Notes under the pieces: generated by a model
The model's input: only the letters and a program-made list of their open reading frames with translations
Told to the model about the DNA's origin: nothing
Databases searched by the model: none
Shown: positions 1-64,000 of the stretch, one piece after another
How the letters are laid out: each line of letters begins with the position of its first letter
Numbering within the stretch: the stretch's first letter is position 1
Translations under genes and position numbers: made by a program
Source of the DNA: Syncephalis fuscata S228
Lineage: Eukaryota; Fungi; Zoopagomycota
Length of the DNA: 64,000 bases
Assembly: GCA_025786725.1 (NCBI GenBank)
Contig: JAHLTZ010000020.1
Span: forward strand, 186,001-250,000
Direction of reading: 5' to 3'

Positions 1-685
1 TTTTATACACAAAATATCACTGTTGTAATAATTGACTAGTGCCGATTGTCTAAAATAAAGTGTCAATGTCTGCATATTTAAATGACAATTTGCTAAATAA
101 ATGCACTAATACTATTCATTGCTACTGTATTAGATATAAATAAGTTGGAGATAAATTTTATTTATTTATTTAAGATTAATCAGAGCAAACAGAAGATGAA
201 TCATGTACTACTGTAATGATGCGTATCAATATTTCTATAATTAAAAGGATACAATCAACTTATGCACGGTAGTAGGTAGCTGTGAAGAAGTAAAGGTTTA
301 TATAGTAATGCTACCGTTGCATTGGTGTTCTAAGCTGTTTGAGATGCATGCAAGTATTGAGATTAGGATTATCGGCGAAAGTAACAATAAAGGCATAAAT
401 GTGCATCGTTATTGTTTCGGTAGAACTAATAGATTAATCAGCTTTGCATTGTTGAGCAGTGTAGAAACATTGAAAAAATAATCAATACATTTTATCAAGC
501 GCTTAATACTTCTCCTGATGTTACTTTTTTCCTATCTGCAAAGCTATTATATATATTGGAAATAATACATAGTCGTTTAATAAATATCAACCTTTTTACT
601 ACTTGATTTCGTTTTCAGCAATAGTCATCATTATATTCGTCCATATTGTTTATTTATTTGTTTGTGTAGGCAAATCACTATTAAC

Positions 686-1036
686 ATGAAACCTTCTATT
701 GCTGTTGTCTGCACCATCCTTGTGACTTTTGTGGCCGATACAGCCATGGTGGATGCTAAATCAGCTATGATTCGTCGTAGTATGTTGTAATTGCACCAGT
801 TTATTATTCAACTAATTAAATACTGTTTTTATTACCAAACTAACAATTTAGATCGTAAGTAATTTCATTAACAATTGATCATACGCTGCTTATACGTTAT
901 TTTCGCATGTATTTCATAATTTGTATTAATGTTGGTAAGTGGCATTGTATATTGCCTGTTATATATTAATATTATTATCTATGTCATATTTACTTATAAA
1001 CATAGAATAGGCATACTTCCAGGGCATTTGCATTGA
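686..1036 (+). CDS. Putative tiny secreted peptide gene (exon structure uncertain)
   Basis: ATG686 reads MKPSIAVVCTILVTFVADTAMVDA-KSAMIRR (signal-peptide-like). GTATGT donor at 780, TTTAG/ATC/GTAAGT 3-nt exon at 852-854, acceptor near 1005-1010. The 3' end is ambiguous. Confidence 0.35.
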
Positions 1037-1567
1037 CGGCTTAATTGAACTCCTATTCCAACATACTTTGGATATATATTTGGCAAAAACAAGACCATTC
1101 AACAACTGTTGTTTAGCCATTTATACACCAAGTTTCAGCCAATGTTCCAGTTTACTCGCCTTTTACTCAATGGCAGCATCATATTATAACATCTTGCAAT
1201 TGATGGTGTTTACTCGACTATGCAAGATTGTAGTAATAAAATCATGATTCCACTTAACTCACTTTGATCTAGTTATTGTAATTATACTCGTGTTTTATTT
1301 ATATTCAATGATTTATAAGTTATTCTGTATTAGTAATCGATATATATTAATATAATTGATGACAATACTATTATCAGTAGTATTGAAAATGATATAATAT
1401 ATTTGTCGATATTTACAATAAACAGCAACTAACTAGTAGCCATTACTACACTATAAATGAAGATTACACTAAACCAAACTACACTTCAATATATACCAAA
1501 CAAATAATATATTCAACAGCAAAAATATCATATTATACAGGAGTAGAAAAAACGAAAATAGTCCTCA

Positions 1568-4500
1568 TTACAACCAAGGACGGAATGAAGCATTATTATA
1601 ACTAGATGATGATGATGATGATGATGATGGTTGAGATAATACTATATCCTGTTGAGATGTATTCGTATTAAGCTGTTTAACACGATCTTGCTCTACTTGC
1701 TCCTCTGATTCATTCAAAGCATCTTGTTTTGACGTACTTTCTTCAACCAACGGAAAAGCATAGTCAGAGCCTTTCCTATTAATAGCCGCATGATTATCAC
1801 TATGCTTTTCATTCGGTGGCGAATTCGTCAAGGCTGGGGACGGCGGAGAGTCTATCGCACCCATAGGCAATCTTAGTAAGTGAGAAGGCTTTACTTTAGA
1901 TGATAGATTCACACTAACGTTTGAAGAGGTTGATGAAGACGGCGAATACGAAGAGCTATCACGACCCTCGATCATTGATGACTTATTCGCTAATTGCGTA
2001 TCATCGCCGTCATCATCAGCTTTACAACTACTCTCGATCTCGGACATCTGATCACTACTAGCACTATTACTATCACTTTCATTAGGTTGTTGTTGTTGTT
2101 GTTGTGATACAAATGACGCAGCCGATGCTAGAACCGACATCGATCCATCTTTACCCTCTGTCTTGCCCGTTGTTGCCGTTGTCTTCTTCTTTGCTGATCG
2201 ATCAGCTGCTGTCACTTTAAACGCTGCCCGTCGCGAACCACGAACCACATTAGGTAATGGGGTCGCCGGTGCAGCACTAAATCGACTCAAATTCGGTTCA
2301 GATTGGCGTCGCTGATACCTGGATGACTTGCTCGCCCATGGTGATGTCGATGGCGATGTATACTTCCACGATGATCTTAATTGTTGATCACCTGAAACCG
2401 CAGTCGATGAAGGGGTCATAGCTGGTTTATTCGCCATACGATGTCCATTATTACCATTCTCTTCAATAACTGTTAATGATGGTCGAGGCGATGTACTAGC
2501 CGGTATACTTGATGATGTCATTACTCGATTGGGATAATAGTAATAGGGTGGTGGATGTGGATGTGACATAGTCCCTTCATAATAAACGGGTCCTTGGGGT
2601 GTTAGTGGTAGAGAGGCACCACTATGAGGTGGATGCGGCAACTGTGGTGGTAGACAAGCAGTCATAGGTGATGGATAAGGTATCATCATATAACCTGGTG
2701 GTGGCATAGGCATAGGCATAGGCATAGCTCTAGACGGAATACCTTCTAGTGATGGATGTCGTCGATGTCCCATTACTCTACTAGGTCGAGGTTGTTGTTG
2801 ATCCATTACATAAGGTGTAGTAGCAACAACACCAACACCACTATGTCGTCTAGTATGGCCGGCAACGGGTGATGGTGGTATATCTACACCGGCCGGTGGT
2901 CCATGGGGTCGATATCCACTCGGGGGTGGCAATAGTGTAGGTGACACACCAATCGCCTCATTATAACTACCACTACTAGTAGATGATGATGATGGTGGTG
3001 GTGGTCCTACAGGCCCTGAAGGTCGATAGAACATAGGTGAGACAGGTGCAGATAGTAATGGTGATGGGCCATAGTAATTAGGAGGGGGTGCCATAGTGTA
3101 GTTAGCCGATGTAGGAGAAGGTAGAGGTGGTGGTAGCACTCGTCCATACAGTAATGGATGTTGAGGCGGTGTAGCTGTTGTAGCAGAATGTGGTGGTGGT
3201 GGTAGATGTGATGGATAGTGTAGATGTTCAGGAAAAGTGCCTGTTAATGGTGCAGTTAATGGACCTCTATTATAATAATAAGGATGATGCTGATGATGAT
3301 GGGATGCAGTGCCAGGTGAGTGTAATGGATATCGATATGGATAAACACCACTATTTTTACCAGAACTACTACCACTACTGTGATCACCACCACCCTCCAT
3401 CATCATCATATAGTGTGATGACATGGCAGGTTGATAGGGAATAGCTTGAATAGGTGGTGGTCGAGTACCACCAGTATTAGTATTAATGGCAGTGGCAGTG
3501 GCAGTGGTATGGGTGGTTATCATTGGTGTAACCGAGTTCTGTAAGGATCGGTTGTGCATCGATAAAACGGGACTGGCCGAATAAAGAGACTGATCCGAGG
3601 GAAGTTCAACCTCCTCTTCACCTTTATTATTATTATTCATAGCATGTGTATGAGTATCGTCATCTGTATCACTACAATCAATATCATGACGTCGATGATA
3701 GTTTAGTCTTTCTTTTCCGTCTGTTTCTTCTTCATCCATGGTCATCATAGTGGCGTGGACGCGTTTACTTGGATGAGAGGCTACTGGTTTACCACTAGCA
3801 TTGAATCGAGTAGGTACAAATTGGAATTGAATAGGCCTAGCCGATGGAGAAGGAGAAGCAGAAGCAGATAATGGATCAGCAGTATTACTAGTTGTGGTTG
3901 CTGTTGTTGTTGCTGTAGTAGTCACTGTTAAATGTCGAGGCCGTTTACTAGGAGATAATCGCTCTTCTGGTCCAATATCATCTTGTCTTGAATAGTTCAT
4001 GTCATCACCTTCATGAGAATAGTTTACTGGATATTGTTGTTGTTCCTTTTCTCTTAATCGTAATCGATTGACTTTAGCTCGTCTATTTTGAAACCATACC
4101 TAAATAGATAATTAGTATTTATATGTATGTATATATGTATTAACATCTTTTTTACTTACTTGAATTTCTCTGTTGCTCATATCTAGTCGTTGGGCAAGTG
4201 ATTCTCTTAAATCCCATCCTGGTGTGTCTGAATGTTGAAAGGCCGCAGTTAATTCACGCAATTGTTCTGGATTAACACGACGGCGTCTCTTCTTTTCAGC
4301 ATTACTTTCGACTGCCACCATCGTGATATCTTTATGATAAGTAGATGATGATGATGATGGTTGTTGTTGTTGTTCTATATCTTGTGATATAGATGAACAA
4401 GTTGATCCAGATGAGGATGAAATAGTACCAATAGATTGAGCTCTCATTGTAGGTGATAGACTACTTGGTGGGTTTTCACTCTTCTCTTCCCATGGCTTAT

Positions 4501-5254
4501 CGGTGGTATGAGATGACTGTCTGGACAGAGTAGCTGGTCTACGTTTTTGACGACGACGGGTCAAGTTTAATCGACGTTGTTGAGTCTCTGGTGTTGTTTG
4601 AATAAAGGTAAGGCCATTTGTAGTCGTGGTAAGTGTAGTACTAACAGGTGCATCAGATAAAATAGCCGGTACAGGTATACGATAAGACATTTCAGTTGTA
4701 GTATTCGTAGTAGGTGTAGATAATTTAAATGGTGATGATGTAGATAGTTGTGGTGATTTAGACGGTAATAGTTGTGGTGTTACTGTCTTATCATCTTCAG
4801 TTACAATGACTGTTCTATCGGACATCATTGTACCACTTGCCGTGCTCATCCAATAGACTTTCTTTTCTCCCTCTTCTTCTTCCTCTTCTTCCTCTTGTTC
4901 ATTGGCCTTTGTTGATTTAAATGGCTCTTTGTTGGATTGACTTTGCATTGCATCGCTTTGTTGATGATCTGCTTGATTATTGTCGTCCTTTTCGTTTAAA
5001 TCCAATGGGTCATTTTCATGGTTATCATTTTCATCCAGAACAATGTCGGTTGGTGGTTGTTTAAATGGACTGGCCATATCCAATGATAGCTGTTCAAATA
5101 AACACTTTCTAGGATCTGGCATAGGTTCATTTGCTTCTATTGGTAGTGACGATGATTCATCGGTTATATCCATTGCTGTCTTAGATAATGTTGAGTGTTC
5201 AACTGTTTTAGACTCTTGTATTGACGATTTAGTCGTCTCAATTGGTAGATCCAT
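1568..5254 (-). CDS. Homeodomain transcription factor (~1200 aa, long Ser/Thr/Pro-rich disordered regions)
   Basis: ORFs 4112-5320 and 1568-4000 join through a 60-nt GT-AG intron (4100-4159), giving KKRRRRVNPEQLRELTAAFQHSDTPGWDLRESLAQRLDMSNREIQ|VWFQNRRAK, a canonical homeodomain with the WFQNRR helix 3. Confidence 0.9.
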
Positions 5255-6946
5255 AGTAAAAAAATAAAGACAAAAAGCAAACAAACAAACAAACAAACAA
5301 ACAAATAAACAGATGGACAAAATAAAATGGCAAGTGTGAATATAAATGATCCGTATAAAAGTGTCTAAATAGAGTAGTCATTAATTAGCTATTATTACAA
5401 TTATTGTCCCCATTTAATATGATATTACTACTATTATCATTACTATCAATAGAATCGATACTATTGACATTCTATATAGAATGTGTTAATGGGAATATGA
5501 ATCATTATTAAATGAACATACAACTCCGTTATTATTAATCACATCGATATCAAGTAATAATGGTTTGCCAAGAACACATACTATTTGGGTAATCCTATTT
5601 ACTTACCAATAGAAGATTTTGTTTTTCTCTTTTTCTCGCTTATCCTTTTATTGTAGTCGTAGTCGTAGTAGTAATAGTAGTGGTAGAAGTAGAGAAAAGA
5701 TAGCTGCTGTTATCACTAAAGTGTAGTAACGGTAACGGTAACAATAACTATAGTTGTAGTTATGTTTCTTTTTGTTATTTCTGCTTCACTTTCTGCTTCT
5801 GCTAATTTGGTTATGTTGAATGGTCGTTAATAATCGTCACCAGTGTGTGTGTGTGTGTGCGTTAAATAAACCACTGTAGGCCTTTTACTTGTACACGTCC
5901 ACCAACTAGGCACCGGAAACGTAATCGTCGTTAAAGTTAAAAGATAAAAAGAAAAAAGTTAATGTTAACAGATAAACACGCTGTCCACGCTTATAACTAA
6001 CTAACCACGACAAATATACACTTTTAACAAACGAGTATGGTTAATATAAACGATAAATGGACAAATAGTAAGAATGAGAACTAGAGTGGTGGAACGAGTA
6101 TAAAAAAGGAAATGGCAGCCTAATGGCAATCTCCAAATAAAAAGACTACAGGTGGTACATGTACCTCAAACGGTAATCTGAAGTAATAAAAGAAAAAAGA
6201 GAATATAAGCTGGTGTGTTGTTGCTGTTGTTGTTAGTAGAGCAATCGTCGCTTTAGTCGTAGATTGGTGATGCTGGTGGTGGCAATAATAGTGACAATAG
6301 AAGTAATAGCCGTAAAAGTAATGTTGCAGTGCAGTAAAAGTAAACGACCATGCGATGGGAAGACCAAAAGACGTAACGGACATGCAGACCCTCATTACCC
6401 ACACAGTAAGGAAAGTAATTGAGCGGCCGCCTTCATCTAATTGGATTCACTTTGAAACTTTAATGCTACCGCGTGTGATAGATTAATTAATTGGTTAATA
6501 TTGTTTCTATCGTTTTTAGCCTCATTTACCCGTTCACTTGTAGACGAGTATTTGATTCATCGTTATCTATATTTAGATAAAGAATAAATGGGCTTACAGT
6601 TATGGAAATATGATTTTCAGATAATTGTCACGTGTGAGTACAAGTAACGAACGTGAACACTGACAACGACTACAGTGACTATACTATTTATTCATATACA
6701 TTACATGGTTAGATTATGAATAGTGTTGATGCATGGGAAGTATTAATTCGCTGTATAAATTATGTTTTAGTGCATTAATTAATTAAATGGTGATTGGTTT
6801 AAGCTTTTTATTTTTAATTAAAGGATGTGTTGTGCTAATCAAAGTAAAACATAAAAATTAATTAGTGTTTATTTAGTAAACATGTTTCAATTACATGTGC
6901 ACACACACACACAAATGATTGACATAATGACAATGACAGAATGATA

Positions 6947-8227
6947 TTAATTCATTATCTTAGTGTTACTATTAAGTAGAAGCTGAGGCTGAAGGACCAC
7001 AGTACCCTGTTGGTTACTGCTTGATGGTTGTCCTAAACGAACACCTTGGCCAGGGAATTTATTAGCCTCAGAGGATGAAGCATTGTTATTGTTGTTGTTT
7101 GGCGATGAGGCAGCAAATGGATTACTAATTAAAGTTATTAACAATAAATTACTACTATTATTACTATATTAAAACCATTTACCTCAAGTATCTGTTTTCA
7201 TTGGCTGTAGCTGGGTCAACATCACCTGAATGAACAGGTAGCCATGCAAGTCCATCGGTTTCAGCCTTGACATATCGTCGCATCCTTGTCAAGGATTGGA
7301 GCCAGCTTAGATTCTCTAATCGTTCAAAGTGATAGGCCCTAGGTATTACATAGCGTAACAGTCCATAGGCATCTGAACATTGACGGTTAATTATGATACT
7401 ATTCAATAAACGATAGCTTACATAGATAGCCGGCTAACATGCCTGTAAAGTGGCCCCAAAATGAAGCATTAGGAAATAGAATGGTCACCACTAGTAGCAT
7501 AAAAATTGGAAATAGCTGTGATGGCACCGTAAATAAACCGAAAAAGCTAAATAAGGATAATCATTATAAATTATTTATAATAGAGTAATATGTTCGCTAC
7601 TGACCTGCGTGATCCATAACGTTTGGCTTCCCATACAATAAGGGCGAATATCCATCCACTGCTACCGGCAACAATGGTGTCAGATAGAGCGCTATCGCCT
7701 ACAGATAGGGCGACATAGCCCAGCCCAGGCAAGATAGAAAAGGTGACAATAAGTAGATAGGCAGTTTGCAGCGTGCCTACAGCCGATTCTAATAACGACA
7801 ATAAAGGAACAAGACCCAGTAGATTAAGCAGCAAATGACCCAAGCGTAAATGAATCCATGGAAATGTCACAAGTCGATAAACTGTTTATATTGAATTAGA
7901 ATACAAATACAAAATCTGTCAGTATAATGTATCTACTATGAATGCAGCAATGACAACAACAATAGCAATTACGAGTCTAGTAGACTACTTACCCTCCCAT
8001 TGTAGAATATGATTGGGCCATAAGCCTAGTTTTGAAGCGGCAGCCTCCCAAGACAATACACGAACGGCAAACGTATCAGCTACATAGATGAGCGTCATCC
8101 ATATTGCTATGCTAATACATAAAAGCGGCAACGATTGGATATAAACACCTAGTCCCGATAGTAATGCAGCTGGATGGACGGCGTGACGTAGTCCGCCCGA
8201 TATGCTAGCCGTCTGAGGTGAAGGCAT
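6947..8227 (-). CDS. RBD2: Rhomboid intramembrane serine protease, Rbd2/RHBDL4-like, with C-terminal SHP box
   Basis: Multi-exon hydrophobic protein with the catalytic GSSG motif (VAGSSGWIFAL), the His motif PNASFWGHFTGMLAGYL, and FPGQGVRLG in the last exon. Confidence 0.8.
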
Positions 8228-8493
8228 AGCGATGAAGGTGTGAATTCAATACGGATTCGCAACGCTGATGCAATAGAGTAAGCGTGGTAAGCTAAAGAGA
8301 GGAAGAGGAAGGACAACTATGACTAATGGCCGCTGTTTAGACCAGAGTTAAAGAAAATAAGGAGTAAGTGTAGAGGCAAGTTGTTAAGAAAGAGTCTTCT
8401 ATTTGACTATCATCTATAAACACGTAATTATTGCCGGTTCCGGCTATGTTTTATTATTGGCTGTTCATTATTTATTGATATAAATCAGACCAA

Positions 8494-9825
8494 TTAAAGC
8501 TTTTGTTCATTATTGTGTTGTTCAATGGAGAGTGTTTGTGAAAGTAGACCGGTCTGACCAGGAAGTAGAGACTGATAATTGCGTACATGGCCTACTTCTA
8601 CACAGATGAATTCACCTTCGGCTCCAGGATGTAAATCGGCCATGGCAGCTGCTTTCTCTTGTGCAGGATTCCACACCACTATAAATAATCAACAGGGTTA
8701 TCGTTACTCGTTCACATTTATATTTATATCTGGAGACAATACTTGCCAACATCAGTGCCGCCTTCACGCTGCATATGAATTGATGGACCATGGTCATTAT
8801 GAATGCCTACAGCGTGATCAAAGGAGACATCTTGATAGACACGGTCAGTCTCGCCAGTAATACGCGTTTCAGCCGTATCCTGAACACATGTTGGTGTGCC
8901 GTCAATGACTTTATCGACATAGGATTGACCAGATAGGCCAGTTACGCCAACATGAGTAATATCTGGCACATGGAAATAAGTATGTAGTAATGCTTGGTAA
9001 TCAAAGGCCCGTCCGCCATCATTAAGGCTTTTCTCGCCATTCCAAATGACTAGCTTTGTTGTTAGTCGACTTTCTTTATTATCATCTGCTTTAGTAAGGG
9101 TAACTAGGTAGGATAGTCGGAAAACATATGGGAATATGGTTCGCTGTTCTTCAGTTAGATCATGTTCGGTAATATCTATAGGATAGACATTTTAGTAAAA
9201 TATAGTAATATTAGTATATAATGCACTATTAATTGCCAACTATAAAGCGATAAGTAGCTTGTAATGCTACTTACAAAAATTGACCTGAACTGCTTGTTCA
9301 TCATCTTGTCGGTTTTCTCTTGCCACCAGCGTGTATTACGTGCAAATCCTACAGATATTATTATAATAAACTCTGTAATAACAAGAGTAATAATAACAAA
9401 TTTACCATGTTGTGGAAATTGACCATATGGATGCTTTGGATCAGAGGCTTTACCAAACTGTGGAAATACTAGTGGAATACTAGCAAACAAGCAGGCAATA
9501 ACATAGATATCGTCGGTGTTTATAGATATATAGATAGATAGATATAAACATGTATAGCAACTCTTTCTACTTACCCGCCTCGAATAGCTTTGCTGCCATC
9601 CAGTATAGCGGTTTTACTATAGTAAATATCATTTTAGATAAAAGTAATATTAGTTTGTCATAATATGTTATTGGCACAACTCTACCTTAAAAATAAACGC
9701 TCTTTACCGGCTGAATGCCAACTAATGATCGTCGCGCCAAAGAGGTGGACGGTTACTGAATTGTCAGTGTTGGCAGTGCCTAGTTGCAATAGAACACGCG
9801 AGTCATCCAATTGAGTTACTGGCAT
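8494..9825 (-). CDS. Glucose-6-phosphate 1-epimerase (aldose 1-epimerase family, YMR099C-like)
   Basis: Spliced motifs VHLFGATIISW, LDGSKAIRGG|IPLVFPQFG, PQHG|FARN, YQALLHTYF, GETDRVY, VVWNP, FICVEVG. One apparent frameshift near 9325. Confidence 0.9.
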
Positions 9826-11046
9826 TTTAGAAAGTGTCAATACAACAAAGGAGAAGAAATAAGCAAGAGCTGACGTCAGCAACGGCCAGTCTGTATAAAT
9901 AGTTAAATTTCACAACACATTTTTAACACTTTTAAATATAAATAATTGCTTTATACAACACTAATTATATTTGTTAAGACATAGCTAGTGTAGATTGGTG
10001 TATTGAAAATTATAAATGGTATTTAGTATGCTATCTTTTATACAACTAAACCAATAAAATGTTATATATTATGGCAATTGTATTACAAGTTGTATGCTTA
10101 TGCTGATTATATGATGTTTTGACACCAAATTATGAGTTGCTATTTAACTGGTATATTAATGAGTCTTCAGTATTATTTGCTCAAATTGACTCTAGCAAAA
10201 GTACAGCTTTGTTCTTTATTGCTTCGTGCTTATTTGCCGCGTGATTGATTAAACCGTGTTCTAGATTGACAGTGGCTGTTTTTTGTTCATTTCCATTACT
10301 CTGCAATATGTTTGGCAGTGGATGTTCAACTGGAACGGCCATAATGTCCAAGATCGACATAAAGGCTGATGACTACGCAATTATCATGCACCACCAAATG
10401 CATCATTCTCGTAACTAAACTAAATAGTGCTAGCTATATTTATGTTAAATAAACAAATAATAACTTGCTATATCCTAGTCTTATTAACACGACATACTGT
10501 ATACGTATTGCATGTAAATACTAACTTTTGTCATTGCATGAAATTAATCAAGTCAAGGCCAAGTCTTAGTATGTCCCTGATAAGAGGTCGCAAGAAATTG
10601 TTCTATTTTTATTTGCACCTTGATTGGATACATAGACAACTCTACGAGTCATGCTAGCACTATATTACTAAAACAGGACTAAATATCGGCAAAATCAAAA
10701 AAGGCGAAATACGTTACTGTTCGCGCACAGTTTGCGGTTCTGTAGATGCAAGCAAATTAATTGGCCTGAATTGACAAACGCTTTTCTTACCAGGAACGGC
10801 ATGCATATTCAGTTATTGCATCAAACAGAACTTATCTGTCAATAGTCGCAATCTCATATAAAAATACATACCCCTTTCTCGTTCACTATACCCACAGTTT
10901 TCCATATTACAACACATTGATTTACATCGTTATATCGCCAATAGCTATTTAAATCGATGTACTCTTCGCTTAAAGTGCCATTTCTAAAACATACTAGTAA
11001 GGTGTACCTGGGTTTAGCAAAGCACTGTTTGCACACGAAACCCACC

Positions 11047-12633
11047 ATGGATTTGAATATTCCACCTCAGGTATGTTTATCCATAAACAACATGTTACTT
11101 ATGATATATAATATACTACTCTAGACTGACTGTTATCTTGCAAAACAAACGGGCACTTGGTTATGACGCTTAATCGTCCCAAAGTATTCAATGCACTAAC
11201 TTTGCAGATGATATGTGATATTAGAACACATCTTTTGGTAAAAAATAGCAAAAACAAAGCATTGAAACACGCTTTTATTAATACTAAATAATAATAGGAA
11301 TTTGAACAATTAAATGCCAATAAATTGGTTTTAATGAAATCAAGTCACCCCAAGATATTTTGTTCAGGCGGAGATATTAAAGGTAATACTAATTACACAG
11401 TTGCAATTATAGTAATGATGTAAAAAGATACACTGAAGAAACTGAAAATCGGAGACCCGACAGCTTTTGGCTATGCTCGAGAACAATACCAGCTTAATCA
11501 TCTTATCGGTACATTAAAAAAGCCATATGTTGCTATAATTGATGGCTATACCAGTAAGTAATTATTAAAGGCTGTATATCGTATTAATGGTGTTATTACA
11601 TAGTGGGTAGTGGAATAGGATTATCGGTCCATGCACCGTTCAGAATTAGCACTGAAAATACAGTGATTGCAATGCCTGAGACAAGATAGGTTATTTTCCT
11701 GATGTCGGTAGCGGCTTCTTCTTGCCTCGTATGGATGGAGAAATCGGCATCTATTTGGGTCTCACCGGTGCTCGACTTACAGGCGAGGATGCATTGTGCG
11801 TGTAAAAGCTAGCTTGTATAAACAGTCGGTTAACATCGTGATTAGACATGCTGGATTTGCTACACACCACGTGCAGTCCAAACAGCTGCCTGAATTAGAA
11901 AATGCACTTATTAGTTTAGCATCTGCTGACATCGAATCTGTTCAAGCAACAATCGAGAGGTTTTCAGCCAAGTCTACTGAAAAGCCGTACTCACTTGAAC
12001 CTCATCGCGCAGCCATCGATCGGTAATTAATATTGCATTAAGTCATTACTTTATTAACATGTGTGCTGTGCAGTTGTTTTAAATTTGAGTGCTTGAAGGA
12101 AATCTGCAAGGCTCTGGAAAATGAAAATACGCCATGGGCTAAAGCAACACTCGAAATGTTACATCAAATGTCACCAACTAGCACTCAGGTAATTAACAAG
12201 CAAATTACACAACTGAAATTTAATCTGCATTTTAGGTGGGGTTATTGCATTTGCGTGCGGCTAGAAGCATGAGTTTTGCGGAGGAAATAATAAATGAATA
12301 CGATTTAGCTCAAAAATGCCTGGTGAGTTGGTGTGAATTACTATAAAAAAGCTTTAATTAATCAAACAAAAGCCATATCCCGACTTTTGTGAAGGCGTCA
12401 CAGCACTACTGGTGGAGAAGCGACCAGCAGTCTGGTCACCTGCCACCATTGCCGACTTGTCTCTAGAACATATCAAGCAAGAGTATTTTATTAAAAGATC
12501 AGCTGAAAAGCTGGTTTTGCTAAACGACTGTGACTATAAGCAGTATCCCTATGCTAGAATGGGATCGAATAGCAAGAATTCTGTATTGCAGCTATCGCCA
12601 AAACATAAAAGAAATGCGCAAGCCAATCTTTAA
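11047..12633 (+). CDS. 3-hydroxyisobutyryl-CoA hydrolase (crotonase family, HIBCH/EHD3-like), copy 1
   Basis: [60 protein letters not shown]. Two 1-nt deletions (CC read as C) near 11130 and 11682 relative to copy 2. Confidence 0.85.
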
Positions 12634-14308
12634 CAACTATATGTAATAAAACAGCTTTTTACAAACCTGTATTTTTATTATTGTCAGCAATAATTTTAAG
12701 ATAGCTATAAGCTTTAAAGCTGTGATGGTATATTGCTATTATAATATGATATGCTTATCGCTGGCTAAGCGATTACATCTGTTTTGAATATAACTCGAGA
12801 TATAGCTGCAAACTATATATATACAAATCTTTAATACGTTAGATTTAAATACAAGTAATCGACTTATATATTACTAATCATATTTATTAAAATATAACTA
12901 AGAGCAATTTTGAAAAATGTTTATTTTTAAATTTTTTCATAATAAATTACAATTTTAAATAAGCATAAATAAAATTATTAAATTATTAAATCTTTTTATT
13001 AAGAAAATCTACCAAATATCTACTGAACTATTTAAAAAAGTTATATTTATTAGTATCGAAGGGCTAAAGGTTGCCATTGACGAGTTTAAGCTTTTTAACA
13101 ATTGTAAATGATGTTGCTGCATTCTCAAATGTAAAACCAAAAAATGTACAAGTAAAGTATCAAGTGCTTATTTGATTATTTATTATACACTTACTTGTAA
13201 TAAAATGATGTAATATTGATTAATTAACTAAAGGAAGAAAAGAAATAGAATTAGTAGCTTAATCAAATGTTTTAATATTAATTTAATAAAAATATTATTA
13301 GCATCAAATGATTTTAACTTTTAATAGTAGCTTAGATTAACATATTTATAACAAAAGTCGTAATTGTATAAATTTGATAATAAGCTAAAATGAATTGGAT
13401 TATAAAAGTCATAATTATTATGATTTGCGTAACAGTATTATGCATTTAAAATATTATTGAATAATAAAAGCTAAAAAGCTAAAAATCCCTGATGGAAAAA
13501 ATTGCCTAATGAGAAAAAAGTTAATTACAATAAATGCAACAATTTTAATTTGAAACTGCTTATTTACGTAGCTTAGTTAATTGTAGCAATGTTAACAACA
13601 ATGCTAATCGTGGTTTATTTGTTAAAAGACTTTCAACAATACACTTGTGGTAAATGCATTTAAAAAACACAATACAAAATATGCTACGTAAAAATTAGCA
13701 CTAATAATGTTAAAGCAAACGTTTTTATTAAAGAGCAAATACAAACTAATAATGAAATAGCTATAAAAAAGAAGCGTGTCATTAAAGAGTATTCAAGCCA
13801 CGGCAAACTTTATTACAAGAAAACGAGGTGTGATGTAAATAAAGAATGATTTAATTAATAAAAATTTAAAAAATTTACATGCAGAACATTTTTCTAATTA
13901 AAATTAAAAACGGTGTATTTTCAAAATTCTCCATTAAATATTGGTAAAATCAAAAAGCAAAGACAGAGTATGACACTGTACGTGCATATTCTACAGTTTT
14001 ACAGATGCAAGAAAGTTAATTGGTTCAAATCAGCAAAGGTTTTTCTATCTGCCTATGGATGGCACACATATTACTAGTTATTACATTGAATATAGCCCAT
14101 CCACCAATAGTTACAGTTTCATATCTAAATAAATATCCTTTTCTCATTCAATGCGTTTACAGCTCTTTATATTACAACTCTTTATTCTCGTTTCTATATC
14201 ATTGATAGCTATTCAAGTTTATGTATTTGCCGTTAATAGTGTCTTTTCAAACATACCAATAAAGTATACCTAAGTCTAGCAAAGTAGTATATGCACACGA
14301 AACCCGCC

Positions 14309-15906
14309 ATGAGTTTGAATATCCTACCTCAAGTATGTCTGTCTATTTTAAATATTATATGGTTTATGATATATAATATACTACTTTAGGGCGACCTATT
14401 GACATGCAAAACAAACGGTCACTTGGTTATAGCGCTTAATCGTCCCAAAGTATTCAACGCGTTAAATCTGAAAATGATATGTGATATTAAAGCGCATCTT
14501 TTGGTAAAAAAACATCAACAAACAAAGCATTGAAATGTCGATTTTATTAACAATAAATTATAATAGGAGTTTGAGCAATTTAATGCCAATAAAATAATTG
14601 TAATGAAATCAAGCCATCCTAAAATGTTTTGCTCAGGAGGAGATATTAAAGGTAAAAGTTAGTTGCATAACTTAATATTATCATTAATAATATAAATAGA
14701 TATAATGAGGAAATTAAAAGCCAAAGACCCGACAGCTTTTGGCTATACTCGAGAACAATACCAGCTTAATCACCTTATCGGTACATTAAAAAAGCCATAT
14801 GTTGCTATAATTGATGGCTATACCAGTAAGTAATTATTAAAGGCTGTATATCGTATTAATGGTGTTATTACATAGTGGGTAGTGGAATAGGATTATCGGT
14901 CCATGCACCATTCAGAATTAGCACTGAAAATACAGTGGTTGCAATACCTGAGACCAAGATAGGCTTTTTCCCTGATGTTGGTGCTAGTTTTTTCTTGCCT
15001 CGTATGGATGGAGAAATCGGCATCTATTTGGGTCTCACCGGTGCTCGACTTACAGGCGAGGATGCATTGTGCGTGTAAAAGCTAGCTTGTATAAACAGTC
15101 GGTTAACATCGTGATTAGACATGCTGGATTTGCTACACACCACGTGCAGTCCAAACAGCTGCCTGAATTAGAAAATGCACTTATTAGTTTAGCATCTGCT
15201 GACATCGAATCTGTTCAAGCAACAATCGAGAGGTTTTCAGCCAAGTCTACTGAAAAGCCGTACTCACTTGAACCTCATCGCGCAGCCATCGATCGGTAAT
15301 TAATATTGCATTAAGTCATTACTTTATTAACATGTGTGCTGTGCAGTTGTTTTAAATTTGAGTGCTTGAAGGAAATCTGCAAGGCTCTGGAAAATGAAAA
15401 TACGCCATGGGCTAAAGCAACACTCGAAATGTTACATCAAATGTCACCAACTAGCACTCAGGTAATTAACAAGCAAATTACACAACTGAAATTTAATCTG
15501 CATTTTAGGTGGGGTTATTGCATTTGCGTGCGGCTAGAAGCATGAGTTTTGCGGAGGAAATAATAAATGAATACGATTTAGCTCAAAAATGCCTGGTGAG
15601 TTGGTGTGAATTACTATAAAAAAGCTTTAATTAATCAAACAAAAGCCATATCCCGACTTTTGTGAAGGCGTCACAGCACTACTGGTGGAGAAGCGACCAG
15701 CAGTCTGGTCACCTGCCACCATTGCCGACTTGTCTCTAGAACATATCAAGCAAGAGTATTTTATTAAAAGATCAGCTGAAAAGCTGGTTTTGCTAAACGA
15801 CTGTGACTATAAGCAGTATCCCTATGCTAGAATGGGATCGAATAGCAAGAATTCTGTATTGCAGCTATCGCCAAAACATAAAAGAAATGCGCAAGCCAAT
15901 CTTTAA
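14309..15906 (+). CDS. 3-hydroxyisobutyryl-CoA hydrolase (HIBCH/EHD3-like), copy 2
   Basis: MSLNILPQ|[29 protein letters not shown] ... FCSGGDIK ... [37 protein letters not shown]; ends [10 protein letters not shown]. Confidence 0.9.
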
Positions 15907-16560
15907 CAACTATATGTAATAAAACAGCTTTTTACAAACCTGTATTTTTATTATTGTCAGCAATAATTTTAAGATAGCTACAAGCTTTAAAGCTGTGATG
16001 GTATATTGCTATTATAATATGATATGCTTATCGCTGGCTAAGCGATTACATCTGTTTTGAATATAACTCGAGATATAACTGCAAGCCGAATACACATGAT
16101 ATTATATGGTGCGGTAACTATAATGGCCAAAATAGAGCGTTATAATTATTCTCATTTGCTTATTCAATAAAATGCACTGTTTGGTAACACGTTTTTACTA
16201 TTTTTTATTTGATAAAGGGTGGTTAAACTATTTGGATAAAATGTTTCGTTCCTATATGACACGTGCTATCGGGGTCACATTTTATAACGGCCACTAGTAT
16301 TCTATCTTTTTTTGGACAATCCACGTTTTACAATTTCGTAAATAGTAGTAAATAATATAAACTGATACGATTTCCATTTCTATATTTTATTTATAGCAGC
16401 ACATTTAGATTCTAGGTTCTACTGAGTTTCAGACATATATATATATATGACAATAAAATGACGCATTCTTATTTCTCAAAGATAATAATTGTCTTCTCAT
16501 TTTCCATAAACACAGCTGCATCTTTTCTTGAATTTTTTATTTATCTAATCGTTGTTTAAT

Positions 16561-17884
16561 ATGACTAAATTTATTTCTTTTAACGCTATATCTAATTACG
16601 CTTTGTTGACACTTTTCAGTGTATCACTGGCAAATGCTATCGGGGCAGAACTCGGTGGTGAGTGTGCATGCCTGCTTTAAATACGCAGCTTTATTAAAAC
16701 ATTATCAATTGTAGCTGAACTCAATGATAGCAATCCTGGCTATGCCTATTTCAAAGAATTCAGTGCACTTAAAAAACATGATTTCACATTAATTGAATGG
16801 ATTGGTGGAGCATATGGAGTCAGCCTTGGCGATGTTGAATGGAGAGGCGAACGCAGGTTTTTAAAATGTTCACAGACTAGTCTAACGTTACGCGAGAATG
16901 TGGTGTTTGATGTAAGAATTCAGAATGTTTATTAGAAATTGGCTGACCACAGAAATAGACACTAAAAGCGGTGGAAGGCCAAATTAAAGGCGATATAGCA
17001 AAAGGCAGAGCTTACATCCAACAGCCAATACATAGATTTGAAATACCCGGATCACCCGGTAGTCAAAGCAATAATGTTTGCTATATTTACTCATTTGTTG
17101 AAGGTAAAGAGTTGAACGAATTTAGCGACAAGAAATCATGGATAAACAAGGCTTTATTTCTTCCACAGGTGTTTTATCAAGTGGCCCAAGGTATGTAGCA
17201 ATATTGTAACCTGTATATTGCCACTAATAATAACTAGGTGTCATGTATTTACGCCACGTCAACTTAATTCATAACGACTTGGAGCGCAAAAGTAGGTTAT
17301 CATTATTTATCTATATCGTTACCTAACTATTTTAAATAGATATTCTTGTTAAACATGTATCAGAAGCAAAAACACTAAAAGCAACTATTATCGATTATGA
17401 CATTTCTCAGCTAGCGGTCAACAAAGGCTTTTTAGTTACAAAAAAGTTGGTGTCAGTAAACGGTTTGAGCGCTTCTCCTTCACGTAGTCTATGCACTAGA
17501 GACAATAAAGACCTATCCAAAAAAATATTCAGGTCGATTACCGGCATTTTCCCGTCTCTCTTTGGTGCCGATGATAATGCTATGCTCAATGCGTTGCTAG
17601 AAATCTTCCGACTAGTCGCACGAACATCATGGCGATCAGAACGAAATCAATCGAAGATGTTGGAGAAGCTAAAAGAAGAGTTTAGGAAAAATTATGAAAA
17701 TCCTGAAGCTACAATACTAAAACTTCCAACTGTATTTGATGTAGCAGCAGCAAAAGGCCTACTTAATCTTCTTGAATTTATGGTTTTAATAAGCGACAGC
17801 AACAAAGTAGGCTGCACAATCCCAGTTGAAATGTTAGCACCTACACCTATCGTTGAAAAGATAAAACAACCAGTAAAACAATAA
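16561..17884 (+). CDS. Secreted protein-kinase-like protein
   Basis: Signal peptide MTKFISFNAISNYALLTLFSVSLANA. Spliced kinase motifs: RFLKC (VAIK equivalent), YIYSFVEGKELNEF, VMYLRHVNLIHNDLERK|NILV (catalytic loop), TIIDYD (DFG equivalent). Four introns. Confidence 0.8.
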
Positions 17885-18289
17885 TGCAATATATTTAAAT
17901 AAATCCTAACTAGTATTTAATAATAATAAGCAAATTAATAATACTTTTGATATTTTTATTGTGCAAAATGTTTAATTTAATTACTTGCAGGTTTATTAAA
18001 TACTAATAAACATAGTTAGAACATTAGATAAATACTTTTACTATAATATGGGCGCTACTTCACTTTGAGTTCCTAGCTTCAAACTAGAATAAAAACATCA
18101 ATAACTCGAATAATAAATCATTGATTAGTTTTTACTACTAAGAAGTGGTATTTGTTGAAGTAGTATCATATTAACTTTGATTGAATTAATCAGTGTCTTA
18201 ATTAATATGCACTATTTCCAATATTCAACATTAGTGTTAATAAAATTAAATAGTGTTTCATTTTACTTACAATAAAATAATACATTTAA

Positions 18290-18706
18290 TTATGATGTTG
18301 ATGCAACAATGTTAGTTTGATTTCTTATAATAGTAGGTGGTAAGAAATCAGAAGGTCTTGGTTCACCACTAGCCATTGTACTGAATATACTGTGCATGTT
18401 TCTACTAGCATTAACATTGCACTATTTATTCATTCATATAAACCATTGGTCTATTGCTTCATCTCTTAGAATATGATTATACTTCATTATTTTAATAATG
18501 ACATCTTCTATGACTACACCTGTCTTTATGAAACATCGACTTTGATTGTATTTCCTATTACATTCAGTAATTTATTGGTAGTATGCTCTATAACAATGAC
18601 TTTTAGTATTAAATGGCTTTAATGTTTCTACTGTATCTTGACTTCTACATTTTTTATTTACTCCTTTCACCCCTTCACTTTTAAATACAATTAAACATTC
18701 GCTCAT
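18290..18706 (-). pseudogene. Fanzor-like remnant A (internally deleted, in-frame stops)
   Basis: One frame from ATG18706: MSECLIVFKSEGVKGVNKKCRSQDTVETLKPFNTKSHCY...*CNVNASRNMHSIFSTMASGEPRPSDFLPPTIIRNQTNIVASTS*. The tail matches the TnpB/Fanzor C-terminal RDVNAxxNM...RP signature, with RD mutated to CN. Confidence 0.65.
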
Positions 18707-18833
18707 TACTATAACATGTATAATATTACATCCAACATTAGTTCACTTATGTGTAATTATCAGTATAATATGTAATTAGTTGGTTATCTTTATTATTGCT
18801 TAATATATATATACATTGTCATTATGATATTAA

Positions 18834-19127
18834 TTGTTCAAATGCCATTTATTTAGCCAGATTGGCTATAGGAAAAGTGATTGTTTAATAAACAACATCT
18901 ATAATAATTATATTAATATTGATCTTACATCACAAATATGTCCAAAATACACTAGTAGAATATTAGAAAGTAGAAAAGATCATTCAAACGCAAGAATCCA
19001 TGCTGTACGTAGATGCAACGACTGCGGAACGATATGAAATTGCGATCATATGGCTTTTATTAATATTCGATCAATCTTTCTACGCATGACTAGCAACAAC
19101 AATAATCGACCTCAAATGTTTCAATAG
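18834..19127 (+). pseudogene. Fanzor-like remnant B (internally deleted)
   Basis: Degenerate CCHC knuckle KCHLFSQIGYRKSDC, then DLTSQICPKY (RuvC-II/TSQxCxxC), IHAVRRCNDCGTI*NCDHMAFINIRSIFLRMTSNNNNRPQMFQ (zinc ribbon plus WNRD RuvC-III). The copy near 51900 retains intact WNRD. Confidence 0.85.
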
Positions 19128-19290
19128 AATTAAACAGTATGTCACATTATTTATTTAATTAATTTATTAACAATATTTTAATAGAAAATAATATAACTAT
19201 GTTGTACATAATAATGGCATAACTTCGATTGGAACGAATTGTGCTTTGAGGGCAGATGTGGGAGCAAAGTAAAATGCAACCATAGCCTTT

Positions 19291-19427
19291 TAAATAGTGT
19301 AAAATATCATTTGATTTTCTTGAAACATTTAAGACCGATCATTGTTGGCCATGTGTAGGAAGATTAATTGAATATTAATAGAAGCCATATGCTTGATTCC
19401 ATATTATTCCGCAATTGTTGTTGTTGC
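19291..19427 (-). pseudogene. Another Fanzor-B-like 3' end fragment, inverted relative to 19010-19150
   Basis: The reverse complement reads NNNNCGIIWN(x)HMASINIQLIFLHMANNDRS*MFQ and aligns at DNA level to 19015-19150 and 51871-52010. Confidence 0.8.
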
Positions 19428-19544
19428 GCTAATATATACATGCTATGTATTATTCCATTTTTAGCTTTTAGCTTTTAGTACTTGTTAGTTGAATTAAATA
19501 AACTGTATCATCATATAAAATATTGTGTCTCATTTAACATCATT

Positions 19545-20262
19545 ATAGTATGGTTTGGGGACAAATGACTATTTTTATTAACATTCGAATCTATTGAACA
19601 TGATGATGAATGGTGAGTGACATCAATCATCAAATACTCATCATTATAAATCCATTATTCAGTATACATGTATAATCTATTCACCTATATCATTTCCATT
19701 CCATGATATATTAGACACATTTTATTGTTTATATGCACCAATACACTTCATTCGTTCCCCTTATTGCGCTATATACACTATAAATTTAACAGAGTTATTA
19801 TGCTTTCTTACCATACATTTGTCATTTTATATACTGCTTTATTGTTTTATTGTCTACTAACTACGCACTATTTATTATAGTTGGCCTTTTGGTGCTAGCT
19901 ATATTATTGGTCAATCTCAGCTTATTAAGCTTTATGTACTTGCAACCTATAGCAAATACAATGTGTTTAATATACCATAGAATAATAATGATATAGGTGA
20001 ATAGATTATATATGTGTACTGGATAATAGATCTACAATGATGAGTATTTGATGACTGATGTCACTCACCACCCATCATCATGTTCAATAAATTGGATGTT
20101 GTTGGATGTTAGTCATTTGACCACTAAAAAGCAATAAATGTAATAATGTAGTGATTAAATAAAACCCCCACTTGTCCTATGTTCAATAGATTGAATGTGC
20201 AGTGCAATTACGCGAATGTTATTAAAATAGTCATTTGACCCCCAAATCACATTAAATGACTA
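19545..20262. mobile_element. Foldback/MITE-like element with ~190 bp imperfect terminal inverted repeats
   Basis: Arm ~19545-19733 is the reverse complement of ~19948-20140 (e.g. ATTGAACATGATGATG..TGGTGAGTGACATCA.TCATCAAATACTCATCATT). An extra terminal copy lies at ~20179-20262. No ORF. Confidence 0.8.
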
Positions 20263-20764
20263 ATAGATTGTTTAATGTAAAAATAGATATCTTCATTTAA
20301 TTAATAATTAATGTAATATATACAATCCATAATTTAAATGGTATTGTACATAAAAAGACTATGAACAAACTGAAATACAGATGAGGGAGTTGCTTAAGTG
20401 GTGGAATAAAAGAAAAAATAAAAATCAATTACATAAAAGCAAATATAATTATAGAATATATCAACAGTAGAACAATGAGTGTAATAATAATGACAAACAG
20501 CAGACAATAAAGACAAGTATATTCATAGAACAATGTCACTGGTAAAATAAGAAGTATGGATGCCAATGCATAAACAAATGCCATTATCATAGAACATGAT
20601 ATTATAATTGACAGCTAAACTTTAAGCATTAAATTCAGTATATAAGCAACATTGTTTATTGAATGTTAAATAAAATACTTGTAAGCATATTTATTCTAAA
20701 CTACGTCTTGTATATATAATTAAATAGTGATCCACGAAAAGGGAAAGAAAAAGTGTTAGTGTAA

Positions 20765-22737
20765 ATGGTTATACCAATATAATCACCACAGAGAACGCGG
20801 GATTGTTCCAGTGACTTTTTAGATTTTGAATGTAAGTTTTATTTAAATGTTTAAAATTATTACTAATACAATGTTCTATTACATTTAATTCTATTCTATT
20901 CTATTTAACAATGATTGGTAGTACTCCCATTGCAGCTGTTCGACTATCCGAAACGTCAAACTTTGACCTATTAGTCAAGCTAGAATACCGGAATCCCACC
21001 GGTTCAATTAAGGATCGTGTTGCCGACTGGTATCTAAAAGGTAAGAAGTCAGCGTAGATATACAAGTATTATTGACGTCAACCGTTTAGAGCTCCAGACT
21101 AAAGGACAATTTGGCGCGCCCTCAACTCTTGTCGTTCCAACCACTGGCAATCTTGGTAAGTATAGCATTCCTAAACTAAAAATGCGCTAACCGACTATAT
21201 ATATATTAATATATCAATTAAAGCAATTGCTCTTGCGGCGCGTTCTCGCCAATTTGGCTTCAAAGTGATTGCTGTCGTGCCAGAAAGTACAAGTTTCGAC
21301 CGAATTCACTTACTAAAAGCTCAAGGCGTCGAAATTGTACGCACTCCTAATGTACGACGTGCCTCAGAAGAAAGTTGCTTTGCCGTAGCTCGTCGTATTG
21401 CCTCTGGACTGACTAACGGGTGCTTATTGACGAGGTAACATTGAAGGTAGTTTATATAAAACATATAACTAACCAATGGTCACTATTTAGACTGAAGACT
21501 CAATTTCACCGCGAGATGTCTATCGCACAATGAGTCAAGAGATTATTAATATTTGCCCTGAAATGGATGTATATTTGTGGGGGTTGAATCAGGCAGTAAG
21601 TGAAGGAAAAACATGACGTCAACCAAGTGTATAATGTTAATTAGGTGCCCTTCATGGACTTAGCATGTCATTAAGAAGTAAATATTCTAATCTTAAGGTA
21701 ATTAAATCCAGTAGCATGTTATATTTTTATTAATTGCTATACAGGTGGTGGGTGTGTTACCAGATGGTGCTACATTTGAAGAAAAGAGTAAAAGTATAAT
21801 CCAACAGGTAAAATTAAAATATATATTTATATATGCCAACTATATTTAATATGATAATTCTATTAGACTTGGAAAATTGAAGATATTGGCACTCAAGCTA
21901 CTACACCACATATTGCCCAGGCATCTGTCGATCAATGGGCTTATATATCTGATCGTGATGCTTATTCTACCGCACGTGAACTTATTCGTGAATATGGCAT
22001 TTTAGGCGGTAATAATCATAATCATAATAATTAATAGTATTTATTATATAACTAATATGTAAGTATAAATATAAATATAGGTCCATCAGGTGGTGCAGTG
22101 GTGGCTGCTGCTCGTGAATATCATACAGCAAATAAGAAGCATAAGTTATTTGCTATTATTAATGATTCAGCCACATTCTATCCATCCACTTTATTAAACG
22201 ATGAATGGTTAATGGCCAATGATGTGGCAGGTGCCGCATTACTACGAGAGATTCAACATCAAGCACTAGAAAAATACCGCGGTGTAAGTTACTCTTTAGC
22301 GATAGTATTATGACTTACAGCAATATTAGGCGAGTGTTGAAGATCTTCAATTATCGGCGGCTGTGACAATACGTGAAACAATGTCACTGGCCGATGCATT
22401 GGATCAAATGACTGAAAGAGAATTTTCTCAATTACCCGTACTTGATGAACATCGTAAAATGATTGGATTTGTCTATGATGCTGATCTTCGTGCCGTTCTA
22501 GACAGCCAACAAGCAGCACCCGCTGATCCAGTAAAGCAATGGATGCATCGCTTCTCTGGTGGTAGTCGTCGTTGCTACCAAGTCATTACACCGGATACAC
22601 CATTAGCCGAATTGGCTTCATTCTTTGAACGACACAGTGCTGCATTTGTGACAGATATCCAGCGTCGTTGGTGTCTAGGTGTAGCAACTAAATATGATCT
22701 TATTCGATTTTTGACTGGTCGAGGACAAATAGTTTAA
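20765..22737 (+). CDS. Cystathionine beta-synthase-like PLP enzyme (fold type II domain + C-terminal CBS-domain pair), divergent
   Basis: IGSTPI, VKLEYRNPTGSIKDR (PLP lysine), PTTGNL, GVEIVRTP, GPSGGAVVAAA, and CBS pair MTEREFSQLPVLDE...ITPDTPLAELASFF. Start codon uncertain (20765-20911); apparent frameshifts near 21420 and 21575. Confidence 0.8.
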
Positions 22738-22878
22738 TAATCTAATTGATTTTATTCATTAATAAATACATTACTGATATAAAGATCATTCAAATAGTAA
22801 ATAAATAATATTTCATATTTTATTACAATTATTATAATAGCTTTTATATTTTATTTATATAGCTATAATACTTTGTTA

Positions 22879-25544
22879 TTACTGATAGTCTTCCTCCTCT
22901 TCTTCTTCTTCTTCAAGTCGAGTTCGTTTCATTGGTGATTTAGCAGCAGAGGCAACAGTATTAAGAAAGCGATTAATATGTCGCTCTCCTTGTTCATCTG
23001 CCAGAACTGCATCTGCAGGTTCCCATACTGTACGATAAGTGACCTGATACTCAATTCTCTACCAATAGTATTGATTGTTAATAATGTTACTGTAATGATT
23101 AATCATTTACTTACTCCTCGACGTTCACGTACGCCAGATACACCTTTAATACTGGGCGGTGAAGGTAAACTGGTCGATGAGAGTGAGAGGCGTGAACGTA
23201 ACATAGATACACCTAGTGGTTGTTCTGTGTCACGTCGTCTTGAATTACGGGCTGCTCTATCCACCGACCAAGCATCGCGGCGATGTCGATCGGCAGTTAT
23301 ATGAGGTGTAGTGGATTTCCGACCAATACGTGTGGTGGCAGCATCGGCGATCTCACTATTAAACAGACGTCCACGTCGTTCATTCTGTGTATCATACATG
23401 ATATCGCCACCAATAGTACGTCGTCTATTGGCTCGTTCACGTCTTGACATTGGATTTAGTAATTCTGGTCGGTTAGGATCTTGATCCGGTGTTTTTTGTA
23501 ACTCTTCATCATTAAATATAGAATCTGGATCTGGTAATGGAGGTGCATTCTCTAATGCTTGTGCTAATTGATTAAATGAATGTGTTGTATCACGGATATC
23601 TTCTTGTGATATATCTCGATAGACTAGACGTTGAGGAAGTGTGTTATTGGCAGTAGCAGTAATAGTAGGCTGTTTTATTGTTGATGGAGATGTCATAGCT
23701 CTAGTATTCCAAAACTTTGGCCGAATTGGTGTTGGTGTATGTTCTAGATACTGACTAGGCGTGGATTGAGGTGTTGTTGTTGATGCTTCAAGTATACGTT
23801 GTTTTCTTGTAGGTGTATTACTAACAGATGCTGTTATTACAGTTCTTCTTGGTGATTGAATATCATTAACTACTAATAATGAATTATCTGCTTGTTGTGT
23901 TTCATTTTCTGTTAATATACTATAATGAGGAATGTCTATATATAAATCTTCTTCTTCTTCTTCTAATGTTATTTCTTCTTCTTGTTCTTGTTCTTCTTCT
24001 TCTTCTTCTTGTTCTTCTTCTTCTAATGTTACTTCTTCTTCTTCTTCTATTTCATTTTCATATGTTGACAGTAGATTACTTGTGGTAATTTCACTAGTAT
24101 TTATTGACCCATATAAATCTGTTGTATCAATTTCATCTATAATTGTAGGTTGTGACAAGTGTTCCTTATTATTTGTTACTATAGTCTCATTAAGAGAATG
24201 TGTTGGTTGGTGTGTAGTTGGTGTCTGATTCGATGTCAATTTATTGGGCAATTTATACTGTGGTGATCGATCATCAATTGGTGTTCCATATAGACCACCA
24301 AAAACATTAACTTTAGATTTAATAGATTTACGTGGAGATCTAATTGGTGTATGATTATTTTCAATATTAATGTTATTATTGATATTACTACTACTACTAG
24401 TAGTAGTAGGTGTATTTGCCATCTTAATAGTTGTAGTCGGTGATGATTGAGTTAAATCTATTTCTACAACACTATCTCTTAATGCATCTATTAATGGACT
24501 ATGTATAGTAGCAGCTGGTCTAGTACTTTCAATAAGTGATGGTACTGTTACTCCATTCATCATTAATTCCTTATTTTTACTCTTTTCTACTTGAGCTCGA
24601 TGATCTTCAAATCCTAATGATCTATACAAATCAGGAAATTGGTGTCTTATTCTAAATAGATATAATATGAATATAATAAGTATCGATGTAATAATAACTA
24701 TATATCCTACCTATCACGGATATCTGTACCAGATCGACCTAAATCGCACGTCTTTGAAATAAATGCCCATCGTGCGCCATGCTAAATAATATACATAGAT
24801 ATAGTATATTCATTATTATATCATCTATACTCGTGTTAAACTTACTTTAGTAACAGCCTCATAAATAATTTGATCTTCTAATTCTGTAAATGGAATACGA
24901 CCGCCTCTTTTCTTAGCAATAAATCCACCAGGCGGCAATGGCCAATGGTTTGCAGTATCTGTTGATGTTTTAGCAAATTCTGTATTAGGATAAAGACGGC
25001 AATATTCTAAAGGAAATATTGTACGAAATCTAATAGATCATGGTTGATATGAATACTTATGCCATTATAGATTATACTAACTTGTCTCTTAAATCTATGC
25101 CGGTATAGTTGTCAAATTTAAATGACGGATCATCTAGTATAGCCTTCCAGTTGCCTACATTATGCTAATTCATTTCAATATAGTTAGTAGTTGTATTAGT
25201 ATATTCAACAGAATATCTACTAGTTACCTTGACACAAGCACGAACAAGCATATTTGTATGTTCGTCTGTCCATAGACGTGAAGAACGTAATTGTTGTGAA
25301 ATAGTATCTGTCTCACTTGCTGTTGGTTGACTATCTATTTGTTCGCTGGTCTATATGCATACAGCATATATATATATATTATGACTGGTTATTAACAAGT
25401 ACTATGCTATCCATCATATCCTACCTCCTCTTCATTAGAATGTTTACTATTACTTATAGGTACAGTTTCTTCATCGGAATGTTCTGAAGCACTATCTGGC
25501 TCCTTATTTCCACTCGCCATTCTTCTTGTCTTCATCGGTGACAT
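22879..25544 (-). CDS. Tandem telobox Myb protein (Tay1/Teb1/TRF-like) with C-terminal chromodomain-like module
   Basis: Spliced Myb1 WTDEHTNMLVRACVK|HNVGNWKAILDDPSFKFDNYTGIDLRD|KFRTIFP and Myb2 PFTELEDQIIYEAVTK|HGARWAFISKTCDLGRSGTDIRD|RIRHQFPDLY, then a long acidic linker and last exon RIEYQVTYRTVWEPADAVL. Confidence 0.8.
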
Positions 25545-25986
25545 GTTTTGTTGGTTGGTTAATACGTCTTGTTAATATTTAACTGGAATTAAGCGAAAAA
25601 CAAATAATAGCTTAGTAAAATGATTTATTAGTAATAATAATAATAATATGTAACTATTACGTGTAAACTATACAGTTTTGGTTTGTTTTGATTTTCAAAT
25701 ATTTATCACGTGACTGTAGAATACACTAACATTACTATGAAAGTAGAATATTATTACAATTCAGCTTTATTATTCTTATCAATAACCGTAACAATAACAA
25801 CAACAACCGCAGTAGCAGTGTGGTATTACTGTTTACTGCGCGTAATTGGCTTTGCAATACAGAGACTAGTCTATTTTCCGTTCTTTGTGCTATAATCCGA
25901 ACTGCATTCTTTGTGTGTGCGTGTCTGTGTGTATTTTGCTCTTATTTTGGCGCGTTTTTGGAGATAGCTGTAGATTGACTACATGA

Positions 25987-28900
25987 ATGTCTCCCCTTTC
26001 ATACGATCGTACTGCAGAGATGGTCAGTACGACGGCCGGTACTTCGAATACAGTTGCCGGCACAATGAATGGCGTCAATACAACCGAAGAAAAGAACGTT
26101 GGAAGGCCAACTTCTGTGTATGAATCGCAATCTACACTAAAGTCTGCCGCACCAATTCAACACGATACTACAGATCGTGAAGCGGCAATAGCAACAACAA
26201 CAACAACAAATACCCTATTAGACAGTCAAGGTCCCTCTTATGTTAATGCCTTTCAACGACCACGTGCACCACTCCGTACACGGCTTAATAAAGGTCGAGG
26301 TGGCTATTCACGACAGCTTCCCAATCATGCTCGGTCACAAGCAGCAACAGCAACAACAACAACAACAACTGCTGCCACTTCTACTGCTGCCTTATCACTG
26401 GCGGACGAATTAGCCAAAGCAAATGCCGGACCAATACTTGATAGTTCAGGTAAGTTATTAATCAAACGCGTATACTATGCATAATTGATATAATTATTGT
26501 ATATCATTAGTTCATGCCATACAGCAAGTAAACCATGTTGCAGTCCATCCTCCTGCTGAACCAACGACTGGCCCAACCGCTTCAATGTCTAATAATTCAT
26601 GGCTTGGTATATTATCACCACAGGAGATCGAACTAATGCGTAATCTTGATATTCAATATGGAGTGTCAAAATCCAACTGGAATAAACCAGTCAACCAGAA
26701 CATTAAGACTTCAAGAGTTACTATTGACAAGCCATCTATGACATCTAATAGAAAAACGGCCATATCGACATCTATTGCCACGACAACATCTGCTGCAACG
26801 AACACGTTACCCATAGCAACTGCTTCTCTTACAACAACGATGACAGCAGCAGCAGTAGCAGCAGCAACGGCACCCTTACAAAGTGAATCGCTCACACAGC
26901 CAAGTTCATTGATCAATCGCAACACAACAAGCAACCTTATCTTAGTATTAAAGAGCGGCAAAAATCGCAGAAGGAAATATTGGGACACTTACGCGAACGA
27001 GCCATTGCGGCCAAAGTACAACAAAAACAAATAGAAGCTAGTCAAACAAAATCACAATTGTTTATACCCAAAGTATCAACGAATACAGCTACGATGACAG
27101 CTGCTCCTATAGCTGATTTGATACAACCAACAACAGTGGCAACAACAACAACAACAAATATGACTATGAATGATGCAATATTACCTACAATGTATAGTGC
27201 ATTGACCACCGCTACTATGCCTACTACACAAGTGAATCGTACGCCGTATCGTCAAGCTAAACCAGCTGAATCCACTTCTCATATAGATCGATTTACACGA
27301 ACACCTGCTAAAATGCCCACTGTATCTGATGCACTCTTATTTACCAATAAACCCGAATCAGCTATGAGGCAGTCAGTATCACGCCGTATACCAGGTATTC
27401 TACCAGATGTTACTGCTGTTATGGATCAATTACAACTTACATCAAGTCAAGTGCCATCAGCACCGCCAATTACACATCCATTGAAACCGGATCAACAAAA
27501 GCCATCTAGTACATCGAATGGATCAGCTGTAACAAAACCGGCAAAGTTTCCTATTCTATCGGCACTGCTTAATGGTAAGCCTATTTCTAAATTACGTCCC
27601 ATGGAAGCATCTGGTCGACCGGTACGTATTAATCTCGGTCAAACTCGCTTATGCATCACCGAGGATCCAACGGGTATAGTCCATATCGATCTGTTACGTA
27701 ATGGTAAACGAGCAGGTGCCCATACATTCCAAATTAACAAAGATGGCATACTGAAAGAAAGACAGTCTGAATACCGGCAAAACAAGCTACTGCACCCACC
27801 AAAGTAGTACTTCGTAAAGAAACAGTATTACAAACAACAAGTGAACCCATGAAAGAACCGCACTATATTGACAGCAATACGACGACATCTAAAGATGCAA
27901 CATTTGTAACTGCCAATTCACATATGATAAAGAATTCATTATGGTCACAGTCATATAGACCACCACCAACACCATTATTGACTCAGCATAAAGAAGGAGA
28001 GGGAAGGGTGGAAGAAGAACAGCCGCCACCATCACCGTGGTTGACTTCAAGTCTTAATAATGAAGATTATTGGAAACGATTATCGCTTGTTATGGATCAA
28101 TTACCAACTAGTAATTATGGTAAATCAATACAAAAAAATCACCTATTACTAGTACGCCTATCCGATCTAGTGATCAAAAATTACGTGGCTTATCTAGTAA
28201 TAATAAGGAGAATATGAATCAAAGGTAAGTTATATATATATATATATAATATTAATATAATGTATTAATCAATCAATTAATTAATTAATAATATACAATA
28301 TTAATATATTAGTTTATGGGATGATGTCAGTTCAGTGATGAGTAATTCAGTGCAAATACCATCCATAGGCACATCTCAATACAAAAAGTAAGTTAATATG
28401 CAGTCAATTAATTAATGATTAATTAATTATTAATATCTATTTAACAGTAGTTCATCAATGGAACCTATGTCAAGGGTAAGATATATCTATATTTATATTT
28501 ATATCTATATTTATATTTATATAATATTCAATATTTATTGTAATCTACATATAGTCACAATTATCAGATGGCAATCTATTAAATAGTCGATATTTCAATG
28601 GTGGGGATGAAATAGAAGACATAGGAGAAGAATCAGGATTGGCCAGTCGATATTTTCTTAGTAATCATGGTCGAGATGAAAATGGATTGGGTGGATCCAT
28701 GTTGGCCAGTAAATACTTTAAAGAGGCGCAGAATACCGTGCTATCTACTAAAGAGTCCTTAAATAGTGATAATGGTAATAATAGATTGTCAGAAGATGGA
28801 GCATCAGGTAATAGTTGGCCATTACGTCCACTACATGAAGCAAGCCCAATTGCGGTAAATGAAGAAGACAAGGGTATACAAGATCGATTACAGCAATCCC

Positions 28901-29920
28901 GTCTATATGCTGAGAACTTGCAGTCTAAAATAAATGAACAATCTGCCCGAGTGGATCGATTAGAAGATGAAAAGCGACATATTATTGGACTAGTCAGCGA
29001 GATTATGTCCAATTCATCACTACGTAATAGTCTACGATCACTAGATGATGCGATAGTATTCATGGCGATGCTAATGAAGAACACGCTATTGATAGACTAG
29101 ACATTAACACATCTATTTCATCTATTGAACGGGTCTAAGGCGAGCTGAAGATGGATATGTTGATGAATGGTTACCGGTGAAGGAACGTCGATTAGCAAAG
29201 ATACGACAAGTAGCAGAGAATCTACTTGAAGAACGACAACGACAACAAGCAATGATTAGTCGATTACAGGATCAAGAATCGAAGATTGGTCAATTAATGA
29301 AGGCACTATCACATACACGTCCAACAACAGCAACAGCAACAACAACAGTTCAGTCAGTATCCGATACAGTTACTAATAAGGATAGAGTGCCTATATCTAT
29401 TATGAAACCTACATCACATCCACCTATAAATCAACAACATCAACGACAACATCAGTATGACGATAGACAGGATGAAATGGATTGGATATATGATGAACAA
29501 GCACCATTTGACCATTCACCTAATGATGTTACTAATCATCATTATAATCGTCATCATTATAATCGTCATCAGTATCATAATAATCGAGTCTATGTAGATG
29601 CTTATGGATCACCTACATCACAAGTAACCAATGCTAGTACAACACCACCACAATCACCACCATTATCGGTAACTAGAAGAGGAGGGTCAGCTACTAATAC
29701 TGATACTGCTACTACACGTCAAGTAACTACTGCCCATACGAATACCAATCGACATCCATTATATGTACCCACAACTACTTTTAATCAACAACAACAACCA
29801 TTCCCTATACGTTCAGCGATGAAGGGTCAACGAGATGATGGAGAATCGGCTGGATTAGCAAGATCGGTTACCTGGCATAAAGAGGTAGAACGTGTCCACT
29901 TTTATAGTCCATCTAAATGA
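25987..29920 (+). CDS. Large low-complexity hypothetical protein with C-terminal coiled coil
   Basis: Successive + strand ORFs joined by GT-AG introns and apparent frameshifts. Thr/Ser/Pro-rich, with heptad-like segments IQDRLQQSRLYAENLQSKINEQSARVDRLEDEK and LEERQRQQAMISRLQDQESKIGQLMKAL. Confidence 0.6.
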
Positions 29921-30132
29921 GCGACGCGTATGTTTATTACTTAATTTGACTTTTTGTAGGGTGTAATTTAAATTATTTGTATTATACATTATAGTAATAG
30001 TACATGGCATTGATATTGATATTTATTATATAAAGATATTGGCAACCATGACATTCATTATTAAATAGATTTATAAGTGCCATATTGAATAGAAGTGATA
30101 CTTTTAGCATATATATATATATATTTAGCTAT

Positions 30133-30795
30133 TTACTCATTCATAGATGTATCATTATCTTCATTATCTTGCGCTTCTTCTGGTATAATATCATCTTGGT
30201 CATCGTCATCTTCAGTTGAAATGGTTTCATAATTGCCCTCGGCTACTTTAGATTCAAATTCAGTATAGATATGACCGCATAATTCCATTAAATCATTAAG
30301 ACCTTGTTTGAGTGCTTCTACTGCGGTTGTTTCCTCTATTAATATATATATATATATATAATATTACTATTAATTAGAATTAATTAAAACTAATAAACTT
30401 ACGTAATGTTTGAATACGTAAATGTAGTTTATCGTCTGATGGATGTGGTAAAGAATAGCCACAAAATTCAACATTTGGACTATAACAAATAATGTTATTA
30501 ATATTAATTAGTGTTAATATTGTTACTTACTTTTTCATAATCATATAGCGTAGAGCATTGCCTAACGTATGATCTTCATGGTGAATAACAAAAGTGGCAG
30601 CCGTCAAATCATCACCATTGCCAGCCAACTATTATTTGTATTATATTAATAGCTATTATTTACTATATAGTTATTATTTATAATATTAATTACCATTTCC
30701 AGTTTGCCTTCTATTTCACTACCTGGATAACCTAAATCATCATCAGCCTCAATAATGAGTGCTGGTTCTGTTGCACGCATCTCTGTATCAGACAT
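30133..30795 (-). CDS. RPC19: RNA polymerase I/III shared subunit AC19
   Basis: [22 protein letters not shown]|[25 protein letters not shown]...[16 protein letters not shown]. Confidence 0.92.
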
Positions 30796-31205
30796 GTTGT
30801 TGTTGTAGCAACCAAGAAATAGATAATTTAATGGAATATGGAATTCCGTCAGTTCAGTTCAGTATAATGCAAAACACCTATTAACGATGAATACAAATAG
30901 TACTTTATCGCAATAGTCGTGATAATAATAGTATTGATAATATAATAATGCTAATAGTATAAGCACACTTCTACTAATAACAACAACAACCAGTAGCAAT
31001 AGTGGTCGAATAAGCGATAAGCGAACAAGAGAGAAAGAAAAAAGAAAAAGTATTTTCTACATCTTTAATTATAAAATGAATTTTCGTTCTATTCCACTGA
31101 ACACACAAACACACACACTTGTTCTTTAACCACTAACTAACTAACTAAATAACCACGTAGCGTGTTTATTTACTTTGATTACACTTTGGTTACTTGTCGT
31201 TAATA

Positions 31206-31711
31206 ATGTTGTCATTGTCGGTTATTGCACAACGTCAATCAAGTGTGCGTCTACTACAAGTGGGTCGGTCATGGTTAACGACCAATAGTGCTGCTGCTGC
31301 TACTACAGGTAAATAATATAGATCTATAAACTAGTGGCAAATAGTAGAGTAATTGTTGAATATAGAAGCGGTAAAGGCACCTACTACAACTAGCAAATCA
31401 AAGGCACCACTTGAATACTATGTGCGTCGTACTAATTCAAAGCTATTACCTGTCTATACGGATATCCGTAATGGTAATACGCGTCATTTAACTATTATAC
31501 GTCGTATTGATGGTTCAGCTCAGGTAAATCTATAGTATTATATTGAATAGCATCTGGTAACTAATACTTAATGAACTAGACACTGGCTAAAGACATTACA
31601 ACAGCCTTTCCAGATATGCAAGTATCGGTTAAATCGCTAAATAATCAGGTTATTATTAAAGGTCGTCGTACACGGGACATTTGTCAATTTCTTGAAGAAA
31701 AGGGCTTTTAA
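31206..31711 (+). CDS. IMG2: Mitochondrial ribosomal protein mL49 (Img2)
   Basis: Presequence-like N-terminus; YYVRRTNSKLLPVYTDIRNGNTRHLTIIRRIDG ... VIIKGRRTRDICQFLEEKGF*. Confidence 0.9.
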
Positions 31712-31836
31712 ATATTAAACAGTAGTTACAACAACAACAACAACAATAACAACAACACATCGATCAATAAACGCTATATAATTATTTGTAGTATCTTTTA
31801 CTGTCATCCGTGTTAATAAAGAGTGCACAACATTCA

Positions 31837-33774
31837 TTAAGCCGATGATTCCAAGGCATTGCCTGCAGTTGTCGTTGTCGTGGCGGGTGCCGCTTGTTTG
31901 CCAGATAAGCCTCGCGCTTTTCAATCTTTGAAGAGAGAATTTGCGTCTTCATAACCAGTCCCTTTGTACGTTCGATCATTTGTTGTTGCACCGATGGGAA
32001 GGACGTGTTCATAATAAAGGCATTCTATAAGTAAATAGCAATTATGTTATTAGTATTCATGTTGAATAGTTATAATAATGTGATCGTTACCTCGGCAAAG
32101 TCAATCTTGGCATCCATACGTGTATCACGTACTAGATTGACCAACCATTTCTCGCCTTCTTCCTTGTTTAGATTCAATCGCTGGGATAAAGCGCTAGATA
32201 AAAATAGATGAATCATTAGTATAGTATGGTATAGTCTATGGCTATTGGTATTAGTAGTGTATAGTCATACCTAATATCAATACGGGAATGGATGCGGCAA
32301 TAAGTCTCGGTGATGTAGCAGCGTGCTTGATCAAGGAATTCATCCAAAATGCTGCAAAGGAAAAAGTCGCTATCGAGTAGACTTTCACATTCCTTTAGAG
32401 CCAATTGTGCTCCATCGAAATCGTAGTCAACACATAGACTGGTAATGAACTTGGTAACCGGATCTTGGTACATATAGCTTGTCTATAAGCATTCAAGTTA
32501 ATATCGTGTGCTCTATAGCCTTTTTATTAATCTTACCTGTTGTACGACAGCAACAAGATCCTTCATATAGTTCTTTCTGCGCTTTGTGTTCATAACGGCC
32601 GCAATGAGGTAGCGCACAATCCATGGACAGCCATTCTGAATGGTATTGATGTAGTTTGGCTGGAAGAACATATCAACAAGCACGTCACGACCACGAGCGT
32701 GATTGAAGAATACGAATAGCGACCAGTGGATCAACCAGGTACGGGCTTCAAGTTGTTGTACTGGTGTAGCATATGGCTAAATGCATTGAATAAGCATCGC
32801 TATGATGGTTAAATTGTCTAATGACTTACTCGTTGTTCAACAGCATCACGTAGGATAAACAGATCGGTCAGAGCACCGTCCCAGTTACCGGACAACATCT
32901 CCGAGGCCATCTTGCCCCATAGAGCTGACATGTTTGTTTCATTGTCGGTCGACTATGATTATAATAATTATAACAATAATTATATTGGATAAGTATTAGT
33001 GATTGACTATAGTTGCTATAACACTTTTATCTTACCAAAATGCGGTAATGGTAAAGCATATCGGCTGAACCACCATAGTTACCACACTCATATTGGAATT
33101 TACCAAACTCGTACATCAAACGAATTTTATCACTGGTCAACTAATCAAATCAATACGCATATATTCAATACGTTAAAATCATATAGGCCAACTACAATAG
33201 TTGTAGATAATTACCCCGAATCGTTCACTGATAATCTCTTGATTATGCACTTTATCTTGCTTAAGAGCGGCCAATACCTCAGGGTCCTGAATAATGTCCA
33301 AGACTTCTTGAACTTGCTCGCCCAACGAGTTTAATTTATTGATAACTGTCTCGCGATGCACTTTAAGCTCTATTATTAAAATAATAGATATAATAGATAT
33401 ATTAATAAATGTATTAATAAATCGCTCTATATGCCTTCTTATCGACTTACCTTCCGACTCTTCTTCAGTTTCATGCAATTCTTGGTAGACACTTAGAGTA
33501 AAGTCGACCATGTTCGTTTTGATAAGCATGTCATACTTGGCCTGTAGCAAATCCTTTGCTGGATGGGTCTATGCATACATTGTTAGTGATGAATGAATAC
33601 AAGCTGTGAGCTAGCCCAATATTGTATTTGTAATAGTGCTGCGATTTTCATCAACGTTATCTGCGCGTATTGCCAATCGCCTACCTTTTTCAGTAAAAGA
33701 AATTGAAGCAATGGAACTGCCAAGTGGCGATCCAAGAAAGGGATCATTTTCTGTGTAAGATCGTACTCTGCCAT
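31837..33774 (-). CDS. EIF3E: Eukaryotic translation initiation factor 3 subunit E (Int6)
   Basis: [92 protein letters not shown]. The 3' end is uncertain (31782 or 31837). Confidence 0.95.
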
Positions 33775-34678
33775 ATTGACAAGATTCTTCTCGGTAGACA
33801 AGTGTGTGGTGCTGTCGGTGAAAAAAGAAAGATGGCCAGACAGCGCGCAATAATGCCACTGACTGAAAGTGGGTGTAAGTGGGTCACTTTGATGGTTATT
33901 GTTGTTGGTATTGTTATTACACATCTAGACCAATGTGTTTATTGCTCATTATTTTTATTAGTATTTTATTGATGGGTCTAATAAAAGTTAATTATTTTCA
34001 CAAAATATACGTGAGGAAAAAGTCTTTTGACACCCAGTGTGGATCTTACAGTTTATCAACGAATCTCGTCTATCCAGACAAAACTAGCCAATCTCCACCG
34101 CACCGTCCAAGGAGCACCTCCTCTTTGAATCCACACACACATCCTCATATAAAGAGGTTAGCTTGTGGCAGGCGACATCCGCTAGCTCTTCGTTCAACGT
34201 TTTAGGAACGGTAAGTAATGCATCGATATATTATACATCTAGATAGACATGTAGATTACTCGGAGGCGGATACGCTGTATAGATGGATGGATGGATGGAT
34301 GATAATGAAATGGCATGATGTCATGGATATGCATCATAGCGATTGAATGAATGAACACAACGGCATCTTTATTGTAGATATAGAGCATTTAGACGATATA
34401 TTACATTAATGCTATCATTATCATCATTTTATTGAATAGCGGATGGATGGATGGATAGATGGATGGATGATTGATGAATAGATAGCTATTGAATGAGAGA
34501 GTATATATGACGGGTGTGCAATGGCTACTATACGGAATGCGAGTAGTTGCAATGACCATAACTATAGCTATGGTAATAATACAGCAATATGCATACATAA
34601 TATAGAGCGTTAAATGGCACGAATAATGTTTAGCAATAGTAACTAATAGTACATTCCAATAGAGTGAATTCATTCGCG

Positions 34679-35593
34679 ATGGCCAACGCCTCTCGTAACT
34701 CGGAACTTGCCTCTGGCATCAGTCGCTTCTCGCGCACCAAGACGTACAGCCGTCGCGCTCTATGGAAGCGCAACAAGGCTAGCGTTGGTAAAGCACTCAA
34801 CGCTGCTCCAGACACGACCAAGACCGTTTCGGTCAAGGGCGAGAAGAATGGCTCTGAGCGCACTGTTGCATTGAACAAGGCCCCACGCTTCTACCCAGCT
34901 CACGACCAAAGCCGCCCCATCCGCGCCCACAAGACGGTCCGTCCAACGAAGCTCCGCGCCAGCATTACCCCTGGTACCGTGCTCATCCTTTTGGCTGGTC
35001 GTTTCCGCGGTAAGCGCGTTGTTTTCTTGAAGCAATTGTCAAGCGGTCTTCTATTGGTCACCGGCCCATACAAGGTCAACGGTGTGCCAATCCGTCGCGT
35101 CAACCAGGCCTACGTCATTGCCACCTCTACCTCCGTCGATTTGTCGGGTGTCAAGGTAAGCGTGGATTTATAGAGCTAATAACGCGGCCTATATACTAAA
35201 GTGCAATGATGTGTTAGATTGATGAGAAATTCAACGATGACTACTTCAAGCGCGAAAAGGCCGCCAAGAACAAGAAGGCCACCGAGGAGGAATTCTTCGG
35301 CGACAACGCCAAGGTAAATGGCAATTAACATTATTTAATAGTGATAAGACAAAATAGTGTATTATATTATATATTACATATTATGATAATTACTATAAAT
35401 ACAATATATACTAAATACTAATTATAACCATTTATCATAGAAGCCCGTCTTGGCTGAAGGTCGTGCTGCTGACCAAAAGTCAGTCGATGCCGCCATCATC
35501 GCCGCTGTTGATAAGGTACCAATGCTCCGCTCCTACATTGGTGCCAAGTTCTCTCTCTCCAAGGGTCAAGCGCCACATGCCATGAAATTCTAA
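34679..35593 (+). CDS. RPL6: 60S ribosomal protein eL6
   Basis: [61 protein letters not shown]; ends [14 protein letters not shown]. Two coding introns, plus a probable 5'-UTR intron at 34211-34662. Confidence 0.97.
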
Positions 35594-36200
35594 ATTGGTC
35601 GTGTTCTTTCAACTCTTGCGTGGTAGTGATGATTACACAACTGCAACAACAATAGTTTTTATTGACTGACTGTCTTATGTGTGTCGTCGTTGTCGCAATG
35701 TCCCTTTGGTAGTTAGTATAGCTGTGAAAGCATAAGCGTGCATACCAATGGGAATGAATACCATTAAACCGCACGCATTTTCTTTATCGCGATTTGAGTG
35801 ATGTTATTTCATATAATATTGTCTATACTAGTTACACACTACGAGTATAAGTGTGATAATAATGGCTAAATCAAATAATGATGAATGATACAAATAACAA
35901 AGATATCAAAAGGAGATTGAAAAGTTTATTAACTCAATACTACAATAATAATCATAGTAATCGATAATTAATTAATGTATATTAGAATAGTAACATTACA
36001 TATCAATATGACACATGACATTTTATTGGACTTTTCATCCACACACACACAATTGGTGGTATATATACATTTACTACGCTTCTTTCTTCTTCTGTACTAG
36101 TTACATCATCATCAATATAGCCAACCAACCAACCTATTCATTCCATCTTTAAACAATACTGATTCGTGTACATCGTGGCTGAATTCCCGTCCAGTTAATT

Positions 36201-37547
36201 ATGGATTCCGTAAATATCTACGTAATAACTAAAATGAACAAAAACATTGATAGTGATTTGTATTATTATGATGATGACTATTTAGTTTGCCTTTCGTGCT
36301 CCTGGTCTATCGCTAGGTGGACGGGCACCTGCGTCGGTGGCAGTCGATCGGGCCAGTTCAGTGCGCAGTGCTACGATGGCCTCACCATCAACGCCGGGTG
36401 GTGTTGCGTCAGCCACGTCGTCGGCTGCATCGGCCTCCAGTACGGCAGCCAATGCACTACGTGGTGGTGGTGCTAGTGCGGCTGCAGCTGCGGCGGCTGC
36501 GTTAGAAGAACGTCGATCGGCACAATCAACGCATGCGCAACACTTTCGTCGTTACGAACTTATGGTAGAATTGTAAGTAGTAGTAGTAGTAGTAGTACAA
36601 CTATTGTTATTATTACATTTTAATTACTACTACTAATTATACCCGTCATTAGTACAAGTCTACGTAATCCAAAGCATTGTCCCCCTGGTGTTTATATGAT
36701 GCCTGGTCTTGATGATATGATGAGTAAGTATAACATTTACAATAATTTATTTACATCTAATAACAACAATCATATTGATTGAATAATATAGCATGGTATG
36801 GTGTGTGTTTTATTGATAGTGGCTATTATCGTGATGCTGTATTCAAGTTCAAATTATGCATTCCTGAAGACTATCCAAATCGTGGACCAACAGTTTTATT
36901 CATTACGGATATCTTCCATCCACTTGTGGATCCTAATGGTCGCTTCTCATTAAGAGCCCGTTTCCCTCGATGGGAACCACATCGTGATCATTTATTCCAT
37001 GTATTGCGCTATGTACGAGATGCTTTCCGTAGATCATCGCTTGATCGACTGGAAGAGTCACAGTGTCCTAATCGTGAAGCACTTCAAATGTAAGTTGTAT
37101 TTCGTATAGGTAAATAAACTATAATACTTTTATTTATTATATCAGGTACAAGGATGAACCACCACTATTTGCTAAATTAGCTCAACAATGCTCCAATATA
37201 TCGACCAAAGACTCTATTCTGTACGATAACTACCCTGAAACCAATTCTATTCGCTTTGTTCGATTAACCGACGTGAAACAAGGTAATGCTAATTAGAAAT
37301 CTATTGATATATATATATATATATAATTATTAACCAATTATTGCTATATTACTATAATGGAATAGAGGAGGCAAAGAAGCGTATGTTGGAAAGTGTGGTA
37401 AGTATTGTACAGTTAATGATTAATATAATGAAGTAATGTGGTTAATCCTTTTCTACTATTTAGCCATCAACAGATCGACCGGCTCATAAGAATTTCCAGG
37501 AAATGTTACGTTCTATTCAGTCTATGAATAACAATATAAAGCAGTAG
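36201..37547 (+). CDS. AKTIP/FTS (crossbronx)-like ubiquitin E2 variant
   Basis: RRYELMVE, CPPGVYMMP, WYGVCFIDSGYYRDAVFKFKLCIPEDYP, DIFHPLVDPNGRFSL (UBC fold lacking the catalytic Cys), CPNREALQM|YK. Confidence 0.85.
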
Positions 37548-37596
37548 ATTTATTATTACCGCCTTTAACAAATAAAGTAGTAGGCATTATGTGTTG

Positions 37597-39716
37597 TTAG
37601 TCAACTAGATCTCGACGGAATTGTTCACCCTTGGCTTGTGCTAAATAGATACATTGTTGTTATTGTTAGATAAATAATAGCAATAATAGCAATAATAATA
37701 ATAATATAAATGGATTGGTGTAATACTTACTTTCAGATGGTACAACCACATGTGCACCCACTGTGCAGTCTTTTAATGTGGCACGTTCCAATACTTTACC
37801 ATTTTGACAAATGACACAACCATCTAATTTAACACTAAAAATACATGGTAATTAATAAATATCTACTGATTTAAGTAGTTTAATTGACTGCACTTACTTA
37901 TCCTCCAATGATACATTGTCCATTAGAATTGAATTGACAATCTTTACATTTTTGCCAATTTGACAATGGCCACCGATAACTGAGCGTTTAACCGAGCAGC
38001 GTTCATCCATTCGTGTGCCTTCTCCAACAAGTGAGTCTGGACCAATCTAGATAGCAATAGTATTGGTATTTGTATGAATATTAATTAGTAATGTATATTA
38101 TATTATATTTACTTACTTGGGTTTTTGCGTCTATTTCGGCCGATGCATGGACACGTGTACTGGCGGCATTCGTGGCGCATACTTTAGTCATCTAGTAGCG
38201 GTTATTATACAGCAATATAGCTATTAGTGAATGGCTCTATCTATTAGTGCTATGTTATCATTGCTGCTTACATGTCGATTTAACTCGGAATAGGTGGGGA
38301 TGGTGTTGGCCCGTCCTGTCATACATGCATTGGTGCGACAAACAATGGCATAACAGCAAATCTCAACGGCTTTCTCTTCGTTAACATTAATAGTGGTTGA
38401 TAGATTTAATGCCGTCTTGTCATCTGCAGTCAACACGGCATCTGAAGGCATTGCCGCTGCTACTGTATTATACTCGTCAGTACATACTAGTGCTCAAGGG
38501 TACATTGTTACTTACATTCCAGTACACCGTCACGTTCAGCACGGCCTCGTTTCCACTGCATCTTTACAAGTGCTGGCAATAGATCCTCTCGTAGCGATGT
38601 AATGCGTGGCTGATCGGCCAAATAGTCTAGAACCCAGCGCTTAAAGATATACACATGAGCATCCAATAGATTGGCGTATAGACGAACACGTGGATATCTA
38701 GTCACAATAGATAGATAGATACAAATATATTATTATTAAAAGGATTGAAAATTAATAAATCGTTTAACTTACTTCCACATCATTGTGGCGCGTATTTGCA
38801 TTTCTGTTCGTGATTCTTCAGCTGTCGATAGATGAACAAGCTGTTGTTGTTGCGGTGTAATGCCCACAAATCGTGCAAAGTCTATTATTGATTATGTATT
38901 AGTAAACAAACCAAACATTTAGTGTTGTACTTCTTCTTACCATCCTCTTTGGGTACAACTGCTGTATCGGCCTGTTCATAAAACATAGATATAACTGCGG
39001 CATTACCATGAAGTCGGTAAAAATCAAGTAATTGATTTGGATCCATTTCTGTAATTAGATCACAACCAACAACCAACACATCACCCTGTAGTTTAATTTA
39101 TGTAATTAAACCGATAGGATATTTATATTAGAATTGATGTCTATGCCACTATTTGCTATAGTCTACTATTGTGGCAATCATTACCTTGATTCTATCACGC
39201 ACTAGTCGAAGTGCATCGGCCGATCCTTGACAGTCGTCACTCGACACGATATCAACGGCTGTTGCATCTTCAGCTACTGCTCGGACAGCATGAGAGACAC
39301 GGGGTGCCGCAACACTTGGTGTCAACACCGTAACATCTAAGGGATATCATAAATAAATAGAAGAAGGCCGCCATTGACTTAATAAACCAAAAAGTTAAAC
39401 TATTGTCTACGCACCATGAATACCACAGCGCTGAAGCCAAGTCATGACGTGGGCGATCATGGGCCGATTGGCTACAGGCAATAGTGCTTTCGGTAGATTC
39501 TCTTCCTCCGTTAGTGCACCCAGTCTGTATAGATAAAAGGAGAAATAGAATGCAATATACGAGTATATTAATAGAGTGGCATAGAGGAAAGACGTGCATA
39601 GCTAACGTTTAAAGGATCGCTTACCGATTGCCATAACCCGCAAGCACGATTGCTTGAAGCTCTGTGGAGCGCGATACGCGCGTTGTTGTTTTCTCGTCAT
39701 CGGCAAGGAATAACAT
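37597..39716 (-). CDS. GCD1: eIF2B gamma subunit
   Basis: LQAIVLAGYGN, LPKALLPVANRP, GSADALR, LVVGCDLI, LLDAHVYIFKRWV, and C-terminal hexapeptide repeats (SVKRSVIGGHCQIGKNVKIVNSILMDNV). Confidence 0.9.
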
Positions 39717-40909
39717 GGTTGGAAAATAAGAAAAATCGATCAATGTCAACGATGATAACGATGAAGGCAATCCGTTTATTTATTATTTTTTATTTCTCTC
39801 TTTGATTGGCATTTGAGTGCACCCTTTTAGACAACACCAACATTGATTTGTACAATTATGAATATGGTGAGAGGTTAAAGAAAGTAATTGTAATAAATAA
39901 ACATAAAAGGTTTATAGCATGTTTGGTTTTTGGTGTTTAAATTCAATCAATCCTTATTACTACTATACTTTAGCTTGGATGTAATAATACCATACAGGTT
40001 TTGACCATTATTATATTATGATTATATATTTTATGTGGTATTACTACCAATTAGCAAAGGCGTTATGTTTAAATGTATTGCATTTTGTGTCAATATTATT
40101 CATTAAAGGTAGAAATAAAAACATTATACTGTTTCAAAAAGTGTATTGGAGTTGATTGAATTAAAATGCGAAAATGTAAACTAACTGGCTGCAAAAGATA
40201 ATATAAAAACTTGCAATGGCGTAATATACACGTAATTGACCATGTAACTATTCAAATGCTGATAGCCACATTAGTCTATCTTGGGATTTATGAACAAGAC
40301 TGCGTATCAATAAACAGAATATACTATAGAAAATATTACACTAAAACATTTGTGAATTAAACTATCATTGTTATCGTTCTATTTTAGATCCATGTAATAC
40401 ATTGTTACACTTTTTTGAAAGGTCCGAGTATGCCAACCTTGAATTCATTGGTTTGGTATTGTTTATAACACTAGGAATCTAGAATATTAATGTTCAAAGT
40501 GCCATTTTGTAATTAAAACATATAATCAATTAATTCTTTATGTTTCTACTTTGTTCTGATTGTTTAAACATCAAACAAACAAACAAATTCTAACAATAAT
40601 GATATGCACATTTCAAATCAAATTCTATTAGCATCCCAATTATTGCATCGAATTTCAAATTCTGATAGTAAAAATATTGTTCTATAATCAGAAAATAGGA
40701 CCAATTGATTCTTTGTGCTTCTTGTTTTGTTCCAAGTGCTGCTAGTTAATAAATAAATATACTCTAAATCGTATGTTGATTTTCATTTAAATACGGCTGC
40801 CATTTCAATTTCAGCTCTTCTTAGTTTAATTTAAATAACTATTCATTTATGTTCTCTTCGTTTAATAATATAACATTGTGAACTTTCTAGACAATCACAA
40901 TACATTAAT

Positions 40910-43129
40910 ATGGCCTCTGAGGTCAGTTATTTTGATTCTTGTTCAATTCATTCTTTTAAAGCTACAGATTCTAACGAGGCCATGTCTAATCTTTTTAATG
41001 ATGAAGAATTTATATACACAAATCTTCCAGATTGTTGGAATAATTTACCCAAAGCAAAACGCGATAGCGCTGCTGGATGGGTTGAAATATATGATTCAGC
41101 ATCTACAGGTGTGCTAACCTAATACGGATTATATATTAACTATCTAATAATTGCTTAGAATTTATTTTAGCAAAAAATAGTCCATTCTACGCTGGACCTG
41201 GAGCATTCTGGTAATTATTCAATAATAGTGTGTGTAAATATTAAACTAATAATATACATCGTGTCAAATAGCGATTATCAATCGCACCAAATCTTGCATC
41301 TCAATTCTGTTTTCAGATTCTAGTGGCAAGTATAACGCGTATTTTTTAAACTAGCACTAATTGTATATCAATACAGAAAAATGAAATGGTTGTCTGTACA
41401 GTAAGTAAATAAGCATCAAACATTTTTATTACTAATCAGCAATTTAGAATCTTGGATCGTCGATATTAACAGGTTAGTATAGATAAATAATAGCAAGCAA
41501 CTATTGACCTTCGATTTAGTTAATGGCACTCAAGTGCATATGAACAAAATCAAAAAAGTTAACGTAATTGCGTTATTAAAATAGCCGCATGCAACAGTAA
41601 GTAGTAGCTATTTTATCATCGTTTCTAACCATTTCGTATAGCAACTTTTTGCGTTTACATTATTAAACGTGCCAAACATATTCAAATAGAAGATAGTTTG
41701 GAATACCAACAAGTAAGTTTATGAATATGTTTAAATATACTAATACACTACCTTATTAATGTTATAGAAAATCAGCCGGCGTTATATGATCACTGATGTG
41801 GTCCTTGGACGGTAAGCAAGTAAATTAAACAAAACCATTAACTAATAATCTATTTATAATAGAGGCGCTTTTGGCACAGTGCACCTAGGACGTGACCGCG
41901 TCACGCGTCAGTACATTGCAGTTAAAATATCGCCACTAGACGACGGCTTTATCAGCTTCGACAATGAAGCTCGTGTATTACGCAAGGTGAACGACCACGC
42001 TCGCATAATAGAACTGCTACATGAAGAAACCACCGCCATTAACACATACTTGGTTATTCAATACGCGCCAGGTGGCGACCTACGTCGCTACCTAAAGAGC
42101 TATGCCCCACTTTCAGAACTGGAAGCAAAAGATATTTTTAGGCAAATACTCGAGGGTATTAAGGTAACATATTATAGCATATTGCTCAAAACGCTAACAC
42201 CTATTAGTTTTTGCATGACAAAAACATAATCCATCGTGGTAATTATAATAAGTTATTTATTACTACATACACTAATTACTATTGCCATTGCTGTTATATT
42301 GCTATTTAGATATAAAAGTAAGTAACTTATTGCTATTAATTATCATTACTAACACTTCGCTAGCCTAGCAATATATTGCTGTTAAATAATAGCAAGTATC
42401 CCAAAGTCATTATTTCAGACTTTGGAATTGCACACACATTATCGTTTTCTTCTACTGCGTTTGATCATTGTGGCACAATTGCCTATATGGCTCCAGAAGT
42501 ACTATTGGGATCGGATATGCAGAATCCCTTGCTTGAAGATACAAAGTGCGATGCAATGTTTTTACATCAATTAGCTTCGGCACCGTTGGATGTCAACAAA
42601 TATGGAAAACCTGCTGACATGTGGAGTTTGGGCATAACACTCCACATGATGTTATCAGGTAAACGCAAATAGAAATACAACACAGTACTAATTATTATAT
42701 AATACCAACTAGGAAAACATCCTTACGGCACGCCAGATGACTTATTTGCATATATGACAAATATATTGCAAAATCCGTTTGCTTTTGGTCAAAAAAATGC
42801 AGCCAGTTTTAGCGATGAAGGTAAGCAATTTATTTATTTGTTATGACAACTAACAATATACAGCCATTCATTTAATGAAGCGATTGCTCAACGTTGATAG
42901 CGACGCAAGATGCACAATAGACGAAGCATTAGGATGCTCTTGGATTACTGGTATACAAGAGGCAGTGCCAATAGAAGCAGCACCAGCTGCAACAAAGCAG
43001 CTGCAACAAGGGTCTGTGTTTCTGAAACGACGTCAACCAAAGCGCAAATGTCGTTCCAAATATAAATCTCAAGGAGCTGTAGAACAATCACGCCTTTTCC
43101 GACAAGCCCGCTTTAATAGAATTTTTTAG
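40910..43129 (+). CDS. Mek1/Chk2-like Ser/Thr kinase (degenerate FHA-like N-terminus + CAMK-type kinase), paralog 1
   Basis: LGR|GAFGTV, IAVK, IIHR|DIK|PSNILL, PKVIISDFG, CGTIAYMAPEV, YGKPADMWSLGI. Many short exons. Confidence 0.8.
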
Positions 43130-43714
43130 TAATTAAAAGGTAAAAGTTTTAGCAATTAAGCAAATTATAATACTAATCATCATGAGTAGTTAGAAAACTT
43201 TATTTACATTAATTCATTATTTTAGTTGATTAGTATATTTTTATATATTTAATCATTTTATTAAATCAATAAAATAGCTTTATTTTATAAAATTATATAT
43301 CGCAATTGTTTTGCATATTTGCTTGTATACTATGAATAGTAATCATAAAATATATTTTATAACCACTATTTACTGGTAGCATATTTTATAATACTGCTGG
43401 TAAAATTATAGGCTGTATTTGTGTATGTTTAACAGAGTCGAATTGAAATATATAAGGAATATAGCTAGAGATAAAAACACAGCTTTTATTAATAAAACAT
43501 GATTTAATAAAGCATACGATAATATAGAATAAAATGAATAGGCAAAAAGAAATTATATGAATAATACTGGATAAAGTATAGTGTATGTAATTGAGTAAGC
43601 ATAATGAGCGTAATAAATTAAAATTTATAAAAAATACAATTAGTAATAAACAAAATGTTGTAAACAGTTGCGTATAGTCTATAGACGATAAAATGATATA
43701 CAATAAAATAAATG

Positions 43715-43877
43715 TATCATAAAATCAAAATGGGTAAGTGGTGAATATATGCATACTGGATAATAAATCTATAATAATAAGTATTATGGACCCTGACATC
43801 ATCCACCATCATATTCAATAAAACAAATGTTATTAGATATAGTCATTTAATTACTAAATCATACTAAATGGTTAATG
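43715..43877. repeat. Solo degenerate copy of the TIR arm of the 19545-20262 element
   Basis: TACTGGATAATAAATCTATAAT...CATCATATTCAATAAA..ATGTTATTAGATATAGTCATTT matches 20018-20120 and 20180-20240. Confidence 0.65.
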
Positions 43878-44836
43878 TTTGCAAAAATGTTATCTTTATT
43901 TATTTTACTATTTATTTACCAATTATTTCCACATAACTATTTAAACTGGTGTATAAGATGGCTTGAAATTTCGATAAATAAAAACATACTCTTTTCAGCT
44001 TGATAAAAAATATGTTTACAAGTGTTAATTATTATAGGTATGGCCGTTCTTCTATATAGACTTTGTTTAGCCTACAGCATACAAAGACGAGAAAAGCTAA
44101 TTATCCAGTTCCCGGTATAATTTCTAGTTTAGCTTGTGATCATAAAACGCCATATCTTGAATAAGACAAAGCATTGTTCTGAATGTTCTATTTTTAAACA
44201 AATAAACTGTTGCTTTTTGTATGGCTGTATCAATGATGTTATTTTGTGTTATCTAGGAACAATGTTCTGCTATCAGTGTCATTCTTTGCAAGATTGTATC
44301 AATAGGATGACGCAAAATGGTATTTGAGAACAATAGTTTGATGCCACTTGCATCACCTGGAACCAATGATCTGATGCCATTCTGCACCATTTAAGAACAA
44401 TACTTTGCCGCTACTATGCATCATGCAAAACAATGCCCTTATTCCATTGCCATTGTAAAATTTGCAGCATGCCGTTAGTCTTTTCTTTGTGTTGTAATAT
44501 TCAATGGCATCAATTCTTGCTTTGTGGCTGTTTCTCTATTTGTTGCGGTTGGCGCTTTGATTGTAACTTAGTAATTTACACATTTATCACACTAAAAATA
44601 GATCAATCATCTGCATAAGTTCTTTGTGTCTTTTTGGGGATATTGTTTGTCTACACTATTATTGCAGTATCACTTTTTATATTAACTGATATTGTGCTAT
44701 TGTAAATGTATTTAAATAAACGAAAAAAGTAATACACAATTATCTTACTTTCCTTTTCTTACTGCTTTACTCCCAGCTCATAACTTTCAATTTGGAATTT
44801 TATTATTTGAATATTTGAATTCATTATTTTATAATA

Positions 44837-47000
44837 ATGTTTTCCACTTCCATTCCAATTGTTCCGGTTGCTGTTGCTGTTCAACAGTCATTAAATCTTC
44901 CAAGTGATGAGGATTTAATGTTTTATAACGTTTCAGCAAACTGGTACACCTTTTCTCCAGCAATATGCATTGCTATTGTCGTATGGGCTAGAATCCATGA
45001 AGCAGGATCTAAAAGTAAGTTAAAAATTGCTAAATATAAATCTATCTAACTAGTGTTTATTTAGAAATTTCAATAATAAAAAATAAGAGTTATACTGTTG
45101 GGTCCGATCAAGACTGGTAATTATTTAAAACAATATATAAGTAATAAGCTAATATCATGCACATTTAAACAGCAACGTCTGCCTGGCCACTGCATCTTTG
45201 CCAGATCAATGCTTTAAATTTTTAGTAGTAAGTATAATATTTGCATTGATAAACTGGTACTAACTATGAATGATTATAGTCGAATGGTTTTATTACATTC
45301 AAAGTAAGTAAATGGGCATTTAACATTATTAATACTAATTAGTAATTTAGAACATTGAACTAGATGTTTTAATGGGTTAGTTTAAGCAAGTAATAGTAAT
45401 TATTTTACTAACAATTATTTTAGTCAATAACATTGAATTGAGTGCCAATGAGTCAAGAAGAGTTGCCGGTGATTGTGTTGTCACAATACCTGGCCACAAT
45501 AGTAAGTGACAAGTGATTATTTATGATTATTTCTAATTATGCGTGGCAGCAACATTTAATATATACATCATTAAACATTATAAGCCTGTAAAAATAGAAG
45601 ACAGCAAAGAATACGAAAAGGTAAGTTTACAATTATATTTAAATATTGCTAATATTATTTTATTAATGTTATAGAAAATCAACCAGAAGTTCATGCTTGT
45701 TGATAAGCCCATTGGAGAGTAAGTAATAAACTAAACTAACTAATTAGCTACTAATTATTTATAATAGGGGCGCTTTTGGCCAAGTCTACATGGGATTTGA
45801 CCGCAGCACAGGCGAACGTGTTGCGGTCAAAGTATCATCAAAAGGAAGCGGCCTTAAAAGCTTCAATAATGAAGTCGCCACATTACGTGCGGTGGGTAAC
45901 CACCCTGGCGTAATAGGCTTTTTAGATGGTGCGGTCACCGCCCTGAACACGTACTTGTCTCTTGAGTACGCAACAGGCGGTGATCTAATTAATCACATCG
46001 TCTCAAAAGCCCCACTTCCAGAGATGGAAGCAAAATATATCTTTAAACAGCTGCTTGAAGGTATTCAAGTAAGTACTAGTATAAAACACTAATTAAAATA
46101 CTAACATTCTATTAGCACCTTCATAGCATGAATATCATTTATCGTGGTAAATACATTAACCTATTAATTAATATAATCACTAATCACTATTATTACTATT
46201 ATTACTATTATTACTATTGTTATTTAGATATCAAAGTAAGTATTTATTAAATATTTGTAATTATTGCTAACATTTAAATAGCCCGACAACATGCTGTTGT
46301 TTGGTGGCCAGGGGGGTCCCAGAGTCGTATTTACAGACTTTGGGATGGCATGCATTCTCCCTCCTTCACTAACTGTGACCACTTTTTGCGGCACAGTTGC
46401 CTACATGGCACCTGAGGTGCTGTTGGGACTAATAGGCGGGAGAATATGGAGGATATCATCAAAAGCATGCCTGGGGCCAAAGATCGGCTACCTTCAGCAT
46501 TGTTGAATGCTAAGGAGCATAGAAAGCCCGCCGATATGTGGGGCTTGGGAGCAACGCTCCATACGATGTTACTGGGTAAGTGCAAACAAAAACAAAAGCA
46601 AACACTAACTGTTTAATACTATTAATTAGAACGCTGCCCATATAGCATAGTAAAGACCCAATCTATGTATATGAGGCGCATACTACAGAATCCGCCCACA
46701 TTTGGCCGGGGAAGAATCAACGGGTTAAGTAATCAAGGTAAGTTATATATTTTTTATTAACATCAACTAATACACTGCAGTCATTCAATTGATGGAAGAA
46801 TTACTAGATCTAGATAGTACCACACGGTATACTGCCGCCCAGGTATTGAACTGTTCTTGGTTCAACAATGGATTAGCAGCAAGAAAACAGCAGCGTCAGC
46901 CAAAACGCAGTCGCTATTCCAAATACAAAACAAGGTGTTGCTAAACGGGCACTTTCCTTCCGACAAGCCCGCCTTAAAAAGGCCCACTTTAAATTAAAAG
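44837..47000 (+). CDS. Mek1/Chk2-like Ser/Thr kinase, paralog 2
   Basis: Same intron positions as paralog 1; GAFGQV, VAVK, IIYR|DIK|PDNMLL, PRVVFTDFG, CGTVAYMAPEV, KPADMWGLG. Apparent 1-nt frameshifts near 46427 and 46930; end approximate. Confidence 0.8.
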
Positions 47001-50000
47001 GCAAGTACTCACTAACAATTACGCAAATCATAGCACTAATCATATTAAATACTTAGGTGGCTGTATACTATTTGTATGTTATTATTTATATATTATAAAA
47101 TAAACACTATATTTCTTATCCTATTTACTATGTACATTATTGTTCCATCTCTTATAATGTAGTAACAGTTGATATATATTGTACTACACTGACTTTTAGT
47201 ATCAAATAACTTTTATTATTTAATGCATTCGCTATTATACTGACAACATGTTCTATGATAATGAGTAGTTTTGGTGTCAAATGGCTTTTATTTTTAATGC
47301 ATTTATTCATTTACTATTAATCTGTTCTATGATGTATTGACATGTTGGGTAGATTGACTTTTATTATTTCACATTGCATTTATTAATGAATTAAACTCGG
47401 CTGTTTATAAATATTGACTGACAGGCTCACAGCTCACAATCTACGTCATCACATTTCCCTTTCTCTTTCTTCACACTTGATAGCATATATCCATTGCATA
47501 TACTTGTACACTCCATATATACCATCTAAATAGTGTCAGTAGTTGAATGACTACTAGTTATGTACAACACTATTTACACTATGTACCTGCATTGCTCTTT
47601 TGCAATTACCTTTTTTCATTACTCCTGATCATTATATTGGCAGCTTTATTGACACGATAAGTGCATTCCTGGCTTGTTTTATGTTATTTTGAGCATATGC
47701 TGTTAAATATCATTGTACGCTTTATTTTATTATTGATCGCAATTGCAAGCCATCTGGCAATAACTTTGCAATCTCAGCAAGGCAGTCAATATGCTACTGC
47801 TGAGACTGCAAATGCTGTTGTTAGTACGATCTGCAGTAGCGATCTATAGCAAAAAAGAGTATATAATGGCTTTGGTAGCATATAGCCATCACAGTCATTG
47901 TGTAGAACTACCAGCACAATGATTGTAGTGACTGTATGCATTATTGCTTCTCCTGTTGCCTTCTTTTGCTCTTTTCCGCTATACGTCCTATCAGTCTAAT
48001 CTAAACATAATCAGCTCTTTAGATGCTTATATAAATCTTGCTATACTTTATTGACTTAGTATGTATTTCTCAATATAACAATATTGTGCAAATAGACGCA
48101 TGTGTTTCTATAGTATAAATCAAAATTTTATTTTTACTTTTTTCGTTACTTGGAATAGTAGTAATTTATTTGGCTTTACAGCTATTATTTATTATACAAT
48201 ATATATTTATTAATCAAAATGTAAGCATGCAAAAAACATTCATAGCTTTTGAGCTAGTGTATTGGCAGCTCTGTTAACTAATAAAAAATACAACGGACAA
48301 ACTCTGTTGTATATGTAGATTGTTTGCGCTGGTACATTGTTTTAAATTAATAAAAGTTTCATAATCCAAGTCTATCAGTCATAGCAAACCATATTGACGT
48401 CTAGATAGCTTTAAATCTGAAATTAGTGATATAGCCTGTTGCTTATTAATGCTGAGAACACGTTCATATCAACTAATAAATGTACAATTAACGCTGTATA
48501 TATTTGATATGCTGAATAACAAAGTAACAAAATGATAAGACTTTATTTTATTTATTGTTCAAATGTTTTCGAAAGAGCTATTACAATAAGCCAGCTGCTA
48601 GTTTGCTGATGAGGCTGCTTATGTTTTTGATTAACTGATTTCACTGATATCAACATCAATACGCCATTTCAGATCATTATTGCTTATATACATATTTTGA
48701 GTATACACTGATCATGGCTACAGATTGCGGTTTGATTAGTTTACAGCCAAGTACCATGGTCAAATGTTGCACCAGACATATGGGGGCATAGTCAATTCAA
48801 ACCATTAAACATGGACCAGACAGGCTTGCTGATTGAATGGATCTTTAACCAAGTTCTATAGTCATTGAGCGCTTAGTTCAGTTACCAAGCTAAATTAGTT
48901 TTTTTGGCCAACACAACTACTTGACAATTCTCTAGCAATGTCTGTAAACATCTAGCTTGCATTTGCTATCAAGCATCAGGCAATAGTGCTTTCATTACAA
49001 CAAGCAATAGCAACACTTACTATTCGAATATTCATCTATGTTTGCCTATGTTGAGTTGCGTTATAAACTGGCAGCACCTGATTTGTAATGGTATGGAACA
49101 CTAGACACTGCCTTTATTATACTTGTTGCTGTGCAACTTATTATTATCCGCTATAATTATGAACAACTGTTGCTAATATTAATTTTATTAATAGGCTATT
49201 GAATATGCAACAAACAGGTATGTAGCTTGTCAGTTTACATGCTAGATTGGTATATGTATTTATTTTCCAAACATCTATTCATCACTCAGTGACATATGTA
49301 TAGTGCAGACTAGTATGTATTAAACAAGAATATTGACACTGAAGTGTACATGTATATTAAAAAAGTTATGTTGCGTGATGTTTATATAACAATTGTTAAA
49401 TGGAAAACGATTTAATGGTGGCAGTTGTACAATACTTCATCATTATTGCTTTAGTGCTTACAAAGCTAGCTAATATTTTATATTATATTACTTAAATCCA
49501 TAAATTACAATGTATTTTTTGAATATAGCAATTAAACTATTTAATAGCTTCCAAAGTATATCCTAATTCGTACTTTGCTTTGATCTAACATCCTTTGTAA
49601 TATTTAACTGAACATTGTCTGCTCTGTGTAGAAGCTATTTAGTTGATATAGCAATATATTAAAATAGCCTGATTGGCTGATTGTAGTATAAAAATTGATT
49701 ACATAAAATTTTAGAATAAATTATATGGCACTATTTTGCAATAATAATAAAAGTAAATACTTTGAAGCTAAAAGTTGATGCTATAGAATATGATACTTAT
49801 TTTAAATATTTTTTTATTATTATTGCTATTAAGGACGTAATAATAGGTTACATTGATTGTTACAAATATTATAAGGGTGTTGAAGTCTGTGTAAAAATGG
49901 GCGACATTTGAGAAAACATACACTATTGAAACGCCAAGTCCTAATTATTTGACTAGATACCGATAATTTTACCATTATTTGTATATCTTAATAAATATTA

Positions 50001-50703
50001 TAATTTGGCTATCAGTGTTCAAATAGAATACGCGATTTTAAATTAATTCGATTGCAACATTATTGCTTAATTGGCATATAGATCCAGATGTGCCAATAAG
50101 CTATCAGTTTGTTTTGAAATATTCATGTAGCAGCTACCGTGGAGGGGACGATAGGTTGCGAGTATAAACCGATTTCTGATACCAAGTGCGAAAATGCAGG
50201 ATGTAAAACATTGCTACGGAAGCAAGCATACCCGTGTATTTAAAACGGCCTATCATGGCAAACTGGTTTGAAGGCAACGTTGTACTGTCTGAGCAGCTGT
50301 TAGAGAAAACTCCATTTGACTTAACATGGACAGACACCACTGATTTACCATGAAACATTATTTCAAAACATACCACCTTCAAGTTATCCTTTGCAAAATA
50401 GCACATGCGTTACTCGGACATAAACAATATTTATAAATATATAAACAATCCTGGCCGAAATAGCTTTGACCCTTACCAGTTTTCTATTTCTCTCGTTACC
50501 TAGACCTTGTAGTTGAATTACAAAAATCACGCGCGTCTGGATACGCTATTTTTTCAACTAGCACGATATTGCCTCATAGTACTGCGCAAGTTGCCCATAA
50601 ACAATTTTTATACAAACCAACCTGCCACCGCTATTATTTCCTACAACACTGCCGCTAAGAGACACTCTATCAAACGTTTTATTATACTTTTTTATTTGCC
50701 AAT

Positions 50704-51555
50704 ATGCATGCCAAGTTACTTGTTATTGCCAGCCTAGCTTTACTTACGACGCAGTACGCAGTCACTGCTTATGATCGTAATCTTATGCTGTGTTTAGTTA
50801 ATCAAGAACGGGCTAATCGCGGCTTGTGGGCCCTTGGGCCAAACGCAGCGCTCGACAATGCTTCTCAGCGACACAGCGACGATCAGGCTAGAAACAAATT
50901 TATGGATCACAATGGCAGCGATGGATCCCGACCACAGGATCGTATTGATGCTACCGGTTACAAATGGACTGCATTTCGGGAAAATGTTGCATTTGGTCAG
51001 AAAGATGAGCGTGATGTTATGAAAGCCTGGATGGAATCGACGGGACATCGAGACAATATCCTGGCCAATAATATTTATCATTTGGGCTCAGCTGTCGCTT
51101 ACAATGGCAATGTAGGATACTATACACAGAATTTTGGATCTGACGGCACTAAACCGTCCTATCCATCTTGCCCGTCATCGTATTCGACTGGTTACTCGGC
51201 ACCATCGCCACCGCCATCAACTTATGGTGAGGCTAAAATGTCATATGCACCGGAAAGCTCGTATTCGGACTATTCTACCTACTCTTATTCTACTTCTTCA
51301 GACGAAAGCTACTCAGACGAAAGTGATTCAGACGACAGTTATGTGGATACACCATCTACCTACTCGACAGCACCAGCTACCAGTTACGCTCCCAAATCAT
51401 CCTATAAAAGCACTCAGACACAGAGTAGTACAACTTATGAAACACCAGGATGGAATTGTACCAAGAAAGATAGCAACGGCAAATGTTATCACTGGAAAAA
51501 ATGCACTGGCAACAGCGCTTCATGGTCTTGCGAAGAAAAATGGACCAGTCTCTAA
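50704..51555 (+). CDS. Secreted CAP/SCP (PR-1-like) domain protein with Ser/Tyr-rich linker and Cys/Trp C-terminal module
   Basis: Signal peptide; LCLVNQERANRGL, SQRHSDDQ, MDHNGSDGS, ENVAFGQ, WMESTGHRDNIL, YYTQNFG. Intronless. Confidence 0.92.
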   Translation: MHAKLLVIASLALLTTQYAVTAYDRNLMLCLVNQERANRGLWALGPNAALDNASQRHSDDQARNKFMDHNGSDGSRPQDRIDATGYKWTAFRENVAFGQKDERDVMKAWMESTGHRDNILANNIYHLGSAVAYNGNVGYYTQNFGSDGTKPSYPSCPSSYSTGYSAPSPPPSTYGEAKMSYAPESSYSDYSTYSYSTSSDESYSDESDSDDSYVDTPSTYSTAPATSYAPKSSYKSTQTQSSTTYETPGWNCTKKDSNGKCYHWKKCTGNSASWSCEEKWTSL

Positions 51556-51573
51556 ATTTAAAGTTTTAGTTGA

Positions 51574-52050
51574 ACTTTACTTTGACTTCCTATCCTTAGA
51601 CTAAACAAAAAGATCAATAATTCGAATAATAAACCGTCAATCAGTTTTTACTACTGAGAAGTGCTATTCGTTGAAGCAGTGCCATATCAACTCCGATTAA
51701 ATTAATTAGTGTCAATTAATCAGTACTATTTCTAATATCAAATAGATATTAAATAGTATTTCATGCTACTTACAATAAAATTTACATTTAATTATGATGT
51801 TGATGCAACAGTAGAAGATTGGAAAATAGAACAGACCATTCAGATGCAATAATCCACGCTGTACATAGATGCAACAACGACAACTGTGGAACAATATGGA
51901 ATCGCGATCAATGGCTTTATTAATATTCAATCAATCTTTCTACGCATGGCCAACAATAATAATGAACGGCCTCAAATGTTCCAAATAAAGCAAATAGTAT
52001 GTTACACTCTTTATTGAAATGCTTAATACTATTACTAATACAATGTTTTA
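51574..52050. mobile_element. Miniature (ghost-like) derivative of the dual-Fanzor element
   Basis: 51574-51810 aligns to 18057-18308 (last codons and downstream region of remnant A). From ~51804 it reads CNSRRLENRTDHSDAIIHAVHRCNNDNCGTIWNRDQ...INIQSIFLRMANNNNERPQMFQ (remnant B C-terminus). Confidence 0.8.
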
Positions 52051-53351
52051 TTAAATTTAATCATATTCTATTTCATGGAAATGATAGTATTATTATATTA
52101 CATTAATATTTATTATAAATGATGATTTAAACACAAATTAATCCAATCAACTCGTCAACTATTTTAATTGTTACAATTAATTGTGTAAAAAGACTTACTG
52201 CTTTGGTGTTTAAAGTAAATGTCAACCAAAGTGTATCCGGTATTTAAATTCGTATTTTATTTGGTAATTAAAATATAATTTTATTATTGCAAATATACTT
52301 GACACTGCAACGCATTTGTATTCTTGGTTACAATTATTTACAAACAATAGGTGTAAAATGACATCATATCCAAAGGTAACATTTTATTGTATGTACAGCT
52401 GCTTGGCAGATGCATACTTAATAAACCTTTACAGTTACATTTAACTTCAAACTGGCATCACATGAACTTCATCCGATATTTTCCGTAATTCAATCCTTAT
52501 TGCTGTCAGCATGGTTAGCATTATTGTTTAGCTTATGCCGCTTTGCTGCGCTACACAATTGTTGGTAACGCCGTATTGCCGCCTATTCAAGCAAATATTT
52601 TGTTTTGACCCTTTTATATTTCTCACTTTGTGTACTCTTTCTAAGCACATCTTCCTCTTCTCCCCACTACCTACCGTGCTATTTAGTAATAATATTGCTA
52701 TTCAATCCCGGTCTATTGAATATAAAGACGTGAACAGAAGTGAAGGATTCTTAGTAACACCTTATATTCTGGATTATTGCTGTTAATTCCTTTTACTTAC
52801 CACTTATTACTGTGAATAGCTGTATTTCTTACCGTTTACCACACCTCTACAACTACCACCTCCACCTCCTCGCGAATCTTTCCGAATCTCGTGGCAGTAA
52901 GCGCGTGTTCTCTAATCAGTAATATCAGGTCAATAGTATTTCTGGTTTCGAGTGCACGCTTTTTACAAACTCGTTTGTTAACATCCTCCTTCTTTCTGTA
53001 TTACTTTTGAATATACGATTGATATTTCAGTCTAGTATCTCTTTTTAATCTTTCCACTTTGTAAAGTTTGTTACTTTAATAGTCTATCTTACTACTCTAC
53101 AAGCAAGATAGGTTTATTTTGTGTAGGAAGTGCGTGAAGCGGCAATATACACTTTTACTGTGTTTATTGCTGTAACGTGTAATTGGATTCGGTAGTATTT
53201 GATTCGTCGGCCTGTCTTTCTTTTCTTTTCTCTCCTTTTTGTCACAAGTTGCTGTTTATACGCTAGTATTTAAGCAGCCTGATATTCCTCGTTATCTGGT
53301 ATATGTTGATTTACGTAGAAAGCGAGCAGTGTTTATACATCTCATGACAAC

Positions 53352-55564
53352 ATGGCATTTAATTTCAACTGGACGGAATTCGACGATCATTTCCATGAAG
53401 AGGCCAAGAAGATGGTGACAGTAGCGCTGAACAAAGGAAATAAGCCGGCACGTATCAAGGATGACATACAGGTTAAAGAGCTACATATGGGTACACAGGT
53501 AAGATGCTTGGACAAAAACGTTAAATTCGTCTTTATTGACATTGTGTGCATTTAATAGCCACCAGAGTTGGAAATGCTAGAGATCGGCGAGCTATCGGCA
53601 GAAAAGTTCCGTGGAATCTTCAAGCTGACGTATACGGGCGATGCATATATTGTTCTGCAAACAAAAGTGCAGGCAAACCCGGTTAACGAACGTCGGTCCG
53701 AACTAAGTATTCGTGCACAAAGTCATATTGTAGCCGCGGACACGCCACTTGTCGTGCCAATGCAGCTACGTATTAGCGATCTTCGGCTACGTGGATTTAT
53801 TGGTTTGGTCGTATGCAAGCGCAATGGTGTTACGCTTTCATTTAAAAACGACCCACTAGAACAGGTTAAAGTGAGCTCGACATTTGATGGATTAACGAGT
53901 GTTCAGCGTTTTTTACAAGATGAAATTGAGAAACAGTTGCGATCGATGTTTCAGGAAGATTTGCCGACGTTGGTTCACAATCTTTCACGCCGTTTCCTGG
54001 ACAATGAACGATTACGTGAACAAGAAAAAGCATCGGCGATACGCCATGCTGATTCAAATCAGCCAGGAAAGCTGCATGTTAATACGGATAAGGCACGTTC
54101 ATTGCCAGGATCAAGAACGCATACAGGTGCTCGTCCGTCATTCTTTAGTCAGCCAACATCGCCTATAGCCGAACTACCTGTTGAACACCGTTCAATACGT
54201 GTGTGTGCTAGGGACGCGCATAGTATGCCCGATAGATTGCCAGGTCAGGCACGCACCCCGTCAGCAAGATCGTCCAATTCATCGTCGACTTCATCGTCAA
54301 CATCTCGAGCTAAAGAACGATACCACCAGCAACAACATGCAACTGTCCAGCATCGAACAGTACGGTTTAGTGAAGATCTATATATGCACCAACGAAGCTT
54401 ATCGGCAGATGGAAAAGATCTGGAAAGGAATGGCGATATTGCAATGCAACAACACCGTGTACATACTCAGTCCCAACGTATTGTACATCAGCAATCGGTA
54501 ACGGCTACAGCCAGTAATGGCATTTATCATAGTTTTGCACCACTATTTCATGAAAAGGGACTACGTGAACTGGCTGAAACAAGATCGGCTGTAGGTGTTT
54601 CTGGCGAAGCATCGTCTGCTTATCGGCCACGTATAGTTCACTCGTCAAGTGCGGTTGCCATGCCTGTAACGGCTGCATCTACATCAAGTAAAGCTAAAGA
54701 TTTGAACCCACTCCAAACGGACATAACACACCACCAACTAATACTAATAATGGCCGTCAACGATCGCGTAGCCAGTTAAATGGCGTGTCACGTATACGTA
54801 CAACTTTCTACACGTCACCGACCAGCTCACGACTTCCTACGCGACCTACCAGTCCACTGTCTGAACCATTTGACATCACGGATCGTATTTACTCCACCAA
54901 CTCCCCATTGCCCGGCAGTAGCCGTAACGATGATAGCCAGGATAATGTGCATGATCCATTTAATCGCAATCGATCCATAAACGACGATATACTGCCTCGC
55001 TCTATTGTTCTACAGCCAAATGACAGCCGACATGCAGCACAGCTGGCCACGTTATTTAGTACAAATCATACATTATCGCCATATACCCGACCTGTAGGCC
55101 ATTTCACTACTCGATCAACTATGTGTGTTGCTCGTTCTTCCGACGCTCAGGCAAAAGCATCGCGACGCACTGTTGTAGGCAGGTCCATTTACCATGGAAT
55201 CTGGCCGGTTCTTCTGTGAATAGTGCCGCATCATCTCCTACAGTGCACAAGAACAACAACGACCACGTCGATCGACCCATGCCACTATTATAACTGCAGC
55301 ACAAAATCAAATGACCACTTCATCGCCATTACCCGGTAGTGGTCATGACACGTAGACCATGGCAGTGGATCCGCGACACCTCCAATGCAGCGTCACCTAT
55401 CTGATGGCGATGCTAGTCTACGCGACACTACATCACCTTCTCCTACTAAAACACCTATTTTTAGTCCAGTCGGTATTGCACCTTCGGGTATTGGGCGCAT
55501 GCCACTACTAACAACACGCCGCATGCCAACTACACCGCTAGATTCGTCTTCACCGACTTCATAG
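53352..55564 (+). CDS. MDM34: ERMES subunit Mdm34 (SMP domain + long disordered tail)
   Basis: MAFNFNW...ALNKGNKPARIKDDIQVKELHMGTQ|PPELEMLEIGEL...FRGIFKLTYTGDAYIVLQTKVQANP...FKNDPLEQVKVSSTFD. Frameshifts in the tail make the end approximate. Confidence 0.92.
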
Positions 55565-56385
55565 GTTCTATCTATTTGTATTTTTGTATTTCATTCTTCT
55601 ATTGTATGCGTATGGACTTCCATATCATCGTTACTTTCTTTTGTGTGTTTCTTTCCTTGTTACGGGCAGTATTACCGCTAGTAACAATTACCACCATCGG
55701 CAAAGTGCCCTATTGCGCACTCATGTTTATTAAAATCTAAAAGTATTTGCGATTAATTAATTAATCATTATAGTATATATATATATATATAGTTATACAC
55801 AATTAATACAAACTGTTTTATAAATAATTTAAATCATTAATAACTAATCAATTGTTTTGATTTATTAATAACTTTTAAACGGCATTTGCTATTATTAATT
55901 GTTTGTTTTTATTTCAATAAATTTAAGCGTGCAACATAATAATTAGTCTGGTTGTACTTTTGATGTTACAGAATAAAACATTCGTGTTATACAATCGGCC
56001 ATTTTAATCGTGTACACGTGGTATGGTTTCATTTAATTTTGTTTGAACTATCTATAGTTAAAGATTGTTTAAAATGGATACTTGCCAATAACACTAGCAA
56101 TACACATTAAAATATTTTCTGACGTTATAGACAAATACACTAATTGTCTCTTATGCATATTGCTGCAGGCCAATTGGCTGTATTTTCAAATCGTAAGTAC
56201 CTGCTAGCTTGATGTTGTAGTTCTAGGCTTCTAAACCGGTTAATGAAACCTTTGCTCCCTGTAATGTTTTAACATGCTCAGTCGGTCATGCTGCCTTGAT
56301 TGAATGGTTCAATCCTTCTACACCATCTATTATTTGGTTAATATTAATTAAGCGGAGTCTTACAGTAACTTTTAATATCATAGTC

Positions 56386-58273
56386 ATGCTATTTCAACCT
56401 CTCTGTCATATCTATGGCTTCTTTCTTATTGCATTGTATTATCCACAACTTGTATCAGCATTAGTGACATTTAAAGTAGACAATCAAACTTACAACTACT
56501 CCACACAAGATCCTTTCGGCGTTAAACTTGAAGCGTATTTTAGCAATGGTATCCTTGTTATGCCAGAGTTTGATGCAGAAGCGCCATGTACACTAGTTAC
56601 CCAAAGCAGGATTTATCGAACCGTACACCAACATAGCACTCAATGGATATGCTGATGCAAGCAGTGTGATTGTCGCCGTTAACCAGCTGACTGCTGAAAG
56701 AAATGGCTGCCTAACTGTAGCTCATGTAAGTTCAACCCAACCCAACCCACTGTGTGCTGCAATCACTTGAGAATGCATACCTGATGCATGATATTCTAGG
56801 TGGGTGATGCGGGCTTCCAGCTTAAACAGTCATTGGCAAAGATGAATGGCCCATCTTTCGATGCTATCCTCTATCTCCTTGCACCTACAGAAGGTAAAGA
56901 GCCAGGGGCACCAGATGAAGTGCCGTATACTGCGTATGCGCCATCATTTCCAAATGGTGCCCCTCCGATCAATATGGCACTATTGCCAAGTGGTCATTTT
57001 TTAGAGAAGCCCACAATAATGGTACTTTCGCGCACCAATCATCGTTATCTACAAGAAGGTAAGAGTTGGTTTAAACTAATAATTTTATTAAAGTTAACAA
57101 TTAAACAATGGTAGAACGTGGACCATGGAACGATGTATATCTATCGACCGACTATGTCACCTTTATATTTTCGTTAATAGTTATAATTATCTACTTTCTA
57201 GGACGTGCATCAATGTTTTAATACATCTTTACAAATTAAACAAACTTACCATGAAAAAGCAACTGGTTGTCTTTACATTCACTTTTATCGCTTCAATATG
57301 TAAGTTTTGTTCTCGTTGTAACTATACTTTTAGTATAGTACTATCACTAACAATTCTAATATTAGTATTTATGCTTTCATTACCTATGAATGCAACAACC
57401 ATTAAAGCTACATGGTTGAAACAACTATCAAATATTAGTCTTATTGCTGCTTTCCATACTTGTCTGCTGCTTTGGTATGTATCTCTATGGCTATTTTATT
57501 AATATCTACTAATTATATATCTGTATTATAGGCATTCTATCGTTATTAGTCTACATACTAGCCGTATATTGAATATAATTAAAAAGGCCCTTTGGGCTGC
57601 CGTAATACTCGGACTATTAAGTATACTTTTAGCTCGTATACTCTCAATAGTACCATATTCAGCCGCATCAACCAGCCTAATTTTAGCAGCCTATATTATT
57701 ATGAATTTTGTGGAAGCTATTTGGATTTTAGCATTTGCCTATTATGGTAAGTGAGCAATTAGTAATGCACTGTCCACGTGCTAATCTGTTGCTACATTAC
57801 ATACAATTAGTTCACATCTTTTGGATGAAGAGCCGTAACAATGATTTAAACACGAGCATGCGAAGTAGTCTAATCCAGGTAGTTATTAAAACAAATAAAG
57901 CAAAACATTAATTATAATTCATTTGTAGGTTGCTGGAATATGCTTACTTTTCATAATTGGCATAGCGGTGGGATTTGTAGGCACTGTAATGACCATTTGC
58001 AAAGTATGGCGCGAGGGTGTTGATTACGAGATAGCCCGTCAGGTGGTTGCACAAACATCCATTACTATACGCATTGTGGCCATGCTTTTCATTTTTGATA
58101 CAAGTTCTGATGAGAAAAATAAGCCAAATGAAAATACCCAAGTGCATCGCTTTCGGGACCCATGTGTTTTACCAGTTGAACCTGTTGTTGTTCATAGCAC
58201 ACATAATAGCGACAAAGCACTAATGCCATCGTTTGTACATGTGTCTATACCTTCATCAACAAAGACTCTATAG
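56386..58273 (+). CDS. Signal peptide + extracellular domain + seven-transmembrane receptor-like protein
   Basis: Signal peptide ending VSA-LVTF; ~190 aa ectodomain; ERGPWNDVY junction; seven hydrophobic segments across spliced exons; cytosolic tail. Apparent frameshifts. Confidence 0.65.
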
Positions 58274-59338
58274 TACAGCGTGTAATCATTCATGTTTGTC
58301 AATACAATTATTTTTGGCTTATCTATTGTTTAAACTGCACATTCAATCTACAAATAAACGTTTATTCATCATAAAAAAAGTGTGAAATATTTATTGCGAA
58401 AAGACAAAGCAAAAACCAATTATAGACATGCAACCACATACGGTTGATTCATCCTTAGCCAACCAATTGTTGCAAAAATAGCTTTGATACTAACCAGTTA
58501 TACTTCCAAATTGGTCGATAAACGGGTATAACAATGACCGTTATTGCATTATATTGTATTTACTGCTTTTTTACTTACAATAAACGAATTATTCGTTTGT
58601 TTTTACGAAGCTGATCGATACTATTATTCGGTTAGAGTAATTAATACGCAAAAGGGCTCTGACCATGCTGCGCAATACTACTGATCATATATCCACGTGC
58701 TTCGCAACAAAACATATGCGGTGAAGATCATTTGGAAGGCTTGGTCCAATCGTGTATAGAACAAGGTTACACGGTGAGCCATACCTTTACCCTTTTAAGA
58801 TAATACATATGTTTTGTTAATCCATAAAGGCGCGTGGAGAAAGAAGGGAGTGAGGGAGAAGACGAGGCAGAGATCATGGATGCTAAATGATGCAGTGCAT
58901 GGCATTGTTTATTCAAGCATGAGATTGTGCACGGCGTGACAAGTGGCAGCAGTAACAGCAGTAACAGCAGCAGCCGCGCTGTTACTGCCATGATAGCCAT
59001 GATAATAACAAGTTACACTGCCAATAAGCAAATGACTGCTGCAAGCACGGCCTTTCGGTCCAGTTGCACGAAAGAAAACTTGGTCGGAAAAAAGCGTCGC
59101 AGTTTGAACAATGTTGTTACACCAAGAAAATCCACTGCAACAAGCGTACAATTCACGCAATACTACTATGCACATTGCTATATCGCCAATTCCACACTTA
59201 CTACACGAAGAATAAAGGATTAGCGCCGCAAAGGCCAAGTTCTAAGGGAGAGTACCTGGGCGCTACTATATATATTTATGCATGACGACCCGTGCAAGCT
59301 TATGTATAATATTTCTCAGTAACTTTTGTTTTAGCACC

Positions 59339-60896
59339 ATGAACTCTACTAGCACTATGATGGTATCCAATCGATCTTCTAATTTATTAATCTTACTAAA
59401 CACACTTCCGTTTTCTAATTTTTGGCGATTTCTTTTGTATCTTGATGGAGCCACAGTTATGCAATTAAGTTGTTGTTGCCGACTGTTAAGGGATCGAATT
59501 TGTGCTGATGCCTCCCTATGGAAGCGACTATATCACGCCCACTTTTGGCTGGTCCACACGCGGTTAGAGAATTAGATTTTTTGTACTGGTGCGCTAGAGA
59601 CCATTACCATGGCGAGCATATGCCAACGGACCCGGCCGTTTTACTGCAAGCGCTCGACTGGTACGACACTTATCGCCGTCGCGTCTGCACCGAACGCAAC
59701 TGGCGCCACAACGACTCGACAAGCACCATTTTGCCATTGCCGAAGGCATTCGACGCTAGCGGCTGGATCATCTCCTACAAAAGCGCTACGGCTATACTAT
59801 TGAATAGCAACAAAGCATCCTGCAGCTCAACGCAGCATGTTGTAGGCCTTGAATGCACGGCAAACACGTCACATTTACATCCCCTGAATGCGTGTTGCAC
59901 TGCATCCACTACACCTCCACCCGCGTTAATAACGCTAGGGGGTGTTAAGCAAAACACCGTCAACAGCCCTACACAACAATTATGAGCGACCGTTTTGTCG
60001 TGACGGTTAGCTCGTGTTCTGCAGAACGCCGGGCCAGACTTGAAATCCGAGACCGTAAAACGTTCCAGCTGAAGCATACAGGCCAACTGCCATACAAATC
60101 TATGCTTCGGTCAATCAATGGTCAATGGGCATTGCTATCGTGTACCGAAATGCAAGCTGACGGCACAGAAGCAAGACAGCTTATTGTTTTAGATCTTGAA
60201 CGTCAGGTTAGGCATACAAAACGTGTACGCACCGAGTGGGCCAGCATGTGCATACAGCAGGCAAATAGCAAAATGGCTGTTATCTACGCGACTCGACTCG
60301 ACACAGTAAACTACGAAGGCATTGATTGGGCCACATACAAGTTTTCGTCTAAAGGATCGATTAAACGATTGCGCCGCGGCTACTTGAAAGTTGATGGCGA
60401 CATGATTGAGTACCTTTGTGCGCATCCACTTGATGCCACTTCTGTGCTGCTTGAAACGAAAGGCTACGAAGATAATCGACAACTGATCATTCATACGGTA
60501 ACGGACGTAGAAGAGGCCGATTTTGAACTTGATATGATCGAAGTGCCGGAAAAACAAGTAGCGGCCACGTTATTGAATCATGGCATTGGCTACCAGTCCG
60601 GTGACCAGTTGTTTATTCAGCGCCAGGATAAACCGCTACCTCTAAGCAATAACAGGCATGCCTACTGGCCTGATGCCATTAAGATGCAGCATGTAATTGG
60701 AGATCTTTGCATCATGCACGAGTGGCAGAACAATGGCGGCATCCGCGTTGTTCTTGTCGACACAAAGTCTGGACAGATTATACGACCACTTACTTCGTAC
60801 AATCCATCCAACTCGTGCTCTTTTCTAATGACATCCATGATGACAATCGACAATAAGACAAACAAAGCAGAGATAATTGATTATGGAGCCTTGTAG
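59339..60896 (+). CDS. Intronless F-box protein with beta-rich C-terminal domain (two apparent frameshifts)
   Basis: LNTLPFSNFWRFLLYLDGATVMQLSCCCRLLRDRICADASLWKRLY (F-box), followed by DWYDTYRRRVCTERNWR and a beta-strand-rich region. Confidence 0.75.
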
Positions 60897-60943
60897 GCCA
60901 TTGAATATGCATATTTTATTTGTAAATTTTGACTGTTTATTTT

Positions 60944-60975
<32 letters not shown>

Positions 60976-61222
60976 CGATAATAATGCCGTAAGCTATTTA
61001 ACGAATATCATCGCTGTTAGTATAGAAGCGTAATTAATTAAATATTTTCTTAATTTAATAATACTTTTTATTTAACAATAAACTTTTATATATTTAATAC
61101 ATTATGCTAATAATAAATGTTTTTACTAATGTATTTTTATACATTTAATATATATATATATATAGTATATTGCGTTAAATGAAATAAAGGTTTTTATTAA
61201 TAATATTATTATGACGGTACTA

Positions 61223-62743
61223 TTATCGATACATATTGAGTCGATGATGCGGTAGTTGTCCACGTACTTGCCAACTAAGTCCACAAGCATTACATAATGT
61301 CTATAGAAATGCATGGTAATTGTTTACTTATTAGTCTATCATTACGACAAAACTCTAACTTACCTTGGGCCCTTCTGGACCACGACGTACAACTGGTGTG
61401 CTAGCACCGGGTGCACCACAATGAAGACAGCGCCATGTAGCTACTTCTTCCGGTGCTAAACGAGCTGTCTTTTTCATATTCTGGCCCGCTAGCATAGCAC
61501 CTGGACCGCCAGCACCTGCACCACCACTACCGATGGGCGACAAAAGTGCATCGGCGCCTGATATCGACATGCCACCAGTACGCGACCTTCCCGTCGCATA
61601 ACGAGCAGTTTCACGTCGGAGTCGACGTGTGCTACGCTCTTTATCCATGACCATCTTCTCAACCTCTTCCGATGTTAGTAGTTCAACTACAGGCGACCAC
61701 GCCTCGGCCTCGTCGATTGTTCGGAATCCAGTGTATAATGGTTCACTGGCCAGTTCTACATCGTCGTCATCCACACCGGCACCACTGCCATAGAGTCGGT
61801 CTCGTCTATAGCGATACAACTGCTCGCGAATACTATAAGCAATTAAAGGGAGAAACTCGCCACCAATGCCAAGATCTGCTGCCAATTGACGGGCAAATGC
61901 TTCGGGTGGCGTATCCGATTGTAAATCCCATTCAAACCGATCCCGCAAATAGAGCTGGCCCACTTGCAGGTCAAGCTAGATTTAATAGCTTATTAATAAT
62001 AAGACATACATGTTACAGCAAATCGCTTACCGTAATAGCCACACGTGCTTCCTCGTCTTCCAATGCTGCCTCTTCCACTTGTTCATATTCTTGTAACTGT
62101 CCACGAATCATGGCCGCTATTGTATGTGCATATTGCACAGCTGGCAAATCTATATCATCGCAAAATATCTCTGCAAATCGTTCAGGTGTCTGTAATTCCT
62201 CTATAAACAATTTACATCATTACATATCAATTTAATTATTACATATTGCCGTTGTTACATATCGATCTAATTATTGCATATTATTGCTACTTAATAAATA
62301 CTACAATATAACTTACCATTAAGATTCCATAGAAAACAATCCCGTATTTTAAAGTTATCTTGATCAATATCAACACGTACTGGCACTAGTCGTTCTCCTT
62401 TCTCCGCATTAATAGATACCTCTTCGTCTGTACTGTATGCTATTAGTTAGTTACGATTGTCTTTCCGTCAATGAACCGACAGCGAAACAAGCAATTACCT
62501 CGAAACATGATGTGTGCGACGCATAACGCGACGTGTTGGTTGCTTTGGTGCCGGTGTCGCCGATTTGTCGCGTGCAGTGTCGTCATCTTCGTCAAACGAA
62601 TCGTCGTCGCGAGTACGAGCACTGCGACGTGTCAAGGTAATGGGAATCAGTAGCGCGGTACCTCCTTCACGTAGCCGAGAAGCATACGTGCTAAAGGTGT
62701 TTGGCCGCGGCTCCATCATTGTATTGGCGTAGACGTGCGCCAT
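61223..62743 (-). CDS. SFH1: SNF5-family chromatin-remodeller subunit Sfh1 with C-terminal GATA zinc finger
   Basis: STYASRLREG, LVPVRVDID, RDCFLWNLN, TPERFAEIFCDD, LRDRFEWDL, PEAFARQLAADLGIGGEF; C-terminal CLHCG..STPVVRRGPEGPK|TLCNACGL. Confidence 0.88.
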
Positions 62744-63608
62744 ACCGACGATCAACCCGATGAATCAACTCGAATAGAAAGCCACAAAAAAGAAAGGAGA
62801 CGTGAATTCTTTCTACAAAGCCGAGATCTTAATCAAACGTGCAACTACACACTGTGCTATGAGTGTGAAGGCGAGTGAATAATCAGCTGAATTTAAAGGA
62901 GAAAAAATAATTTAATTTATTAATCTACAATAACAAATGATCATAATTAATGATCAGCTATTATACAGTAGACGTCATTAGGCCACGACGACAAGTATCG
63001 ATGTGTCGTCTTGTTTGTGTGGCAAGAGCTGTCTTGCCGCGTAGTTCGTAAATAGTTACTAGTTGCTCAAGTGCTTCTAGTTTGACATTAGTATACCGCT
63101 GCATGACTTGGTCATTAGCAGTTAGTGGCAGCTGGCTCTGTATACACTGTTCATAAGCAGCTTCTGCTTCAATAACGCTGCTTTGTTTGATATATGCTGC
63201 GCCTAGTCTACAATAGGCATCGGCGCGTAGAAAGCGTATAATAGCTGTATGACTCTCTGATGATTATCCAAAAGTTGACAAGCTGTTGCTAATAAACCAA
63301 TTGTTTCTTTAAGCTTTTCTGGCGGCTGCTGCTGCACTGTTATATATATAATCTCCAACTGTCGACATAGTAGGCGTTCTTCGTCAGTTTCTGCTATAGC
63401 AAGAAGCGCCATGAATACAAATAATGAACTAATCAATGATGACCGCTAGGAAGGCAAGCAAATAAGGCGTACTACAAATATTTTCCTTTCCTCTCCTTCT
63501 TCTTCTCCTTCTTCTTGCGACCAGATTATTATTGTTATTATTATTTGTCGCTGTCGTCGTATTAGTCGACATTGAATGCAGTAGGAAAACTGCAGCCTGC
63601 GTGTAGAT

Positions 63609-64000
63609 ATGTCGAGTCCCGAGGCAGACCGCGTAGCATTTCTGGCCGACTGCTACCAACAGGCAGCTTCTCGGGCCACTTGGAGTTTTGCTCAGGGATT
63701 AATACTTGGACAGCTTAGCGTGATCGCTTTGCTGATTGTTTGTGTTAGATATTTACTACTTGAAGACTCACGAAAGGCGCAGGCGGAAGAACAAGAGCGG
63801 CTGGCCATTCAACGAAAGTTACAGGCAGCCCGACGCAATACCGATGTAGGTAACGACGGTCACAGTTGTAAATCAGCTCTCATTCTTTATAATTCATACT
63901 AATAATAATAATAATAATAATAATATAGTCGTCCCGACCACGACGTACATCGATTGTCGATATACTAGATCGAATTGGCTATCAATTACACAACTATCAG
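63609..64000 (+). CDS. MMM1: ERMES subunit Mmm1, 5' part (runs off the window)
   Basis: WSFAQGLILGQLSVIALLIVCVRYLLLED matches the Mmm1 transmembrane signature SFxQGxxxGQLSV. Confidence 0.75.

Follow-up and report, generated by a model that had tools for sequence, protein, structure and literature searches.

Composite elements joining the 3′ ends of two Fanzor lineages at many sites in the genome of Syncephalis fuscata

Anatomy of the element and its termini

The alignment of genomic copies revealed that positions 18051 to 19281 of the window (the whole stretch of 64,000 nucleotides analysed, corresponding to C113:186001-250000 of an AT-rich assembly of 29.4 Mb in 371 contigs) form a non-coding, multi-copy transposon of 1.2 kb. 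It harbors two C-terminal Fanzor remnants that point outwards, A (18293-18417, minus strand) and B (18924-19157, plus strand), as had been recognised in a preliminary description of this DNA, which placed the boundaries wrongly; the right end of the element, for instance, lies at 19281 and not at 19180, as shown in Table 1. Non-coding units of this kind, 1.0 to 1.3 kb in length and with inverted termini at both ends, were found at dozens of sites. The longest ORFs inside the element are between 44 aa and 67 aa and are interrupted by stops, leaving no intact coding capacity. RuvC-I is missing from both remnants; from A, RuvC-II, the Zn ribbon and the Asp of RuvC-III are gone as well, and B is damaged in its RuvC-II region and interrupted by an in-frame stop. 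As read from their sequences, neither of the two remnants is able to make a nuclease.

Table 1. Positions of the composite element, its parts and the second copy in the window.
Feature	Position	Strand	Remarks
Outer left terminus of the composite (A-side end)	18051..18071	+	Conservation step and unrelated flanks
A 3′ non-coding region, downstream of the A stop	18051..18289	-	80-86% identity across type I and type II composites
A tail, C-terminus of lineage-A Fanzor	18290..18417	-	Stop 18290-18292 and last ~31-42 codons
Filler	18418..18625	.	208 bp; 27 type II composites only
Internal left terminus of the B mini-element (B-LE)	18626..18655	+	TTCTACTGTATCTTGACTTCTACATTTTTT; fixed start of solo B elements
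Complete B-type non-autonomous mini-element (MITE) within the composite	18626..19281	+	Alignment with solo copies
B coding remnant	18924..19127	+	LTSQICPK...CNDCGTI * NCDHMAFINI...NNRPQMFQ; lineage-B Zn ribbon and RuvC-III region
B 3′ non-coding region including right terminus	19128..19281	+	Solo B and composite copies end here
Copy 2, internally deleted	51568..52227	+	A-side terminus, 232 bp of A 3′ flank, B tail and B right terminus

The outer left terminus reads GG CGCTA CTTCACTTTGAGTT in the window and GGAGCTACTGTACTTTGA(G/C)TC in the family consensus. It marks a sharp boundary, with the conservation among 19 non-redundant type II copies rising from 0.48 to 0.82 at 18051/18052 and with unrelated DNA preceding the motif in more than 20 loci. 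The right terminus is ...CAGATGTGGGAGCAAAGTAAAATGCAACC in the window and ...GGGAGTCAAAGTACAGTTTAACC in the consensus (window 19253-19281), and unrelated flanks follow the position equivalent to 19281 in L028, L029, L040, L010 and L007; this boundary is clear in the solo B copies and in several composites, while variant right ends blur the rest. A motif of about 21 nt, GG-5nt-CTGTACTTTGA(C/G)TC, is common to the A-side terminus and the B right terminus, which are mutually inverted, and the outer termini are TIRs, the left one with the consensus given above and the right one reading GGTTAAACTGTACTTTGACTC in reverse complement; these sequences were seen where composites and solo B copies end. The same motif, in the orientation of the A-side end, is found at the inner B left end. 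The composite has three termini, two of the left type and one of the right type, with the outer pair enclosing the composite, and the inner B left terminus and the right terminus enclosing the solo B element.

Aligning the copies, which the preliminary description had proposed as a way to find ends, TSDs and a transposase, defined the ends, while no consistent duplication of 2-9 bp was seen at about eight end pairs inspected by eye (TA, 3-, 4- and 9-bp) in these old, AT-rich copies of 80-86% identity, and no transposase was identified for the composite. An IS607-like crossover at the GG with which both ends begin was considered and dropped, because the end dinucleotides are inverted (GG...CC) rather than direct.

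On the A side, the tail encodes VNASRNMHSIFSTMASGEPRPSDF... before the stop at 18290, and its residues represent the portion of the RuvC-III motif past the catalytic Asp. A tblastn search aligned it with residues 101-131 of a 131-aa paralogue at 84% identity, and A-tail matches were located at 71 places in the genome, many of them directly downstream of PF07282 matches. An alignment against a copy keeping the whole last A exon shows that A homology ends exactly at 18417/18418, within the RuvC-III motif, so that the window retains only VNASRNM of the WQRDVNASRNM found in A paralogues, because the breakpoint removes R and D. The preliminary description had taken the ORF starting at ATG 18706 for a Fanzor N-terminal stub joined to this tail and had read R-to-C and D-to-N substitutions in the motif. 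Neither point holds. Beyond the breakpoint lie the filler and the B mini-element, and since 18626-18706 falls within the latter, the ATG belongs to a different element; the C and N lie past the breakpoint, as the first codons there, and are encoded by the filler, so they are not substitutions.

The filler was confined to type II composites (defined below) in an nhmmer profile search over the fetched loci, with none in type I. It has no Pfam match, and its one weak blastx match (E 3e-4) was not reproduced. The possibility that it is a decayed A exon was tried and rejected, no homology to type I copies being found by global alignment or with the nhmmer profile.

The B side is an element in its own right. 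B-LE repeats the final ~30 nt of the B right end in inverted orientation, and the homology among solo B elements begins at one fixed point, with the motif (GG)AGCTAYTGTACTTTGACTC... at window 18626, where unrelated DNA precedes it in the solo copies L027-L030, L038, L039, L041, L061 and L026. The stretch 18626-19281 is a complete B mini-element, because solo copies share its fixed start and its end and because these ends are inverted repeats of ~30 nt; it is 83% identical to the solo copy L029 over 633 bp, and the solo B element, with its own inverted ends, is present at many sites. The coding remnant inside it covers the last ~67 codons, with an in-frame stop at 19035-19037 and the terminal stop at 19125-19127. 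The B-type stretch 18924-19157 (plus strand) is 69% identical to residues 33-110 of a 131-aa B paralogue by tblastn, blastx aligns it with the C-terminal ends of P0128 (863 aa) and P0030 (1037 aa), and more than 150 B-related fragments were found in the genome. Its RuvC-III reads (stop)NCDHMAFINI, where the reference motif is (W/Q)RDxNA(S/A)xN. The sequence at 18834-18923, which had been described as a B stub with a CCHC knuckle, is without Pfam support and represents non-Fanzor 5′ sequence of the B mini-element.

Most B-type copies (L039, L040, L041, L058 and others) carry WN(R/C/H)N in place of WNRD in RuvC-III, exchanging the catalytic Asp for Asn. The differences from public contigs are mainly transitions, consistent with repeats decaying towards AT.

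The A 3′ non-coding region is retained in every composite, including the deletion copy 2. Its predicted RNA fold is better than that of shuffled sequences (z-score -3.46), while the fold of the B 3′ flank is not (z-score only -1.2). An Rfam scan of the 3′ flanks gave no family match, the sole match being miR-430 with an E value of 0.9, as expected by chance. The guide RNA of Fanzor elements overlaps the right TIR (PMC10530073, PMC10711439), and the A and B 3′ flanks are probably former omegaRNA/fRNA (guide-RNA) regions.

Conservation is even across the A module (18052-18650, 0.82-0.97) and uneven in the B part (0.63-0.88), and the same A module carries short or long B subtypes, which suggests exchange among B elements.

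Further repeats adjoin the composite. A third Fanzor tail, B′, lies inverted at 19291-19420 (minus strand), 10 bp beyond the right terminus, and forms with the B tail (19016-19153, plus strand) an imperfect inverted repeat of ~130 bp that is 77-84% complementary, with a spacer of 137 bp. This B/B′ nest is old and co-duplicated, because the same junction is shared with C310, C2:584447 and C168/C17. Inverted arms of ~147 bp, 87% identical, at 19580-19726 and 19955-20100 enclose a foldback or MITE-like repeat of ~520 bp. The segment 19584-19667 is extremely abundant in the organism, since the depth for this bin reached 1600-2300 in all four public runs.

Fanzor lineages, full-length relatives and genomic copies

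The best-kept paralogues of the two remnants are open frames of 131 aa, such as the A-type L033 (...IDEYNTSKVCSKC...CQNNDCRTAWQRDVNASRNM...GKPKPSNF) and the B-type L039/L040 (...IDEYFTSQICSKH...WNRNHMASINI...NNRSQMFQ). The HMM check suggested in the preliminary description succeeded for these longer paralogues, with A L033:1432-1824 and B L039:1462-1854 scoring 37.7 and 33.7 bits, respectively, against the Pfam family PF07282 (Cas12f1-like TNB; cut-off 26.3 bits), and failed for the pieces in the window, of which B reached 14.1 bits and A gave no match. The Fanzor membership of the window's remnants rests on their 69-84% identity to the paralogues, because the window pieces are too short for Pfam.

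A search with the A fragment against 1.84 billion representative proteins yielded 580 matches, including full-length proteins of 640-1040 aa with aligned C-termini, and the consensus C-terminus of the full-length relatives is ...IDExxTSKxCSxC...WQRDVNASRNI...GxxRPxxF. The nearest relatives of the Fanzor fragments belong to Mucorales (Hesseltinella, Absidia, Mucor and Cunninghamella), and an ORF neighbouring the element has its best match, at 33% identity, in Syncephalis. A is nearest to the metagenome element L090 (49%) and Hesseltinella P0009 (46%) and is 37% identical to P0128, while B is nearest to P0128 (43%) and is 33% identical to the metagenome element; between them, A and B share 35% identity over 72 aa. 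Judged by these relationships, the two remnants come from different Fanzor lineages, and the preliminary description was right that the two tails differ and do not form a simple inverted repeat.

Full-length relatives were examined at eight loci from Mucorales genomes and metagenomes, namely Hesseltinella L075, Mucor flavus L076, Absidia L077, L078 and L093, the metagenome contigs L090 and L091, and L092. Each harbors one Fanzor without a divergent partner, and in L078 a further, partial Fanzor fragment follows downstream with the same orientation. TIRs of 66-90 bp (5545-5636 / 8774-8865) were found in L076 and of 354 bp (4170-4518 / 9367-9719) in Absidia cylindrospora L077, with the right TIR in both about 230-430 bp past the stop codon, and these two loci are useful reference architectures for this fungal Fanzor group. 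Fungal Fanzor1 TIR elements with a single ORF have been described, as has the frequent chimerism of Fanzor elements (PMC3627910), and the single Fanzor between TIRs in the Mucor and Absidia relatives matches those published elements.

The genome of S. fuscata itself contains more than 300 Fanzor C-terminal fragments. Its matches to P0009 (804 aa) cover residues 655-781 only, and the matches to a profile of 24 full-length sequences almost all start at positions 504-521 of 654, the equivalent of the last-exon start in Hesseltinella P0009 (residue 648). Since A homology in type I composites starts at this last-exon boundary, the A part comprises no more than the last exon and its flank. The search for full-length parents called for in the preliminary description returned C-terminal pieces only, the exception being a single locus from another lineage. 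Among the best-scoring candidates, neither P0009 nor the profile nor N-terminal and middle pieces brought up a full-length A or B gene, and the closest A-type relative, searched by its N-terminal and middle pieces, gave no match beyond this same locus on C317. PF01385 (OrfB_IS605) has no match in the genome, a result that is uninformative because the fungal relatives checked match only PF07282. The exceptional locus, L089 (C317:729000-738999, minus strand, ~4281-6386), is the only one found with Fanzor middle and N-terminal domains; it matches residues 80-618 of Mucor flavus P0042, includes a 235-aa open frame, and may be the last long Fanzor gene in the genome. A B-like tail lies 1.2 kb upstream of it on the same strand. 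The absence of full-length A and B genes is probable, not proven, as a rare full-length element could be missed among the best-scored candidates.

At the DNA level, a search with a 1124-bp query produced about nine full-length matches at 80-100% identity and dozens of partial ones among 692 candidates, and the census comprised 55 merged regions covering about 190 kb of the 29 Mb genome. A tails were present in 39 of these regions, 12 of type I and 27 of type II, and in about 35 of the 39 B stands head-to-head with A. Type I composites keep the whole last A exon (~130 codons), followed by 212 bp to the B left terminus, while type II composites, the window copy included, have ~31 A codons and the filler. 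A left-type terminus was observed between A and B in nearly all composites, and a few (C290, C317:174923, C146 and C24:686924) have lost it by further internal deletion. Trees built from the A and B segments, which carry no support values, were star-like and intermixed, so no order of events was read from them.

The head-to-head arrangement thus occurs at dozens of loci with unrelated flanks, not just at the two in the window, and A and B travel as one unit, as the preliminary description had proposed. The flanks of more than 25 composites of 80-86% identity are unrelated on both sides. The four closest copies (96-97%) are segmental duplicates, because they share flanks pairwise (L001/L002 and L003/L004), whereas the diverged copies do not. 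One of them is a 5′-truncated composite of 97% identity at C113:168534-169614 (L004), 35 kb upstream on the same contig; its flanks are shared with the C204 copy and those of the window copy with C221, and both the L004/C204 and the window/C221 pairs are recent segmental duplications, not transpositions.

The second copy in the window had been described as a fused A-end and B-end pair at 51574-52050, and an A 3′ flank joined to a B tail does exist there, with a wider true span (Table 1). The junction lies at about 51818, the B 3′ flank is a longer variant, the homology with L007 ends at ...AAAGTAAATGTCAACC, and the ends are the same two termini as in the composite. Copy 2 begins in the presumed 3′ UTR of the 283-aa ORF 50704-51555, since its start is only 13 bp past the stop codon.

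Origin of the head-to-head arrangement

We consider it probable that 18051-19281 represents one member of a family of chimeric, non-autonomous (MITE-like) DNA transposons derived from two single-Fanzor elements. The observations behind this reading are the anatomy of the element, the census of its copies, the sharpness of its left boundary, the terminus inside it and the searches that detected no full-length A or B gene. One part would be the 3′ end of a lineage-A Fanzor1 element on the minus strand, with its last codons, ~240 bp of 3′ flank and terminus, and the other a complete lineage-B Fanzor-derived mini-element on the plus strand with its own left and right termini. The B mini-element may have inserted head-to-head into or beside an A element, with the outer ends being used afterwards. 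The A-side and B right termini can act as the ends of a unit because they are inverted and share the ~21-nt motif, and the A-side end could serve as a surrogate left end because it has the same terminal motif as the B left end. Everything between the A-side and B right termini, these included, would then be a new mobile unit, and use of the inner B left terminus with the same right end would yield solo B copies. Mobilisation would take place in trans, by a putative transposase recognising the shared terminal motif. The A/B pairing is not chance, and the occurrence of two A|B junction types with the same orientation could hint at something more systematic than one accident.

The likeness of the outermost ~21 nt at both ends, and the TIRs of up to 354 bp in related Mucorales Fanzor elements, would also fit a single-Fanzor element with very long, anciently diverged TIRs, in which the A tail is an old inverted gene 3′ end inside the left TIR. 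This is an unlikely account, as A and B have only 35% aa identity, A is closer to the metagenome element (49% against 37% for P0128) and B to P0128 (43% against 33%), inverted similarity at the DNA level is lacking beyond the terminus, and the internal B left terminus is left unexplained.

The preliminary description had envisaged an intact dual-nuclease, dual-guide parent. On this view the composites would be internal-deletion derivatives of an autonomous transposon with two complete, divergent Fanzor genes and one omegaRNA per flank. Such a parent would account for the constant head-to-head order of A and B, for the same orientation in two junction types, for the retention of both 3′ flanks even in the smallest derivative, copy 2, and for a related terminal motif beside a Fanzor 3′ flank at both ends. 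We nevertheless regard it as quite improbable. In nearly all composites a complete, independently mobile B mini-element has its left terminus between the remnants, and such an internal terminus speaks for two joined elements and not for a unit designed as one. Type I A remnants begin at the last-exon boundary, with B-LE 212 bp upstream. A full-length A or B gene was not detected, all eight loci of full-length relatives carry one Fanzor each, and a locus in which one pair of ends encloses two divergent, full-length Fanzor genes was found neither among the best candidates in the genome nor at those eight loci.

It is very unlikely that the head-to-head pair of A and B had a two-guide element as its ancestor or still functions as one, with both 3′ flanks omegaRNA-like, guides taken from the left and right flanks, and a Fanzor supplied in trans, which could come from a possible autonomous element carrying both lineages; if it were so, an empty site could be targeted on both of its sides, for homing or for retention. 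That the arrangement is not mobile, a chance nesting of two relics copied by segmental duplication only, would suit the pairwise flanks of the four 96-97% copies (L001/L002, L003/L004) and the co-duplication of the B right end, B′ and further repeats in some loci, and is very unlikely given more than 25 composites of 80-86% identity with unrelated flanks, a sharp common left boundary and inverted termini. The composite does not establish a new RNA-guided system.

Comparison with known elements

In this early-diverging fungus, Fanzor 3′ ends, which are the parts with the guide-RNA region and the terminus, have multiplied to hundreds of copies in the form of dead mini-elements, and of the nuclease genes almost nothing is left. 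In annotation, it is easy to take such tails for short Fanzor genes. The chimeric-MITE reading would also mean that the gene-proximal end of one Fanzor lineage can replace the left end of another, which bears on how Fanzor elements are mobilised; to our knowledge, the transposase for many Fanzor1 families is still unknown.

Bacterial PATEs are mini-derivatives of TnpB/IS200-605 elements in which the ends and the guide RNA region are preserved. The composite resembles MITEs and composite non-autonomous transposons, and by analogy PATEs, in being short, high-copy, non-coding and bounded by the ends of parent elements, and the use of inner or outer termini likewise gives nested products. It differs from MITEs in having three termini, two of the left type and one of the right type, with the outer left end coming from a different Fanzor lineage.

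The Fanzor C-terminus from which the tails derive is TnpB-like, with the RuvC-II E, the CxxC...CxxC Zn ribbon and RDxNA, as in SPu-1 of Spizellomyces punctatus and the Fanzor1 families of Mucor, Rhizopus and Phycomyces (Bao and Jurka 2013, PMC3627910). As in the single-ORF Fanzor1 TIR elements (PMC3627910), whose layout recurs in the relatives from Mucor flavus and Absidia, the direction of the gene is towards one TIR, a 3′ flank of ~150-240 bp follows, and there is no transposase gene; unlike in them, only the last 30-130 codons are left here, and two lineages are fused with their tails outwards. SPu-1 has TA target duplications (PMC3627910), while none were seen for the composite. The chimeric Fanzor elements DFa-1/2/3 and PPa-1/4/5, which share one end and differ at the other (PMC3627910), are similar in combining parts of mixed origin between one common pair of ends. 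Those published chimeras, however, join a transposase-bearing 5′ part to one Fanzor 3′ part, whereas the composite described here joins two Fanzor 3′ ends and nothing that is coding.
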